The notes under the pieces: model-generated | Databases searched by the model: none | Told to the model about the DNA's origin: nothing | The model's input: only the letters and a program-made list of their open reading frames with translations | Virus record (IMG/VR): IMGVR_UViG_3300022902_000004 | Location: 190,268 to 254,267 of that record | DNA length: 64,000 nucleotides | Origin: a virus | Direction: 5' to 3' (one strand) | In this document: in pieces, positions 1 to 64,000 of the stretch | Layout of the letters: each line of letters opens with the position of its first letter | How positions within the stretch are numbered: the first letter of the stretch is position 1 | Translations under genes and position numbers: made by a program

Positions 1-409
1 GATCGGTGAAGTTCTCAGTGATGCCATCCAACAATGTGACCAATGCAGGTTCGAGGGCGGTTCCTGACAATATCTGGTTTCCTGATACTGCCAATCGTAG
101 CGAGCCACTCACAATTGTGTTTCCAACCATGTCCATGTTTTTAGTCTGGACGGAACGCATATAGCCACCGGCTTCCAATTCTGGGACGATAACGTCCTGA
201 TATCGATTGTGTGCCTCGAAGAATATTCTGCTTGAAGCATCGCCGGCGAGATTCGGTAAACTCAAGCTTCCAGATTTCTCATAGAATGTATGTGAGTCGG
301 TAAATGTTGCAAAACGAATTCGAAGCTCACCAGTTCCTGCCTGGCGCTTGCCTTCTTGTGTCACGATGAAATCAATCATTCGTTCTTTATTGTTGAGGAT
401 TCCTGCCAT
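1..409 (-). CDS. Hypothetical virion structural protein, 5' part (gene runs off window start)
   Basis: Minus-strand ATG at 409-407. The open frame reads MAGILNNKERMIDFIVTQEG... to position 1. It lies downstream of the tail-fibre genes in the same orientation. Confidence 0.4.
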   Translation of the reverse strand, partial: MAGILNNKERMIDFIVTQEGKRQAGTGELRIRFATFTDSHTFYEKSGSLSLPNLAGDASSRIFFEAHNRYQDVIVPELEAGGYMRSVQTKNMDMVGNTIVSGSLRLAVSGNQILSGTALEPALVTLLDGITENFTD

Positions 410-450
410 GCTTATAAATATTGTACCCTAAAATTCACAAAATGATTCTG

Positions 451-1629
451 TTATGCTTTCGTTTTTGTAACCATTGATCCAGACGGCACGTAAAAGAAGT
501 CAGCGTCATCTCGAGAGCGAAAAAACTCGAATGTCCCATGTAATTTTGATGAACCGCCTGTGTTGTTCACGCCAACGCCAATGCATGAAAGATGTCCTGA
601 TATTGTACGTACTTTTTGCTTAAACCACCCGACACCATCGCCTGAATAATCAAATGAAAATGTTGTTGTGTCGGTTCCTAAATCATAGCTCACACGGATC
701 CTACCGAATACAGTAGCGCCAAGAACAGCGACCGCAGCGTTTGGTGTGGAGCTAGCAAAAGAAGAATAGTTGTTGAATTCTTGTGTGTCAATATAAAATG
801 CGTTTGCTTCTCTAAGCAGGTTTATCGTCCAAATCTTCGATGTTGACGGCGCGGAAACTATATCTGCAGCACCAATCCACAAAAACACCCCTGGATAGTC
901 TGAAAAGTCCTCTGACAACCAACTCCACTTCGACCAAAATGTGTGTTCATAATCAGCTGATTGTGTTGTGAACTGTTTAAACACACCGGCAATCTTGTCG
1001 CCGGCGATGACTGGTTGATCGATCAACAATCCCTGGTTTGTTATTACGGTCGTCATTCCTGATGAACCTGGATCGAATGTCGTCCAGCCGGCCAATGCCG
1101 ATCTAAATTCATCGTCGAGATCGCCTGCCGTTTCTGGCGGTGCCGAAGGATCCCATTTTTCGAACCTTGCACCCGTTGAAGCAATTGTCACGGAACCATT
1201 CGTGCCCGATGTAATCGTTACATTCGAACCTGCCTTCAAGTATGATGTTCCATCATTCAGTAAGGTCAATGAGCCCGTAATGCCCTCCACAACGTCGAGT
1301 GTTCCTGAGATTGCGGCGGAGCCTGTTGTGAATATTGATTGGCTTACCTCAGAGCTCCAAAAGGTTTCTGGGGTTGCGCCACCTCCTCCACCGGTGTCAA
1401 CCGCCGATCCGTTGAAGTAGAGCACATCATCTACTGCATAAAGTGCATTTGTCGTTTTATTCGGTGCAGTGTCCAGGTTCTGCAGGCCAATTCCATGATT
1501 GAAATTCTGTGTCGGCAAACCAACTTGAAGCCCATTTGGAAATATTACCTTTTGAACCTCATCGTTTTGTCCAGAACGAACGATTAGTTTGTCCTTTTTT
1601 CGTAGTTCACCTTGTTCAATTTTCGGCAT
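451..1629 (-). CDS. Tail fibre / receptor-binding-like protein
   Basis: 392 aa, rich in Gly/Ser/Thr with a GGGGG stretch and repeated 'TGS..SV' segments. It is the last gene of the baseplate-fibre operon. Confidence 0.5.
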   Translation of the reverse strand: MPKIEQGELRKKDKLIVRSGQNDEVQKVIFPNGLQVGLPTQNFNHGIGLQNLDTAPNKTTNALYAVDDVLYFNGSAVDTGGGGGATPETFWSSEVSQSIFTTGSAAISGTLDVVEGITGSLTLLNDGTSYLKAGSNVTITSGTNGSVTIASTGARFEKWDPSAPPETAGDLDDEFRSALAGWTTFDPGSSGMTTVITNQGLLIDQPVIAGDKIAGVFKQFTTQSADYEHTFWSKWSWLSEDFSDYPGVFLWIGAADIVSAPSTSKIWTINLLREANAFYIDTQEFNNYSSFASSTPNAAVAVLGATVFGRIRVSYDLGTDTTTFSFDYSGDGVGWFKQKVRTISGHLSCIGVGVNNTGGSSKLHGTFEFFRSRDDADFFYVPSGSMVTKTKA

Positions 1630-1645
1630 AAATCACCATGTCCAA

Positions 1646-4396
1646 TTATGAAATAACAATATCAACGGCGACGAGAGATGTATCAGGATCATCAGCCCTG
1701 TCAACGGTGAGCCCATCGTAGTATGGGAACGACGATGATGCGTGAGTCGATAAGTTCTGTGAATGCGTGTTCTCGGGTGATGCTGTGACACCTTCCCTGC
1801 TCTTGAAAATAATTTCGACCGGGTACTCAACGCTTCCGTTCCGAATTGTCGCCGGGTATTTTCGCTGCTCTAGCATATCTCTAAACTGCCCAAAACGAGA
1901 ACGTCGAAAGCGAGCGTCTGGTGTTGACCCGCCAATGCCTGCAAGGCCATATTTGTAGCCCCGAATTTCAACGTTGTACCCTTTACTAACGACGTCAGTC
2001 AAATCATTTGGAACAAATCTTGGAGTGTTGAATTTGCCATTACCAAACCCAAAAAGTGCCTTGTACGATCGATACGCGGCTTCTGGGCTAGATACACTTC
2101 CATCGTTGTCTCGGACAAAATTCGGCGAAGGAACTAGCCCTGCGTTTGCAGGTATATATAATGCATCGCTTGGATCCGCCGTAAATGTTCCTTGCAGGGT
2201 TCCCGCGGTATTATATGTTGCGTGACTCCCACGAATAAAGTTTCCGACAGAACGTATTGCGGTCTTTTCAAATGCTGGTCGTAACCACCAATGATTATCA
2301 ATGCCCTGAGAGGTTATGCCATCGTCTGGTGCATCGATTGCAACAACGTTGACGGGAGCTCCCCAAGATGATGTCGAAAGTAATCCTAAACCTGTTGATA
2401 CGAATGTTTTTGTAATATCAGGTCCGAAACTATCATATAATGGCCCGGACGAATCGGTCAATCTTACGAACCGCTGCAAACTTCCTGTTGTTCCTGCTGT
2501 TCCATTCGCAACTGAGCTTTGTACCCTTCTTACATTTTGTGCAATGTCGCTGCCCATGGGTGAAACAAGCATTGAGCCAGTTATGATGTTGTCAGAATAT
2601 GAACCGGATAACGTAACTCGCGGTTCTACCTCAAACTGATCCATCACTGGAATATCCCATTTGATGTCCTCATGGACTGCGTTGGACGTCAGAAACTGAT
2701 TTGTCATTGGCTCAATTGGCTTCGTGTTTCGCAAAAGTGAACCGTAAAGTGTTATTTTTGATTCGCCGACTGATAATTCTAGTCTATCACGTTCGAAAAC
2801 ATGATGTTCATTGAACGTATCACTAAACAGTAAATTCGGTGCAATTTGATTTGCCACCGCTAGAACCAAACGATCTGATGGCATCAAAACAAACGGTGCA
2901 TCTTGGTATAGATCTGTATATGTCGGTGTTGAAAACCCTGTTGCATATTGAAATGTTCCTGACGTTTCATTTCCCACGACAGATCTAATGTATGACCGCC
3001 CGCCAGAAAGTGATGACAAACTGGTTCCGCCAAATATATTACCCACAGGATAGGTGTCGCCCAGCAATTCTTGGAGGCGCCGATTTGGGATCATTGGGCT
3101 TATATTTTTCCCGATTCCAATCGATCTGCATGGTGCTGCAATTCTAAACGATCCAGTTGATGGGCCGCCCCAATCGCTGGTCGGAACCCACAAATCAGCG
3201 GACTTCGCAATTTGAATATGTGAGCCGGTTAGCGCCGCAAGTGATGAAAATGCTGACTCTTCATATGTTCCAACTCTACCGAACCACACTATGTCTCGAT
3301 GTTTCGTTTGAGCGTATTCGTTCTCGACGTTTACAATGGTTGTCGGTGGAGCCGCGGTCCAATCTCGGAATGTTGCATCAACGTAATGAGTTTTAGCAAT
3401 ATTCTGGTTTGACTGTCTCATTAGCATAAACGTTTTGATTGCAGGCTCCGTCGGCGAACCAAAAACCTCATCAAACGCTGGGCCGGAGACAGTTCCAGTG
3501 AATTCTAATACAACTTTTTCAACCAAAAATGGATGTGCGATTGATCCTGTTATTTGTTTTGTTTGGCCGGCCGAAGCGTCAAATTTTGATGCGAATGGAA
3601 AACCAAATGTGCTGACTGGTAGTCCCCACGGATTCTGGACATCCAAATCACCGCCGGCTGAATTTGGTTTCGTCGATGGAACCGTACACAAATAAGATCC
3701 TCGCGCGGTTTCATAAAACTCACTCAAGTAATCAACGTTGCTCCCTGTTGTTAGGTCGCCAATTATTTCCCATTTCTTTGAGTTCCAATTATAATACGCC
3801 ACACCGGGATTGACACCGGCGTCGAGTGCTGCGGCAGAACTTGCATATGTCGTATCAACACCGGTTCCGGTACTCCAGTATACCGATGTTGTGACGACCG
3901 GGCTGATGTCTAATGAAAATGACGTTTTCGATGATAGTTTTTGTGAAAATCCTGGGAGTACAGATTCAGATGTTCCAGTTGCGTAGAACGCTGACGTCTC
4001 ATCAATATATAATCGATTTTCGACAAACGGACTAATCGCTGCGGGTTGCTGGAACGTTATGCCTAAATCTGTTAGACCGACACTCCCTGTTCCAGGGCCG
4101 GTGATTCCAAATGATACGCTCGGGGTTGCGACGTTTCCTGACATGTTGTTGCTGCCAACAAGCATATTGTTCGGCCACACCGTTTCGCCCTTACCGAAGG
4201 CTGCCGCTTTTGTATCATCAAACTTGATTAGAGAGTTGCCCAAATAATTCGAGTCACCGGTGCGAATTATTGTAGGATATTGTCCTCGGCGGGCATCCTG
4301 ATCACGTAATTGTATACGAACTGGCAGTGAAAGTACGCCACTGCCAGTGTGCCACCCACGGTTCTGTCCCGATCCTGTTATGAAAATTCTTGCCAT
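1646..4396 (-). CDS. Large tail fibre/baseplate structural protein
   Basis: 916 aa, low complexity and rich in Gly/Ser/Thr. It lies in the contiguous minus-strand structural operon downstream of the gp25/J-like genes. Confidence 0.5.
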   Translation of the reverse strand: MARIFITGSGQNRGWHTGSGVLSLPVRIQLRDQDARRGQYPTIIRTGDSNYLGNSLIKFDDTKAAAFGKGETVWPNNMLVGSNNMSGNVATPSVSFGITGPGTGSVGLTDLGITFQQPAAISPFVENRLYIDETSAFYATGTSESVLPGFSQKLSSKTSFSLDISPVVTTSVYWSTGTGVDTTYASSAAALDAGVNPGVAYYNWNSKKWEIIGDLTTGSNVDYLSEFYETARGSYLCTVPSTKPNSAGGDLDVQNPWGLPVSTFGFPFASKFDASAGQTKQITGSIAHPFLVEKVVLEFTGTVSGPAFDEVFGSPTEPAIKTFMLMRQSNQNIAKTHYVDATFRDWTAAPPTTIVNVENEYAQTKHRDIVWFGRVGTYEESAFSSLAALTGSHIQIAKSADLWVPTSDWGGPSTGSFRIAAPCRSIGIGKNISPMIPNRRLQELLGDTYPVGNIFGGTSLSSLSGGRSYIRSVVGNETSGTFQYATGFSTPTYTDLYQDAPFVLMPSDRLVLAVANQIAPNLLFSDTFNEHHVFERDRLELSVGESKITLYGSLLRNTKPIEPMTNQFLTSNAVHEDIKWDIPVMDQFEVEPRVTLSGSYSDNIITGSMLVSPMGSDIAQNVRRVQSSVANGTAGTTGSLQRFVRLTDSSGPLYDSFGPDITKTFVSTGLGLLSTSSWGAPVNVVAIDAPDDGITSQGIDNHWWLRPAFEKTAIRSVGNFIRGSHATYNTAGTLQGTFTADPSDALYIPANAGLVPSPNFVRDNDGSVSSPEAAYRSYKALFGFGNGKFNTPRFVPNDLTDVVSKGYNVEIRGYKYGLAGIGGSTPDARFRRSRFGQFRDMLEQRKYPATIRNGSVEYPVEIIFKSREGVTASPENTHSQNLSTHASSSFPYYDGLTVDRADDPDTSLVAVDIVIS

Positions 4397-5326
4397 TTAC
4401 TTCAACAAGCCCCCGAATGCAATTGAATCATATCCGTAATTATCATTCTGTGAAAACTGGAACCCATGACCGGACACAACAATCGAACTTCGTAGTGCCT
4501 CGACCGGTGATGCGGTGTATGTTATTGATGCCGACACAAATCCGTTTATCATTGTGTTTCTCATCTCGGTGTCGAGGGTGTCGCTCTTGTAAAGCAGCTC
4601 AGCATCATCCGTGTCGTTGAATGGTGCTAACCGTTTATCAGCATCCGAGAATGCCCCTGGTTGGTCGATTGTTCCGAATGTACCAGCGCTATCCAAAAAT
4701 GGAACCGTACCTGCATCACGTAAATCTGTACTATCACCAACCACAATACTTTCACGTTTTTCGTTGGTGATCGACATACTACCTTTTATGCTCCTAGAAA
4801 TGAAGGGCATTTCGATTGAAGATCTGTCGATTACTTTTCTAATTTCAAATGGTTCAATCGTTCCATTGAATGATGACAATGCTGAAACCTGGACCAATCC
4901 TATTGGCTGGACAAGATCCAAAGGATGTGTCGAAAGAATTGATACGGGATCTTGTGTGTCGACTTCTTCAAACGGCTCGCTACCCACAAATAATGATGTA
5001 GTTCCGAAGTCCCGGGTTTCTACCTCGTGGATGACCTCGATGCCAAGCTTGCCATGGGAATCAAGGTTTACCTGCGAACCCGAGTTCACCTCACCCAGGT
5101 TTTCTGGTGAATATGAGTCATTGAAAAACTGTTGGGATTGAAGGACGTCATCGACCGTTCTACCAAATGATATGTTGCCACGTAGCTTCGGAGAAGTAAA
5201 CGAAAATAGCTGTTGCGGGCTTCTGATTTCCACACCTTGTACAAAGGGTGAAAATGAAGCCGAATACCACGGTGATTCGCCGGTGATGACTTGATTTATT
5301 TTGTCGTTGTTTTCGCTCGGCATCAC
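4397..5326 (-). CDS. Hypothetical structural protein
   Basis: 309 aa. It sits between two giant structural genes, with 4-nt overlaps at both ends. Confidence 0.4.
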   Translation of the reverse strand: MMPSENNDKINQVITGESPWYSASFSPFVQGVEIRSPQQLFSFTSPKLRGNISFGRTVDDVLQSQQFFNDSYSPENLGEVNSGSQVNLDSHGKLGIEVIHEVETRDFGTTSLFVGSEPFEEVDTQDPVSILSTHPLDLVQPIGLVQVSALSSFNGTIEPFEIRKVIDRSSIEMPFISRSIKGSMSITNEKRESIVVGDSTDLRDAGTVPFLDSAGTFGTIDQPGAFSDADKRLAPFNDTDDAELLYKSDTLDTEMRNTMINGFVSASITYTASPVEALRSSIVVSGHGFQFSQNDNYGYDSIAFGGLLK

Positions 5327-8300
5327 ATTTTCCTTATCGTTCCGACGATTTGCTGCATCAGGATTGTTTCTTTTCCGCCTCTATCATTCACCCCCAAATA
5401 CATATCGTAGTACTTGTATGAGAACTTCGGGCGCTCGAGTGCATGTGATTCAATGATATAGCTCGTTCCCAAGAAGATTGAATCGCTCGGAAGCATTTGC
5501 TCCAACAATGTGCCAACCGTATCGTCAAACCATTTGAAGAACTCAAAGAACGACTGGATGTGAATCCGTTCGGTGAGTCTATTGAAATACACCCTTCGCA
5601 GGTTCCTCAAGTTCGGGTACTCTTGTGAAAATACCAACTCAGGACTTCCTATCAGGTTGTCCAATGCATTCAACGTTGAAAAGATATTCATGATGTCTTC
5701 ATTCAGCGCCTGGACGAGTGAAATCTCGATGGCGACGCGTTTATCATCATGAGGTTCTTCTGACTGGTTTATCTCATGCAATGGAGCAAGTGAAGCATCA
5801 AATTTCTCTGCCGTTTCTTCATTCAGGTAACTTCTAATTCGTACCTTATTTGGGTTTTCGCCAGCCTGGAAATTTGGTGACAACACATCGAAATCAAAAC
5901 GTTCTGGTTTTATGACCTCGGTGCTAGCCTGGAAGCCTGATGCTCCAAATGTCAGACTGTTTTGTGAGAAATCAAATAACGCAACATTTCCTGAGGCATC
6001 CGACTTCGTTACGATTTGATGCATCGAAACGTCCTGCCTAATTCTTGCAAAGGATCCTGTCGATGTTGTCACGAAGTTGAAATTTGTCTCTGGATCTGTC
6101 ACACCCAATGATTTGAAGTTCTTGGCATGTGTTTTCGATTCCGCAGGGGACAAACCTTTACTCCAGAATCGAATACCTGACGTTTTTCCTGAGAAATCGG
6201 TCACTCTCGAAAATGACGGTGATGTTGTTGTATTCAGGAAGTTATTCGTTGAAACATTCAGGCTTTGGCTGCCGATCACCGCAAAGGCACCGCTTGTGTT
6301 GTATTCCGCAATGTTTTCGAGGGCGTCGCTTGAACCCTCGTCAAAATAGCTCGCCGTCGTCATAAATTCTTCAAGGCCCGCGGGAGTAAACTTGCCCGCT
6401 CGAAGGAAATATGAAGATGATACATGGGAAGAAATGAAATCATTCCTGTGTCGTCCAAAGGAAACCTGCCACTTTTGTCCATCGAAAACGTTCACACCCG
6501 TGAGCTGCAAATGAAGTGTAGGAGCTGTTGATCCGCTTGATGGGCGACCATAGAAGCTTAAGCTGCCGGTCGTCGATCTAGTTACGCTCGGCTCGAAGGC
6601 AACCAGATTGAATAGCACGCCGTGATTTGCCGCAGATGCATCAGTTCCGGTGGTGTGCAATCGTGCCAAACTCTGGGTGGGAAAATGTGTTGACTTGTTA
6701 TCGAATTTATAGGTACTCTCGAAGGTCCAGGACCCTGATGTGTACAACCCGTCTGATTCGTTGTTGGATACTCCACCCACGAGACTTCCGGCCATTAGAG
6801 GCAACCCTGGTTCACTTCTAGAACCCGATAGATATGAGCCTGAAATCAGTGGTCTCGCGGAATCAACCCCTTGGGCACTCAATGTTCCCGGAGCCCCGAG
6901 TGAACCACTCATATCAAGCATCGCTGCAATTTCATGTCGGCGGATGTACGAATCACCTAGATTTCTATATTTTGAGCCACCGAATTCCCTAATCCTAATT
7001 GGGCCATCTGGGTTTATTCCCATGTTGGCTAAAAGAGAACGAATTGATGAGTGGGTTCCTCTTGTTGACAAAATGAATGGCAAATCAGAGAATATTCTTC
7101 GCCAGAGTGTATTTTGAACCGCCTGCAAAGCAGTTGTGTTTAGTCGATCATTCCTGATGTCTTTTCCGTCAAGAAGCTGGTCAATTGATGCCCCACTGAA
7201 GAAGTTTGGCATTGCAATTCCATAATAGCTTCCCAGCCACGGAAGGAGCTGGTCTGATATTACGTCTTGTGACAAAACGTCGACCTTTAGTAGTCGTTTG
7301 AACTCATCAATGAACATTTTCAATTCATCGAATGTCTCGGCGAAGGTGTACAAGAGTCCTGCAATAATTTGGGGCTGGCCTACTCGAGCACCGCCTGGCT
7401 GGTCATACCTTGAGCTAATTGCGTCGCCAACATCAGCCTTCGCCGTTTCGTAGCCTTCCGCTTCTGCAGCCTCCCTAAGATAATGTGGGGGAATCAGTCG
7501 AGTGACAAGGTTTGGGTTGCTGTAATCGTAATTTGATGCTGATGTCAATAAGTCAGCATTCAACGAAGTAACACCGGCGAATGATGGAAACAAAACAGTC
7601 GAAACCAATGAATTTTCGCCCGATACCGGGGCAGATCCAAACGTTCCGGTGTTTCGTAAACCAATTGAGAAGTTCTGGACAGTCGAATGAAGAGCATTGC
7701 TGCTGTGATCCAAAACAAGGGCAGAACCGCCTCCCGCAAATGAACCGGAAGGCTCGTTGAACCTGTAAAGCAATTGAAGGTTGTCCTGTGCAAACACATC
7801 CAAAAATCGATATTTTTGCAGCTCGTCTTGGGTTCGTGGTGTGTTCCAAACCCTTACCTCATCCAATGCGCCGCTTAGTGTTTCAACAGGAACAAATTCA
7901 AAATATCCAAAATCGTGTGCCGAGCCGCTACCAATCGTGAGTGGTGACGTCTTGAAGTCTATTTCGCCGATAGCGGCCACGGTACTTGAGGAAATTAGCT
8001 CGGCATTACGATACAACCTAATCTGGCCCGGTGAAGATACCTTATCGAAAACAGACGCGCAGTGAACAAATTCTCCCTTGTTGATTTCCATCGATGCAGA
8101 CAGCATCATTGAACCTGAACGGATCATTGTTTGAATGTTTACGGTTCCATTTGGGCTAGTCATAGCTGCTGAGGATGACAGAACATGCGATATGCCATTG
8201 CTTCCGCTCAGTTTTTGAGTTATGACCTGACAATCATTTGTTGAACCGCTTGGGACATAAACGTAGAATTCAGTCGTAAACGACTTCGTCCCGGGATCCA

Positions 8301-8793
8301 ACACTGATCGGCCGGTCGGGTCTTTCGAAAGCACCGGCGAATGTGTGCCCTTGAAATCAAGGACGTTGATATATGTTCCCGGTGATGTCGGAGAGCTTGA
8401 ACCGCTGAATGCCAAATAACCTGTATGTTTTGGAAATTCGTCCAGCACATACTTTTCGAAGCCCGACAACCCATCCACGAACTCATTGAATTCAGTTCTT
8501 GTTCCATCAAATGGGAACTTATTGATGATTTTGTCGAAAGCTTTTTGAACTTTGGCTTCAGCCGAATTGAAGAATGTATGATTCGCGAAGTCAGACCAAT
8601 CAACGAATAATTGTTGGGAGCTCTTCAATGCAGATCCCGGTGAGTCGTACCTGAATGACCCGGTTAGGCTCAATCTCGTATTTCCGGCATCGTTCAGCGT
8701 CATCGACCTAACTGGAGCCGCCGGACGTTTAGTTCGGACAATTCCTGGTCGAAACAATAAGTTTCCCGCTAGGATGTTACGATCTCTTGACAT
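5323..8793 (-). CDS. Giant baseplate/tail-fibre structural protein
   Basis: 1156 aa single ORF in the position of P2 gpH / Mu gp49-like fibre genes. Ser/Gly/Thr-rich beta-type segments. Confidence 0.5.
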   Translation of the reverse strand: MSRDRNILAGNLLFRPGIVRTKRPAAPVRSMTLNDAGNTRLSLTGSFRYDSPGSALKSSQQLFVDWSDFANHTFFNSAEAKVQKAFDKIINKFPFDGTRTEFNEFVDGLSGFEKYVLDEFPKHTGYLAFSGSSSPTSPGTYINVLDFKGTHSPVLSKDPTGRSVLDPGTKSFTTEFYVYVPSGSTNDCQVITQKLSGSNGISHVLSSSAAMTSPNGTVNIQTMIRSGSMMLSASMEINKGEFVHCASVFDKVSSPGQIRLYRNAELISSSTVAAIGEIDFKTSPLTIGSGSAHDFGYFEFVPVETLSGALDEVRVWNTPRTQDELQKYRFLDVFAQDNLQLLYRFNEPSGSFAGGGSALVLDHSSNALHSTVQNFSIGLRNTGTFGSAPVSGENSLVSTVLFPSFAGVTSLNADLLTSASNYDYSNPNLVTRLIPPHYLREAAEAEGYETAKADVGDAISSRYDQPGGARVGQPQIIAGLLYTFAETFDELKMFIDEFKRLLKVDVLSQDVISDQLLPWLGSYYGIAMPNFFSGASIDQLLDGKDIRNDRLNTTALQAVQNTLWRRIFSDLPFILSTRGTHSSIRSLLANMGINPDGPIRIREFGGSKYRNLGDSYIRRHEIAAMLDMSGSLGAPGTLSAQGVDSARPLISGSYLSGSRSEPGLPLMAGSLVGGVSNNESDGLYTSGSWTFESTYKFDNKSTHFPTQSLARLHTTGTDASAANHGVLFNLVAFEPSVTRSTTGSLSFYGRPSSGSTAPTLHLQLTGVNVFDGQKWQVSFGRHRNDFISSHVSSSYFLRAGKFTPAGLEEFMTTASYFDEGSSDALENIAEYNTSGAFAVIGSQSLNVSTNNFLNTTTSPSFSRVTDFSGKTSGIRFWSKGLSPAESKTHAKNFKSLGVTDPETNFNFVTTSTGSFARIRQDVSMHQIVTKSDASGNVALFDFSQNSLTFGASGFQASTEVIKPERFDFDVLSPNFQAGENPNKVRIRSYLNEETAEKFDASLAPLHEINQSEEPHDDKRVAIEISLVQALNEDIMNIFSTLNALDNLIGSPELVFSQEYPNLRNLRRVYFNRLTERIHIQSFFEFFKWFDDTVGTLLEQMLPSDSIFLGTSYIIESHALERPKFSYKYYDMYLGVNDRGGKETILMQQIVGTIRKM

Positions 8794-8794
8794 T

Positions 8795-10339
8795 TTATCC
8801 TCTTACCGTAAAAACCGTGCCTCGGTCTCGAGTCAAATAACTTGAACCTCTTTCAATTATGTAAAAATCAAAAGCGTATGATCGACCAGGAAGGAGTGCC
8901 TGCATCTTGAAATCAAAAAACATGCCGTTCGAGTCTGTCGAAACCCGGGTTGAATCATTCTTGTCGTCATATTTCAGTATGACCTTCTCAGTGACACGAT
9001 CCACAACCTGGTAGTATATTCTATCATAGATAACAGACTTCCGTGAATATTTTCGTTTTCTTGGTGCATCTTCTTCAGCCTCAAGGTCTCTTCCAAATAG
9101 CCTGAATCGTACCGTGTCGTGGACACTGTAATCCGGTGACGCGTTGGTTACAACAATCTGTGGTTCCCTTGAGATAAAATTGCCGGCTCTTCGGTCGGCA
9201 CGTTTCATAACCAAACTGCCTGTATGATAAGCAACAGAGAAGTCAGATGACTGCCAATACGTCGTGAATGTTACTTCACCATTTTTCGCAATCAACTCTG
9301 AGATTTTCTTTGATTTGTCATACAGTCCGTCATTCACAGATGCCAATGCAAAGGATGCTGAATATAAGCCCGTAACATTTGAAGCTGCCGAGCCCTGGGT
9401 GTGTTGACTTCCTGTCACTGAAAAATTGAACCTGCCGTAGTCTAGTTTTAGTACGAAGCAATTCGCACCTGAAACGTCGGTCAACCCGGAACCGCTCACC
9501 AGATTAGACAAAGATGACTGGTTGTAATTCTGCAAAAACAATGTTCCTGAGGTGTCAAAATAGAAATTTTGATGATTGTCATAAATCGTATCGTCGAACC
9601 TTACCACCAATCTTGGACGAAGGAGTGGGTTTGACACATGGCGTGATGCAAATCGCTTGACAAACCTTGATTTAGAATCATTTTCCTCAGAACCCGTAAA
9701 GGACAGGCGTAGCCCTTTGTCCGGAATGATGCCTGCCAAAGTCGCAGAGACGATTTTTGTTACGTCAATCGAAAGATCCTCAGTTCCTTCCGTAAATGTT
9801 TGTGTATACTCGAGTGAAACGACGCCGTTGCCATCGGACAGATTTCCAGATGAAATGTAGTCGATGTCATTCGAGCCCAACAAGCCGGATGCCATAGCAC
9901 CACTAGTGAACCAAACGTTATTTTGAGTTGTGTATGATGCGGTGACATAGTTTGCTGTGTCTACATCATTGAATCTTCCTGTATCGATCCCAACACCTTC
10001 ATCAAATGATTGTGACAATGGAAATGCTGACAATGTAAAGTTTCTAGGAACAGCATGACCTGTCATGATGTCCTTCATTTCTAGGGTCGCCGAGAATCGA
10101 CCGCTATTCAGATTTAGAATGCTCGACGTTAATTCAGTAATCGGTGATAGGTCGAACTTGAGCAGTGCCCGGGAAACCTCTGTTTGGGTTCCGGTGCCTT
10201 CTAGTTTCGTTTCGTTGTAAAGTGTAAACAGATCCAATGTCGAAGCTCGGCCGACGTTAGCATCGGTCACACGAATATTGCCGTTGACAATTTTATCTGT
10301 AATGTATGTGTCGGCACTTGCTGTGCAAATTATAATCAT
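8795..10339 (-). CDS. Baseplate protein (gpI-like position)
   Basis: 514 aa, immediately downstream of the J-like gene. Assigned from the conserved order V-W-J-I-H of P2/Mu baseplate operons. Confidence 0.4.
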   Translation of the reverse strand: MIIICTASADTYITDKIVNGNIRVTDANVGRASTLDLFTLYNETKLEGTGTQTEVSRALLKFDLSPITELTSSILNLNSGRFSATLEMKDIMTGHAVPRNFTLSAFPLSQSFDEGVGIDTGRFNDVDTANYVTASYTTQNNVWFTSGAMASGLLGSNDIDYISSGNLSDGNGVVSLEYTQTFTEGTEDLSIDVTKIVSATLAGIIPDKGLRLSFTGSEENDSKSRFVKRFASRHVSNPLLRPRLVVRFDDTIYDNHQNFYFDTSGTLFLQNYNQSSLSNLVSGSGLTDVSGANCFVLKLDYGRFNFSVTGSQHTQGSAASNVTGLYSASFALASVNDGLYDKSKKISELIAKNGEVTFTTYWQSSDFSVAYHTGSLVMKRADRRAGNFISREPQIVVTNASPDYSVHDTVRFRLFGRDLEAEEDAPRKRKYSRKSVIYDRIYYQVVDRVTEKVILKYDDKNDSTRVSTDSNGMFFDFKMQALLPGRSYAFDFYIIERGSSYLTRDRGTVFTVRG

Positions 10340-10349
10340 TGTGTCAACC

Positions 10350-12194
10350 TTAGAATGCTGTTCCGATAATGTCGTAGTCAGGGTACTTTAGCTCAAAAAT
10401 AGAACCACGGTCGGGCTGGATTAGACCCATTGTCTGGCTTTGTTTGAAATCAAATGTCGATGTGTTATAGCTTCTGTCCTCAACCCAACCAACCCTAGGA
10501 AACACCTGCAAATCCACAATCGAAACCACGAAGTCAGTATTGATGATGACGTTTGTGATGTCATCAACGACGATTGGTTGATCTACGTTGAAAAACTTGC
10601 GATTGAGATTCGTCGCGATTCGAGAGTTTATGTTTTGCACTACTTGCGTTTTGTTAGCGTTTGGTGAGACAAACACACTGTACTTGACACCAAAATTCAC
10701 GACCTTGACATCAAGTACATCAATCGCATCACCGATTAGTCGCAATTCGTTTAGATATGTTTTGATATTTTTCTTCAACGAATCGGGTGAAACAGAGAGC
10801 GATCCTTCTTCATCGAGCGAAACTACATACAACAGAGCCGAAAGAGGATTGACAGGATTATCAGTTACAGACGCCCGGTAAACCCTGCCGAACTCGCTTG
10901 GCATTGTGTAAATTCTTGCCAGCAAATCCTCTCTCGATACGACGCGGCGCTGAGATTTCCGTGCCGACGGAATCAGTTGCTTCAGTTCGTTTAGCGATGG
11001 TGCCGGAGCACCTCCCGATGCACTTTCTGGATTGATAACCTGTATCGATTGACGAACCGTTAGACTGTTGGATGCTGACGGGCTTCGCCTGAACGATAGC
11101 GACAATTCGTCGATTTGTTGCACTTGTTCTGATGCGACATTGTGGCCAAGACCACCGCCGTGACGATATCTTACAGTCAGCGTTGTGTCTTTCGGAGAAA
11201 TACCCAAGGTTTGTGTTTGTAGTAATGACTGAGGGTCAATACTGAATTTCGCAACAGTTGCTTTTCCAAACAGGCTCAACGACAATGCAGACGGATCAGG
11301 CACAATGTCATCATCCAGCGTCGAGGCATTTCCTGAACCGAACCGTAATGTTGTCAATTGCGTAACAGGATCATACCTTCGAATGTACCGGTATGGGGCT
11401 GCGATGACCTGCATATGATTCGGCACAATTGCGTTGTCTGTGTCCGGATTCTTTACCTTCAAAAAGACCGTGTCTTCACTTAGCGATGTGACCTCATAAT
11501 ACACATTCAATTCTGCATCCGTAACGGACAACACTGCAGAAATGTGTTTTTCGTCGAGGGTGATTTCGCGGAAGGGGATGAATGTTGGAGAAACAACAAT
11601 ATTTTGGGTTTTCTCTTCCCCGCTTACCGCGTAAACACTGCGAGTCACGAAGAATGACGCTGGGCTTCCGTCAGCATTCGTCGTTGCAATGATAAAATCG
11701 GCCAGGAAATTGCCGTTGGCATCTTGTTCTGAAAAATCAACATCATCAATTGTCGTAAACGTCACGCCAGAAAACGATGATATACCGGTCGCTGCCAAAA
11801 TAACAGGCATTGCTGATCTGGTCGGTAAATAAACACCGCTAATCGATTCAGAAGGCACGGTCAATTGGAATTTCAGCTCTACGACCGACGGTGCTTTTCC
11901 GTGTATCTCTACACCGGCGTTGCGGAGGTGGGTGATGATATTCTCAGGTTCGACCGCGTTGGTTGGATCTAACTCACGAAATGAATGGTCAAGGTAAAAG
12001 CTAAGTGAGTCGCCCACCGTCGCAGCAAAATCAAGAAACATGCCGCCAACAGAAGCCTCAGAGAAATCCTGAATCTTGTCGGGAAAGTATATTCTCGCCG
12101 TTTCCAGCAATTGGTTTCTGATCGATTCAAAATCCCTTGCAAGGTACGACCGATTTTCTTCTTTTTTTAGTTTTTTCTTGATTTGAAATGCCAT
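10350..12194 (-). CDS. Baseplate J-like (gp6-like) wedge protein
   Basis: 614 aa, directly downstream of the gp25/W-like gene with a 1-nt gap. Call is by synteny, not a motif. Confidence 0.45.
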   Translation of the reverse strand: MAFQIKKKLKKEENRSYLARDFESIRNQLLETARIYFPDKIQDFSEASVGGMFLDFAATVGDSLSFYLDHSFRELDPTNAVEPENIITHLRNAGVEIHGKAPSVVELKFQLTVPSESISGVYLPTRSAMPVILAATGISSFSGVTFTTIDDVDFSEQDANGNFLADFIIATTNADGSPASFFVTRSVYAVSGEEKTQNIVVSPTFIPFREITLDEKHISAVLSVTDAELNVYYEVTSLSEDTVFLKVKNPDTDNAIVPNHMQVIAAPYRYIRRYDPVTQLTTLRFGSGNASTLDDDIVPDPSALSLSLFGKATVAKFSIDPQSLLQTQTLGISPKDTTLTVRYRHGGGLGHNVASEQVQQIDELSLSFRRSPSASNSLTVRQSIQVINPESASGGAPAPSLNELKQLIPSARKSQRRVVSREDLLARIYTMPSEFGRVYRASVTDNPVNPLSALLYVVSLDEEGSLSVSPDSLKKNIKTYLNELRLIGDAIDVLDVKVVNFGVKYSVFVSPNANKTQVVQNINSRIATNLNRKFFNVDQPIVVDDITNVIINTDFVVSIVDLQVFPRVGWVEDRSYNTSTFDFKQSQTMGLIQPDRGSIFELKYPDYDIIGTAF

Positions 12195-12195
12195 T

Positions 12196-12681
12196 TTATC
12201 CTGCCGCGAAGATTATTACTTCGATTGCTTGGTTCGTTAGTGCTAAACCAGGGACGTTGTACATCACCTTGATTTTGCTTCTGATTACATTTTCATCGTT
12301 CGATTTCTCAACGCTTGGTTCAAAAACATCTAGCTCCACAAACGGCATGTACTTTTTGACTGTCTTGATTATTCTGCGGGCAGCTTCTTCGTCTGTATTT
12401 TCGGCCGTGAATTCAAAAGCGAGTGGTAATAGATTTGCGCCGAAGTCGCTCAATGATAAACGTTCGCCATGGTTTGTTGCTAGCAGGTTTCGTAAATTGT
12501 CCTTGATTTGACTTGCAATATCATATGACATATCAAACATTGAATTGCCCGTTGAGGCGAATGATATAGGTGTGCGAATGCCAATTGGCATCTTTACTTC
12601 CAGATCTTCTACGCTTTTATCGTATGTGTCCTGGAGCTGGCCTACCGATTTGAAATCGTATGTTCGTCGAACCTGTGACAT
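12196..12681 (-). CDS. Baseplate wedge protein gp25/GPW family (lysozyme-like fold)
   Basis: 161 aa. Size and composition fit the GPW/gp25 family (…IGIRTPISFASTGNSMFDMSYDIASQIKDNLRNLLATNHGERL…). Position is upstream of the J-like gene. Confidence 0.55.
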   Translation of the reverse strand: MSQVRRTYDFKSVGQLQDTYDKSVEDLEVKMPIGIRTPISFASTGNSMFDMSYDIASQIKDNLRNLLATNHGERLSLSDFGANLLPLAFEFTAENTDEEAARRIIKTVKKYMPFVELDVFEPSVEKSNDENVIRSKIKVMYNVPGLALTNQAIEVIIFAAG

Positions 12682-12745
12682 TACCTACCTCGATACATAA
12701 ATATCAAAAAACATAAGTTGAAACGCATGCGGCAAAAAATAGCGA

Positions 12746-13306
12746 CTATAGTAAAGCCCCAGTTCCTGTGCCTTTTCCAGGACCACTAATAGATGGAAAG
12801 GGAATGGGGGGTGGTGTCGTGGTCAGATACCCGACGACAGGAACTCCGCCGGCGAGTATAATGTTCGTTTGGACGTCAGCTTTTACCGCAAAGTTGTGAA
12901 TGGCCGTTTTCATGTCCGACGCAATCATCCTAATAATCGTATCAGAGCTTGCATGTTTGTCTAGGCCGGCGTCACGGGCCACCTTGAACAGCTTCAATAA
13001 GTCATTTTTCAGAATGGTGAGAGCTGTTGGTTTGAATGAAATACTTCCAGTTCCCGTTGCTGATCCTGGCGCCGAATATATCCCAGCCCCAAACGGGCCT
13101 GCAGCAGATTGTCCCGGTGTGATGATGTCGGTTGTCGTGACATGTGCAGCCACCATATACTTGTGGATCGCATCACCCATTTCAGTCGATAGATTTTTGA
13201 TTATTTCGTCGCTATTCGCGCCTTCTTTTATGCCGGCCATATACACATTCGTGAAAGCGGTGTTTAGGTCGCGAATTAGTAACGGTGCTGCTGATGATAA
13301 CGGCAT
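12746..13306 (-). CDS. Small repeat-containing protein, paralog A (baseplate-associated?)
   Basis: Begins MPLSSAAPLL and contains two internal copies of a GDAIHKYM..A.V.TTD / MKTAIHNFAVKADVQT module, ending in a GTG-rich C-terminal tail. Confidence 0.4.
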   Translation of the reverse strand: MPLSSAAPLLIRDLNTAFTNVYMAGIKEGANSDEIIKNLSTEMGDAIHKYMVAAHVTTTDIITPGQSAAGPFGAGIYSAPGSATGTGSISFKPTALTILKNDLLKLFKVARDAGLDKHASSDTIIRMIASDMKTAIHNFAVKADVQTNIILAGGVPVVGYLTTTPPPIPFPSISGPGKGTGTGALL

Positions 13307-13314
13307 TTGCCCTC

Positions 13315-13575
13315 CTAGGAAAGTGTTCCGGTTCCTGTTCCATTGCCAGTTACCGTGGTGGTACCAGCAGCCGGCAAGTCCGTTTGTCCGGCGTCGGTTG
13401 TATCGGTTGTAGAAACAATTGCTTGCGACATGTATTTGTGAATTGCGTCACCAAGATCCGTCGCAAGTTTTTCTATCGTCTCTGTGTATAGTTCACCTGA
13501 AATCCTGTTCCTAGTTGAAATATATGTTTCCCTTATATCTACGTCAAGTACCGGGGCTGCTGATGAAAGAGGCAT
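13315..13575 (-). CDS. Small repeat-containing protein, paralog B
   Basis: Begins MPLSSAAPVL and carries the same GDAIHKYM module plus a TGNGTGTGT tail. Tandem paralog of 12746..13306. Confidence 0.4.
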   Translation of the reverse strand: MPLSSAAPVLDVDIRETYISTRNRISGELYTETIEKLATDLGDAIHKYMSQAIVSTTDTTDAGQTDLPAAGTTTVTGNGTGTGTLS

Positions 13576-13576
13576 A

Positions 13577-15181
13577 CTATTCTCCGAACATTCTTTTAGA
13601 TTTCAGTGTTGCAATGTCTTGTTTTAGCTTGCTCGATATTTTCGTTTTTAGTTCGGCTGCTGCCTGGTTTAGTTGCGGCGACGGTGCGCCGTACCCGGGT
13701 GTCACATGCGTCAAAACTGTATCGCAAAATGTCACCAATGAATCCATTGTTTCGAACCAAAGATCCTCAAATTGCTTATACTTTATGAAAGGCTGGGCAC
13801 CTCCAGGTCCTGGGCCGGTGGCGTCTCCTCCATCATCTTTACTTCTACCGAAATAGATTGCCTTACCAGATATATGAACAGTTCCGTCAGACTCTATTAT
13901 AATGCCTGCCAAATCATCATCCGGATTCCCCTCTTTTACGATTCGAATTGAACCTGCCACCGAATCAAACTTCTCAGGTAGGTTTCCTGATGAATCCTTT
14001 GTTGGCAATTTTCTTGCCACAATCCTAATATGATCTGATTTTATTGCGATTGCCGGGCCTTCTCTCTGTTCATACTTGTTTTCGAACGGTTTTGGGGCAA
14101 GCTTTCCTAATTTCTTGTCTATCTTCGAATTTGTTGAAACGTATATCCTGGATGCGTCAACAAGAAAATCCGGATCGCCCTCGGCTGGGTTTGTTTTGGC
14201 GTTGCCGGGGGTTGCGGGACCCTCGCCATCGACTTTCCTTTGTGCATCTACATCTTGGACCTGCGCTGGGTCCTTGTCGGTTTCAAATGCACCAAATGAA
14301 TTTTTCGCAATAAATGGCTGTGTACTGTTCTTGACACCTTTCGAAGCTGTACCCTTTCGATTTCGTTTTGTTTCCGACTCGTTATCTTTGAAATACCGGC
14401 CACGACCAACAACAATATCAATTGCTCCTGTTTCTGGCGACTTGACAGTTTCTGACGCTGCGTTTGAAGCATCAGGTGAAACAGGTCGGTCGGTTGCATC
14501 CCAGCCTCTTTCCGTCCCTAGGATGATTGCCGTGTTGTTTGAGCCTTGCAGAACAGTATCCGCTGGGCGCTTTGTCAACCTAGGTACTGCCTCTAGAACA
14601 ATGTTCTTCCCCTCAGCAGAGTTTATAAGTAGTTGCTGGAGGGCTGTGTCATCCCCAGCGATGATTTTTTTGTCATCGTCTCCATTGGGGAACTGTAATG
14701 TCCGATCCAATTTTTCTGAGCCTGTTTGTGTCAAACGATGCGGTCGAGTGAATGCTGTAAAATTTGCATCCTCAAGTGGTAATGAATCTGATATTCGAGT
14801 TACCCAATACGTTCTATCATCGGGCGCGCCGTTCAATATTTTTTGTCGAAAAAGCCAGACCTGTTCGCCTGGCTTCGCCGGCAACGCGATGTGCGATGAA
14901 AAAAACGGGTAAACGACAAGATCGACAGTGTCAGATAAGCCTTCACTTGTTGATATTATACGACAAATCAGCGAATTTCTTGGGGCCAACGAGAACAGTA
15001 TCCTCTGGGGCTCAGAAAGGGTTTCGGGTACTTCTTGGCGAAGGGACACATCGCAAATTGTGTCTATTACAAGGCCTCGCTCGAATATGTTTGTTGTCCT
15101 GATCGAACTTAGATCAGAATCAACGTCGTCAGTCGAACGGACCGCAGCTCCACCATGAATTACCGCCTTTGATGATGTCAT
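13577..15181 (-). CDS. Baseplate hub/central spike-like protein
   Basis: 534 aa gene immediately upstream of the small paralogs and the gp25-like gene, as gpV/gp45-type spikes are. Synteny only. Confidence 0.35.
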   Translation of the reverse strand: MTSSKAVIHGGAAVRSTDDVDSDLSSIRTTNIFERGLVIDTICDVSLRQEVPETLSEPQRILFSLAPRNSLICRIISTSEGLSDTVDLVVYPFFSSHIALPAKPGEQVWLFRQKILNGAPDDRTYWVTRISDSLPLEDANFTAFTRPHRLTQTGSEKLDRTLQFPNGDDDKKIIAGDDTALQQLLINSAEGKNIVLEAVPRLTKRPADTVLQGSNNTAIILGTERGWDATDRPVSPDASNAASETVKSPETGAIDIVVGRGRYFKDNESETKRNRKGTASKGVKNSTQPFIAKNSFGAFETDKDPAQVQDVDAQRKVDGEGPATPGNAKTNPAEGDPDFLVDASRIYVSTNSKIDKKLGKLAPKPFENKYEQREGPAIAIKSDHIRIVARKLPTKDSSGNLPEKFDSVAGSIRIVKEGNPDDDLAGIIIESDGTVHISGKAIYFGRSKDDGGDATGPGPGGAQPFIKYKQFEDLWFETMDSLVTFCDTVLTHVTPGYGAPSPQLNQAAAELKTKISSKLKQDIATLKSKRMFGE

Positions 15182-15561
15182 TGCTTTCCTTCAATCGCCG
15201 CAAATAATTCGTCTGCATCTAGTGTTGCCTGCGCTTCAATTTCTTTCGCGACGACTTGTGCAAGTGCCAGGAGTTGGTCATTCGATTTGCTCATTCGCTC
15301 GAGGTACTTTACCAATGTTCCGCCGAGGGCCATATGCTCAGCGGCACCTTGACCGAGCGCGGCGAAGCACTGCGCCAATAATGCGCATGCGGTGGCTCGG
15401 TCGTTGGCTGCGTTGTTGTAGATTTCCGTCCAAAGATATAATTTTTGCTCTTCGACACCTTCAATCTCTTTCAATATTTTCCCGAACGAGCGAATCTTCA
15501 CCTGCGCGGACTTGTCATCCGCCATCAGCTTGTCAACCTTTTTTATATTCGTTGGCTTCAT
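15178..15561 (-). CDS. Hypothetical protein
   Basis: 127-aa ORF. The real start is probably the internal ATG near 15525, just after the stop of the upstream sigma gene. Confidence 0.4.
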   Translation of the reverse strand: MKPTNIKKVDKLMADDKSAQVKIRSFGKILKEIEGVEEQKLYLWTEIYNNAANDRATACALLAQCFAALGQGAAEHMALGGTLVKYLERMSKSNDQLLALAQVVAKEIEAQATLDADELFAAIEGKQ

Positions 15562-16279
15562 CTCTTCGTTCCTCTGCTACCACCTGGGCATAAATCTTTC
15601 TGATTTTGCTCATCGACTTTGTCACTTGCTTCTTTTCAAACCCAGATATCTCTACTAAATAGACATAAATCGATTGCTTGTTTATAAAATCTAGCTCGTC
15701 AACCTGGTCAAACAAGCCTTCAACTGCCGTCATGACTGTTATGTCACGCGGATCGCGAAGACTCTTCTTGATTTTCTTCACCCTGGCAACTTGTTCGACT
15801 TTCCTTTCCCGGAGAAGCATGAGCTCCTCTGTTGAAGGAAGTTCAACAAAATTGGAAATCTGCTTTTGTGTGTCCCTGGAGAGGTGCAACGTATCATTTA
15901 GATACACGTGTTTATAATACTTCTTTCTGTGACTATTCGTCGTGTTGATTAGGAAGTTTTTTGCAACCACATTGAAATACGAGAATGCTTTCGAACCTCG
16001 ATCGGGATTCCACTTATGTAACGAGTTATACAGTGAGTAGCTGCATTCTTCAATCAGTTCAGCAGCAGACATCAGCGGTGACTTGAACCCATATACATAG
16101 ACCAAGCTCTCCGACAACTTCATTATCGCCGGCTTGATTTTGTCGCCGTAAATAATTTCCCTCTGTCGTGTGTCACTCTCGCCTAAAAATGCAAGAATTG
16201 CAACTTCGGTATTTTTGTCAAAGTATAAAACACTTTTGCGGCCGGGCTTTCTTTTGATACGTTTTTTTCTTTTTATCAT
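15533..16279 (-). CDS. T4 gp55-like late-transcription sigma factor
   Basis: 248 aa. The segment DKIKPAIMKLSESL...SKAFSYFNVVAKNFLINTTNSHRKKYYKHVY parallels the T4 gp55 core (…AIMLIAEGL…[21 protein letters not shown]…, recalled from memory). It sits at the head of the structural operon. Confidence 0.45.
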   Translation of the reverse strand: MIKRKKRIKRKPGRKSVLYFDKNTEVAILAFLGESDTRQREIIYGDKIKPAIMKLSESLVYVYGFKSPLMSAAELIEECSYSLYNSLHKWNPDRGSKAFSYFNVVAKNFLINTTNSHRKKYYKHVYLNDTLHLSRDTQKQISNFVELPSTEELMLLRERKVEQVARVKKIKKSLRDPRDITVMTAVEGLFDQVDELDFINKQSIYVYLVEISGFEKKQVTKSMSKIRKIYAQVVAEERRDEANEYKKG

Positions 16280-16572
16280 GCCTCATTATCCTCTATGTCG
16301 TCTGGAACATCCCTTGTCAGTGTCAATGCCACTGAATGTAATGCAGTTCGAACTGAACCAATGCCTTTCACGACTGAGCGAACCTCCGGGCTGTCAAAAA
16401 ATAATGGACGTTCCAAAATCTCTGTCATTATCTCATACTTCGTATCGATAACATCCAAGCATTCTTCTATTGCATCTTCCATTTTCAGAATTGTCGTGCC
16501 AAGTTGTACATTTTTGTACACTGACATTGTCAATAAAAATGCCAAAATGACGATTATCGAAATGCTAAACAT
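16276..16572 (-). CDS. Small membrane protein
   Basis: 98 aa with a hydrophobic N-terminal helix (MFSISIIVILAFLLTMSVY). Confidence 0.4.
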   Translation of the reverse strand: MFSISIIVILAFLLTMSVYKNVQLGTTILKMEDAIEECLDVIDTKYEIMTEILERPLFFDSPEVRSVVKGIGSVRTALHSVALTLTRDVPDDIEDNEA

Positions 16573-17745
16573 TTATGCCTCCGTGACCGGTAATATACAT
16601 CGCATATACGCTTCAATTATCGCATCGATGCTATGGGTCTTTTTGAGTGTAGATGACAGTTCCTTTGCCGAAACCGTCAGGCTCTCCTTGTTTTTCAGTA
16701 CCTTGACAAGCTTTTTCTTGAAGTTGCCACCGCGGACGTCTGCCCATTTTGCACCGGGAACAAAAATTCGATTGTCAATTCTAGATTGTGGAATGCGTAC
16801 CATATCATAATGCACGCGTTGAAAACTGTCGCCTGACAGGAATTCCGTGTATGCCGACCAATCCGTCGCTACGATTGGTAAACCTGCAACTGCGGCCTCA
16901 ACCATTGGAAGACCAAAGCCTTCTCCACGGGTAGCTGAAATCAGCGCTGTCAGCTTTTCGCTCTTATACAGGTTCGTCATTTCTTCTCTGGTCATGGAAC
17001 CATGAAGCATATACAACTTTGGAAATGATTTCTTGTTTATTGACTTCTTGATTTGACCTAGGAGCTTTCTTACCAACTCTCGATCGATTGTAGTGTCACG
17101 GCCCTTCGTTGTTTTCACAATCAAACCGACATCATCTTTCTCACTGAACGCCTCTAGGAACCACGTAATCGATGCAACAAGATTTTTCCTGTCTGCCGCG
17201 GGGTCATCTGAAATCAGAGTTCCAACGATCAGAAAGTTGTTTGATGTCGGTAATGATTCGAGTGGATCCGACGTTGGAGGAAGAAGAAGCTCAGGAAAGA
17301 ATGCTTCCGGAACAACCTTGATTGGCGTCTTTTCGTTTCCTGTCGAAACCATTATCATCCCGGCTTTTGCATGAGCGCTTGGGACAATCACCAAGTCCAT
17401 CTTTTCTCGACAAACAGTTCCCCATTCGACTGAACATCTGTCTGTTTCTACGCCGGCGGTGATTCCAACATTGAAATGGCCCAGATCGGGATTCCATTCA
17501 TGTGGCAATTGGATCTGGATGGTGATGTCAAATTTCCCTTCCATAGGTTTTGACTTCTCCATGATCCTGCCGTAAATTCCATTTTCAAAATCAGAATTGA
17601 CACACCATGCAGTAATACCCCATGGCAGCACCTCAGTTGTCAGGTTCCAATCGCTTTGGGTTTCACAAAACTGGAAAACCTGGCGGGAATGAACTCCGTA
17701 TCCACTCTGGCTCAACAATGGCGCACGAATCAAAACGTTTTTCAT
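16573..17745 (-). CDS. Glycosyltransferase, GT-B fold (GT4-like)
   Basis: C-terminal EGFGLPMVEAAVAGLPIVATDWS motif (E-x7-E) typical of GT1/GT4 retaining transferases. Confidence 0.7.
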   Translation of the reverse strand: MKNVLIRAPLLSQSGYGVHSRQVFQFCETQSDWNLTTEVLPWGITAWCVNSDFENGIYGRIMEKSKPMEGKFDITIQIQLPHEWNPDLGHFNVGITAGVETDRCSVEWGTVCREKMDLVIVPSAHAKAGMIMVSTGNEKTPIKVVPEAFFPELLLPPTSDPLESLPTSNNFLIVGTLISDDPAADRKNLVASITWFLEAFSEKDDVGLIVKTTKGRDTTIDRELVRKLLGQIKKSINKKSFPKLYMLHGSMTREEMTNLYKSEKLTALISATRGEGFGLPMVEAAVAGLPIVATDWSAYTEFLSGDSFQRVHYDMVRIPQSRIDNRIFVPGAKWADVRGGNFKKKLVKVLKNKESLTVSAKELSSTLKKTHSIDAIIEAYMRCILPVTEA

Positions 17746-18995
17746 TATGCAATCTCCTCAATCGTAAACTTGTTATCAAATTTCCAATCATCGCATAGCT
17801 TTTGTAATGATTCATGCCAAAGGTCGATGGTTGTCTCCAGTTTGAACTCAGACGTCACGTATGCTTTTGCCTTAGTACCCAACACCTTTCGGGCTTCGGG
17901 ACCCATGCTGTACATCTGATGAAGCCCATTGGCCACAGATTCAGTTCCCACATAGTCCTCGTATATATAAGGCACCATCTGAGAGCCTACCAGCGATTGT
18001 GTTTCGACTTCAAGGGCGATGCCGTTTTCTGAGCCATCGCGGTGGTCGATGACCTGTCTTGTCAGACCGCCTGTCTTCACGGCAATAATTGGATTTCCAA
18101 CCTGCATTGATTCGAGGGTTGTCAAACCGAAACCTTCGGCGTACGAAATGTTCAGGCAGCAATCTGTAATGTTGTGCAGAACATTCATTTGTTCAAAGTT
18201 TGTGCGCTGGGTTGAGAACACGACACTGTCAATGATTCCAAACTTCTCGGCGATGACCAGCAGGTTCGGTCCTTCCTGATCCAGCGGGTCAGTATGCATT
18301 AGCAATGTCGCGTCTGATTTCCCTTCTTTCTCAAGCTTCTTCATGAACTTCGACCATGCCTCTAAAACGTCGGCCGGTCTTTTCCGCCTTGCGTTTCTGT
18401 TGGCCCAAAAAACAATGAAGTGATTTTCACGTTCGGCGCCGAGTGTATGTCGTCGGTGTTCCAAGATTTCGTTTTCAGGTAGAGGAAAGAAAATCTCATC
18501 GGGAAGAGCATGAGGAACAAAGTTCGCCTTCCCCGGAATAATCTCGTTTACCATTTCATATGTTAGGTGGCTGTGGCAATTGACCAAATCTGTCGCTTCA
18601 TAAAGAACCCGATTGAATTCTGGAGTTGGGCGGTTATCCCACACATGCCAGTATGCAATCGGGCAAATCTTGTTGATTTCGTCGTGCATCTCCCAGATAT
18701 AAATGAAGAATCGTGGGTCCGTAAAGAGCAGGAGAACGTCTGGTTTTTCGGCAGCCAAGGTTTGAAGAATCAGTTCTCTATTTCCAAAACCGTCGATGGG
18801 CTTGATTATGAAGTCAGGATTCACGACGACAGTTTCATAATTGTCGTGTTTCTGGGCGGCGCCAAACTGCCGAATCGACCAGCACCCTTTTTCCAAAAGG
18901 CCGTTGATCAAAAACCTACTTTGACAACCAACGCCCGAGGAGCTCAAGGCATGATCTGACAACATCAATATTTTCTTTTTTTGTACTTGCATCAA
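17745..18995 (-). CDS. Glycosyltransferase, GT-B fold (GT4-like)
   Basis: EGFGLTTLESMQVGNPIIAVKTGG motif. The track start is a TTG, and the in-frame ATG at 18992 is the more likely start. Confidence 0.7.
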   Translation of the reverse strand: MMQVQKKKILMLSDHALSSSGVGCQSRFLINGLLEKGCWSIRQFGAAQKHDNYETVVVNPDFIIKPIDGFGNRELILQTLAAEKPDVLLLFTDPRFFIYIWEMHDEINKICPIAYWHVWDNRPTPEFNRVLYEATDLVNCHSHLTYEMVNEIIPGKANFVPHALPDEIFFPLPENEILEHRRHTLGAERENHFIVFWANRNARRKRPADVLEAWSKFMKKLEKEGKSDATLLMHTDPLDQEGPNLLVIAEKFGIIDSVVFSTQRTNFEQMNVLHNITDCCLNISYAEGFGLTTLESMQVGNPIIAVKTGGLTRQVIDHRDGSENGIALEVETQSLVGSQMVPYIYEDYVGTESVANGLHQMYSMGPEARKVLGTKAKAYVTSEFKLETTIDLWHESLQKLCDDWKFDNKFTIEEIA

Positions 18996-19080
18996 TACAA
19001 TACTATCTTGCTATTCGATGATAGTAAAATACCGTGTTACATCGCGGCGAGCGTGAATAATATCATAGTAAAGGAGAAAA

Positions 19081-19569
19081 ATGAGAAACTACTTACAGGT
19101 TGACTCAGACATGATATACCACCAAGTCCTGGTCGAGGAACCTACAACAATTTTTCACTGGTCAAGACGTCCCGGTGATTTTCTCGATGAAAAAACAGGG
19201 ATACTTTCGCCAATGATAATGGAGTGGAGCGGGAATGTCCGTGAATGGTACGAAGGTCTAACCGATACTATTTCTCGTGCATTCTGTGATATGACATCGA
19301 ATCTTCATGGTGATGGGATGGCCCGCGGGATCGTCGTATCACCCCTGGCAGCCACAATAATTGAATTTTCTCTAAGTTTCAGGACGGACATCTCGAGTCC
19401 CAAAATCATTAGTCGTGGCAAATTCGCCATGATTGGGTTCCTTCGCGGGGTGCCGGTTTATGTCATAAACACCAGTGATCATGATATATGCACTTTGTTT
19501 GTCATGGGTTGCGATTTGTGTAAAACCATGAAAGTCGGTCGCGTTTCGATTGCCCATATGAATGCCTAG
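19081..19569 (+). CDS. Hypothetical protein (isolated plus-strand gene)
   Basis: A strong SD (AAAGGAG) lies 7 nt upstream of the ATG. The 162-aa ORF fills the gap between minus-strand genes. Confidence 0.55.
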   Translation: MRNYLQVDSDMIYHQVLVEEPTTIFHWSRRPGDFLDEKTGILSPMIMEWSGNVREWYEGLTDTISRAFCDMTSNLHGDGMARGIVVSPLAATIIEFSLSFRTDISSPKIISRGKFAMIGFLRGVPVYVINTSDHDICTLFVMGCDLCKTMKVGRVSIAHMNA

Positions 19570-20447
19570 AACAACTGAACATACCCTTTACAATGCTCGG
19601 TGTTTGCGAACTCGCAGAACTTGCATGAGTATCTGTTCTTCAGCGTGAACTCGGCTTCCATGTTTTTCAACATGTTGATGACCATCTTTTCGGCTTTCGC
19701 CATGACCTTCGGTCCTGATGATACTTCAACCATCGACACTGATTTACCTGGCTTTGCTTCACGGTGGAGAAGAACGTATGCTGTTTTCACATCCCGAGAT
19801 TTCTTTCCTGTGTGGCGCATCCAGAAATGCTTGTAAAGAATGACCTGAGCTAATGTCAAGAAGTCTTGCTTCTTTCTTCGCTGCCAACCATATCGTCCTG
19901 CTGTTTTCCAGTCGATGATGACATGTTTTCCATTGGGAAGTTCAATCACGCAATCGATGTAGCCCTTGAAGTGACCGGTCGTCTTCAAAACGTCAGCATA
20001 CAACATATGTTCCGCTTCGACAGTCTTCCACCCAGGAAATGTCTTTTCCATGAAATCAGGGAGCTGTGTTAGGGCATTCGTTGCCGATTCCAGCCAACCT
20101 GGAAGTTCGACATGTTTGTATTTCCAACCTTGAGCCCTGGCTCTCGCCGTTTGTTCCTTGATCCATTCCTCATCATCAAATCCTCGTTTCTTCCAGGCTT
20201 CCTTGATTTTCTCATGGACTGCCGGGATGTCTATCGTTCTTGTATTGAGGAAACTCTCGCCACCATCGTGGACGATTGTACCATAATCCAAATATGGGCT
20301 TATGATTTCCTCATCTGATGCTGGAATATACAAAAGGTCATGGCGCCATCCACAACCTGCCCAAGTACTAACTTCAGAATATGAGACGTGTGGTTTTCCG
20401 TTTCTTAGCAACGGAAGTGAGGGATCGATTGTTACTTTCTTTTTCAT
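19566..20447 (-). CDS. Cas4/RecB-family PD-(D/E)XK nuclease with Fe-S cysteines
   Basis: Carries GYIDCVIEL and IIDWKTAG (D..E.K / DYKTG-type) nuclease motifs. An N-terminal Cys (AGCGW) plus a C-terminal CKFC…EHC cluster matches the Cas4-like 4-Cys arrangement. Confidence 0.6.
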   Translation of the reverse strand: MKKKVTIDPSLPLLRNGKPHVSYSEVSTWAGCGWRHDLLYIPASDEEIISPYLDYGTIVHDGGESFLNTRTIDIPAVHEKIKEAWKKRGFDDEEWIKEQTARARAQGWKYKHVELPGWLESATNALTQLPDFMEKTFPGWKTVEAEHMLYADVLKTTGHFKGYIDCVIELPNGKHVIIDWKTAGRYGWQRRKKQDFLTLAQVILYKHFWMRHTGKKSRDVKTAYVLLHREAKPGKSVSMVEVSSGPKVMAKAEKMVINMLKNMEAEFTLKNRYSCKFCEFANTEHCKGYVQLF

Positions 20448-20481
20448 ATTTCAATTGTATGAATATGTTGACAACTTTACA

Positions 20482-20847
20482 TTAGTCGCCTTTTTGAATC
20501 CTGTAACTGTCAGAATCGAAGTGCTGTGTTGAAAATTCGTACAACTCAGTGTCCTCGAGGGCAATCATTTGGTGTCGCATCCCTCTCGTCACGTGGAAGT
20601 TATCGCCCTTTTCCAGGATGACCTCGCAGGCATCTTCAACCTCGTCCCATTCCGGCGCAGAATAAAGTACCTTGATTCTCCCGGATTGTACAAAGAAAAC
20701 TTCATCCTTGAGCTTGTGATAATGCCAGGAACATCGTTTCCCTTTCACAAAAAACAGGAGCTTGCCGCAATACTCTTCGCAGTTCACAATCCATTTTTCA
20801 AAGCCCCAGCCTTTTGGGACAAATTTAATCGGCAAAGAATTCGGCAT
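20482..20847 (-). CDS. Small cupin-fold protein (sugar ketoisomerase/epimerase-like)
   Basis: 121 aa with a KGWGFEKW…SWHYH…E.FFV.SG cupin metal-binding pattern. It lies next to sugar-nucleotide genes. Confidence 0.5.
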   Translation of the reverse strand: MPNSLPIKFVPKGWGFEKWIVNCEEYCGKLLFFVKGKRCSWHYHKLKDEVFFVQSGRIKVLYSAPEWDEVEDACEVILEKGDNFHVTRGMRHQMIALEDTELYEFSTQHFDSDSYRIQKGD

Positions 20848-21145
20848 CTTTCATTCCTTTATCGTCAATGTATATGTCACCACTCGGTTTTCCTAGTCGG
20901 AGATCATGAAATTTGACTCCCCAGTCGTACAGTTGAGCCAGTGTCAAATCATAAAACTGCGTTATTGCAGCTACTTGGTTATCTTTGTTGCGGCCCATAC
21001 CTCGGGCCGTATAGATAGTAATGCTATGGCCGGATTCAAACAGCTTATTGACTCGTGCAATTCGGTCCCTGTGTGGACGCGCTACATTGTAATCACCGTC
21101 AGTTGTCGTGCACAGTGTTCCGTCCAGATCAAATACGTAGCGCAT
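20825..21145 (-). CDS. Small HAD-superfamily phosphatase (GmhB-like role)
   Basis: FDLDGTL motif I and GKPSGDIYIDD motif IV. Adjacent to the RfaE-like kinase and nucleotidyltransferase. Confidence 0.6.
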   Translation of the reverse strand: MRYVFDLDGTLCTTTDGDYNVARPHRDRIARVNKLFESGHSITIYTARGMGRNKDNQVAAITQFYDLTLAQLYDWGVKFHDLRLGKPSGDIYIDDKGMKDAEFFAD

Positions 21146-21527
21146 TTATTGCCTCCGTTGATGAATGCGTTCCTATCCTAGGAAAATAGTCGACCTCAGC
21201 CAAATGTGAGCCAACAACCCGCCTTCCGTCATACTCGCTGCCGACAACGATTTTGTCGGCTTTCCAGTTTTCGATTTCTTGGCACATTTCTTCATCCGAG
21301 CCGTAACACACAACGACATCAACACATTCCAATGCACGAAGCATTCTCATCCTGTTCACAAGATCATTGTGGGGTCGGAGGGGTCCCTTGTTTTCAGAGA
21401 CCCTCTCATCGGTATCGACACCAACGACAAGAAATTGGCCTTTGCTTTTTGCGTATTCCAACATTGCAAGATGTCCCACGTGCAAAATATCGAAGCATCC
21501 ATTTGTCCAAATGACGGTTGGGCTCAT
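21129..21527 (-). CDS. Cytidylyltransferase-family nucleotidyltransferase (HldE/RfaE domain II-like)
   Basis: TNGCFDILHVGHL is the HxGH nucleotidyltransferase signature. Size (132 aa) matches the stand-alone RfaE domain II. Confidence 0.7.
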   Translation of the reverse strand: MSPTVIWTNGCFDILHVGHLAMLEYAKSKGQFLVVGVDTDERVSENKGPLRPHNDLVNRMRMLRALECVDVVVCYGSDEEMCQEIENWKADKIVVGSEYDGRRVVGSHLAEVDYFPRIGTHSSTEAINALRI

Positions 21528-22264
21528 ATCGTTGATACCCCTTTTTTCTGGACAACGATTGATGCAATTTCATTTCCCTTTTCAATAGCAGCCTGAACAT
21601 CACCTGTTTCAGTAAATGTCTTTGCGAATGCAGAAACGAATGAGTCACCAGCACCAGCAGAATCAACTCGATTCACCGTTGGCGTTGGATACACAGTTCC
21701 TCGATACATTGCACCACGAGGGCCCAATGTCACGATTAGATTTTCAATGATGTCTTCACCAAGAACTGATTTTGTACGTGCATACTCCGTCTCATTGATT
21801 TTGATGAATGAGATTGAATATGCCCATTCACCAAGAATCTTTTTTGTATCGAGGATTGAGATTTTCGATTTGCGCCCGATGAAGTTGATTTGATTCGTCG
21901 ACAACCAGCCTTTGTCATAATCAGATATCACGACGCAATCATATTTCGAGAAATCAATACCTCGAAGCAGGGCGTTACCATACTTTTCATCGTTCTCGTC
22001 GACCCTGAGGAACATATGATTCGATTTCGTTTCTACGTAACGAATCTTCTTGATACACTCGGCATTATCATTTGTGTATAGCTCCGTATCGCAACCCAAA
22101 ACTCTCATGTTGGCGGCAACATTTGAAGCCATCCCAAGGTTCTCAACACTTTTGATGCTATTGAAAACAGGAACTGGCGACTCCGGGGCGAGTCGCACTA
22201 CGTTGCCGTATACGAAGACGTCCAAACATGATTCACCAATTACTAAAAATTTCATAGCACACAC
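21524..22264 (-). CDS. PfkB-family sugar kinase (HldE/RfaE domain I-like)
   Basis: PfkB signature GAGDSFVSAF near the C-terminus. It overlaps the nucleotidyltransferase gene by 4 nt. Confidence 0.7.
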   Translation of the reverse strand: MCAMKFLVIGESCLDVFVYGNVVRLAPESPVPVFNSIKSVENLGMASNVAANMRVLGCDTELYTNDNAECIKKIRYVETKSNHMFLRVDENDEKYGNALLRGIDFSKYDCVVISDYDKGWLSTNQINFIGRKSKISILDTKKILGEWAYSISFIKINETEYARTKSVLGEDIIENLIVTLGPRGAMYRGTVYPTPTVNRVDSAGAGDSFVSAFAKTFTETGDVQAAIEKGNEIASIVVQKKGVSTI

Positions 22265-23442
22265 TTGACAAGGTCGCAGATTCTATCGATGTCTTCCGTA
22301 CCTAACTCTGGATTGTTGGGTAAAAAGAACCCACAATCATGAATCTCATCTGAAACGGGATGACTAAACTCACCGTATTCCGCCTTCCAGAATGGGTGCT
22401 TTCCTAAGTTTCCTGCGCTGAAGATTCTTGTTTCGACGCCGGCAACCCGTAGCATCTTCACAATTTTCGTTCGTTGTGCCTTGTCTTTTGCCAGGAGACC
22501 AAACGAGATTGAGACCGGCTTGTTGGTTCCCCAATCTTGAAACTTGAAAGTTCCTCGTAGGTTTTCCGCGTAGCGCTTGTGATTTCTCTCTCTGGCCTCT
22601 GATACCCAAGGTGCTTTCTTGACCTGGTCGATTCCAATGAATGCCTGTAAGTCTGTCGCCCTCAAGTTGAATCCTGGAACGAAGAATGTGAACGGTTTGT
22701 GGAAGTCATCAACTCCATTTTCTTCAACCAACCCGTCGTACACTGACTCATCAAGATCCTTTCCCCAGCCGTGACTTCGGAGCATGAGCAACATTTGGTA
22801 TGTTTCGAAATCGTCGGTGTTCACCATACCACCTTCAATTGTCGCCAACTGATGCCCAAAGTAGAATGAGAAGCTCGACATTTTGCCAACCGTTCCCACC
22901 TTCTTGCCGTTTGCATATTCAGCACCGAGAGCTGCGCAGCCGTCCTCAAGCAAAGTGAAGTTGTATTTCTTTGAGAGGGCATGCAATCTTTCAGCGTCAT
23001 GCGGGATACCGAGAACCTGCACAAAAATTACCGTTGCCGGATCCTCTTCGATACACACTTTTTCGAGGTCGTCGAGATCGATTCCATACGTTTTTGCATC
23101 GGCGCCAACCATGATCGGGTCGAAACCAAATTGCATGAATGGTGCGATTGTTGTGACCCATCCCACCGATGGGACGACGACCTTCATGTTTCTTGGCTTT
23201 GCAACCTTTGCGGCGTACGCCATCAGCAGGTTTGCAGAAGAGCCGGAGTTGCAAAACACAGAGTACTTCGTACCGATGTATTTCGCCCATGCTTTCTCAA
23301 ACTTTACCGTTAGTTCGCCCTTTGTCAGGCGAGGATATGTTTTCAGCCAATTGATAAGATTATCGATATCGTGATCGCTAATCGTATCTTTTGCCAGTGG
23401 GTACTCAATTTTATTCATCAATTTTCTCCATCCAATATTCAA
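22252..23442 (-). CDS. DegT/DnrJ/EryC1-family PLP/PMP enzyme, ColD-like 3-dehydratase
   Basis: Fold-type I sugar aminotransferase motif SFSFYFGHQLATIEGG. A His occupies the position of the Schiff-base Lys, as in GDP-4-keto-6-deoxymannose 3-dehydratase ColD and the E1 dehydratases. Gmd lies directly downstream. Confidence 0.6.
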   Translation of the reverse strand: MNIGWRKLMNKIEYPLAKDTISDHDIDNLINWLKTYPRLTKGELTVKFEKAWAKYIGTKYSVFCNSGSSANLLMAYAAKVAKPRNMKVVVPSVGWVTTIAPFMQFGFDPIMVGADAKTYGIDLDDLEKVCIEEDPATVIFVQVLGIPHDAERLHALSKKYNFTLLEDGCAALGAEYANGKKVGTVGKMSSFSFYFGHQLATIEGGMVNTDDFETYQMLLMLRSHGWGKDLDESVYDGLVEENGVDDFHKPFTFFVPGFNLRATDLQAFIGIDQVKKAPWVSEARERNHKRYAENLRGTFKFQDWGTNKPVSISFGLLAKDKAQRTKIVKMLRVAGVETRIFSAGNLGKHPFWKAEYGEFSHPVSDEIHDCGFFLPNNPELGTEDIDRICDLVKCVL

Positions 23443-24409
23443 TCATTTCGTCCAACATAGATTCGAATGTGTACTCAAATTGAAAGTTCGTTTTTGTTGT
23501 TGGGCCTATTTTTCCTAGAAGCTTTGAGGCATCACCTTTTAGGTTGTGCAACTCAAGTGGTCTCACGAACCGTGGGTCAACAACCACATGGTCATTATAA
23601 TTCAAATCTAGGTAATTGAAAACATATTCGCAAAGATGCCTAACTGAATTTGAACGACCGGTGGCCATGACAAAATCGTCACACTCATCCAACTGCAAAA
23701 TCGCATGCATCGCCCTAACATAATCTTTGGCATGACCCCAGTCCCGTGTTGCATCTAGGTTTCCTAAACGGAGCTCTTTCATCAAACCTTTTTTGATTCG
23801 AACTGCACCGATGACGACCTTATTCGTCACGAAATTGGCACCTCGGCGGGGTGACTCATGATTGAACAGAATACCGTTCGACAGAAACATGTTGTACGAT
23901 TCCCTATAGCACCTCATCAATGAGTAGGCCATTTGTTTTGCACAACCGTACGGGCTGACAGGAGACATTGGTGTTGTCTCTCTTTGGAATCCATCCGGAT
24001 CAATGTTGTTGCCAAACATTTCAGAGCTGCTTGCCTGATAAATCTTGGCCGAGGGATAACAGAGTCGCGTCGCTTCCAGCAAATTCATCACGCCCAAACC
24101 AGTTGCCTGGATTGTATACAACGGCTGGTCGAAACTTACCTTCACATGACTTTGAGCCGCCAGATTGTAAATCTCATGAGGTTTCACATCCATCACAACA
24201 CGAACCAACGATGCCATGTCTGTCACATCGGCAAACTGCAGGTTTTCTTTGATTTTTGCGTAAGTTCCGTCGTTCAGACGAGCAGATTGGTTTTCTGCGA
24301 TTGAGTTTCGTTTGAGTGTACCATGAACATTGTACCCCAATTCGAGGAGATATTCGGCAAGATAACTTCCATCTTGCCCGTTGATCCCCGTCACGAGTGC
24401 GCGTTTCAT
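23411..24409 (-). CDS. gmd: GDP-mannose 4,6-dehydratase
   Basis: MKRALVTGINGQDGSYLAEYLLELGYNVHG, GILFNHESPRRG and RDWGHAKDYV are near-identical to bacterial Gmd. Confidence 0.85.
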   Translation of the reverse strand: MKRALVTGINGQDGSYLAEYLLELGYNVHGTLKRNSIAENQSARLNDGTYAKIKENLQFADVTDMASLVRVVMDVKPHEIYNLAAQSHVKVSFDQPLYTIQATGLGVMNLLEATRLCYPSAKIYQASSSEMFGNNIDPDGFQRETTPMSPVSPYGCAKQMAYSLMRCYRESYNMFLSNGILFNHESPRRGANFVTNKVVIGAVRIKKGLMKELRLGNLDATRDWGHAKDYVRAMHAILQLDECDDFVMATGRSNSVRHLCEYVFNYLDLNYNDHVVVDPRFVRPLELHNLKGDASKLLGKIGPTTKTNFQFEYTFESMLDEMIEYWMEKIDE

Positions 24410-25332
24410 TACTTCCTCGCATGCTCAAAGTTTTCTTCAAACCATTTTGAAGTGTTAACAATTGCCCAAACGATTGGTGTCCGTACAAATGTTGGGAACA
24501 AATCATCAAAGTATTCACTTACCGTTTGGCGACGGAGTTGCCCGTTCGGCTTTGACGTATCCCAATCAACACTAACATTGAAATATTCTGCCACCGTCTC
24601 AACCAGCTTCCTGATTTCCAGTTCATCGCCTGACACAATCAGTTTCTGCGGCAAATCATCCACCGACGCTAGCAATTCGAAGCATGCTTCCGCCAAATCA
24701 TCAACGTAGATAAATTCACGACGAGGAGAGCCATCGCCCCATGCTTGCAAACTGGTTCCATTTTCTCTTGCCAAGTATGCCTTATGAATCAAGGATGGCA
24801 CGACATGCCCATGGGCAAAGTCAAAGTTGTCATTCGGGCCGAAGATGTTTCCTGGGATGATCGAGCAGTAGTTTACGCCGTATTGCTTCCTGTAGGCCTC
24901 AATTTGGACATCAACCATTCTCTTGGCATGAGCGTAAGCTCCATGTGCCGGGAAAGGAGGACCATCGTGTAGGACCGATTCTGTCATCGTTTCCACATCA
25001 GGAAAGGCACATACAGATGAAAACGCAATCAACTTTTCGACGCCATGCTTGTAGGCCTCATCAATGATCATCGTGTTCATCATGACATTGTCAAAAAATT
25101 GCTGCGCTGGCGTTTCAAGGTTTTTCGCAATCCCTCCGACACGGGCAGCAGTATGGATGACATAATTTGGCTTATAACAATCAAACATGTCTTTGACACC
25201 ATCTTGCTCTGTCAGATCCCAATTTTCCCGGGCCGCGAAGATTACATCAAATTGAGAATGATAGCCAGCTAACCTTCTGATAGCATTGCCGACCAACCCA
25301 TTACCGCCTGTGACCAATACCAATTTTTTCAT
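24409..25332 (-). CDS. GDP-L-fucose synthase-like epimerase/reductase (Fcl/ColC-like)
   Basis: SDR with VGNAIRR, HTAARVGG and a YAHAK catalytic motif. Collinear with E. coli Fcl. Confidence 0.75.
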   Translation of the reverse strand: MKKLVLVTGGNGLVGNAIRRLAGYHSQFDVIFAARENWDLTEQDGVKDMFDCYKPNYVIHTAARVGGIAKNLETPAQQFFDNVMMNTMIIDEAYKHGVEKLIAFSSVCAFPDVETMTESVLHDGPPFPAHGAYAHAKRMVDVQIEAYRKQYGVNYCSIIPGNIFGPNDNFDFAHGHVVPSLIHKAYLARENGTSLQAWGDGSPRREFIYVDDLAEACFELLASVDDLPQKLIVSGDELEIRKLVETVAEYFNVSVDWDTSKPNGQLRRQTVSEYFDDLFPTFVRTPIVWAIVNTSKWFEENFEHARK

Positions 25333-25964
25333 AATTTCTTTGCCTCAACATTCAACGACATAAGCAGCCCGGTCGATTTATCCATGTGGGGCAAATATGC
25401 CTGACTGTAATCGTCCACATAAAAATGGTCAGTCTTTCGCCAATCGTATCCTTTCACATCACTAAATCCGGCCTGTTCAAGATCATATTTCAATGTATCG
25501 AAGTCCCACCCGTGAAAATGAAAGTCAAAATCGTATTTTTGGCCGCCAAAAAAGAAAGCCTGGACCTCCGCGAGGTTGCCGGTTGCCAAGTATCGATCAC
25601 ACGCAGCACGCATGTTTGGAACGGCCAAACGCAATGTTCCACCTTTACCCAAAGCTTCAAACCAGTCGGCAAGAATGTCCTTGTATGTTGTCGGGGCAAA
25701 TTTTGATGCCTTCAACGGGAAATGTTCCAAAACATGGGCAGCATAAATCACTTTCGCATCAGAAAACTTGGTCGATAACTTTGAAATGTCACAAACAACA
25801 TCGGGTTGAACGTCTGGACGAATATCCACGTTCGTGTAGCCCCACATTTTCCGGTCGCCGCAACCGACGTTGATTTTGCAGCCATTTTTCTTCAAAATAC
25901 TCATTATCCAAATCTCCTGGCCCATTTTTCTGGTTGGCGTATCCAATTGTCGTACCGTATGCAA
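25329..25964 (-). CDS. Class I SAM-dependent methyltransferase
   Basis: Motif I INVGCGDRK and a …VLEHF… motif. The real start is probably the ATG near 25904, a 4-nt overlap with the upstream stop. Confidence 0.6.
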   Translation of the reverse strand: MHTVRQLDTPTRKMGQEIWIMSILKKNGCKINVGCGDRKMWGYTNVDIRPDVQPDVVCDISKLSTKFSDAKVIYAAHVLEHFPLKASKFAPTTYKDILADWFEALGKGGTLRLAVPNMRAACDRYLATGNLAEVQAFFFGGQKYDFDFHFHGWDFDTLKYDLEQAGFSDVKGYDWRKTDHFYVDDYSQAYLPHMDKSTGLLMSLNVEAKKL

Positions 25965-26728
25965 ACTGGACGATGATGTGACGTAAACGCGTGCCCATAA
26001 ATGCTATTGAACAGCGGTAAATCGTTCTGATAGTATGCCGCAATGATTGGGCTATTATTTTGGTCTCTGCCGGGTTCCCAATCGTGCTTTGTTACAAAAT
26101 TGTCTGACGTTATCACTTTTGAACCACTTCTTTGGGCCCGAAAGGCAAAATCGTGCAAATTCAAGTTGAAATGTTCGAACCTGCAGTCCAAACCGCCCAA
26201 ACCTCTGAACCTTTCCACACTCATCATAAACATTAGGCAAATCTTCCAATCTGGATGAACTCCGGGTATCCGGAGACTGTCATGGTGGTGTGCATTCCAA
26301 TAACTTGGCTTGAAATCGGCCAAATTGGCATTGAAATTCTGCCCTTCGGTATATTTCAATGCAATGATGTCTTTTTCGCTGTCATTTTGTTCAAGAAGGT
26401 CAATGCAATTGCTAAATTCCTTCTCGTTGATGATTACATCGTCTGAGGCAGCGGCGATGTACTTTCCTTGTGCAAGCGTGCTTGCTTTTTGAAGACATCG
26501 TGAAGGGCAACCAAAATCCTGCGAATATTGAACATTTGACAGCCCACGTAAATCGGCAGGCATCGGATATGGCGAAACAAACACAATTTCAAATGGGTGA
26601 CGATCGCATGATAGCAACATTTGTTTATAAACGTTGCCCCAGTTATCATTTCTGATACCTGAGACCAAAAGCGACAAAACTGGCTTCACTTGAACCTCCG
26701 AGTCCATACAGTTTCGACATTTTTCCAA
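25904..26728 (-). CDS. GT-A-like glycosyltransferase, tandem paralog 1
   Basis: Shares ~270-aa collinear similarity with 26686..27489 and 29280..30095 (…ERF..LGG(L/F)D..FE…HDFAFR.Q..G…). Confidence 0.5.
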   Translation of the reverse strand: MEKCRNCMDSEVQVKPVLSLLVSGIRNDNWGNVYKQMLLSCDRHPFEIVFVSPYPMPADLRGLSNVQYSQDFGCPSRCLQKASTLAQGKYIAAASDDVIINEKEFSNCIDLLEQNDSEKDIIALKYTEGQNFNANLADFKPSYWNAHHHDSLRIPGVHPDWKICLMFMMSVERFRGLGGLDCRFEHFNLNLHDFAFRAQRSGSKVITSDNFVTKHDWEPGRDQNNSPIIAAYYQNDLPLFNSIYGHAFTSHHRPVCIRYDNWIRQPEKWARRFG

Positions 26729-27489
26729 TTCATTATCTCGGCGGCAATCGATTCATTCTTCGGCCACTCATTATTTCTGTATTTCGCGTGGAGAAGTGGC
26801 TCATCGTGGAATGTTTGACAATTATGAATCGGTTCGTGGTCGCCTGTTGTTCCTGGCATGTGGTCGCAAATCATGCATGCGATTCCTGACATCTTTACGA
26901 TGGCGCCGGCGGCCTGGGCACGGATTGCAAGGTCAGTTTGTGATGACCAGGTCCCTTCGAATTCAGAGTTGAACCCTCCGAGGGCTTCCAAGAACGAACG
27001 GTGCATAAACGCGACGTTGAAGAGCCACCAATCTGGTGGGAGGTACGGTGATGCCGCAGGACCGGCTGCAATCTTGAAATATGAGTCGTCATGTTGCCGA
27101 TCCCTGTCCACACTTCCAACTTGACCTTCCTGGTATTTTGCAATTACCACATTTAGTGGATTTCCGCCCATTTCTCGAAGGATTTTCATGTTTGCATCGA
27201 CAGAACCAGGCAGCATGATTGCATCATCAGCCTGCCATGTCACAATCTCGCCTTCAGCGACGAGAAGTGCAATATTTTGGGCCCGAGTTGGGTGTCCAAA
27301 ATCTCGTACGTACTTTATGTTTCGATATTGCAGCAATTCTTCCGGAAGTGGATTAGGACCGACCACAATTAGCTCAAACTGAAGCGATGTCGACTCACAT
27401 AGCGATTTGTAAAAGCCTGGAAGGCGTTCTGGTCTGATACTCGGCAAAATTACCGATAATTCAGGCTTTTTGTGTTCTGACATATTCAA
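26686..27489 (-). CDS. GT-A-like glycosyltransferase, tandem paralog 2
   Basis: Paralog of 25904..26728 (…SVILPSIRPERL…ELIVVGP…ADD…LGGFNSEFEG…). Confidence 0.5.
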   Translation of the reverse strand: MNMSEHKKPELSVILPSIRPERLPGFYKSLCESTSLQFELIVVGPNPLPEELLQYRNIKYVRDFGHPTRAQNIALLVAEGEIVTWQADDAIMLPGSVDANMKILREMGGNPLNVVIAKYQEGQVGSVDRDRQHDDSYFKIAAGPAASPYLPPDWWLFNVAFMHRSFLEALGGFNSEFEGTWSSQTDLAIRAQAAGAIVKMSGIACMICDHMPGTTGDHEPIHNCQTFHDEPLLHAKYRNNEWPKNESIAAEIMNWKNVETVWTRRFK

Positions 27490-28471
27490 TTACCTCCCTT
27501 ACTGATTCTCGCAACGAAATGTCCGCTGTAAAGCCCAATACATCCGTTGCTTTTTGAACGTCTGGGACCCTCTTCTGTACATCATAGTCAAATGGCTCAT
27601 CATGTTCAAAAAGTAGCGGCCTTGGATCGCCCAATTCTTCCCAAACAACTGTCGCGAGCTCTTTTACTGTTGTTGGTTGTCTCGTTGATATGTTGAAATC
27701 TTCGTTTTCGGCAGCCTGTGACTCAATGGCTACCCGAATTCCTCTTGCGATGTCTTTTCCGTTGGTGTAGCAACGAACCTGGTTTCCCTGGCCTAGCAAA
27801 CGTAGCGGATATTGACCTTTGACAACCTTGTTGATTAGATCAGGCAAAACATGACTCATCATCATCTCAACATTGCCACTTGTGACCACTTCTTCGCCCA
27901 GGGCTTTGTCTTCTCCAACACCGACACAATTGAATGGCCGAATAATCGTGTAGGGAAGGTTGTATTGCTCATTGGCACCCTTGCAAAAGTACTCGCAAGC
28001 CAATTTTTGGAACCCGTAAGTGCTCAAAGGTGGTGGAGTTGTGGCAATTACACTTTCGGGTGTTGGAAACACATCAGTCGATTCGAAAACCATGCTGCTT
28101 GACAGAACCACGATACGCTTGAGCTGTTTTGTTTTGTGCAAGTGGATTGCTGTGTCGAAAATCGACGCCATAATCCTTTCGTTCGTTGCCAGCAGGTCAT
28201 ACGCATATTTGTGGAAATAAGAAATGCCGCCAATCATTGCTGCCATGCCGACAATCACATCGACATCGCCAAATCTGGCCAAATCTCGTTGTTCGAGACC
28301 GATGACATCCTCTTCGTAGAATGTGAAACAGGGATGATCATCGTGTGCCCGAACAATTTTCCCATATTTTGAGTAATTGTCAATTCCTATGACATTGTGA
28401 CCAGCTTTTAGTAGCTCATTGCAAAGGTAACTTCCAATGAAACCTTGCGAACCGGTAATCATGATATTCAT
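27461..28471 (-). CDS. NAD-dependent sugar epimerase/dehydratase (SDR)
   Basis: MNIMITGSQGFIGSYL Rossmann motif and a YxxxK segment (YGFQKLACE). Size fits a UDP-glucuronate decarboxylase or 4-epimerase. Confidence 0.7.
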   Translation of the reverse strand: MNIMITGSQGFIGSYLCNELLKAGHNVIGIDNYSKYGKIVRAHDDHPCFTFYEEDVIGLEQRDLARFGDVDVIVGMAAMIGGISYFHKYAYDLLATNERIMASIFDTAIHLHKTKQLKRIVVLSSSMVFESTDVFPTPESVIATTPPPLSTYGFQKLACEYFCKGANEQYNLPYTIIRPFNCVGVGEDKALGEEVVTSGNVEMMMSHVLPDLINKVVKGQYPLRLLGQGNQVRCYTNGKDIARGIRVAIESQAAENEDFNISTRQPTTVKELATVVWEELGDPRPLLFEHDEPFDYDVQKRVPDVQKATDVLGFTADISLRESVREVIEYVRTQKA

Positions 28472-29271
28472 TTTAGTCGCATTTCTCCGAACACAGTTGT
28501 TTTGTATTTTGTATTTTCATAGTCAATACTCCGAAATAATCCTGCATTGACATTATGCTTTTCTTGTAGTCTGACAATGGCTTTGACATCTTTTGGAAGG
28601 CAAACGCCTCCGTAACCTCTAAAGTTTTCGTTCACGTCGAGGTATTGGTCTGGAACGGTTCCCATTTTGATGAACGCCGCTTTTACATCATTGTATGAAG
28701 CATCCACTGCTTGGCATGTTTCATAAAATTCATTTGCGAATATGACGCGCATGGCGTTGAAGATATTGGAATAGTACTTTACCATCTCGGCCTCGGTCAA
28801 TCCCATTCTTACAATTTGCTTCGGGTAATTTCCATGAAGTTTCTTGATGAACTTGAATGTTTTCTTGTCTTCACATCCGATTGCCAACAGCAAATGATTC
28901 TCGACGAAGTCTGAGGTTGCACATCTTTCCCTTAGGAACTCTGGCACAAAACAGATGTTCATTCCATACCTTTCTCTAAGGCGGCTGGTAGTCCCTGGTT
29001 CAACCGTAGACTTTATGACAATGATTCCACCATACTTGTGCTTTCGGAGCCTCTGGATTGTATCCTCGACCACAGAAACATCACACGTGCCATCTTCCAA
29101 CTGGTCAGTTGGGACACTTATGAAAACAATTGATGTACTTAGGACATCTTTCAGTTTTGAACCATCTTTTATGTCATAATGGACGACGGTGTGTCCTAAT
29201 TTTTCGAACCCAAACTTGCAGGCCAAACCCACTGTTCCCAATCCTATTATTCCGACTGTTTGCTTTTTCAA
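28468..29271 (-). CDS. UDP-glucose/GDP-mannose dehydrogenase-family protein lacking the C-terminal nucleotide-binding domain
   Basis: N-terminal GIIGLGTVGL NAD fold and the catalytic GGVCLPKD Cys motif. Only 267 aa (complete enzymes are ~390-450 aa). Its stop overlaps the next gene's start. Confidence 0.5.
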   Translation of the reverse strand: MKKQTVGIIGLGTVGLACKFGFEKLGHTVVHYDIKDGSKLKDVLSTSIVFISVPTDQLEDGTCDVSVVEDTIQRLRKHKYGGIIVIKSTVEPGTTSRLRERYGMNICFVPEFLRERCATSDFVENHLLLAIGCEDKKTFKFIKKLHGNYPKQIVRMGLTEAEMVKYYSNIFNAMRVIFANEFYETCQAVDASYNDVKAAFIKMGTVPDQYLDVNENFRGYGGVCLPKDVKAIVRLQEKHNVNAGLFRSIDYENTKYKTTVFGEMRLK

Positions 29272-29279
29272 TTTACCCT

Positions 29280-30095
29280 CTAATCGTTGTTGAGCATTTC
29301 TTCGTAGGTTGTTGGTGTTTTACCACCGAACCTGCGTTCCCATCTCGGCGGCGACTGTTTCCAATTATCGAATGAAATTGGTATACGATCAAATGCAGCC
29401 ATCGGCGATTGATACATTTCATGAAAAATTGGAGCATCATGAAAAATTTGTGCATTATGAATCGGCCCATGGTCAATTGTTTCATTCGGATAATGCGTGC
29501 AGTTTATTACTTCATGTGGCGAATGATAAATCTTCCCGCCGGCGGCTTGCAAGCGAAATGCAAAATCATGAAGGGGGTGATTCAAATATTCGAACTGTGC
29601 ATCGAACCCTCCAAGTTCAACAAATCGCTCGCGATCAATAAGGAAATGAAGGGATGTGCGCCATCCCTTCCCAACGCCTGGCAACTGTAACTCTGCGCTT
29701 GACCATGCTCTCCAAAAATCGAGCGGTAATGCTGCACCGCTATAACCCGGGCCTTCCCTATATCGCATGTTTATCATGTCGAGTTTTGAGCATGTAGCGT
29801 CATATAATGTAACAGCCGATTCAATTGAACCAGGATAAAAAAAGCCATCGTCAACGGTATGATACAGAAGCCGGCCGCGAGTGTTGGCAGCGGCAATCTG
29901 TGCACATCGTGTTGGGTTTCCAAAATCTTTGATGACCCGGACGCACTCAACGTTTTTAAGATTGTCAGGCACATCAAATGGGCTCACAATTACAATTTCA
30001 AAACTATACTTTCCGCAAGCTGCAACCGCCGTGCTATACATTTGCTCCCAAAAGTGCGTCCTGATACCTGGCAAGAAAAATGAAACATCAATCAT
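29280..30095 (-). CDS. GT-A-like glycosyltransferase, tandem paralog 3
   Basis: …FEIVIVSPFD…TVDD…RERFVELGGFDAQFEYLNHPLHDFAFRLQAAGG… collinear with paralogs 1 and 2. Confidence 0.5.
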   Translation of the reverse strand: MIDVSFFLPGIRTHFWEQMYSTAVAACGKYSFEIVIVSPFDVPDNLKNVECVRVIKDFGNPTRCAQIAAANTRGRLLYHTVDDGFFYPGSIESAVTLYDATCSKLDMINMRYREGPGYSGAALPLDFWRAWSSAELQLPGVGKGWRTSLHFLIDRERFVELGGFDAQFEYLNHPLHDFAFRLQAAGGKIYHSPHEVINCTHYPNETIDHGPIHNAQIFHDAPIFHEMYQSPMAAFDRIPISFDNWKQSPPRWERRFGGKTPTTYEEMLNND

Positions 30096-31119
30096 TTAGA
30101 ACTCCCACAAAAAATGAATAGTTTGCCATATTTTCATAATCAATAATTTCCTTGCTCAGAAACATATTTTGGGAAAGGAACGCCCGGAGTCTTTCTGGAT
30201 CATTATGCTTTCCTGAGTCATCATACACAGCCTGATTATGCAAAAATACAGAATTTATTTCTTCGTATCCAAATCCGGATTTCCATGCTTCAGGGTTAGA
30301 AAGTATCTTGCGCATGTCTAGGCCCCCAAGCAGGTTGTTCGATGGGTCTTGCCTCAGCCCAACATGACTAAATCCCGACGATGCGCCGTCGATTCCCCTG
30401 TCATGTTCAACAATCGAATCTTTAAGAATTGCCCAGCGCTTTCCGACAGAGGCAGCAAAAAACGTGAATGTTGATTCTGTGCAATACGCCGCAAAAATGT
30501 CGGGCTGCAGCCTCCCGTCAAACCCGTCGAATATGGCTTGGCTAAAAATATGAATATGGCTGTTACAAGCTTTGCCAACTGGAATCACGTGATTTTCATT
30601 CGTCACAAAACCCTTGAAACCCAACCATGCTTCGAAGCCGTTATCGTTTGAAGCTTGGATTGACAGGATTCCGTAATCATTCTTGACCAGCTCATTATAT
30701 CCTTTTGATAATACATCTGTCTGATCTGCGAAGTTCATTCCGGAATCAATGTAAACATATGCTGCGAAGTTTGTGCCATGTTGTCTCACCGCTTCTAGCG
30801 CCGCAAAATTACACGAAATATTAACCGGAACAACAGAATCTAAAAAACAGTAAGATATTCTGTCACCGAATGTGCCTTTTACTTTCTGTCTTGTCAACTG
30901 CGTATTACAGCAACTAGACATTACCAAATGAATGTTAGCGTCTTGTCGTAGTATCGAATCTATACTTTTTATGTACCAATCACTGTTTTCTTTTCCTGAC
31001 AACCCGCATGTATTGTATATCACAAGAAGTTTTTCATTTTTCATTATGGAAGTCGCCCCACTCAACAAGCACTGTCGATTTGCCGTCCTGTCTTTCGTAT
31101 GCAGTCTTATATGCGTCAA
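30088..31119 (-). CDS. Hypothetical protein (possible glycosyltransferase-like)
   Basis: 343 aa. The likely start is an internal ATG near 31044 (MKNEKLLVIYNTCG…). N-terminal Rossmann-like beta-alpha pattern. Confidence 0.35.
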   Translation of the reverse strand: MTHIRLHTKDRTANRQCLLSGATSIMKNEKLLVIYNTCGLSGKENSDWYIKSIDSILRQDANIHLVMSSCCNTQLTRQKVKGTFGDRISYCFLDSVVPVNISCNFAALEAVRQHGTNFAAYVYIDSGMNFADQTDVLSKGYNELVKNDYGILSIQASNDNGFEAWLGFKGFVTNENHVIPVGKACNSHIHIFSQAIFDGFDGRLQPDIFAAYCTESTFTFFAASVGKRWAILKDSIVEHDRGIDGASSGFSHVGLRQDPSNNLLGGLDMRKILSNPEAWKSGFGYEEINSVFLHNQAVYDDSGKHNDPERLRAFLSQNMFLSKEIIDYENMANYSFFVGVLND

Positions 31120-31582
31120 AAATTTGTTCTGGTGTGTCGAGTCTTATTATGTCTGTGTTAGTTAACATCATGCGATACGCGTCTGTAAAATCACCGATGT
31201 GCTGATGTTGTGGATGAAGGGGTCGTTCCGATCCAATCCCAACCCTGATGATGCACTTTGGTGCATAACGGCCCGCAGAAAAAGCCTGCAGTTTATCTAA
31301 GTGATTAACGAGCTGGTTTGTTGCAAGCAATAAAAAATTCCACCTTGGATATATCGAAACAGGAACTGAACCATCGACGGCCATCCCAATTGTGATTCCC
31401 ATTTGCATTTCCTCCGACACCGGCATTTCTATCTTTTTGTTATCAGGAACATCAATTAATGTTCCTGTCATCGATGTTCCTGGTGATGCCACCGCTTGAC
31501 CAATAAAAACCGTATCGGACTGCGAACCCAACCACGTCATGGCCCGTGTTAACTCGTCTCGATATTTCATTGATTTAGTCAA
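31034..31582 (-). CDS. E1-beta/transketolase pyrimidine-binding-domain protein (TPP enzyme small subunit, pair B)
   Basis: 182 aa. …VFIGQAVASPGTSMTGTL… resembles the 2-oxoacid dehydrogenase E1-beta N-domain. 4-nt overlap with the E1-alpha-like gene upstream. Confidence 0.5.
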   Translation of the reverse strand: MTKSMKYRDELTRAMTWLGSQSDTVFIGQAVASPGTSMTGTLIDVPDNKKIEMPVSEEMQMGITIGMAVDGSVPVSIYPRWNFLLLATNQLVNHLDKLQAFSAGRYAPKCIIRVGIGSERPLHPQHQHIGDFTDAYRMMLTNTDIIRLDTPEQIFDAYKTAYERQDGKSTVLVEWGDFHNEK

Positions 31583-32253
31583 AACTGGACTCGCTTGCCG
31601 GCGCCGGCATGTGGGTATTTAATTAAATTATATGCATAATAACGTACATGTTTATCATTTCTGTTTGCATACGTTGGTGTGTACATTCCCCAAGCCTTTT
31701 TTGTGTCTGTGCAAACTGACTTTTGATTGTCTTCAACAATGTATGTTATCGGAAGATCAAAGTTTGTAGCATATTTTATACATTCATGCGCTATTCCTGT
31801 TTCACTTGTCATGTCGCCAATAAAACACCAAACATGCTCACTTCCTTCACGAAGTTTAATATTTAATGCAGTGCCTAGTGCTATTGGTATAGTTCCAGCA
31901 ACAATTCCAGAGCACATAATCTTGTGCGATGAATAACACAATGAAATTGAGCGGCCTGCGATAATATCACGCATAAGATCGGCTGGATCGACACCCTTTA
32001 ATAAACAATGATAATGACTCCTCCAGCTAGAAAAAATCCAATCTTTATGTTTTACATCACTAAAAATGTCAAGTAATTGATCTTCATTTCCATTATGAAG
32101 ATGTATAGGTGCTAAAATATTTGATGCATTAAATGATTCCGCGACTTTATTCTCAAATTCAATTAATTCTTTTTTCGATAGCATTGTTTTTATCCTGTAA
32201 AGTCGCAATAACATGTTTTGTAATATCAGCGGCACTCGGTGGTAAATTGTCAA
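31579..32253 (-). CDS. E1-alpha-like thiamine-diphosphate-binding protein (pair B)
   Basis: …HKIMCSGIVAGTIPIALGTA…VWCFIGDMTSETGIAHECIKYATNFDLPITYIVEDNQ… matches the GDG-x25-N TPP motif of E1-alpha/transketolase. The likely start is the ATG near 32184. Confidence 0.6.
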   Translation of the reverse strand: MTIYHRVPLILQNMLLRLYRIKTMLSKKELIEFENKVAESFNASNILAPIHLHNGNEDQLLDIFSDVKHKDWIFSSWRSHYHCLLKGVDPADLMRDIIAGRSISLCYSSHKIMCSGIVAGTIPIALGTALNIKLREGSEHVWCFIGDMTSETGIAHECIKYATNFDLPITYIVEDNQKSVCTDTKKAWGMYTPTYANRNDKHVRYYAYNLIKYPHAGAGKRVQF

Positions 32254-33106
32254 CTGCAGGATGAAATCCTGCAGTTTTGTCAGCTAGGCCCAGCACGCTC
32301 ATTGATGCATGTGTAATTGCCATCATGTCGAAAGCCAAATTTTTTGCAATGCCGTCGCGATAATCATCATCAATGACAACTCCGCGGCCAGCGGCTGATA
32401 AATCGTTTAATACATCACGTGATGGTTCAAAGGGTTTGATTTGCCAAATATGACTTACGGCCGCCTTAATCCCTAGGCACAAAAGTCGCCTTGACGCTTC
32501 GATTGCAGCGAATCGCGTGATAGATATTGGGAACAAAATAATATCCGGATTGTCAAAAATGACGTCATCCAAATCATCAGTGTTGTCGTATGAACCTCGA
32601 TGTTCAGATACATAATACACATCATCGTCGTCCATAAACATGTTATATGTTGCTGTGTATTCAGACGATGACATTGGAGCATATATTTTCACACCTGGCA
32701 TCCGATAGTATAACGAATGATGTGAAGAACCGGCGACTGGGCCAATTCCGCCTTCCATGGCTATTGATCTTATGAACATCGGGCATGGTCTATTCCAAAT
32801 TTCTTTAGATTTGCATGCGTAATTAATAATAATGGGTGCATTAAACCAGTTAAAACCTTGATATCGAATTACATACATTGGCCGTTTTCCAGCTAAGGCA
32901 GCACCGACGACAAATCCACTGCCGGCGACGTCAGCCATTGGAAGCTCCACCATACCGTCTTCTTCATATAATTCTGGTAACGTACCGCCTACCCAGCCTA
33001 CAGCCGTTAAACACTGGCCCATTGCAACTCCATCATTGTTCAAAAGATGTAATTGTACTGTGTTTTTTATTGTATTTCTAAGTGTTTTTGGCATTTTCCC
33101 AAACAT
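32159..33106 (-). CDS. E1-beta-like TPP enzyme subunit (pair A)
   Basis: …ELPMADVAGSGFVVGAALAGKRPMYVIRYQGFNWFNAPIIINYACK… matches the E1-beta Pyr domain. 315 aa, so it includes the C-terminal domain. Confidence 0.6.
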   Translation of the reverse strand: MFGKMPKTLRNTIKNTVQLHLLNNDGVAMGQCLTAVGWVGGTLPELYEEDGMVELPMADVAGSGFVVGAALAGKRPMYVIRYQGFNWFNAPIIINYACKSKEIWNRPCPMFIRSIAMEGGIGPVAGSSHHSLYYRMPGVKIYAPMSSSEYTATYNMFMDDDDVYYVSEHRGSYDNTDDLDDVIFDNPDIILFPISITRFAAIEASRRLLCLGIKAAVSHIWQIKPFEPSRDVLNDLSAAGRGVVIDDDYRDGIAKNLAFDMMAITHASMSVLGLADKTAGFHPAVDNLPPSAADITKHVIATLQDKNNAIEKRIN

Positions 33107-34469
33107 CCTTTACAAAACGTGCTGCAGTTGTAATCCGGCTAGCACCAAATTTCTTCAAAAATTGATCTTGTCGATCAAATGTAGTAGGATCATCAATACC
33201 TGCTCCGGCATGCCAAAACTTTCTATGTGTTTTAACATTTAGAAGTGCAGGTTTCGATAAATCAAGCTTTGAAAGAGTTTCCCAAAGTTGGGTCGGGTCA
33301 TCTGTCACATTGCATGATTGGAGACCAAATGATTTTGCTATATCACTAATATCCCAGCTGCGACGTACTTTTTTCTCAGTTAATATTGAAAAATTATTAT
33401 CTTCAACAATGAATAATATTGGTAACCCTTTCGTTGCTGCCCATCCCAAAGAAGCCAAAAAATAATCTTCTTCAGCAGCTGCATCACCGGCGAAACACAG
33501 CGTAAATATCCTATTAGTAAAACACATGCCTGTAGCGATAGGGGCTTGTGAACCCATAAGCCCGTCATGACCGTATATCTGCTTTTCTTTTGAATGAATA
33601 GATGCTGAGCCGCCCATACCTCCGGCGCACCCATTTTTATGCCCAAGCAATTCTAGGACTAATTTTTCAGGATCACCACCGAATGAAAGATATGTCGAAT
33701 GACCTCGATGTTGAATAAAAATCTGCCTTTTTGTAGGACCATGATGATCTAAAAATACAGAAAGTGTTGCGGCGATGTATTCTTGGCCAGCTGATAAATA
33801 CGTCGGTATACTAATCGTTTTATTTTTTAATTGATTAAATGCATATTCTTCGAATGCACGACTTGTTGCAGCAAGTTCAAATATTTTTAATTCTTGTTCA
33901 TTAGTCAATTTCTTGGTTTGTAATTTTCTATTTATTGCCGGTAATCCTGTATTGCCAAACATGTTTGTATAATCAAAAACCATTGCCGTATTCACAACAG
34001 GCACACCAATTGCAGAAACCTCAGCTAAGTATTTTGTATCATCATCAAAAAAAACTGCTTTTTGAGTTTTCGCTATTAGCGGAAAATGCTCCGCCTTATT
34101 CTGCGTTTTATATAAAAGTATTCTATCGCCGTTAAATAAATGCGTTAGACCAAATGTCGACAATAACATAACTGACGGTTGGTTTGTGTTATGTAATCCA
34201 TGGACGGCTCCGCCTGACAAATATGAAACAACTTTTTTATTACTATGAAGAAATTCTAGCATATCTCGCACGCCGATTCTAAGCTTACAAATATTGCCAA
34301 CGTCATCGATGATTGTGTCAGTTGTTTTTTCAGTTAACGCGTTGACATTATGAATGTGGTATGGTGGAAGTGTCTGTTTCGCCCAAATTGGTCTACCGGT
34401 AGGATCGACAATATCCCATAAAGTTCTGTCTAGATCGAATACGAAATGCTCAAAAATATTAAAGTTCAT
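33078..34469 (-). CDS. HAD-phosphatase domain fused to E1-alpha-like TPP-binding domain (pair A)
   Basis: N-terminal FDLDRTLWD and FFDDD HAD motifs. C-terminal …YLSAGQEYIAATL…HRGHS…GCAGGMGGSASIH…GSQAPIATGM…CFAGDAAAEEDYFLASLGWAATKGLPILFIVEDNN… is a classic E1-alpha (pyruvate/acetoin dehydrogenase) signature. Confidence 0.6.
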   Translation of the reverse strand: MNFNIFEHFVFDLDRTLWDIVDPTGRPIWAKQTLPPYHIHNVNALTEKTTDTIIDDVGNICKLRIGVRDMLEFLHSNKKVVSYLSGGAVHGLHNTNQPSVMLLSTFGLTHLFNGDRILLYKTQNKAEHFPLIAKTQKAVFFDDDTKYLAEVSAIGVPVVNTAMVFDYTNMFGNTGLPAINRKLQTKKLTNEQELKIFELAATSRAFEEYAFNQLKNKTISIPTYLSAGQEYIAATLSVFLDHHGPTKRQIFIQHRGHSTYLSFGGDPEKLVLELLGHKNGCAGGMGGSASIHSKEKQIYGHDGLMGSQAPIATGMCFTNRIFTLCFAGDAAAEEDYFLASLGWAATKGLPILFIVEDNNFSILTEKKVRRSWDISDIAKSFGLQSCNVTDDPTQLWETLSKLDLSKPALLNVKTHRKFWHAGAGIDDPTTFDRQDQFLKKFGASRITTAARFVKDVWENAKNT

Positions 34470-35154
34470 CCAAGCTTATCCTGTTAATAGAAAGTAGTGT
34501 TGTATTGGGCATTATTCCAAATTTTGTCGACAAAAAACTCATCGTATGACCAGCAACTACATCACCGGCCTGGATAATAACATCACCCGACGGAGTCGTA
34601 AGGCCACCTCGAAGGACAACTAAAACTTCTTCATACGGGCGATTATGCAACTCTGCTGTTAATTTAACGTTTTTTATCACAAAGTTGCAATTAAACAAAT
34701 TTATAGATGTTATAGCATCATCGACAGGATCATCTAACCACAAAGAGTCTGCTGACTTTGCTCGCTCATGTTTATTTCCCTCATACGGAAGATGTGTCCT
34801 TCCATATTTATCCTCCAGCCTTACAAGGTCATGTTTATCTTGCGGGCATTCCACTTCCAAAACAAATGAGGATGTCAAAGCTTTGGTCGAATGAAATCTA
34901 CCTCTAAAAATCATGATTTTATCGAGACCACGGAGTGTAATACTATTTTTTAAAAATGAAACCTGAACATTTCCGTCTAAACAAATCAGGCCGGTATTTT
35001 TTTTAGGATGACAATGCATTGATGTTTGTTTTTCATCATCAATTCGAAGCAGCCAAATACCTAGGTTTTCATTTTGATATGCTAAATATTCATGTCCCCA
35101 TGGTTTATTGACAATAACATCTTTATAGTCTTTCTTTTCTAGAATATGCATCAA
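34459..35154 (-). CDS. Bicupin protein (sugar ketoisomerase/epimerase-like)
   Basis: Two cupin modules (KPWGHEYL…SMHCHPKK…LICLDG and a second C-terminal barrel). Confidence 0.5.
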   Translation of the reverse strand: MMHILEKKDYKDVIVNKPWGHEYLAYQNENLGIWLLRIDDEKQTSMHCHPKKNTGLICLDGNVQVSFLKNSITLRGLDKIMIFRGRFHSTKALTSSFVLEVECPQDKHDLVRLEDKYGRTHLPYEGNKHERAKSADSLWLDDPVDDAITSINLFNCNFVIKNVKLTAELHNRPYEEVLVVLRGGLTTPSGDVIIQAGDVVAGHTMSFLSTKFGIMPNTTLLSINRISLDEL

Positions 35155-35656
35155 TCGCCTCCTTCATCCACTCCCCCATCCAATTATAATGAGGAGATGA
35201 AATGATGTTGTCAGACATAACGACAGGCTCTCGCGAATAAACAGCACCTGCGTTTGTAATGTCATCTTCAAGACTGTAATAGCCAGAAATATCTCTTCCC
35301 TTTACAACCTTCGCGGATATTAATAATTGCGCGCCATGACATGTACTAGCGATTATTTTTCCGGCAGCATCCCATTCATGAACAAATCTAAGTATTTTTT
35401 TATCTTGTCGTAATTTTTCCAACGCCTTAACACCGCCTGGCAAAATTAAAAAATCATATTTATTAAAAATCTCGTCATACCTCACTGACAAGTCAGACAC
35501 GTTTAGGTCTGCATTCATTTTCGTGCCCATAATGCCAAAAATCACTTCCTTGTTTGCCATAATTGAAACGTTTGGCGTTTCTTCTCGGCACCTATAATAA
35601 GGATAAATTACTTCGTGATCCTGGTATCCTTCCCATGTAATAATCAATGCTTTCAT
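35123..35656 (-). CDS. DJ-1/PfpI-family protein
   Basis: Collinear with Pyrococcus PfpI: YPYYRCREE, LILPGG, the nucleophile elbow IASTCHGAQLLISA, then KGR and ITNAG. Confidence 0.75.
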   Translation of the reverse strand: MKALIITWEGYQDHEVIYPYYRCREETPNVSIMANKEVIFGIMGTKMNADLNVSDLSVRYDEIFNKYDFLILPGGVKALEKLRQDKKILRFVHEWDAAGKIIASTCHGAQLLISAKVVKGRDISGYYSLEDDITNAGAVYSREPVVMSDNIISSPHYNWMGEWMKEAIDAYSRKERL

Positions 35657-35658
35657 AT

Positions 35659-37182
35659 TTACTTTTCATCCCCAAGCAGTTTTCGCTTTAGTTTTATTTT
35701 CGATGTTTCTTCTACATCATTTCTTGCTTTTATACCAAATTTTTGTTCAAGTAATTCCAGATATGGTTTATGTTTGTGATATTTCATCCAAGCTTTATCA
35801 CGAAAATCCAAAATTTCAGATGCCGTCAAATTGTCAGTCGCCAAATTTAATGTATTATATGAATGTTGGCTATAGCCATCATATGAGTTAGGCAAGCATA
35901 GTTCATTCTTTTTTGCGTCCATGTAAAGAGGGCTTCCAGGATATGCCATGGCAGAATATACGTTTACCATCTCTGTGAGATTTTCCATGGCAAAGTCCAA
36001 GGTTTCTTGCATCGATTCAGCAGTATCCATTGGCAGTCCAAAAATATAATTTGCGCCAATATTGATTCCGGCGTTGCGCATGTCAGTCATGACATCATTG
36101 ATTCTTACTTCCTTAAAGCTATCTTTATGCACATATTTTCGCAAAACCGTATTTGGATTTTCAATTCCCAAGCCCAGCCAATTTATACCGGCACGTTTTA
36201 ATTTGTCAAGATATTTCGGTTTGCATGTGTCTATTCGCGAATATGCCCAAATATTAAACTTATAACCACGTGAAATGATAAGATCGCAGATTGCTTCAAA
36301 GTGTCGTGGGTTTAAAACAAATAGTTCATCTGCGATCTTAACGTTCTTAACGCCCATTTTAGCAAAATAATCGAATTGCTCAATAATAAAATTAGGATCC
36401 CAATATCTAAACTTATTGCTGTCAGCGCTAGTAATGCCGGCACGATTGTCTGTCCTGTTAATAATATTAATCATACAAAATGAACATCGGTACGGACAGC
36501 CCAATGATGTATATAGTGCGGCGAAGGGTGTTTTGTCAGAATCATTTGACCATGAGTGCCATCCTGCAGTTCTATATTTAGAAAAATCAGGTAGTAGATC
36601 CCATGCCATACCAGGCAAATCTGTTTCCATTAATGCTTGTGGAACAATTCTGGACGCACGATTTATAACAATATTATTCTCGACATTACGAAAGCCAAGA
36701 CCTGACACTTTCTCTAGCTGTTTTTCATCCTTTAGGTTTGTTACAGCCAATAAATCGCGGATTGCATATACACCCTCATTTAAACAGATTGCATTAATGG
36801 CAGGCTCGTCAATGAGGCTTTTCGTAGGCAGCGCGGCTACATGGCCCCCTACAAATAAAATGAACGAATTCGGATCTTCGTTTCTTAAGCTAGCAGCCAC
36901 AGCTGTGGCTGCTGACATATTCTGTGAAGATGCACTAGGTTGCTGGCCGTAAACAACAAAACAAACAATCCTGGAATTATATTCGATAATCTGTGCAACT
37001 GTCTCTTTATCAGTCAATTGGTTTACTTCAGCATCCAAAATTGCTGGTGAAAAACCAACTGATCGGACAGAGTTTGCTAAAAGAGCAGCCCATATCGGGG
37101 GTTCAATTGCAGAATGTCGCGAACTTAAATCTTGATATACTATCTTCGAAGAATTTGTATGTACAAATAAAATATCAATCAC
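35659..37182 (-). CDS. Cobalamin-binding radical SAM enzyme (class B)
   Basis: N-terminal B12-binding-like domain followed by a GCPYRCSFC CxxxCxxC radical-SAM cluster motif. 507 aa. Confidence 0.75.
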   Translation of the reverse strand: MIDILFVHTNSSKIVYQDLSSRHSAIEPPIWAALLANSVRSVGFSPAILDAEVNQLTDKETVAQIIEYNSRIVCFVVYGQQPSASSQNMSAATAVAASLRNEDPNSFILFVGGHVAALPTKSLIDEPAINAICLNEGVYAIRDLLAVTNLKDEKQLEKVSGLGFRNVENNIVINRASRIVPQALMETDLPGMAWDLLPDFSKYRTAGWHSWSNDSDKTPFAALYTSLGCPYRCSFCMINIINRTDNRAGITSADSNKFRYWDPNFIIEQFDYFAKMGVKNVKIADELFVLNPRHFEAICDLIISRGYKFNIWAYSRIDTCKPKYLDKLKRAGINWLGLGIENPNTVLRKYVHKDSFKEVRINDVMTDMRNAGINIGANYIFGLPMDTAESMQETLDFAMENLTEMVNVYSAMAYPGSPLYMDAKKNELCLPNSYDGYSQHSYNTLNLATDNLTASEILDFRDKAWMKYHKHKPYLELLEQKFGIKARNDVEETSKIKLKRKLLGDEK

Positions 37183-37919
37183 TGCTTGTCTCCAATTGCT
37201 TGTTTAAGTTTCTCAATTGATGCTTGGCGCTCTGCAACCATTTCGTCAGACCTGAATAGCATTTCATTGTTATCATTTCTTCTGCGCAATTCAGCCAACA
37301 TTGTTGTTTCATCCACAGCGCTCTTCCCTTGCGTCCAATGCATATGTTCTATAACAAGATCTTTTACGAAAATGTTTCTATTCACAGCTTTTGCTAATTC
37401 AAACATCCATGCGTCTGACCAGTCAGCTGTGAAATACGGAGGTGATGCATACCCTAATAACTCTATCCAGTTCCTATGTAAGCCGTAATGTGTTGCAAAG
37501 CCCTCATCATGCACGCCATCGCAACCATAAACTAATGCCAATCGATCATCATATTTTTCAAACGCTTCGTCAATTAATAAATCCCATCCTTTAGTTCTCA
37601 TAATTGTGTCATCACCAAATTGCATCATAACATCAACGTCAGAATTATTGAAAAGAACATTATATGTGTCAGAAAGTGGCCTTACATCATGCTTGTCAAT
37701 AAATAGGTGAATTGGAATCGATGATTGGGGACCAACTTTTTTAATGAAATTTATTGTCGCTTCATCGTCATTGTCAATGTATAAATGAAATGAAATGCGT
37801 TCCGGCTTGGCTGCTAATGAAACAACACTATCCATCAATCGAGCCAACATTTTGACACGTTTTCTTGTAGGACAAAAAATCCCAATTTTGAAATTAGTAG
37901 TTGGCATACCATGGCTCAT
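37179..37919 (-). CDS. Hypothetical protein (possible GT-A-like, DxD)
   Basis: 246 aa with YIDNDDE and DxD-like segments. Weak call. Confidence 0.35.
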   Translation of the reverse strand: MSHGMPTTNFKIGIFCPTRKRVKMLARLMDSVVSLAAKPERISFHLYIDNDDEATINFIKKVGPQSSIPIHLFIDKHDVRPLSDTYNVLFNNSDVDVMMQFGDDTIMRTKGWDLLIDEAFEKYDDRLALVYGCDGVHDEGFATHYGLHRNWIELLGYASPPYFTADWSDAWMFELAKAVNRNIFVKDLVIEHMHWTQGKSAVDETTMLAELRRRNDNNEMLFRSDEMVAERQASIEKLKQAIGDKQ

Positions 37920-38871
37920 CTAAAATATCATATGCTGACTGAACCTGTTTGATTCCCGTCTTCAAATCGATCTTGCACTCAAATCCTAAATCGTAGATTT
38001 TCTGGCTGCTGACGATGTAATCACGTTTGTCTGGATCTTTGAAATTCTCATTCACGTAAATCTCGCACGGAATAACTTCGGCAATTTGTTTTGCCAATTC
38101 CATTTTTGTGCAATTTAGGGCATCGTTGCCGACATTGAACACTTGGTCTTTGCATTCAGCCCAGTTATCAACAACGAACCTGAACGCTGCACAAACATCT
38201 TGGATATGCACATAGTTTCGCTTGAATGAGTCCTCATAAAGAACAAGCGCTTTTTCCTTCATTGCCTTCAACGTAAAATTGTTGATAAGCAAATCTGATC
38301 GCATTCTTGGAGAGGGTCCATATACTGTTGCTAGACGAAGTGTTGTGCACCCCGGGGTTGCAATAAAGGCCTTTTCCGCGTCGACCTTCGTCGTGCCGTA
38401 TAACGTAATTGGTGTCATCGGTGACTCTTCAGTACAAACCTCGCCCGCATTGGCGTTTCCGTAACCAGAATTTGTGCATGGGTATACAACAATTTGATTA
38501 GGTTGCTTAATTGATGCAATGAATGTGTTTGCCGTTGCATTAATCTCGACGGCACCTCTTTCGTCATCGCGACATAGCGGAAAGCCGACTAATGCAGCCA
38601 ATGGAACAATGATGTCTGCATCATTAACTAGTTTCGTTAATAATTTAGTGTCGCGGACGTCACCCTTCACAAATTCGAAATTTTTATGTGTTAAGTACGG
38701 AAGAAGACTAGTTTTATCATACATTAATGAGTCGATGACCGTGACCTTATGATCATGCAGGAACCATGGAATCAACGAACTGCCAATGTATCCTGCTCCA
38801 CCTGTAATAAGTACTTTTTTCATTGTTTCCCCCAGCTGATTTCCCAGTCTTTGAAGTCTGCTGCAAGACAA
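37894..38871 (-). CDS. NAD-dependent sugar epimerase (SDR; HldD/GalE-like)
   Basis: MKKVLITGGAGYIGSSL Rossmann motif and YGTTKVDAEK (YxxxK). Confidence 0.7.
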   Translation of the reverse strand: MSCSRLQRLGNQLGETMKKVLITGGAGYIGSSLIPWFLHDHKVTVIDSLMYDKTSLLPYLTHKNFEFVKGDVRDTKLLTKLVNDADIIVPLAALVGFPLCRDDERGAVEINATANTFIASIKQPNQIVVYPCTNSGYGNANAGEVCTEESPMTPITLYGTTKVDAEKAFIATPGCTTLRLATVYGPSPRMRSDLLINNFTLKAMKEKALVLYEDSFKRNYVHIQDVCAAFRFVVDNWAECKDQVFNVGNDALNCTKMELAKQIAEVIPCEIYVNENFKDPDKRDYIVSSQKIYDLGFECKIDLKTGIKQVQSAYDILDEPWYANY

Positions 38872-39233
38872 TCGATTTTGTAGTCTTTACGTCCGCCCAC
38901 TTTTTCCTGGATTTTGTTTTTTGCTGTGTTTCTAATCCCGTTCAGGCCATGGGTCAATTCAAGGTCATTCCCTTCACCAATCCCTTTCCTGTAATTTGTT
39001 TCATTGTGCCAAATATGTAAATTCATTTGTGACAAAACTACAATAGCACGAACAACGTCGGCAGAGAACTTCAGATCCTCATTTTCAGCCAACAATTGAA
39101 TGTCGTGCAAAATGTCGCTAATCTCATCTGCATACTCTGCTTTGTGTTCGACAATGAACACCTCTTTTAGTTGTGCGATTGACAACCTGTCAACCAACTC
39201 AGAAAGTGTTGGAAGATATTTCCTATCCGTCAT
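38820..39233 (-). CDS. Hypothetical protein
   Basis: 137-aa ORF in the operon. No recognisable motif. Confidence 0.35.
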   Translation of the reverse strand: MTDRKYLPTLSELVDRLSIAQLKEVFIVEHKAEYADEISDILHDIQLLAENEDLKFSADVVRAIVVLSQMNLHIWHNETNYRKGIGEGNDLELTHGLNGIRNTAKNKIQEKVGGRKDYKIDCLAADFKDWEISWGKQ

Positions 39234-40212
39234 CTTGACCCCTTATTTTGTCTAGTAGTGTATGAACGTTTTTACGGTATTCTGCATGCGAAAATCGTGT
39301 GGAGGATTGATGTTGGACCCTCTCATTCAAATTTAACTCTCGCAGGATTGCGTTCATTGTATTATAGTAATCACTTACGACCGTTTTTTCATCTTTCCAT
39401 TCGATCCATTCATTCATAACCTGCGAATTCTTACAAATAGCTTCATCGGCGACAGGAATTGTGAGATTATATGGTGTCCCGATCACACAGGAACCCAGGT
39501 TTTGGGCTTCCATCTGGGCAAGACTGCAATAGTCCTCGATACAGAACCATGCCGTTACTTTTGCGTTTGAACAGGCCCGGAGATAATCTTCATTTTCGTA
39601 CGACCCATAATTGATAATTTTGTATGTGAGACCGTCATGCTCAAGTTTTTCGCAGAACATCGTCGCCATTTTGAATGATTTACCATCATTGACCCTGTCT
39701 TTCACATAAACCAAAACGTCGATATCACGGGACTTGTTTACAGGCTGAATCATCGGAAGTTCATAGCAATATTCCAGGGTTTCGCAGCGTTTGATACCCT
39801 TGGCGAATTGCTTCACGTGGTTTGTGTAGTAATCGGCAACATTGAGATTCACATCGGCACCGGATTCTTCCAGGTACCATCGTTCCCAGTCATCAGTGAT
39901 GCCCTTGTCAGCACGTTCCATCACAACATTAGGACCGCCGATGAAAGGAATTCCAGCTTCTTTAGCTCGTGCCAAGATGATTGGCTGGAATCTCACGTAG
40001 GCCCATACAAAATCAAATTTTGAGAAACCGTTTGGGTCGTCCCAAATATCCTGTGTCAAATCAACCAGCTCGAAATCCGGATGATTCAGAGCCTGAGCAT
40101 GATGTGAATACCCGACGCCTGGTCCAAAGGTGGTTGGTTTTGAAACGGCCAAGATCCTAATCTTCTTTTTCACATCTCCTCCTTGTTGGTGGATGTGTTT
40201 CTGCGGTAGCAA
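39223..40212 (-). CDS. Glycosyltransferase-like protein (GT-B fold)
   Basis: C-terminal EDYCSLAQMEAQNLGSCVIGT resembles the GT4 E-x7-E motif. Confidence 0.45.
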   Translation of the reverse strand: MLPQKHIHQQGGDVKKKIRILAVSKPTTFGPGVGYSHHAQALNHPDFELVDLTQDIWDDPNGFSKFDFVWAYVRFQPIILARAKEAGIPFIGGPNVVMERADKGITDDWERWYLEESGADVNLNVADYYTNHVKQFAKGIKRCETLEYCYELPMIQPVNKSRDIDVLVYVKDRVNDGKSFKMATMFCEKLEHDGLTYKIINYGSYENEDYLRACSNAKVTAWFCIEDYCSLAQMEAQNLGSCVIGTPYNLTIPVADEAICKNSQVMNEWIEWKDEKTVVSDYYNTMNAILRELNLNERVQHQSSTRFSHAEYRKNVHTLLDKIRGQDDG

Positions 40213-40913
40213 TATAGTTTTTCATTCAGGATGACTGTTCGGCCCACAAGTGCCGTGGCCCTGAAATTGAAATCTGAGTCTTCGCTTAGGAGCACTCGTG
40301 TTTTTGTTCCTGGCGGATTGAACCTGATGCCTACATCCCAAAGTCCACGAACAAACATTGCCGATGCACCTGCTGTTTCGTATGGGCCGGTGTAGAAATG
40401 GTTGATGCCTGGTGTGCTGAGGCCTGTGAGCACGTGCTGGCGGACTTCATCAGCTTCAATTATGTTCAGAACCGGATCCTGGTTTATTTTCTTTGACCAG
40501 CACCTATCTATGTCTTCCTGACTCCAACAATGATAAAAGCCTGTCAGGACATGCTGTGTATTTGGGACAGTCATAAACACACGGACTTGCCTTTCAATCC
40601 TGTCTGCCAGACATATGTCGTCGGCGTCTAGTGTTGTGATAAGCGTGCAACCTGTTTTTTCGATTGCATAATTTAGTGCATACCATTTTCCGCGATTTTC
40701 TGGGAGTTCATGATAAACAATCCTGTCATCCAAATGCATAAACGCTTCGACCATTTTGCGGACAATAGGTTGATCGTCAGATCCATCGTCGACAACGACA
40801 ATTTCAAGATCTTTGTGTGTTTGATCTCGGGCTGACTGGATGCTTTCATCGAGGTACTGTGAGTGATTATAGTTTGCAATGATAATACAGACTTTCATCG
40901 TACGCCTTCCCAT
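40170..40913 (-). CDS. Family-2 glycosyltransferase (GT-A)
   Basis: MKVCIIIANYNHSQYLDESIQSARDQTHKDLEIVVVDDGSDD is the canonical GT2 N-terminus with DxD. Confidence 0.7.
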   Translation of the reverse strand: MGRRTMKVCIIIANYNHSQYLDESIQSARDQTHKDLEIVVVDDGSDDQPIVRKMVEAFMHLDDRIVYHELPENRGKWYALNYAIEKTGCTLITTLDADDICLADRIERQVRVFMTVPNTQHVLTGFYHCWSQEDIDRCWSKKINQDPVLNIIEADEVRQHVLTGLSTPGINHFYTGPYETAGASAMFVRGLWDVGIRFNPPGTKTRVLLSEDSDFNFRATALVGRTVILNEKLYCYRRNTSTNKEEM

Positions 40914-41131
40914 GCTGATGTGTCAATTCTTTCGCCCTCTCTAAGGATCCTGATGTTATGTTTTTTCTCTAAATCTCTCAGTCGTGCATCTTCTTTTCGG
41001 GTTTTTGTGGCTTCTCGTTCATACTTTATATTATAACAAAAACGTTCTAGCTTGCGGAAATCATTTGGGTTCATAGTCGAGATCCATTTTTGTTCTAATA
41101 GGTTGAACTCTTTTTGTTGTGCTTCATCCAT
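40895..41131 (-). CDS. Small hypothetical protein
   Basis: 78-aa ORF bridging two glycosyltransferase genes. Confidence 0.3.
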   Translation of the reverse strand: MDEAQQKEFNLLEQKWISTMNPNDFRKLERFCYNIKYEREATKTRKEDARLRDLEKKHNIRILREGERIDTSAWEGVR

Positions 41132-43076
41132 TATTATTTTCCATTATCTTTGGATGTCCGCACTCAACCGTTATTGACGGCGTCGGCTTTGAGAAGTCTA
41201 CCGGATTATGGAAAACCCATCCTCCCATTTTCTCCTCGAGTTCTTTGGCCAACGAGGTAATCTCTTCGTCAGAAACTTCAGCCCATGGCTTCTGGAAGAA
41301 CATATTGTTCTCCGCCGTGTCTTCCTGTTTGACATTATACAATGATTGCCAATGTGAGCTCCAATAATCACGGTACGTTCGAATTTTCCTTTCCAGGTTT
41401 CGCCATGAGTAATGGTGGACACCAGGCAGCAATTCTGTGCAACGATTGAACCATTCAGCATACGCCGCCAATGCATCAACATTTCCTTGTAAGGCTGCGA
41501 CTCTGGCATTGTGAGCACCTTCATTGTAGAAGCTGGCATGTGGAATCAGTTCGAGCGTGTCTTTATGAATGAAATCGCAACCGTCACTGCCTGGGAGTGA
41601 GTACAAATCTCCTGCTTCATCGGTTTGTCTTAGGTTGCCAGGAATACCGTGTGTGATGTGTGGTAGGTTCCTTGACAAGCGCCATTTCCACGGGTTGACA
41701 TCAATGCGGACCTTTCCTCCACTACCCCAATATTCTGTGACCGGTAATGAAACCAAATCCGTGTAGTTGGGGAAATTTAGAACTGTTTTTCTGATTTTGT
41801 CGTAATCGTTTTCATGGACGATCTCGTCGGCATCTTGTTGCCAACAGAAATCACCTGTGCAGAGACTTCGAGCCCTTGCCTTTTGTTCGCCGTCGAAGAC
41901 TGCAAATCGTGGATGATCCCAATCTAACTTTTTCTGCTTGACAGTAAGTCCGTTGGTGTGCCTTGCCCATGTGGAAAGCTCATGCCACGTATCGTCTGTT
42001 GAGCCGCCGTCTACAACAATTACTTCGTCACAGAAATTGAGCATTGACAGAATAGCCTCACGGAATGGGTAACCCTGACGGAAACAGTCTTTCGTTGTCA
42101 TGTAGCCTGAAATTGTTGGCTTGTAGTTCATTTCGTCTTGGATCTGCTTCCAAAACAAATCGCGGGAGGCGTATAGATATTCTTCGATCTCCAGTATATT
42201 ATCTGTTGCGAACCATTCCTCGTCTCGGTGCTGAACATATTCGTTGAGTACCAACTCGCAGCCCAACAATTTTGCTTCGATGACCATTCTCGGGCATGTA
42301 TCTTTTCCTCGTGGTAGATATACGAACCCCTTTGCCTCTGAAAGTTTGAGGAGTGTTTCGTGGTGAGACAGACCCCAAACTACTTCGTATTCATGCCCTT
42401 GATCGATACACCACTGCTTTGCCTGATCGGCACCCTTCACCCATGAGCCTGAGCCTAACACGATCCATTTTGTTCTGTTTTTGTTCTTGGAACCGTGCCT
42501 GATGAGTTTGAAGTTGACGAACGTTTCATCATCGAAAACTGAGCTCAGCACGCAGTTCTTTTTCTGCGCCAAAAATGGAAACTTACTAAAATAGTGGTTC
42601 TGCTGAGCTTCGCTCATCCACCAAAGTGACTTGGCACCAAAGTAGAATGCTGAAATCATCTTTCCAACTTCAGCTTCATGACAGTTACATTCTTCCTGTT
42701 CAGCAAAAAGATGTTTTTCTGGTGATCTGTATCTGCAATATTTGTAGTCGTATTCTAGGACACTGTATTTCAGGTTTGCGACGATGGTAGGAACCAACCT
42801 GACATCTAGCGCAGCAAAGTTTCCAAAAATCCAGTATTTTGAGGCACCGTCTTTCAGAAGATCAATGTCAACATCTCTCGACAATATTTTCTGAGTCTTC
42901 ATTGGAGCGTTTTTGATTAGAGCCTCAGTTGTCAGCTCAGCTCCGCCTGAGTATGTTTCAACGAACATATCCGCTACAAAGATTACCTCAGTTTCATCAT
43001 TGATTGAGACTGCTTTTTTGTTGTTGCCAAAAGGACTGATCAACTGCATATTAGTTTCCCTAAAGTTAGTATACAC
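41124..43076 (-). CDS. Two-domain glycosyltransferase (N-terminal GT-B-like + C-terminal GT2)
   Basis: 650 aa. The C-terminal half has a GT2 signature (EVIVVDGGSTDDTWHEL…DxD). The N-terminal ~330 aa has a Rossmann-like GT-B character. Confidence 0.6.
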   Translation of the reverse strand: MYTNFRETNMQLISPFGNNKKAVSINDETEVIFVADMFVETYSGGAELTTEALIKNAPMKTQKILSRDVDIDLLKDGASKYWIFGNFAALDVRLVPTIVANLKYSVLEYDYKYCRYRSPEKHLFAEQEECNCHEAEVGKMISAFYFGAKSLWWMSEAQQNHYFSKFPFLAQKKNCVLSSVFDDETFVNFKLIRHGSKNKNRTKWIVLGSGSWVKGADQAKQWCIDQGHEYEVVWGLSHHETLLKLSEAKGFVYLPRGKDTCPRMVIEAKLLGCELVLNEYVQHRDEEWFATDNILEIEEYLYASRDLFWKQIQDEMNYKPTISGYMTTKDCFRQGYPFREAILSMLNFCDEVIVVDGGSTDDTWHELSTWARHTNGLTVKQKKLDWDHPRFAVFDGEQKARARSLCTGDFCWQQDADEIVHENDYDKIRKTVLNFPNYTDLVSLPVTEYWGSGGKVRIDVNPWKWRLSRNLPHITHGIPGNLRQTDEAGDLYSLPGSDGCDFIHKDTLELIPHASFYNEGAHNARVAALQGNVDALAAYAEWFNRCTELLPGVHHYSWRNLERKIRTYRDYWSSHWQSLYNVKQEDTAENNMFFQKPWAEVSDEEITSLAKELEEKMGGWVFHNPVDFSKPTPSITVECGHPKIMENNNG

Positions 43077-43157
43077 TGATCACGATGTTTTTTCAATCAG
43101 TGTCTATAACATATTGGTAGTTGCTAATCTGTTAAAAGATACTTCTCAGCTCTTAAA

Positions 43158-43193
43158 GCAACATATATCTGAGTTCACGAAGATATATGTTGC
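43158..43193. promoter_or_regulatory. Perfect 13-bp inverted repeat (GCAACATATATCT-N10-AGATATATGTTGC) in a 235-bp intergenic gap
   Basis: Read directly from the sequence. It lies between the fibre-gene stop (43312) and the start (43076) of the first gene of the glycan island. A short direct repeat CTTGGTA(ATC/GTC) follows at 43201-43221. Confidence 0.5.
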
Positions 43194-43311
43194 TGAAACC
43201 TTGGTAATCTTGGTAGTCAGTTTTTTAGTAGTATTAGAATTTTGCGTGGGTTTCTTTGTTTTTCCATAAACATTTTATAGCTCATTTTGAGCAGATGTAC
43301 AAAACTATTTT

Positions 43312-45513
43312 CTAGAGCGAGGTCGCGAACATACTCAGCCTTTTGAATGTTATTGCTGTGTTGTTACTTTCAACCCATAATTCTAGGAATCCACCGCCCT
43401 CTGGAACGTCGATAATTCCGGCTGCCGAGACACTCATGGCACTTCCAACCTGGTTTAGCACCGTCTGTGCAGCAATATGATTTTGAATTTCGGCGCCGAA
43501 TCTACATTCAAGATTTACTACAGATTCCGCTGTCCCTGAAAATGATGCGTTAAAACTTACATTCCATGGGCCAGGCTGTGTTATCGCAATATTATTTGAA
43601 ACAATGTCAGGCGAAGCACCAAAAGCCGAACCTGACATTTCAGATGCATTCAGAGCACCCCAATCAACGATTTCAGGAGTGTTCGCAACTAAAGTTTGTT
43701 CAGAACCCGTAGTGTACGCATACATGCCGCCATATGCGCTGCCGCCAGTTCGTGATCCTGATATATGGACATCACCTGTAAATTCAGTAACCCCGCGAGT
43801 TGACGAGTTTTTTGATCCCTGTGTACCCTGCAAAACAATTGCGACGTCATCACCATACTCACCTAATTGTGAGCTGTGCATAGCAATCACGTCAGATCTC
43901 AAATTAAGCAAACGAGTTCCAGGACCAAACGGATTCTCGCCGCCATAAATTGCGCCTGATACAACTACATGACCACCGAATGTTGTTATGTGTGGTGTGT
44001 CGCCGTCTATTTGATCTTCTGTACTGCCTGACACCCAAAAATTTGTGTCTAAGCCGGCTCCTAATTGTGCAGCTTCAACTCCAGAACCCCCTGAAATTGC
44101 AACAGTTCCTGTCGTGTACGTCGCAACAAACCCGGCCGTATCCTCAAACCAATATGAACTTCCGCCTCCGCCGGCGGCATCAAACGTAACATCGCCGTTG
44201 GTTCCGGTTGTAAGTGTCATGTTTGTACCGGCTACCATATATGATGAACCGTTAGTCAACTTTGTGATAGAGCCCGTGATGCCATTCAGGGCATGCATGT
44301 TTCCGGAGACGACAAGATCGCCGCCAAAGACAGATGTCGTCGCTGTACCACCATCTTTTGCTCCAATACTGCCAGACACAAAATAAAACGAATCAGCACC
44401 CGGCATCGGCGGAATTTCCCAATTATATTCTAAACTGAGGTTTCCAAACCTGACGTCTGATGCAGTTACTGCAATAACCGATGCCCCATTTAGAATTCCA
44501 AGTTCAATATATGATCCAACTACTTCAATATGTCCGGCGGCCGATTGCGTCACATACGTTCCACCGCCCGTTCCGCCGACCTCGAACCTGCTTGCCCTAA
44601 TCGGAACGACAGTCATCGCCGACACATCACCTCCTGCAATCCCGCCGGCTTCGACGTCTAATTTTCCGGCACCCCATGTGTCGTTTCCGACTCGACCGAA
44701 AACTAAAGCCTGATCTGTGGTGTTCGATCCTGACGCGATCGCGAGGCCGCCGTTTTGATTAGACGACGTATTACCAGATGCGATGTAAACGAGTGGATCT
44801 TTCACGACAAGATTGTCTGAGTTTACCGTCGTCGTTGTTCCGTTGACAGTAAGATCTCCGGTGACTGTTAAGTTGTCGCCGATGGTAGTTTCAGATGTAG
44901 CATGCCCAAGTGTAACAGGAACGTTAGCAACATTTCCAACGACGATTCCGACAGTTGTATCATTTGTCGTGACAACAACACTACCCGCCGAATCGCCTCC
45001 ATCTGCAGTAATTGCAATCGTTGCGCCACCAATGATCATCGAAGAATCAGAATCCAGCGTCAGTGTTCCTGTCGCAGGTGAGACTGTTGGTGTCAAAACG
45101 CTTCCGCCGACCGTTAAATCCCAGCCTCCTTTTGCGTATGACATACCGGTATCACCACCAAATGTCCCGCCGTCGTTAAACTGAACCTGTGTCGTGGACC
45201 CGCCTGGCTGTACATTAGCGCTAGCCGTTATAACACCATCAGGTGTCACGATATTACCGGAGACAAATATATCGCCGCCAAACATTGTGATGCCGGGTGT
45301 TTGTGTTCCTTGAGAGCCACTTGTTCCGGAGACAAATACGAATACGTCCTGCCCAACATTTGCCATCAATACAGCATTTGTCATTCCGGATCCGTCGAAA
45401 TCGACGCCGGGTGATGATGCGCTAGCAACAATTAAGCTCGGTTTATTGAGCGTTGAGCCAGATGCGATAATTTGTGCGGTTCTTATTTGGCTAGCTCTAA
45501 AATCTTTTGACAT
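43312..45513 (-). CDS. Gly/Thr/Ser-rich fibre-like structural protein
   Basis: 733 aa, dominated by G/T/S/V repeats (…GGTGGGTYVTQSAAG…, …TGTNGDVTFDAAGGGG…), typical of beta-helical fibres. Confidence 0.5.
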   Translation of the reverse strand: MSKDFRASQIRTAQIIASGSTLNKPSLIVASASSPGVDFDGSGMTNAVLMANVGQDVFVFVSGTSGSQGTQTPGITMFGGDIFVSGNIVTPDGVITASANVQPGGSTTQVQFNDGGTFGGDTGMSYAKGGWDLTVGGSVLTPTVSPATGTLTLDSDSSMIIGGATIAITADGGDSAGSVVVTTNDTTVGIVVGNVANVPVTLGHATSETTIGDNLTVTGDLTVNGTTTTVNSDNLVVKDPLVYIASGNTSSNQNGGLAIASGSNTTDQALVFGRVGNDTWGAGKLDVEAGGIAGGDVSAMTVVPIRASRFEVGGTGGGTYVTQSAAGHIEVVGSYIELGILNGASVIAVTASDVRFGNLSLEYNWEIPPMPGADSFYFVSGSIGAKDGGTATTSVFGGDLVVSGNMHALNGITGSITKLTNGSSYMVAGTNMTLTTGTNGDVTFDAAGGGGSSYWFEDTAGFVATYTTGTVAISGGSGVEAAQLGAGLDTNFWVSGSTEDQIDGDTPHITTFGGHVVVSGAIYGGENPFGPGTRLLNLRSDVIAMHSSQLGEYGDDVAIVLQGTQGSKNSSTRGVTEFTGDVHISGSRTGGSAYGGMYAYTTGSEQTLVANTPEIVDWGALNASEMSGSAFGASPDIVSNNIAITQPGPWNVSFNASFSGTAESVVNLECRFGAEIQNHIAAQTVLNQVGSAMSVSAAGIIDVPEGGGFLELWVESNNTAITFKRLSMFATSL

Positions 45514-45514
45514 T

Positions 45515-45826
45515 TTATCCTCCGGGAACGGTGCTATTCATGATCGATATAAAACTTGATTTCGCTGTTCCTATCGGGCGCGTTCCTAAGCTTTGTGTAA
45601 TAGATAATTCTGTTTCAGTGCTTACGTATGCCGTATTGTAGGCATGTACGTTGCCGTACGGCGATTCAGTGTCTTCATTCCCAAAGTTCGATGAAAATGT
45701 ATATCGCTGATCTGGATGAGACTCAAGTGAAACATCTGTCGGCGAAACAGAGCCGGTAGAAATTAATTCTTCGTCTGTTTCATTTGCGGCGTTGCCGGCG
45801 AGTATTGTGAAGTTATTTAGCCTCAT
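45515..45826 (-). CDS. Hypothetical protein
   Basis: 103-aa ORF with a 4-nt overlap to the next gene. Confidence 0.35.
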   Translation of the reverse strand: MRLNNFTILAGNAANETDEELISTGSVSPTDVSLESHPDQRYTFSSNFGNEDTESPYGNVHAYNTAYVSTETELSITQSLGTRPIGTAKSSFISIMNSTVPGG

Positions 45827-46167
45827 CCTGTTTTCACCGCAAAAACATCGACAATTCCTGTGAACTTCGCAGAGGCTCGTACAAGAACAGCGCGATCTGA
45901 GCTCCCGGCAGAATCAATGTATATGTTTACGTTAACTCCTGACGCTTCGCCAGTGTCACGTGCTGCAATGACAACTTGGTACGAATCGTCCAAGAAAGGC
46001 ACCTCGAACGCTAGCGTGCCAGAATCAGCATCGGCGAATGTTATTGAACCAACTTCAATCGAGACGCTTTCGGTTCCTAGGTAAGACAAACGTTTCGGTG
46101 CCCTAATCAAAGGATACCGTTTCGCATATCTATTCCTATCAATCAATCGAGCTCTAAGACTTCCCAT
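45823..46167 (-). CDS. Hypothetical protein
   Basis: 114-aa ORF. Confidence 0.35.
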   Translation of the reverse strand: MGSLRARLIDRNRYAKRYPLIRAPKRLSYLGTESVSIEVGSITFADADSGTLAFEVPFLDDSYQVVIAARDTGEASGVNVNIYIDSAGSSDRAVLVRASAKFTGIVDVFAVKTG

Positions 46168-46208
46168 GAAACTGCACCTCTGGGACTAAATATCCGCCCA
46201 GAGAAATT

Positions 46209-47522
46209 TCAAAGCAATTGGCTCGCTTCTGATGCGATGGTTGACCTGATACCGACAGGCAGGTGAATATGTGCCGTGTGGAGTGACTCGCGCATCTTTT
46301 TAGCAACAATTGAAAGGCCATTCGTCTCTTTATTGATATACGGAGTATCGATCTGGTCCGTATCACCCATCAAAATAATTTTGCTGCCTTCACCAACACG
46401 AGTGATAACCGTTTTCAGTTCGTGGATTGTGGCATTCTGGGCCTCATCCAAAATGATGAATGCGTTGGTGAATGTTCGGCCACGAATGAATGACATTGGG
46501 GCAACTTCGATCAGTCCATTCGTTTGCAGCATTTCGAACATTTTCTTGTCTTTGAAATGGTTGCGAAGATTGTCGATTGCAGGTGCCATCCATGGAGCCA
46601 TCTTGTCATTCGCATCGCCTGGCAGGAATCCCATTTCTTTTCCAACAGGCTGAATGTTTCTTGTGATCACAATTCTATCAAACTTTCCAGACTGAACCTG
46701 ACTAATTCCTGCAAGAAGACTCATAAATGTTTTTCCTGATCCTGCAAGACCTGACATTGTAACCAACGAGACATTTTCGTCCATGAGAACCTGCATTGCG
46801 AATCGTTGTTCTTTATTTTTTGCAGAAAACCCGCCATTCTCAGCGCCGCCTGTCTTGATATTCAAATCTTGAAGCAAGCTCAATTTTGAAGCCCTAGCAT
46901 CCCAGATACAAAGTGCTGACTGTTTTGATTGACTTCCTTTTGCGACAACAAACGTGTTATGACTCATAACAGCATCGTCAAGAATTGCGCATTTTGAAGC
47001 GTACAACCTATCGATACCATCACCAGGCAGAACAATTCGCTCAACACCATCCCATTTTTCTGGAAGATCAATGTAGTCGCTGTAGTAATCTTCGGCGGTC
47101 AGCTCCAAAGCATCAGCTTTTACGCGCAGGTTTATGTCTTTTGAAACGATTACGACATCCCTGCCATCCGAAACTCTTTTCAACTCAAGAGCCTCCAACA
47201 GGATTTTGTTGTCGTTGTCGTTCACATCCAGTGGAAAGTTTTCAGGTGCTTTGCCGCACATTAATCGAACTGCTACTGTTTGGTCATTACCAACATCAAC
47301 GCCCTCATGAAGTGGCGAGATTTTTCTTAGCTCGTCCAGGCGACGATTGATATGCCGGGCGTTTTCTCCTAGTAGGCCGGGCTTACCTTTGAAGTTATCC
47401 AGTTCATCAAGAACAACCAAAGGAAGGATTACATCACATCCTGGGAAGTTCTCTAGGGCAGCTCCGTCGTACAGCAAAACGCTGGTATCGAGCACTTTTA
47501 TTTTTCGATTTGATTTTTTCAT
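46209..47522 (-). CDS. phoH: PIN-domain/PhoH-like ATPase (PhoH2/YlaK type)
   Basis: N-terminal PIN (KVLDTSVLLYDG…LPLVVLDELD) and a C-terminal PhoH P-loop (GLAGSGKTFMSLLAG). Confidence 0.8.
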   Translation of the reverse strand: MKKSNRKIKVLDTSVLLYDGAALENFPGCDVILPLVVLDELDNFKGKPGLLGENARHINRRLDELRKISPLHEGVDVGNDQTVAVRLMCGKAPENFPLDVNDNDNKILLEALELKRVSDGRDVVIVSKDINLRVKADALELTAEDYYSDYIDLPEKWDGVERIVLPGDGIDRLYASKCAILDDAVMSHNTFVVAKGSQSKQSALCIWDARASKLSLLQDLNIKTGGAENGGFSAKNKEQRFAMQVLMDENVSLVTMSGLAGSGKTFMSLLAGISQVQSGKFDRIVITRNIQPVGKEMGFLPGDANDKMAPWMAPAIDNLRNHFKDKKMFEMLQTNGLIEVAPMSFIRGRTFTNAFIILDEAQNATIHELKTVITRVGEGSKIILMGDTDQIDTPYINKETNGLSIVAKKMRESLHTAHIHLPVGIRSTIASEASQLL

Positions 47523-47538
47523 TGAAAACTTTGACTCC

Positions 47539-47547
47539 TGTTATAAT
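47539..47547 (+). promoter_or_regulatory. Extended -10 promoter element TGTTATAAT for the plus-strand sigma region-4 gene
   Basis: TGnTATAAT match about 25 nt upstream of ATG 47573. An AGGA Shine-Dalgarno sits at 47561-47564. Confidence 0.4.
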
Positions 47548-47572
47548 AATAATCTTAATTAGGATGGTAAGA

Positions 47573-47749
47573 ATGAAAAGGAGAAAAGAGAAGAAGGGTT
47601 CGTCAATCAAAAAATCGATGCGTGACAGCTCATTGCAAGAGATTGGTGACAAGCTTGGATTGACCAGAATGAGGATTTGTCAAATCGAAAAGGCAATCCT
47701 CGAAAAGATAAGAAAGACAGGTAAGTTGGACGTTTTCGACGCCAACTAA
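47573..47749 (+). CDS. Stand-alone sigma-70 region 4.2 (HTH) mini-protein
   Basis: …SLQEIGDKLGLTRMRICQIEKAILEKIRK matches the sigma-70 r4.2 consensus (TLeEvG..lgvTrERIRQIEakALrKLR). Only ~59 aa from the SD-preceded ATG. Confidence 0.55.
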   Translation: MKRRKEKKGSSIKKSMRDSSLQEIGDKLGLTRMRICQIEKAILEKIRKTGKLDVFDAN

Positions 47750-47800
47750 TGAAAAGGGCCGAGCATAAGCCCGACCCAGTTCAAATAGCTATATTTTAGC

Positions 47801-48010
47801 TCAGTTGGACTTTCGGTTTTTGTCCTCAGAGATAGTCAACTTGACTAGCTGCGCAGTTTTGCCCTTTAGCAAGCGAAGGGCACGACGAGCGCGAACTCCT
47901 GCTGCCGAGTTTCCGTTGGCGTTCTTGAGAACGTCGACCTCAGCCTCGTTGATCAGTGCCTTAACTTCGCCCCATGCCTCTAAAATAGTTCCTTCTGTAC
48001 TCTCACTCAT
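47801..48010 (-). CDS. Small basic protein (possible DNA-binding)
   Basis: 69 aa with an R/K-rich segment GVRARRALRLLKGK. Convergent with the sigma-r4 gene. Confidence 0.35.
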   Translation of the reverse strand: MSESTEGTILEAWGEVKALINEAEVDVLKNANGNSAAGVRARRALRLLKGKTAQLVKLTISEDKNRKSN

Positions 48011-48019
48011 TTCACACTC

Positions 48020-48286
48020 CTATGTGTATATTTTCGTCTGCCCACTTTCTAGATCGGCATTTCCCTCAACTGCGAACCTTTCGCTTTCTCGAATTACATC
48101 ATTCAAACATTGCATTAGCTCCGCGTCCTCTAATTCTAACGACAACAGCCGTATAATGTAAAGGATTTGCGATTGACTAACACCAAAGTTCAAAATCTCT
48201 GACACAATTTCTCGTGATTTGATTCGATGCAAAACATCATTCTTTTCAGCTCTCGTCAGCTCTGGTTTTTCTTCCTGGTTTTTCAT
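48020..48286 (-). CDS. Small protein with putative HTH
   Basis: The SD GAGGTGGA precedes the internal ATG at 48286 (MKNQEEKPELTRAEKNDVLHRIKSREIVSEILNFGVSQSQILYIIRLL…). The track ORF extends to 48391. Confidence 0.35.
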   Translation of the reverse strand: MKNQEEKPELTRAEKNDVLHRIKSREIVSEILNFGVSQSQILYIIRLLSLELEDAELMQCLNDVIRESERFAVEGNADLESGQTKIYT

Positions 48287-48296
48287 AATTTCCACC

Positions 48297-48758
48297 TCAG
48301 ACCGATTCTGTCCTAGAAAAGGGTTCAACACGAAACCTTTCTTCTGATATGAACCGCAAGACCTTACCTTCCTGCTGATCACCCTCTGCATCGACTGTCA
48401 AGACAATGGTTGCATCCCACATTTTGTTCTCTAAAATGAACCTGGCATGCTGATAGTCTGGCAAATCCAATTTGTAATTCGCAAAAAGCTCGACGAGTGA
48501 TGATGGAAGCGACATGCTGATGTCCTCTTTCAGCTCGATTGCTCGAGATTCATCTTTCCCAGTCATTATTTCTGACTTACAAATGTCGATGATTTTATGT
48601 ACCGTTCCGCAACTATTGCATTGTGCTAACGATGAAATTACCGTGTCGCTGTCGTCGATAATTGAGAATGCAGTGAATTTATGGTACACCACATCTTTTT
48701 TATTTCTGAATTGCGGAAGAACACAATGACATTCAATCAGGTGCTTATAACCCTGCAT
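48297..48758 (-). CDS. Cys-rich hypothetical protein (possible zinc-binding)
   Basis: 153 aa with CHC…C.SCG cysteine clusters. Confidence 0.4.
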   Translation of the reverse strand: MQGYKHLIECHCVLPQFRNKKDVVYHKFTAFSIIDDSDTVISSLAQCNSCGTVHKIIDICKSEIMTGKDESRAIELKEDISMSLPSSLVELFANYKLDLPDYQHARFILENKMWDATIVLTVDAEGDQQEGKVLRFISEERFRVEPFSRTESV

Positions 48759-48761
48759 TTG

Positions 48762-48974
48762 TCAGCCTGCAAACTGTTTTGACACATTGGTTAGAAGTCC
48801 GCTTGTATGAACATCGAACACATGCGCCACAGCATTCTGTAAAGACACTTTCTCGTCGTATGATATTCCTTCTGGTAGTTGTTCCAACAGCGCATTCAAA
48901 ATTTGATTTTTCATGACGTCGTGCCTATCGATAATCGACCGACAGATTTTACCCTCTGATACTTTGTTTGACAT
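48762..48974 (-). CDS. Small hypothetical protein
   Basis: A perfect SD (GGAGGAAAAATG) precedes the internal ATG at 48974. The track ORF runs to 49061 and overlaps the upstream gene. Confidence 0.3.
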   Translation of the reverse strand: MSNKVSEGKICRSIIDRHDVMKNQILNALLEQLPEGISYDEKVSLQNAVAHVFDVHTSGLLTNVSKQFAG

Positions 48975-48984
48975 TTTTCCTCCA

Positions 48985-50142
48985 TTATCTGTTTGATGTG
49001 ATGACTCCACCCATACTTTGTAAAATGTTGTCCATACTGTCTTTGGCTCTGGTGCCAACAATTACTGACGAATGTGGTACGGTGAGCTGACAATCATTCA
49101 CATCAAATTTCGTGATGCCAGACCTCGCCGCGAACCGACCTAATGCCAAGAGCGTTTTTGTTCTGTCGATTGAAATACCTTTCAGGGAACCCAAATCCAT
49201 CCCGAACGAAACTGACATTTTCGATTTTGTATTCTTGACAGCCTGATATGTGATTCGGTCGGTGTCAATGCTCATTTTGATGAGCCTTTGCAGTCGTGCC
49301 TTCCTGATTTCGTTACCCATTGCATAAGAAACGCACTCGAATCCAGACTCGACCAAATCTAAAAAATTCCTGTTGCCCCAGTCCGATATTACAAACGGGA
49401 TGACTTTGAGTTTCCCTGACAGCCAGTTCTCAAGCAATGTATTCGATACATCAGGAAGAAAGCCTCGTGCTGCGATTACGATTCCATTATTCCCAGCGGC
49501 ATCGAGCATTTTGTGAATTTGTGCGACGCTTTCAACAATACCATCGATGGCAACTCCATAAAAGTCGCCGCTCTCGTTGGGCACGTCAGCTCGACTGTTG
49601 AATAGCGGGTCAATACTTCCAAAAATCTCTTCACCGGAGACGACCTTGACAACCGTTCCGAAATGATTTCCTTCGACCAGGCTAACATGGCTTCCGCAGG
49701 CACCCATTTGTATCAGCTTTTTTGCGATGGTTCCTGACATTCCATCTCTTGACCATGATGAGATAATTTCATCAACATCGCCTGCAAGTGCATACGATCC
49801 TTGCCTTTTCTTGCCTTTGACATCATCCAGTGAAATTCTGCCCGTCCACAAGAGGCAGGAGATGAGTCCTGAGCCACCCAGGTTGACCTCTGTTGAATAC
49901 AAACAGCTTAGGATGGTGTTTCTTATTGCCACACTGCTTCGGGACGTCTGGGGCCAACGTGAGAGACACCGGTGGAAGTCCAGCGGAACCGCGGTGCAGA
50001 CCTTCCCATCATAATTCAAGGCAATTTTGCCACCAAAAATATCATCGCAAATCTGCCCCAATTCTTGGCGGGCAATCTCTATCGATTTTTTTATCTCTTT
50101 CTGGTTGATACAAGCGCTAGTGGACTGTCTGTTGTTTCTCAT
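48985..50142 (-). CDS. Divergent chaperonin (GroEL/Cpn60)-like protein, truncated
   Basis: 385 aa. …GNNGIVIAARGFLPDVSNTLLENWLSGKLKVIPFVISDWGNRNFLDLVESGFECVS… follows the GroEL apical/intermediate pattern …[56 protein letters not shown]… (from memory). It lacks the GDGTTT ATP motif and the C-terminal equatorial segment. Confidence 0.35.
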   Translation of the reverse strand: MRNNRQSTSACINQKEIKKSIEIARQELGQICDDIFGGKIALNYDGKVCTAVPLDFHRCLSRWPQTSRSSVAIRNTILSCLYSTEVNLGGSGLISCLLWTGRISLDDVKGKKRQGSYALAGDVDEIISSWSRDGMSGTIAKKLIQMGACGSHVSLVEGNHFGTVVKVVSGEEIFGSIDPLFNSRADVPNESGDFYGVAIDGIVESVAQIHKMLDAAGNNGIVIAARGFLPDVSNTLLENWLSGKLKVIPFVISDWGNRNFLDLVESGFECVSYAMGNEIRKARLQRLIKMSIDTDRITYQAVKNTKSKMSVSFGMDLGSLKGISIDRTKTLLALGRFAARSGITKFDVNDCQLTVPHSSVIVGTRAKDSMDNILQSMGGVITSNR

Positions 50143-50368
50143 GACCTTTTTGATTTTCCAATGAGTTGGCGGCCCGACTGATGCTTGCGACGATGTTATG
50201 AAATCCCAGGATTATGTCATTCTTGACTTTCTTGTCCTCGGCTTCCAATGCGAATCGAACGAACCCGCACAGCGCACCCAAAATTAGCAAGATACATCCT
50301 AGCCACGCTTCATGGGTGTATAAATACGCCCCACAAATTACAAGGACCTCTGACATTTTGCCTTTCAT
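50117..50368 (-). CDS. Small membrane protein
   Basis: 83 aa with one long hydrophobic helix. Confidence 0.35.
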   Translation of the reverse strand: MKGKMSEVLVICGAYLYTHEAWLGCILLILGALCGFVRFALEAEDKKVKNDIILGFHNIVASISRAANSLENQKGHEKQQTVH

Positions 50369-52305
50369 TACGAATCACGCCATAGGTTGTTAGAAGCATA
50401 TGTCAAGATTTCTTCGGCACTGTCTTCGTTGTAACCGTATTCCTTGATCATCACACCAACCATCTCGCCGTATTTCTTCTGCTGGTCCTTGTCGCGTGTC
50501 TTCGACTTCGTCACAATTCTTGAGATGTCACGGACAGAGTTGATAAGGTATGATTCGATAGCTTCCTTCAATGGCTCATAGGCCTTGAAATTCACCTTCT
50601 CACCACGACGCATCTTGGCAAACATGTAAGCCGTCACATCACTTCTGAAACCATCACGAGCACTCCCGGTGATACCGATTTGCTCCTCGATGGACGTCAT
50701 GAATTTCTCATCAGGCTTCCGCTCTTCTTGTGTAATACGGTCACGCATTCGTTGGTGGGTCGTGTAAGCTTCAGCATTGTCAAGATAGCTATCAAACAAT
50801 GCCTGAGCCTGCTCCTCATATGCCGCGATGAATGCCTTTGCAATCTCCGTATCGAGGATTTTCAGGTATTCTTCGCGGACAACCTTCTGGATAAGCTCAA
50901 GGCAAGAGTATTTGAATTCCTCATCAGCAATCTGCTCTTTTACACAAGCTGTCAGCGACTCAATCAGCGAAACCGGTGTAATCATATTCTTGTCACTACG
51001 AACGAGTGCCATGTCGATTGCCTTCGTGATGAACCGTGTGGAAATTCCGCTCATGCCTTCATGACGGGCCTCTTCCTTCAAGTCACGGAGATCAACCTTC
51101 TTGACGCGGCCTTTCTCAACAACCTCTTCACCGTTGTAGATTTTCATCTTGGTAACCGGGTCGCATTTAGCCGAAGCCTTCAGGCGGGACATAACACTGA
51201 ACATCGAGGCAACACGCAATGTATGTGGAGCAATGTGGGCGTCAAAATCAGACAGGCCGAGCATTTTCTCGTAAATCTTTATTTCCTGATTCAATTCGAG
51301 ACAGTATGGAACATCAATCTTTACGACACGGTCGATGATTGCTTCATTCGTATGCTCCGACTGGAATCGATTCCACTCAGCTTCATTACAGTGAGCCAAG
51401 ATAACACCATCGAAATGGAGCATATCGTTCTTGCCCGGCGATGGAATTCGCTTTTCCTGTGTTGCCGTGATGATTGTGTGGAGGAACTCAATTTCATTCT
51501 TGAAAACCTCGACCAACTCAACAATTCCACGGTTACCAACATTGAATGCACCATTCAAAGACAGCGCCCTAGGATCATCCTCAGCGTATTTGTCTAATTT
51601 GGAAATGTCAACTGAGCCGATGAGCACCGATACATCCTGACTGTTGGCATCCATTGGGGGAACTGATGCGATTCCTCGGCGGCCTCGTTGTGAGAACGTC
51701 GTTTCTTCAATTTCGAAGTTTTCATATTCGCCACCGAGTTCCTTGAGAAGCTTATGACGAGCGACTGGGCTGATGTCACCATCGATTTTTACGTTCAGGG
51801 CCTTCTCAAATGTCTCACGCAAGCTACGTGGGATCAACTGGAGTGGTTCGCCGCGGTGTGGGTCATTCTTCAGGTAAAAGTATTTCTCGCCCTCAATTGA
51901 GGCTTTGATGTGCTCAACCAACGCAGACTTGCCGGCACCAACAGGGCCCATAAGCAGAAGTACCTGGCGTGATTCTTCACCACGATGAGCTGCTGAGTGT
52001 AGGAATGCCATCACATTTTCAATGACACGCTCCATCCCGAAAAAATGCGGCTCGAAGTAGTCGTAGACCTTGATTGCGTCACCGTCGAAAATCCTGTTTT
52101 TTCTTGGGTCACTATCAGGCATTTTTTTAACGCCTGGGCCAGAGAGTGCTTCATACAAACGACGTTGTGCCGTCTTGGCAAGATGTGGATTTTCTTCCAA
52201 CAGCTTGATGTAATCTGCGAAAGTTCCTGAAAACTTCTGTACCGCCTTGCTTTTTACACGCTGACTTTTGATCGCTGCCAAAAGACTCTTTACATTTTTG
52301 CTCAT
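50368..52305 (-). CDS. prkA: PrkA-family serine protein kinase (AAA+ N-domain)
   Basis: 645 aa, the size of YeaG/PrkA. Walker A LLLMGPVGAGKSAL. It is the third gene of a yhbH-spoVR-prkA array. Confidence 0.8.
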   Translation of the reverse strand: MSKNVKSLLAAIKSQRVKSKAVQKFSGTFADYIKLLEENPHLAKTAQRRLYEALSGPGVKKMPDSDPRKNRIFDGDAIKVYDYFEPHFFGMERVIENVMAFLHSAAHRGEESRQVLLLMGPVGAGKSALVEHIKASIEGEKYFYLKNDPHRGEPLQLIPRSLRETFEKALNVKIDGDISPVARHKLLKELGGEYENFEIEETTFSQRGRRGIASVPPMDANSQDVSVLIGSVDISKLDKYAEDDPRALSLNGAFNVGNRGIVELVEVFKNEIEFLHTIITATQEKRIPSPGKNDMLHFDGVILAHCNEAEWNRFQSEHTNEAIIDRVVKIDVPYCLELNQEIKIYEKMLGLSDFDAHIAPHTLRVASMFSVMSRLKASAKCDPVTKMKIYNGEEVVEKGRVKKVDLRDLKEEARHEGMSGISTRFITKAIDMALVRSDKNMITPVSLIESLTACVKEQIADEEFKYSCLELIQKVVREEYLKILDTEIAKAFIAAYEEQAQALFDSYLDNAEAYTTHQRMRDRITQEERKPDEKFMTSIEEQIGITGSARDGFRSDVTAYMFAKMRRGEKVNFKAYEPLKEAIESYLINSVRDISRIVTKSKTRDKDQQKKYGEMVGVMIKEYGYNEDSAEEILTYASNNLWRDS

Positions 52306-52363
52306 AAATTCCCCTGTATAATTTTGACTATAACCATGTCTCTTGGTTTATAAACCTATTCGT

Positions 52364-53734
52364 TCAAATATCCCAAGCATCACCCTCGATCATCGTGTGG
52401 AATTCTATGTTATTTCCCCATAATGACTTGACGTGCTGGATTGTTTTGTCGGCATATTCCAGCTCTAGATCTCTTCCGTCATGCTCATGATGTAAAATCA
52501 ACGTGCCGTTATCTTCCAAAAGATCAACCTTAATAACTGGAATTCCGGCCGCACCGATTGAACGACACAATGCCTCTCTGACTTTCTTCCAGCCATCTTT
52601 GTCTGAGATGTCATCAATTGACCAAGCATATTTCTTTTCACTCCAACTGAAGAGTCCAAGATCCATCGCCAGATCATGTGTGAGGTACTGCCTAATGAAA
52701 GAAACATCGTTCAGTGATTCCCTGGCAACGAAACATTCTTCCAAACCAAAACGCTCTTTGATGTCCTGGAAAATCTTGAAACCAAGATGGTAAGGGTTCA
52801 ATCCACCGATATGCGGCCGAATTACTCCGTTGTGTGATTTCAGTATTGGAAGGTGGTACTCTGAATCCAGCTCTAAATCGTGACAGATTGTATAGTGCCA
52901 AAAACTAGCCCAACCCTCATTCATGATTTTCGTTTGAATCTGGGGCATAAAGTAACACGATTCGTCTCGCACAACCTCAATAATGTCACGTTTCCAATCG
53001 GGCATTTTCCCATGCTCAGCGATGAAGCCCAGGACATCAGGATCAGGTTCTAGAGGAATAACATCGATGTCGTAAACAATATAGCACCCATCTTCACCCT
53101 TCTCGGCGAGCGAACGATACCACTCGACCATTTCTTTATGCGACCGTCGCTCAGCTCCGGTTCTGTTGATTTGATACTGTAATGCATGACATGAATCGAT
53201 TACTGCTTCCACACGATCAATACCGATTCTCGGATCCTCAACATATTCCTTGATTCTCTTTTTTGCTGCACGAAATCGTCCGATGACTGAGTCAGCTCGG
53301 GTTGAAGCAAACATTCTGTTGTTTTTGAAGAAGTCGCTATGTCCTACGCAGTGTGCCATAATAAGGATCTGCAAATATAGCGGGTTCTCGCGCATCAGGT
53401 ATGCAATCGATGGGTTTGAGTTGATGATGAGCTCGTATGGAAGACCTGACACTCCTGCATTGTACGATTGGTGTGTTCTCTCAAACGATTTTCCATATGA
53501 CCAATGATCATAATGCGTCGGCATACCATGATATGACATGTGGCCAATCATCGAGTAGTAATCACAGATTTCATAATTGATCGGGTACCAATCTAATCCA
53601 TAACCTTCAGCGATCTTTTTGATTTTCTCGTCCCACATTTGTAGGTCTTCAATTGCCCATGTCATATTATGCTCCCCTGTTTCCAAACATGACCTTGAAC
53701 GCCGGCCATACATCTTCTTTCGATGCAATTTCAA
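52364..53734 (-). CDS. spoVR: SpoVR/YcgB-family protein
   Basis: ~450 aa, sitting between DUF444 and PrkA. The likely start is the ATG near 53665 (MTWAIEDL…), 2 nt after the upstream stop. Confidence 0.65.
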   Translation of the reverse strand: MKLHRKKMYGRRSRSCLETGEHNMTWAIEDLQMWDEKIKKIAEGYGLDWYPINYEICDYYSMIGHMSYHGMPTHYDHWSYGKSFERTHQSYNAGVSGLPYELIINSNPSIAYLMRENPLYLQILIMAHCVGHSDFFKNNRMFASTRADSVIGRFRAAKKRIKEYVEDPRIGIDRVEAVIDSCHALQYQINRTGAERRSHKEMVEWYRSLAEKGEDGCYIVYDIDVIPLEPDPDVLGFIAEHGKMPDWKRDIIEVVRDESCYFMPQIQTKIMNEGWASFWHYTICHDLELDSEYHLPILKSHNGVIRPHIGGLNPYHLGFKIFQDIKERFGLEECFVARESLNDVSFIRQYLTHDLAMDLGLFSWSEKKYAWSIDDISDKDGWKKVREALCRSIGAAGIPVIKVDLLEDNGTLILHHEHDGRDLELEYADKTIQHVKSLWGNNIEFHTMIEGDAWDI

Positions 53735-54836
53735 CGAGCTTCATATTACTTGAAGCGATTGTTGCAAGGTGTTTTGACAACCTGTCATCACTTGCCCATG
53801 ACATCTCATCGTCAGGGGCAATTTCACAGTATCCGAAAAGCTGGCTAACATTTTTTAGCTTCTCGCCGGCGGTGAGCATGTCGTTTGTATCATACCCAAA
53901 ATTGTCGCCATCTGAACAATGGAAAGTGTAGACGTTCCACAACGAAGGATGAAACCTTTTTTCTATGATTTCCATTGCAAGTTGGTATGCGGTTGAGACA
54001 ACTGTTCCGCCGCTGGACCTTCGAGAAAAGAACTGCTCTTCGTTTACCTCACGAGCTTCAGCATCGTGGGCAATGAAAACGATTTCAACAGAGTCATACT
54101 TTGAACGAATAAACTGGTACAACAGGAAGAAAAAGCTCCGTGCAAGGAATTTCTTTTTCTTCGACATCGACCCAGAGACGTCCATCATCATAACGATTAC
54201 GGCGTTGGTGCTCTCTTTGGATTTGTTTTTGTAGTTTCGGTAGACCAAGTCACCGTCATGAAACGATGTGCTCTTCTCTTCTTCATCTTCGCCATCATTT
54301 TTGCGGCGCTCTTGAGCTTTCAACCTTTTGATTCGGTTGATCGCAGACTTTTTCTTGTCTAGGCGAGGAATTATGCCTTGTGGGCGGTAACCAGAACGCT
54401 TGAGACGATCCGATTTGATTTTTACAAGGGCTTTACGTTCCAAATCTGGAAGTTCAAGTTCATCAAATAGGTACTTGGCAAGTTCGTCAAGGGTAATTTC
54501 AACCTCGTAAACATCATCACCGGCCTTATTTCCGGCCTTCTGGCCTTCCCCTTTCTTACCATCCTTTCTTTTGATGATTTGTTTGCGATCAAGATCACGC
54601 CCGGGAGCCGAACCGACTTTTTTGTTTTGCTCGTTTGAGCCATAAACAAAGCGGTACTCCTTGATTCCCTTCACGGGAATGCGGAATTTCTTCTTACCAT
54701 CTTGGCCGATAATAGATTCATCGGCAACAATATCATGAATTCCTTCACGTATTGCTTTTTCAATTTTTTGTTTATGGCGCTTACGATCTGATGCAGACCG
54801 GTCGGCAATCGTCTTGTGATGTGAGAAAACTGACAT
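53667..54836 (-). CDS. yhbH: YhbH/YeaH-family DUF444 protein with vWA-like MIDAS motif
   Basis: 389 aa with a MIDAS-type DVSGSM motif. A -10 TATAAT and a GGAG Shine-Dalgarno sit in the 54837-54885 gap. Confidence 0.75.
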   Translation of the reverse strand: MSVFSHHKTIADRSASDRKRHKQKIEKAIREGIHDIVADESIIGQDGKKKFRIPVKGIKEYRFVYGSNEQNKKVGSAPGRDLDRKQIIKRKDGKKGEGQKAGNKAGDDVYEVEITLDELAKYLFDELELPDLERKALVKIKSDRLKRSGYRPQGIIPRLDKKKSAINRIKRLKAQERRKNDGEDEEEKSTSFHDGDLVYRNYKNKSKESTNAVIVMMMDVSGSMSKKKKFLARSFFFLLYQFIRSKYDSVEIVFIAHDAEAREVNEEQFFSRRSSGGTVVSTAYQLAMEIIEKRFHPSLWNVYTFHCSDGDNFGYDTNDMLTAGEKLKNVSQLFGYCEIAPDDEMSWASDDRLSKHLATIASSNMKLVEIASKEDVWPAFKVMFGNRGA

Positions 54837-54885
54837 ATAATCTCCAGGATATAGGTATCCTAGATCATTATATTACAATCGTCGA

Positions 54886-56490
54886 TTAGAGAAACTCTGG
54901 GCCGAACAATGCCTTGTTTTTGTTGAAAAACCTTTCCCATGAACTGTCTAAAATGTATGTGACAGCGGTGTCAGTTTCGCTTCGAACAGACCGCCCAACC
55001 GACTGAATAATTGTCTTGGCGGTTTGCAGATCATACCACCAATCCCACTTATTCATCTTCTTACGGATGAGTTTATCGCCGAGGAATGGAAAGGGAACCT
55101 TACAAACAATCTGGAACCTACTCAAATCACCCTTCAGGTCAACACCCTCAGTCATTGACGGCGAGAGCAAAATTGTTGGTTTCGTTGACGAGATGTGTTG
55201 CTGAAGAACCTCGTCACGATTTGAACTGTCGTGGATAAGGAATCGTGAGCTCCTGATGTTCCTTTTGATGTACCATGCGATTTTGTACGACCTGCAATGG
55301 ATGATCCCCTTATCATTTTTGTGTTCGTCCATGATGGCTTTCACCGTCTTGACAAGCTTTGGCAACGTTTTGTCAATCTCGCGAGCTGACATTTTACCGG
55401 CACCAGAATAAATGATTGGCCGGTTCTCAATTGGGAACGGGCACGGAATCTTTATAGACCCAGCTTTGCCGGTAATACCGCACAACTGCGAGAACCGGTC
55501 AACATCAACAATGGTTGCTGACATTAGCAACGTGTATTCGCCCAACTTGAACAAGTAATCATGAGCATATGGTGCAATATCGATCGGTTTGAATTCAACC
55601 TTCCGGCTGGTCCTCTCCTCCGCTGGGATTTCTGACATCAGCCAGTTATCCTTATCATACAGTTTCAAAAATGTCTGCACCTTCAGGTCATGACCCGTCA
55701 GGATCTCCAACTGCCGAGATAGTTTCGAGAACTCGCCCGATTCAACCCGTGATTTGAGTGATGTGAATTTCTCCAGACCAATCCTGAAATCAAGGATTTT
55801 CTTTGCCAACACAGGATAGTACTTTTCAGTGATCCATTTGACAAATGCTGCCGGGGTGATGTGTTCTGGGAGCTCGATTCCAACAAACGATTTTGCGAAC
55901 CGGTCAGAGAACGTAACCTCAATGAACCTGCTAAGTTCATCAGGGGTATTGTGAGCTTCGTCGATGACAAGCAATGATGTCCTCGGGATCTTACCAGAGT
56001 ACCGAGTCTCAGTCAGAAAATATGCGAAGTTTGTGACCCCGTAAGGTTCCTTGATGAATTTTTCCTTTGCTTTTTTGTATGTGCAATTGAACATGCAGTT
56101 TTTCCAAAACCGAGTGTTCTTCTCTTCAGTCTTCAATAGCTTTCTAGAATCATTGCAGGACAACTTTTTGTGGTGCCCGCATCCGTAATTCGTCGATGAT
56201 TTCAACGAATTGATGTCGACATAGTCCTTTTCATATTGAGCCTGCAACAGTTTCTGGGTCGTGATGATGTTACTCCCCTGCTTCGTTTCAGGACCGCAGT
56301 TCCCAAAGTGTGCCTTTATATATCGACCCACCGTTACGGCAATGGCGGATTTGCCGACACCTGTACCTGCTTCAAGGACAAAAATCTTTTTGCCCCCTTC
56401 AAATGAGTCTAGAATCGCGTTGATCGCAAGCGTTTGTTCGTCCCGGACTGTTTTGTGTGGGAAGAAGCATTTCCAATCATGGTTAGGCAT
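54886..56490 (-). CDS. Rad3/XPD/DinG-family Fe-S DNA helicase
   Basis: Walker A LEAGTGVGKS, a DEAH box LLVIDEAHN, and four Cys (…YGCGHHKKLSC…CMFNC…) in the Fe-S domain position. Confidence 0.75.
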   Translation of the reverse strand: MPNHDWKCFFPHKTVRDEQTLAINAILDSFEGGKKIFVLEAGTGVGKSAIAVTVGRYIKAHFGNCGPETKQGSNIITTQKLLQAQYEKDYVDINSLKSSTNYGCGHHKKLSCNDSRKLLKTEEKNTRFWKNCMFNCTYKKAKEKFIKEPYGVTNFAYFLTETRYSGKIPRTSLLVIDEAHNTPDELSRFIEVTFSDRFAKSFVGIELPEHITPAAFVKWITEKYYPVLAKKILDFRIGLEKFTSLKSRVESGEFSKLSRQLEILTGHDLKVQTFLKLYDKDNWLMSEIPAEERTSRKVEFKPIDIAPYAHDYLFKLGEYTLLMSATIVDVDRFSQLCGITGKAGSIKIPCPFPIENRPIIYSGAGKMSAREIDKTLPKLVKTVKAIMDEHKNDKGIIHCRSYKIAWYIKRNIRSSRFLIHDSSNRDEVLQQHISSTKPTILLSPSMTEGVDLKGDLSRFQIVCKVPFPFLGDKLIRKKMNKWDWWYDLQTAKTIIQSVGRSVRSETDTAVTYILDSSWERFFNKNKALFGPEFL

Positions 56491-56526
56491 TTGCCCTCCA
56501 AATATAAATTGTTAGTGGTGATTTAC

Positions 56527-57201
56527 TTAGCAGATTTCGTCAACGAACCCTAGCTCAAGACATTTTTCGGCCGTAAGCCACAGCTCATGTGTGAGCATTT
56601 CGTCGAGCACCTCGGCATCTTTCACTGCTGTTGTATCGAGATAGATTTGTGTAACCGCCTTATACACGTTTTTCTGGTTTTCGATTTCGTCAACAAACTC
56701 GTCGTGCTTCCCACGAAACATAATCTGCGGTTGGTGCACGAGAATGAACGAGTTCTTCGTGATGAACCTTTTTGTTCCGCAACAACTAATCATCGTCGCT
56801 GCCGATGCTGCCGAGCCCTCGATGTATGTGTAGACATCTGTTTTGCAACTGTTGATTGCATCACAAATATTGAGTCCCGAGAAAATGTCTCCTCCTGGGC
56901 TCTGGATATGCAAATGAATCGGCGGGTTCTTTTCCAAACCAATTCGCGCAGCCAAATATTCCATCTCGATGTCCAGGCGACGGATAATCCGTACAAGCTC
57001 TAGGCCCTCTCGCTCCATAACTGGGCAGTAGAAGTAGACATGGTTTTCTTCGACCTCGATTCCAGCGGGAGCCCGATCTTTCTCATCGCCCATTTGCAAT
57101 ATTACATCGCCATGCTGGTGTTCGGGCTCATCGTTCATGCCATATCGACTCATTTTTCGTCGATTGGAAAATTGCCGAAAGGTGTTTTTACTGTTACGCA
57201 T
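56527..57201 (-). CDS. clpP: ClpP-family serine protease (possible prohead protease)
   Basis: SPGGDIFSGLNICDAI…GSAASAATMI…LVHQP is collinear with the ClpP Ser/His/Asp regions. The likely start is the ATG at 57153. Confidence 0.8.
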   Translation of the reverse strand: MRNSKNTFRQFSNRRKMSRYGMNDEPEHQHGDVILQMGDEKDRAPAGIEVEENHVYFYCPVMEREGLELVRIIRRLDIEMEYLAARIGLEKNPPIHLHIQSPGGDIFSGLNICDAINSCKTDVYTYIEGSAASAATMISCCGTKRFITKNSFILVHQPQIMFRGKHDEFVDEIENQKNVYKAVTQIYLDTTAVKDAEVLDEMLTHELWLTAEKCLELGFVDEIC

Positions 57202-57578
57202 TTTACTCCGTGAGATGCCAAATCTGGCAACTCTTTTGCATTTATAACTAAAATCTCAACCCGAATGAGAACTTTCAAATAATCTTGGTCATTATCAATA
57301 TTTGTGACCGTATGTTCAGCGGTAAGTCGTAAAAGGTTTCTTACACCTTGATTCCATGCCGGTGAGTGTAAATCTGGTTGATGACCCTGCCATATTTGCC
57401 AGCATGATGGGTTCCTTTTGGGATGCGGCCCCACGGAAATCATTTCGCTGGCGAATGCCAAGCATTCTGGGAAAATGTCAACGTCCGAGTCTTTTGGAAC
57501 CAATCCTTCAAAATCCTTCTCTAGGACCACGATGTCCAATGGGGAAAATAATGTCTCAAGTTTGGTTCTGATACTCAT
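57150..57578 (-). CDS. Hypothetical protein
   Basis: 142-aa ORF preceded by a promoter-like TAGAAT and an AAGGATG Shine-Dalgarno. Confidence 0.4.
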   Translation of the reverse strand: MSIRTKLETLFSPLDIVVLEKDFEGLVPKDSDVDIFPECLAFASEMISVGPHPKRNPSCWQIWQGHQPDLHSPAWNQGVRNLLRLTAEHTVTNIDNDQDYLKVLIRVEILVINAKELPDLASHGVKCVTVKTPFGNFPIDEK

Positions 57579-57622
57579 AGTGCACGCATCCTTATGATCA
57601 TTCTAACACAAGTATGGGCGTT

Positions 57623-57907
57623 TTACACATTTTCGGACTTATTCATTACCTCTACACGATATTTGTCGACAATCATTCGTGCTCGGTGTTGGGCATCCTG
57701 CTCATTGTTGTACCTTTCCATTGGGGCAATCTTCTCTCCCCTAAACTCAATGTCCAACAAACACGATTCATCATCCTGCGGGTAGTAGCTGATGTTGAAA
57801 TCTTCAAATGAGTCCCATGTGTTTGGCGTCGTATCGACGGACCGCATATTACCGTGTTGCTCGCGGAGCACCATTCGGACGATTTCACGGACGATTGATT
57901 TTTTCAT
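57623..57907 (-). CDS. Hypothetical protein
   Basis: 94-aa ORF. Confidence 0.35.
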   Translation of the reverse strand: MKKSIVREIVRMVLREQHGNMRSVDTTPNTWDSFEDFNISYYPQDDESCLLDIEFRGEKIAPMERYNNEQDAQHRARMIVDKYRVEVMNKSENV

Positions 57908-58365
57908 TATGTGCTCGCGACGAACAGCTCGATATCGACCGCCGCCGTGTCTGCGGTTGCTTTCATTGTGTCAAAATCTGAAAACGAGTTGAATGTTGAG
58001 CCGACATTAGAGCCAGACATGCTTGGGCTTGTAAAAATAGCTGTTCGTTTGGCTGGCAGTTTCATGTCATACCGATTTCCTGCTCCGCCAGAACCTGACA
58101 GGAACGAAAGGCGCACGAAATTCGTATCGTCAAGGTTGGACACACGGATGTACTGGACATTTGATGAGATGTAGCCACCGCCGATAGAGGATGTTGACAG
58201 CGTTAAAATGGAAACCTCAGATGTTGCCACCGTCATTACACGGCGGGATGCCTCGTTGATTGCCCCAATCGTTTGCACGATTTTGCTGCCCACTTGATAC
58301 CCGTTTAGCTTCACATCCTCATTTACGGTTATCGTAAGGGTTGCATTGTCAATTGTTGATGCCAT
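57907..58365 (-). CDS. Hypothetical beta-rich (possibly virion-associated) protein
   Basis: 152 aa, Ser/Thr/Val-rich. Confidence 0.35.
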   Translation of the reverse strand: MASTIDNATLTITVNEDVKLNGYQVGSKIVQTIGAINEASRRVMTVATSEVSILTLSTSSIGGGYISSNVQYIRVSNLDDTNFVRLSFLSGSGGAGNRYDMKLPAKRTAIFTSPSMSGSNVGSTFNSFSDFDTMKATADTAAVDIELFVAST

Positions 58366-58374
58366 TGTTTTCTC

Positions 58375-59850
58375 CTAAAGCCCGTTCGGGATAACATTTT
58401 CCCAGTATTTTTCTGGCCATTCATCTAAATTCGTACCGATCAATGATCCGAACATGTTGCCACGGGTGTCGTTCCACATAACTTCCCAACTATCTTCTTC
58501 ATCGCCTGACAACATGTCATCCTCACCATAGCCACCGGGAGTGTAGCTCATATCAGGTACAATGTAGTTGGCGTTTATCATGTGCGATGGAAGATACCCA
58601 TGGATGATAAACCCTTCCCCTGTCACAAACGCAGGCTTTTCAAGGTGTCCAACGGAGAAGAAAATGCCGTATGTTCCCTCAACGTAACCATCAGCTTCGA
58701 TTCCTACCATATTCTCGGATGGCGTCTCATGAGTCACCGGTAATCCCCGCGGGCCTGCCATTTTTTTTAGTGCGTTTATCACCACAGCCTCATGATACGG
58801 CCGCCTAGACTCCGACATAACGGCTCTTGTAACAAACTCTTTGAGTACGGCCATGTCTTTTCTTTTCCGCGATTCCTGGGTCTTTTTCTTGCCAATTTTT
58901 GTTCGATACGATGGTTTCTCCGGAGAGGCACCGTCAGCAAACTCATAATTGAAAATGTTCAGGTCGCGCCCAGCCATTTCCTCATCATCCTCTAATCCTT
59001 GGACAGCTCTTGCGTTCTTTGCATCATCATCGTAGAAATATATGTCATCAATTCCGCTACCGGTGCCCCCACCGGATCCACCAACGATGTTCTTGATGAT
59101 TTTGCGTTTGTTGTCGGCGACACTGTTTCCAAAATCTGCCGCGCCGAAGACGTAGTCAGGGTGTTCACCAGCTTCGTCGCCCATGAAATCCTTGATGTCT
59201 TCAACATTCGTTGCAACGACCTCTTTACCACCGAATGTCCCCATTCCTGTCTGGCCTTTTCGGGCTGTGACGACTGCCGTGATGTCACCTGCGGCCTCCC
59301 GCTCAGCGAATTTTGCCAGTGTTGCTTCAATCGGTTCAGCATCACCCAGACCGCTCGATGGTGAGAAGTCGACAGCATGGATCTCTCCGGGCTTGCCATT
59401 CATTTTCGCAGCAGCTTTCTTCACCAGCTCTTCAACGTTACCGTTTGGGTAAACGAGGGGACGAGTCGGGTCGGACAGCCCGCTCATATATTTCGCTTTC
59501 CAGATTTTGTATTGGTCTGTATTCAAAACAACAGCCTGTGAACCTTGTAGGTAATCTGGCGATGCTATGAATCTGTCGCCAGAGAGACCGTCGGTCGTGA
59601 TGTCAGCCTGCGTTGATGTTCTTACTTTACCGGTTCCGCTTTTCCCAATTCGTGCCGATAAATCTGTAACAGGCGAATACGATTCAGGATCATTTACATC
59701 TCCTCCGTTGTAATCGAAAGCAATGTGTATCGTTGCGCTTTTGGTGATACCCAGTGTATCATCGAAATCGAAAACATGCAAATCCTTTTTTTGCTCGGTA
59801 ACCACCCCGGCGAGACGGCACCAACGTTCCATGATTAAATCTTGCTTCAT
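58375..59850 (-). CDS. HAD-superfamily hydrolase-domain protein
   Basis: VFDFDDTLG (DxDxT) near the N-terminus and a later YFYDDDAKN (DD motif). 491 aa. The C-terminal domain is unknown. Confidence 0.45.
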   Translation of the reverse strand: MKQDLIMERWCRLAGVVTEQKKDLHVFDFDDTLGITKSATIHIAFDYNGGDVNDPESYSPVTDLSARIGKSGTGKVRTSTQADITTDGLSGDRFIASPDYLQGSQAVVLNTDQYKIWKAKYMSGLSDPTRPLVYPNGNVEELVKKAAAKMNGKPGEIHAVDFSPSSGLGDAEPIEATLAKFAEREAAGDITAVVTARKGQTGMGTFGGKEVVATNVEDIKDFMGDEAGEHPDYVFGAADFGNSVADNKRKIIKNIVGGSGGGTGSGIDDIYFYDDDAKNARAVQGLEDDEEMAGRDLNIFNYEFADGASPEKPSYRTKIGKKKTQESRKRKDMAVLKEFVTRAVMSESRRPYHEAVVINALKKMAGPRGLPVTHETPSENMVGIEADGYVEGTYGIFFSVGHLEKPAFVTGEGFIIHGYLPSHMINANYIVPDMSYTPGGYGEDDMLSGDEEDSWEVMWNDTRGNMFGSLIGTNLDEWPEKYWENVIPNGL

Positions 59851-59900
59851 TTCACACCCTTGTAAATACTTATACAGGACTAAATATCGGATAACACTAC

Positions 59901-60575
59901 ATGTACCTACTTGAGAAAAAACGAATTGGGCGCGAGCTAGAAAGCTTGGCCAGAAAGTACAGTCGAACAGTAATGAAAACGATTACTACGAAAGAGAATA
60001 TCAAAACTCTCAAGGCCGGTAAAATCATTGATGATTACATAGAGTTGCGCCCACTTGGGCTAGACAGGCCAAATCTTATTGGAATTGAGCTGGAAATTGA
60101 TAGCAACCTCGATGTGAATGGGATATACGCCTCTGGGGCCTTCCAGATGGTCCCTGGGGAGCCGGAAATCTCTTACATTAGGGTTACTGCCTCTCTGCCA
60201 TCTCCGTTCACCAGGCGTCATCTGGCACGTTTCTATGATGAGCTAATCGAAATCATGCGACATGAGATTGAGCACTCAACACAAGATCCTGAAAGGATTG
60301 ATCAAATCGCAGATAACACTGATGACCCATTTGGTTCCAAAGAAAACATGTTGAATTATTACGCATCTCCTGAGGAGATTGCAGGTCATGTGACAGGCTG
60401 GATGAAACGGGCGAAGAAACGCCGGGAGCCAGTCAAGGACACTATTTCAAGGGAAGTGGGTTATATTGCCCAGCAGGCCGAAAGAGAGGGCATGTCAAAA
60501 AAAGATGCCAACGCCGCCGGGGCGGAACTTCTTAGAAAGTTTGTGGAATATGCTGTGGATCGTTACGGGGCTTAG
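59901..60575 (+). CDS. Putative zinc metallopeptidase (HExxH)
   Basis: Plus-strand 224-aa ORF with MRHEIEHST (HExxH). Divergent from the HAD-domain gene. Confidence 0.45.
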   Translation: MYLLEKKRIGRELESLARKYSRTVMKTITTKENIKTLKAGKIIDDYIELRPLGLDRPNLIGIELEIDSNLDVNGIYASGAFQMVPGEPEISYIRVTASLPSPFTRRHLARFYDELIEIMRHEIEHSTQDPERIDQIADNTDDPFGSKENMLNYYASPEEIAGHVTGWMKRAKKRREPVKDTISREVGYIAQQAEREGMSKKDANAAGAELLRKFVEYAVDRYGA

Positions 60576-60943
60576 CGCCTTTTCGACGGCCTAGCATCGG
60601 CGACGGCATCGCCTAATGCATCCCTGAGCACGTATTTGATGCTGGTCTCATTCCGTGATCCTGTATTCCCAGCAATGTACTTTTTCGCAGCTTCTACATC
60701 ACGTGGATCAGCACTGTGCAAGGCAGCATCACCGAGATCATATGCAACGTCATAAAGCGAATATGAGTCCTCACCACCATCAATCGGGTTGTCCTCAAGC
60801 CAGTCTTCGCCCATTTCCTTTGCCAATTTCATAAGACGCTTGAAGCCTTGTTCTGCACCACCACCGACGTGGTTTCCTGGCACGTTTCGGAGCAGCAGCT
60901 TCTGGTAACCAGCGCACATCATCACCATACTTTCTAAAGGCAC
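60572..60943 (-). CDS. Acidic hypothetical protein (possibly the frameshifted C-terminal part of 60795..61016)
   Basis: GTG-initiated ORF with a protein-like acidic composition. The overlapping other-frame ORF 60795..61016 carries an N-terminus paralogous to the neighbouring gene. Confidence 0.35.
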   Translation of the reverse strand: MPLESMVMMCAGYQKLLLRNVPGNHVGGGAEQGFKRLMKLAKEMGEDWLEDNPIDGGEDSYSLYDVAYDLGDAALHSADPRDVEAAKKYIAGNTGSRNETSIKYVLRDALGDAVADARPSKRR

Positions 60944-61016
60944 CGGCGCCGCCGAGACCGAATGGGTCTGACGCTTCTCGAACGAGCTTCCGCAAATTTG
61001 TTTTAGTAATTTTCAT

Positions 61017-61400
61017 TTAGTACTCATCATCGCCACGCGGATCAGCGGGGCTGTAGTCATAGTCATCGTAAGTGTCATCGGTGTTCATTGCGTCTTGCAT
61101 GTAGGCATCAACATCCCGACGATTCGAACGCATCGCTGCATCGCCTGTCGCATCATGTGCCTGAATCTCGCCTGCAACAGCAATCCTTACAGCCTCAATT
61201 GAGTCCTGCATGGTGCGCATTGCCTCTCTTACGGCCGGGCTTCTGAATGCCAACGAGTTCCTGAGAACATCAACAGCTATCTCTACACCCTGCACTTTCT
61301 TTTCGAATGACCGTGGATCGAAGTTATCGATTGCCCAAGACTCGTTGATTAGTCTTCGCAGGTTTCTCTTGGTGATTTTCATGTAATACCGTCCTTTCAC
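61017..61400 (-). CDS. Small acidic protein, MKITKxNLRxL family
   Basis: 127 aa with an acidic DYDY-rich C-terminus. Shares an N-terminal motif with ORF 60795..61016. Confidence 0.4.
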   Translation of the reverse strand: MKGRYYMKITKRNLRRLINESWAIDNFDPRSFEKKVQGVEIAVDVLRNSLAFRSPAVREAMRTMQDSIEAVRIAVAGEIQAHDATGDAAMRSNRRDVDAYMQDAMNTDDTYDDYDYSPADPRGDDEY

Positions 61401-61415
61401 AAACTAAATATCATG

Positions 61416-61907
61416 CTAGACAGGAAAAACCTGTTTGAAAGTAGCTTGCACGAAAAACGGCTCAATTTTCTGCCATTTTTTGATTTTCGCAGCCTTATAC
61501 GGTTTGACACTGCTGGTTTTTAGAAGTGCCGTGACATGCGGAACACCAGACTTCGCAGACAGTCCTGCAGGGGCAACAACCTGCCAGGCGGCAACACCAG
61601 AGACCTTGTCACGCCCGAACCCCACAACCTCCAGTGATAGAGGTTCATCGAGGCGCTCGATCAACGGACTGGAAGGCTTCAGGGCTCCAATCTTGACTGT
61701 CATGTGATGGCTGAGCTGCTGGTTACCATGCATACCGCTAATGTTTGAGTCCAGCCAGCCGTCTGGGTTCAAACCGAGCCCGGCAATCTTGGTTCGCAAC
61801 ATGTCGCCATCATTTTCGTTGATGACAATTGCCGTGTAGAGTGCCTTCGGCTCCTTGGCCAGCGTTTCCTCTACAACTTCTTTCAATAATTTGCGACTCA
61901 TGTTCAC
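61416..61907 (-). CDS. Hypothetical protein
   Basis: 163-aa ORF. Confidence 0.4.
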   Translation of the reverse strand: MNMSRKLLKEVVEETLAKEPKALYTAIVINENDGDMLRTKIAGLGLNPDGWLDSNISGMHGNQQLSHHMTVKIGALKPSSPLIERLDEPLSLEVVGFGRDKVSGVAAWQVVAPAGLSAKSGVPHVTALLKTSSVKPYKAAKIKKWQKIEPFFVQATFKQVFPV

Positions 61908-61916
61908 CTCATTTAG

Positions 61917-62663
61917 TTATGCTGCAACTCGAAGCAGCGTTTTGAACCCAGTTTTCTTGAGCTCAAGGAAGTATTTGTGGCCAGCACCACCGAAACGATT
62001 CTTGGTCGTCTCGAGCATACGCATTCCGTACAGCTCAGAGCTGGGATTTAGCTCGATGGAAAGCTCGATCATGGCATCAACCATGTGTTTCAGGACGTTT
62101 TTGCCTGAGAATTTGCCATCTTTACCAACCTGGCCAATCACGAAAGCAATCGAATTGGTTTCCTTACACCAATCTGTAATCATGCTCAAGCAACGCTCAG
62201 GGGACTTGCCGTTTGTGATTCCAGGACCGTACTTGCCATCATTCACAGCCTGAAGGCTGTCAACGACCAAGATAAACTGCTTTTTTGGATGCTGGAGTCG
62301 AAGCTCCTCACACTGGCGAAGCAGCTCGGGAACCATCTCCTCTTCACCTACAGCGAAGCCATGCTTGATATTCAGGCGCTCTGCAACGAGTTTGACCTGA
62401 AACAGACTCTCCTCGGCGGTATTGAAGGCAACATTGTGACCTAGACTCGACAGGCTTTCGCAAAGTTCGAGCATCATCGTGGATTTACCGGCACCAGGTG
62501 TTCCAGTGAACAAAGTGCATGTGCTTGGGGTGAGTCCAAGACCGCCCATTGCACCATCGATGTAATCCCGACCAGTTTTAACTTTCACACGGAGTGCAGC
62601 CGGAACAACAACGTTGTTGATGTTGGTACCGAAAGCGAAGCCTTTGCGAGTTGACAATTTCAT
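61917..62663 (-). CDS. RecA-fold ATPase (Sak4/KaiC/RadA-like)
   Basis: 248 aa with Walker A FTGTPGAGKST and a RecA-like core. An AAGGA Shine-Dalgarno and a conserved promoter motif lie upstream. Confidence 0.6.
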   Translation of the reverse strand: MKLSTRKGFAFGTNINNVVVPAALRVKVKTGRDYIDGAMGGLGLTPSTCTLFTGTPGAGKSTMMLELCESLSSLGHNVAFNTAEESLFQVKLVAERLNIKHGFAVGEEEMVPELLRQCEELRLQHPKKQFILVVDSLQAVNDGKYGPGITNGKSPERCLSMITDWCKETNSIAFVIGQVGKDGKFSGKNVLKHMVDAMIELSIELNPSSELYGMRMLETTKNRFGGAGHKYFLELKKTGFKTLLRVAA

Positions 62664-62722
62664 GTGATTTAATCCTTGATCAGGCTGAGTTATGACTCGT
62701 TACCATCCCCGGCAACATATAT

Positions 62723-62752
62723 ATTATACCACGATTTTCGGACTCTTACACG
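62723..62752 (-). promoter_or_regulatory. Conserved promoter-like motif copy A (minus strand: CGTGTAAGAGTCCGAAAATCGTGGTATAAT)
   Basis: Extended -10 TGGTATAAT on the minus strand about 65 nt upstream of the RecA-like ATG. Near-identical copy at 63876..63905. Confidence 0.5.
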
Positions 62753-62756
62753 TAAT

Positions 62757-63050
62757 CTACTTAACGTTGCAAAGAATTTCTGGTTTGACGGCGCCGTCTG
62801 GCAACGCTACGACACAATGGACGCTGGCATTTGAGATGTGCGATTTATGGGCCCGCCGGCGATCCTGTGGCGAATCGAAGAACCCTCCCCATGTCAGCAC
62901 CCCTAGGACAAGCGCAGTGCCGAAAAGGCTCGCGAAGAAGTTGGTCTTAGTTTCTTTTCCATGCAACGTCATGACGACAAAAAGGCTGACGACGGTGAGA
63001 CATAGATAAATAATTGCCGCTGCGCTCATTTGTTTTTCCTCTTTTTCCAT
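62757..63050 (-). CDS. Small membrane protein
   Basis: 97 aa with two hydrophobic helices. Confidence 0.4.
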   Translation of the reverse strand: MEKEEKQMSAAAIIYLCLTVVSLFVVMTLHGKETKTNFFASLFGTALVLGVLTWGGFFDSPQDRRRAHKSHISNASVHCVVALPDGAVKPEILCNVK

Positions 63051-63517
63051 GCAATGAATTGATCCAACTCATCGCTGCTAATGTTTTTCACTATTTCCTG
63101 TTTGGCTTCCCACTCGGCAAGCTCCCTCGTATACTTCTTGTCTGCTTTCTTACAATCTCGCTCGAACCGCTTGTAATTTTTGAGCTGCTCATCGTAATCC
63201 GGATTTTCGAGTTCAACTGAGACGTTTACCTCGACCTCAACGCTGACCTCTTCGTCCTCATCCCATGGCCGCTGAGTCTCGATCAGGACATCTGGATCAT
63301 TAATTCGAATGAACCCAGGCCGATCTCTCCACAATTCTGCATCTTCTAGAACAGTCTGCTTTCGCTCTTCAAGCTCCCCGAAATCAATAGTTGATTCTCC
63401 GTTGAATGAAAAAACTGGGGAGCGCACGATTACAACACTTGTTTTTGAGGGACTCTGGACAAGTTTGATAAGCGTGCGCTTTGGGCGCAGCCCTTTTGGG
63501 CCTAATGCGAGTTTCAT
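63026..63517 (-). CDS. Hypothetical protein
   Basis: 163-aa ORF rich in charged residues. Confidence 0.4.
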   Translation of the reverse strand: MKLALGPKGLRPKRTLIKLVQSPSKTSVVIVRSPVFSFNGESTIDFGELEERKQTVLEDAELWRDRPGFIRINDPDVLIETQRPWDEDEEVSVEVEVNVSVELENPDYDEQLKNYKRFERDCKKADKKYTRELAEWEAKQEIVKNISSDELDQFIAWKKRKNK

Positions 63518-63538
63518 TTTATTTCTCCGTTCTCAAAA

Positions 63539-63608
63539 TGGTTCCCAACCGGGGAGTCGAACCCCGCGTCCCGCCTGCAGTTCAGGACCTACGCCAAAAT
63601 TATTGGGA
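63539..63608 (-). tRNA. tRNA-like element (canonical T-arm + acceptor stem + CCA; body non-canonical) - partial tRNA or att-site-like
   Basis: Minus strand reads TCCCAAT…CGGGG-TTCGACT-CCCCG-GTTGGGA-A-CCA. That gives a T-loop TTCGACT, a 5-bp T-stem and a 7-bp acceptor pairing with the 5' TCCCAAT. I could not hand-fold the D and anticodon arms canonically. Total length is 70 nt. Confidence 0.4.
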
Positions 63609-63654
63609 AAACGTCAAACTTTATCTTTTTCCTAACATTCCATGTTTTTTGATG

Positions 63655-63684
63655 CCCTAGGTCGACGCCGACCTTAACTTAGGG
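63655..63684. promoter_or_regulatory. Nested hairpin CCCTA-…GGTCG-ACGC-CGACC…-TAGGG
   Basis: Inverted repeats read from the sequence, just upstream (in minus-strand terms) of the tRNA-like element. Confidence 0.35.
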
Positions 63685-63799
63685 CTGGTCTCGGATGCGA
63701 TTCATTACGCCCTCCTGACGATGTCTAGCTTTGTAATCACACAATTTATTCCGTTCATGTTATTTTCGCCGCCCCCGGCAGTGGGTCACATTTTCGGGG

Positions 63800-63830
63800 G
63801 CCCTCGTGGGCTTGGCATTATTTTGCTCCA
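63800..63830. promoter_or_regulatory. GC-clamp hairpin GCCCCCG-N17-CGGGGGC containing two ATTTTCG(G) motif copies
   Basis: 7-bp GC stem with a 17-nt loop. It lies downstream of promoter motif copy B in the leader preceding the tRNA-like element. Confidence 0.4.
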
Positions 63831-63875
63831 TTTAGTTTATTGACTGTTTTAGAGTCGCATCCCGGTGACATATCC

Positions 63876-63905
63876 ATTATACCACGATTTTCGGTGCTTT
63901 ACACG
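63876..63905 (-). promoter_or_regulatory. Conserved promoter-like motif copy B (minus strand: CGTGTAAAGCACCGAAAATCGTGGTATAAT)
   Basis: Matches copy A at 26 of 30 positions, and the -10 is TGGTATAAT. It overlaps the last codons of the partial upstream gene. Confidence 0.5.
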
Positions 63906-64000
63906 CGATGATGACAAACTCTTCAGGGTAAAACGCAGCGACGAATCCGTCAATGAGCACGTCATAAATCGGGTCATGGGTCTCCCCGGCGATCTTACCT
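63877..64000 (-). CDS. 3' end of a minus-strand gene entering from beyond the window
   Basis: An open minus-strand frame from 64000 ends …EEFVIIACKAPKIVV at TAA 63879-63877. Only 41 codons are visible. Confidence 0.3.
   Translation of the reverse strand, partial: GKIAGETHDPIYDVLIDGFVAAFYPEEFVIIACKAPKIVV

What the first reader, a model, noticed from the sequence alone, without database searches (positions are those of the whole stretch)
63539..63830. tRNA-like element with canonical T-arm/acceptor/CCA but aberrant body, preceded by two hairpins and a promoter copy
The minus strand carries a textbook T-loop (GGGG-TTCGACT-CCCC), a 7-bp acceptor stem and a 3' CCA. The element is only 70 nt long, and I cannot fold canonical D and anticodon arms (CCTG/CAGG gives a 4-bp stem with a 5-nt loop).

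Upstream on the same strand lie promoter copy B, a 7-bp GC hairpin (63800-63830) and a nested hairpin (63655-63684). The arrangement promoter, then structured leader, then tRNA-like, then gene is reminiscent of phage att cores built on tRNA 3' halves, and of tRNA-like processing signals.

It could be one of four things: (a) a functional but unusual phage tRNA, (b) a degenerate tRNA, (c) an attP-type copy of a host tRNA 3' end, or (d) a processing or stability element.
Basis: seen in the sequence. Interest (0 to 1): 0.5.

Follow-up and report, generated by a model that had tools for sequence, protein, structure and literature searches.

The report
Half-tRNA relic in phage gene leader
A 70-base stretch in front of an orphan gene of an uncultured giant phage copies the upper half of a tRNA perfectly but has no usable anticodon arm, so it is probably a tRNA-derived remnant that may still be cut by tRNA-processing enzymes; it is not a working tRNA and not an integration site.

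Summary
The tRNA-like element is real (window 63539-63608, minus strand). It has a 7-bp acceptor stem, a 5-bp T stem, the loop UUCGACU, A73 and an encoded CCA. A motif this complete is expected about 0.001 times per 64-kb window.

It is not a tRNA. ARAGORN and Rfam find nothing except the T arm, and a cloverleaf appears only at settings that give about 400 false calls per shuffled window.

No tRNA in 185,579 reference genomes, in IMG/VR or in JGI metagenomes shares its T arm plus 3' acceptor strand. No integrase was seen among about 50 scanned ORFs. The attP idea is therefore unsupported.

The element lies about 260 nt into a roughly 350-nt leader, 21 nt upstream of an ORFan (p163). The leader, p163 and a small membrane protein form a 1.1-kb block bounded by two copies of a 54-nt promoter/stem-loop repeat. 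The closest relatives have either nothing or a different cassette at this position, as with PeSL shuffling in T4-type phages.

All available copies are at least 99.94% identical, so covariation cannot be tested.

Best reading: a tRNA-derived, non-decoding "top-half" element that keeps the RNase P and 3'-end determinants and probably punctuates the early transcript. Modest interest.

The parts
63539..63608 (-). tRNA-like 'top-half' element, 70 nt. Acceptor 5' strand 63602-63608; 7-nt connector AAUUUUG 63595-63601; long irregular body arm (GCGU/ACGC and CCUG/CAGG around a 4x4 internal loop, with a 5-nt apical loop) 63566-63594; T arm 63550-63566; acceptor 3' strand 63543-63549; A73 at 63542; CCA 63539-63541.
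   Evidence: Sequence; minimum-free-energy fold, stable in three sequence contexts; chance estimate; not called as tRNA or tmRNA.
63853..63906 (-). Promoter/stem-loop repeat, copy B (CGTGTAAA-N-CGTGGTATAAT-GGATATG-degenerate hairpin). TATAAT is at 63876-63881 and overlaps the stop codon (63877-63879) of the upstream 70-aa gene. Presumed start of the leader transcript near 63868.
   Evidence: Repeat family D1, 11 copies in L008.
63609..63867 (-). Leader upstream of the tRNA-like element. It contains: a GC hairpin at 63771-63801, which competes with the small hairpin GCCC-ACGA-GGGC at 63800-63811; a nested hairpin at 63654-63685; and three mini-ORFs with Shine-Dalgarno sequences (63786-63818, 10 aa; 63705-63758, 17 aa; 63679-63705, 8 aa). 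The last two overlap in the sequence UAAUG.
   Evidence: No minus-strand terminator-like site lies between the promoter and the gene.
63515..63538 (-). AU-rich trailer UUUUGAGAAC, Shine-Dalgarno GGAG (63525-63528) and the ATG of p163 (63515-63517). The CCA ends 21 nt before the ATG.
63026..63517 (-). p163, the ORFan cargo gene of the cassette. It has no Pfam hit, no phage-database hit, and no homologue other than itself among 5.8 billion proteins.
   Evidence: Structure model uninformative (pLDDT 52.7).
62757..63050 (-). p97 (alternatively called as 90 aa), a small hydrophobic, probably membrane protein. Second cargo gene; it overlaps the end of p163.
   Evidence: gene calls.
62700..62753 (-). 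Promoter/stem-loop repeat, copy A, upstream of the KaiC/RadA-like ATPase gene (61917-62663). It forms the other boundary of the cassette. Cassette-specific DNA spans about 62756-63861.

Best explanation
The element is a non-decoding, tRNA-derived 'top-half' tRNA-like element (a pseudo-tRNA). It keeps an intact acceptor/T-arm minihelix with ACCA. In place of the D and anticodon arms it has a single irregular helix.

It is transcribed from an early promoter/stem-loop repeat as part of a roughly 350-nt leader of a strain-specific ORFan cassette (p163 + p97).

It retains the features that tRNA end-processing enzymes read:
- a 12-bp acceptor/T coaxial stack;
- a canonical T loop;
- U at position -1;
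- A73-CCA;
- an AU-rich trailer.

The most likely behaviour is that RNase P cuts at its 5' end and the tRNA 3'-maturation pathway (RNase E or Z plus exonucleases) cuts after the CCA. This would sever the structured leader from a short-leadered p163 mRNA, in the manner of tRNA punctuation.

Shown: the anatomy, the non-tRNA status, the cassette context and the absence of a host match. Inferred: the tRNA ancestry, transcription from the repeat, and the cleavages. Whether selection maintains the element is unknown.
For: - Perfect top half, with a chance expectation of about 0.001 per window.
- Sense orientation relative to all neighbouring genes.
- No terminator between the promoter copy and the gene.
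- The same three-way-junction fold is predicted for three stretches: the element alone, with flanks, and within the full leader.
- The body fails every tRNA model.
- U at -1 (63609), the ACCA, and the trailer UUUUGAGAA are read directly from the sequence.
- Real tRNA genes occur in the same neighbourhood in the wider phage family: a tRNA-Leu lies directly after the ATPase in L005. A tRNA relic here is therefore plausible.
- The block is one interchangeable cassette between promoter repeats. L017 has an empty site with a chimeric repeat, and L034 carries a different cassette with a 20-nt leader. This kind of gene turnover leaves relics.
Against: - There is no expression or cleavage data.
- There is no covariation. 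All 10+ contigs that carry the element are at least 99.94% identical, and no diverged copy exists in the metagenome, IMG/VR or genome scans.
- Folding energy is no better than shuffled sequence (z = -0.5).
- No donor tRNA was found.
- U(-1) can pair with A73, giving an 8-bp stem, which could shift or weaken RNase P cleavage.
- A single deletion does not obviously explain why both the D arm and the anticodon arm are unrecognisable.
Confidence: 0.5

Rival explanations
1. Inert relic. The element is a decaying tRNA gene fragment left by cassette turnover. It is either not processed or processed with no consequence for the phage.
For: - The element occurs only in one near-clonal phage population.
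- Close relatives do without the whole block.
- The leader is an outlier in length and contains what look like orphaned Shine-Dalgarno/mini-ORF remnants.
- There is no thermodynamic signal.
Against: The top half has no defect in any of its 35 positions, while the 35-nt body is unrecognisable in both arms. That asymmetry fits a very recent single event or selection on the top half. If the RNA is transcribed, an intact minihelix with ACCA is expected to be an RNase P substrate from general knowledge, whatever its origin.
Confidence: 0.25
2. Selected tRNA mimic. One version is a stable tRNA-shaped 3' cap of a roughly 330-nt leader RNA. The other is a decoy or sponge for enzymes that act on tRNA acceptor/CCA ends, such as host tRNA-targeting toxins, the CCA-adding enzyme or an aminoacyl-tRNA synthetase.
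For: - The top half and the encoded CCA are intact.
- The body arm has about 12 layers, roughly the length of the D plus anticodon arm. That would preserve an L shape without a decoding loop.
- The element sits in an early, hypervariable ORFan region, which is where anti-defence genes typically lie. This last point is inference.
Against: - There is no conservation beyond one population.
- There is no known identity set: C3:G70 rules out AlaRS/tmRNA-type charging (read from the sequence).
- No associated enzyme gene was recognised.
- The idea is purely speculative.
Confidence: 0.08
3. Chance resemblance. A GC-rich hairpin happens to carry TTCGACT and sits next to complementary 7-mers.
For: - The bare motif GGTTCRANTCC alone is expected 0.25 times per window.
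- Covariance models see only the T arm.
- Folding z-scores are about 0.
Against: The joint motif (5-bp T stem, canonical 7-nt loop, 7/7 acceptor directly abutting it, then N-CCA) was absent from 400 shuffles and is estimated at about 0.001 per window. The element is also on the transcribed strand and in non-coding DNA.
Confidence: 0.08
4. attP-type core: a copy of a host tRNA 3' end used for integration.
For: The 3' half of the element looks like a tRNA 3' end with CCA.
Against: - No tRNA gene in 185,579 species genomes carries this T arm plus acceptor 3' strand, even with 4 degenerate positions.
- No integrase was found in about 50 scanned ORFs.
- The genome is a phage of at least 318 kb with a myovirus-type baseplate protein (gp25).
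- The 5' acceptor strand is also present, which an attP core does not need.
- The block behaves as a promoter-repeat-bounded cassette inside the phage.
Confidence: 0.02
5. A functional decoding tRNA of unusual shape, with a reduced D arm as in some mitochondrial tRNAs: Ala-UGC by the ARAGORN -mt call.
For: ARAGORN in -mt mode and at -ps60 draws a cloverleaf with anticodon UGC.
Against: - Those settings yield about 10 and about 405 calls per shuffled window, and the element is not even reported at -ps65 or -ps70.
- Position 33 is C instead of U, an A.G mismatch closes the loop, and the D stem has 3 mostly wobble pairs.
- C3:G70 is incompatible with alanine identity (established knowledge).
Confidence: 0.02

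Closest known systems
Canonical bacterial/phage tRNA (Rfam RF00005) and phage pseudo-tRNAs
   Same: 7-bp acceptor stem, 5-bp T stem, T loop UUCGACU (T54 T55 C56 R57 A58 N59 Y60), discriminator A73, encoded CCA, and sense orientation within a phage transcription unit.
   Different: There are 35 nt instead of about 41 between the acceptor and T stems. There is no D stem and no 5-bp/7-nt anticodon arm, and position 8 is A rather than U. ARAGORN does not detect it, and Rfam tRNA scores it below the 10-13-bit T-arm-only hits.
tRNA-like domain of tmRNA (RF00023)
   Same: Acceptor plus T arm without a D stem, with a long helix where the anticodon arm would be. The sequence GGACGCGGGGUUCGACUCCCC resembles the E. 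coli tmRNA 3' region GGACGCGGGUUCAACUCCCG (the E. coli sequence is from memory). The best Rfam hit is the tmRNA T arm.
   Different: C3:G70 instead of G3:U70. There are no pseudoknots and no tag reading frame. The helix is closed by a 5-nt loop, so there is no mRNA-like domain. ARAGORN finds no tmRNA, standard or permuted.
tRNA-like processing signals: mascRNA at the MALAT1/MEN-beta 3' end, mitochondrial tRNA punctuation, and RNase P cleavage of bacterial polycistronic mRNAs
   Same: A non-decoding tRNA-shaped module embedded in a longer transcript. Its acceptor/T half could direct RNase P and 3'-end enzymes and so define RNA ends. The T arm matches the mascRNA model at 15.6 bits against a gathering score of 42.5.
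   Different: There is no homology, only analogy. This is a bacterial virus, the element lies in a 5' leader rather than at a 3' end, and cleavage has not been demonstrated.
PeSL cassettes (promoter-early stem-loop + ORFan) of T4-type phages (PMC2839356; PMC4122927)
   Same: Repeated strong sigma70-like promoter plus a GGGG...CCCC stem-loop flanking ORFans. Presence, absence and replacement of cassettes between close relatives, with the junction inside the repeat.
   Different: Here the stem-loop lies downstream of the -10 element, at the start of the transcript. In T4-type PeSLs it acts as a terminator for transcription coming from upstream (PMC2839356). The phage is not demonstrably T4-like. 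No PeSL cassette is reported to carry a tRNA-like element: the word 'tRNA' does not occur in PMC2839356.
Phage attP cores built on tRNA 3' halves
   Same: Contains a tRNA-type T arm, acceptor 3' strand and CCA.
   Different: No matching host tRNA, no integrase seen, and the 5' acceptor strand is also present. The element is part of an intra-phage cassette.

Membership tests
tRNA (RF00005) | Detected by tRNA covariance or heuristic models at curated thresholds | tested here: not met
   ARAGORN 0 genes. Rfam gathering 0 hits. Permissive scans give T-arm-only hits of 13 bits or less.
tRNA (RF00005) | Acceptor stem, T arm, discriminator and CCA in canonical geometry | tested here: met
   Direct reading; regex and pairing scan.
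tRNA (RF00005) | D arm, plus a 5-bp anticodon stem with a 7-nt loop carrying U33 | tested here: not met
   The minimum-free-energy fold has no D stem and a 5-nt apical loop. The best forced cloverleaf has C33, an A.G mismatch and a 3-bp wobble D stem, found at a setting with about 405 false calls per window.
tmRNA (RF00023 / permuted RF04321) | G3:U70 alanine identity pair | tested here: not met
   Pair 3:70 is C:G.
tmRNA (RF00023 / permuted RF04321) | mRNA-like domain with a tag ORF and pseudoknots between the two acceptor strands | tested here: not met
   Only 35 nt lie between the acceptor and T stems. ARAGORN tmRNA search is negative. Rfam aligns the T arm only.
Bacterial RNase P substrate (functional class, not a sequence family) | 12-bp acceptor/T coaxial stack, canonical T loop, 3' RCCA, and U preferred at -1 | tested here: met
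   7 + 5 bp, UUCGACU, ACCA and U at 63609 are all read. These criteria come from established knowledge of RNase P.
Bacterial RNase P substrate (functional class, not a sequence family) | Actual cleavage at the -1/+1 bond | not testable with these tools
   Needs an in vitro assay or RNA-end mapping.
attP tRNA-3'-end core | Identity to the 3' part of a host tRNA gene | tested here: not met
   The degenerate 22-mer gave 7 hits in 185,579 genomes, and none is a tRNA.
attP tRNA-3'-end core | Integrase encoded by the phage | tested here: inconclusive
   None among about 50 ORFs of the 64-kb window, but the genome is at least 318 kb and most of it was not examined.
PeSL-type mobile regulatory cassette (context of the element) | Repeated promoter plus stem-loop motifs flanking ORFans | tested here: met
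   11 copies of a 54-nt repeat in 20 kb. p163 is an ORFan.
PeSL-type mobile regulatory cassette (context of the element) | Insertion, deletion or replacement between close relatives, with breakpoints in the repeats | tested here: met
   L017 is empty with a chimeric repeat, and L034 carries a different cassette.
PeSL-type mobile regulatory cassette (context of the element) | Stem-loop acts as a terminator for transcription from upstream of the promoter; the phage is T4-type | tested here: not met
   The stem-loop follows the -10 element. Terminator activity was not tested. No close phage relative exists in INPHARED.

The most novel reading that the evidence does not exclude
The element is a purpose-built tRNA mimic. 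It would be a top-half/L-shaped decoy expressed early in infection. It could sponge host enzymes or toxins that act on tRNA acceptor/CCA ends, or it could be CCA-repaired or charged to cap and stabilise a roughly 330-nt regulatory leader RNA. It would be carried on a mobile early-gene cassette. Nothing found here excludes this, because only one sequence variant exists and there are no expression data.
Probability: 0.05. Interest if true: 0.75.

Novelty: new member of a known kind. Interest (0 to 1): 0.3.

Why it matters
If the element is cut by RNase P and the 3'-end enzymes, it would be an example of tRNA-style punctuation of an early mRNA in a giant marine phage. It would also show that pseudo-tRNAs can travel inside promoter-bounded ORFan cassettes.

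In practical terms, standard tRNA finders and Rfam miss elements that have a perfect acceptor/T half but no anticodon arm. Two further such elements turned up by accident in metagenomic phage-like contigs, so the class may be under-counted.

As it stands, this is a single unconserved instance of uncertain function, and its importance is modest.

Tried and rejected
- **Phage database searches.** DNA and protein searches of INPHARED phages with the region and with p163 gave no match. PrkA gave only distant hits of about 30%.
- **IMG/VR.** The exact 28-mer and the degenerate 22-mer gave nothing. p163 has no relatives. ATPase relatives at about 53% identity lack any T-arm motif upstream.
- **Covariation.** Impossible. 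Contigs L008-L016 and L033 are 99.94-100% identical, and the 400-nt region is invariant.
- **Single permitted metagenome scan.** It returned one contig of the same phage plus unrelated hits, and no diverged copy.
- **Relaxed ARAGORN.** The 'tRNA-Ala(UGC)' call was rejected because the same settings give about 405 (-ps60) or about 10 (-mt) calls per shuffled window.
- **AlphaFold model of p163 without an alignment.** pLDDT 52.7, unusable, and not taken to fold search.
- **Internal promoter for the element.** TTGACG at 63612-63617 has no acceptable -10 element at 16-18 nt (read).
- **Alternative 5' acceptor strands.** UUUUGGC and GUUUGAC are nearly all G-U pairs or include a mismatch, so they were rejected.
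- **tmRNA (standard or permuted), Y-RNA-like and CRISPR-repeat readings.** Only sub-threshold T-arm or stray hits.
- **Walking the rest of the genome (at least 318 kb) for a donor tRNA.** Not attempted. Each look-up yields only about 10 kb.

Full report
**1. What is in the sequence**

On the minus strand, 63608-63539 reads UCCCAAU-AAUUUUG-GCGUAGGUCCUGAACUGCAGGCGGGACG-CGGGG-UUCGACU-CCCCG-GUUGGGA-A-CCA.

- The acceptor stem has 7 pairs, one of them U-G.
- The T stem has 5 G-C pairs.
- The T loop fits the canonical T54-T55-C56-R57-A58-N59-Y60 pattern.
- Position 73 is A and the CCA is encoded.

RNAfold gives the same three-way junction whether the element is folded alone, with flanks, or inside the whole leader. 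That junction consists of the acceptor, a 7-nt connector, one long irregular arm and the T arm.

The energies are no better than those of shuffled sequence (z = -0.5 to +0.7).

**2. Is it more than chance?**

The T-loop core GGTTCRANTCC alone is not remarkable: 0.25 are expected per window.

The combined motif is a different matter. A 5-bp T stem, a canonical 7-nt loop and a 7/7 acceptor placed directly after the T stem occur 0.08 times per dinucleotide-shuffled window. None of 400 shuffles also had NCCA. This implies about 0.001 per 64 kb.

In about 190 kb of related real phage DNA, the same scan recovered only a genuine tRNA-Leu, plus poor 6/7 hits without CCA.

I conclude that the element is tRNA-related rather than coincidental.

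**3. It is not a tRNA or any catalogued RNA**

- ARAGORN finds no tRNA or tmRNA in the window.
- Rfam at gathering thresholds finds nothing.
- Permissive Rfam scans of 701 nt and 101 nt align only the 17-nt T arm, to tmRNA (13.2 and 10.4 bits), mascRNA (15.6), Tymo-TLS (8.8) and permuted tmRNA (8.1).
- ARAGORN run locally calls 'tRNA-Ala(UGC)' only at -ps60 or in metazoan-mitochondrial mode. The drawn cloverleaf has C33, an A.G pair closing the loop and a 3-bp, mostly wobble D stem.
- Those settings produce about 405 and about 10 calls per shuffled window, and the element is not reported at -ps65 or -ps70. The cloverleaf therefore carries no weight.
- C3:G70 excludes alanine/tmRNA-type identity.

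**4. No host tRNA match and no integrase**

The degenerate pattern GGGTTCRANTCCCNNGTTGGGA (T arm plus acceptor 3' strand) gave the following results:

| Collection | Hits | tRNA among them |
|---|---|---|
| 185,579 species genomes | 7 (I calculated about 9 expected by chance) | none |
| IMG/VR | 0 | n/a |
| JGI metagenomes | 14 | see below |

Of the 14 metagenome hits, one is this same phage. The rest are unrelated sequences, one weak tRNA, and some uncalled tRNA-like elements.

Pfam scans of about 50 ORFs found no integrase. They did find:
- a gp25 baseplate protein;
- PrkA, DUF444 and SpoVR;
- ClpP and PhoH/PIN;
- an XPD-like helicase;
- a large sugar-modification cluster.

The same proteins occur on contigs of up to 318 kb. 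This is therefore an uncultured jumbo phage carrying a myovirus-type baseplate protein (gp25). The attP idea is not supported.

**5. Context: the main new result**

p163 is encoded identically on at least 24 metagenomic contigs. These contigs are 99.94-100% identical to the window, and the 400 nt around the element are invariant. They give no information on selection.

Upstream of the window lies an array of small early-type ORFs. Each is preceded by a 54-nt repeat of the form CGTGTAAGA-N12-CGTGGTATAAT-gtATATGTTG-CCGGGGAtaCCGG, that is, an extended -10 promoter followed by a GGGG/CCCC stem-loop. There are 11 copies in 20 kb.

Phages whose ATPase is 90-98% identical differ exactly between these two copies:
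- L017 has a single chimeric repeat and nothing between.
- L034 (a scaffold named TARA) has a different pair of small genes with a 20-nt leader.
- The window phage has the 350-nt leader, the tRNA-like element, p163 and p97.

This matches the PeSL-mediated modular shuffling described for T4-type phages (PMC2839356, PMC4122927). One difference is that the stem-loop here follows the promoter.

p163 has no homologue among 5.8 billion proteins. It has no Pfam or phage hit, and its AlphaFold model is unusable.

**6. The leader**

- No terminator-like site lies between the promoter and p163 on the minus strand.
- The 7-bp GC hairpin exists at 63771-63801, not at 63800-63830. It competes with a small GCCC/GGGC hairpin.
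- The nested hairpin is at 63654-63685.
- None of these is more stable than chance.
- The leader carries three mini-ORFs with good Shine-Dalgarno sequences, two of them coupled through UAAUG. They may be micro-genes or remnants.
- The CCA ends 21 nt before the p163 ATG. It is followed by UUUUGAGAACGGAG.

**7. Mechanism**

*Shown:*
- a perfect acceptor/T minihelix with ACCA on the transcribed strand;
- U at position -1;
- an AU-rich trailer;
- an aberrant lower half.

*Inferred from established knowledge of tRNA maturation:* if transcribed, such an RNA should be cleaved by RNase P at U1 and trimmed to the CCA. That would release the roughly 260-nt upstream leader and leave a p163 mRNA with a leader of about 20 nt.

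I commit to a tRNA-derived, non-decoding element that acts as a processing ('punctuation') site, at confidence 0.5.

The rivals and their confidences are:
- inert relic, 0.25;
- selected mimic, decoy or 3' cap, 0.08;
- chance, 0.08;
- attP, 0.02;
- decoding tRNA, 0.02.

The asymmetry between a flawless 35-nt top half and an unrecognisable 35-nt body argues mildly for recent origin or for constraint on the top half. It cannot separate the two.

**8. Comparison and novelty**

The element works like mascRNA-type or mitochondrial tRNA-punctuation signals. In shape it resembles the tRNA-like domain of tmRNA. It fails the membership tests for tRNA, tmRNA and attP cores.

It is best filed as a new, isolated member of the loose class of phage pseudo-tRNAs and tRNA-like elements, embedded in a PeSL-like cassette.

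Interest is modest (0.3). There is a single unconserved instance and no functional data. The motif is clean, and the cassette context is informative.

Noticed in passing
window 62700-62753 and 63853-63906 (-); L008 1094-10818: A family of at least 11 copies of a 54-nt early promoter plus GGGG/CCCC stem-loop repeat precedes small ORFs. The slot before the KaiC/RadA-like ATPase holds different cassettes in close relatives: L017 is empty and L034 carries other genes. This is a PeSL-like modular shuffling system in a phage that is not obviously T4-like.
   Followed up: yes
window ~16500-43100 (-): A very large sugar/polysaccharide-modification cluster inside a phage. It contains several GT1/GT4/GT2 glycosyltransferases, a DegT aminotransferase, GDP-mannose dehydratase and epimerases, UDP-glucose dehydrogenase, a cytidylyltransferase, a PfkB kinase, TPP-dependent E1/transketolase-like proteins and a B12-binding radical SAM enzyme. 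GC content drops to 0.37-0.39 at 32-38 kb.
   Followed up: partly
window 50368-54836 (-): A complete PrkA / DUF444 (YeaH) / SpoVR trio, with Pfam E-values of 1e-106 to 1e-135. It lies near a ClpP protease, an XPD-like helicase and a PIN-PhoH protein. The nearest phage PrkA homologues (Ralstonia RsoM2USA, Thermus phages, 600-kb metagenomic phages) are only about 30% identical.
   Followed up: partly
window 63679-63818 (-): Three mini-ORFs with good Shine-Dalgarno sequences in the leader: MPSPRGPPKM (63786-63818), MNGINCVITKLDIVRRA (63705-63758) and MNRIRDQP (63679-63705). The last two overlap in UAAUG, as in translational coupling. The stop codon of the third sits in the 5' arm of the nested hairpin.
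   Followed up: no
L039 ~1356-1412 (+) and L048 ~4509-4565 (-): Two related metagenomic contigs carry a roughly 57-nt element with only an acceptor stem and a T arm (GUCCCAY...CYGGG-UUCGAUU-CCCRG-GUUGGGAC). The T stem shows a compensatory C-G to U-A change between the two contigs. In L048 the element lies 3 nt upstream of a CUA-anticodon (amber suppressor) tRNA. This may be another 'top-half only' tRNA-like element that tRNA finders miss.
   Followed up: partly
L043 1704-1790 (-), L044 868-960 (-); L043 2310-2738 (-): Phage-like tRNA arrays (15 and 5 tRNAs) contain an extra tRNA-like stretch with a good T arm. Neither ARAGORN nor Rfam calls it. L043 also carries a GOLLD RNA (187 bits) with an embedded tRNA.
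   Followed up: no
L018 3822-6473 (-), L023 3867-6518 (-): Relatives whose ATPase is about 73-75% identical encode an 883-aa protein with major-vault-protein domains (MVP_shoulder, and Vault_3 as a weak hit) right next to the ATPase gene. That is unusual for a phage.
   Followed up: no
L005 6780-6866 (+): A more distant relative (ATPase 51% identical) has a genuine tRNA-Leu(UAA) immediately downstream of the ATPase gene. tRNA genes therefore do occupy this neighbourhood in the wider phage group.
   Followed up: partly
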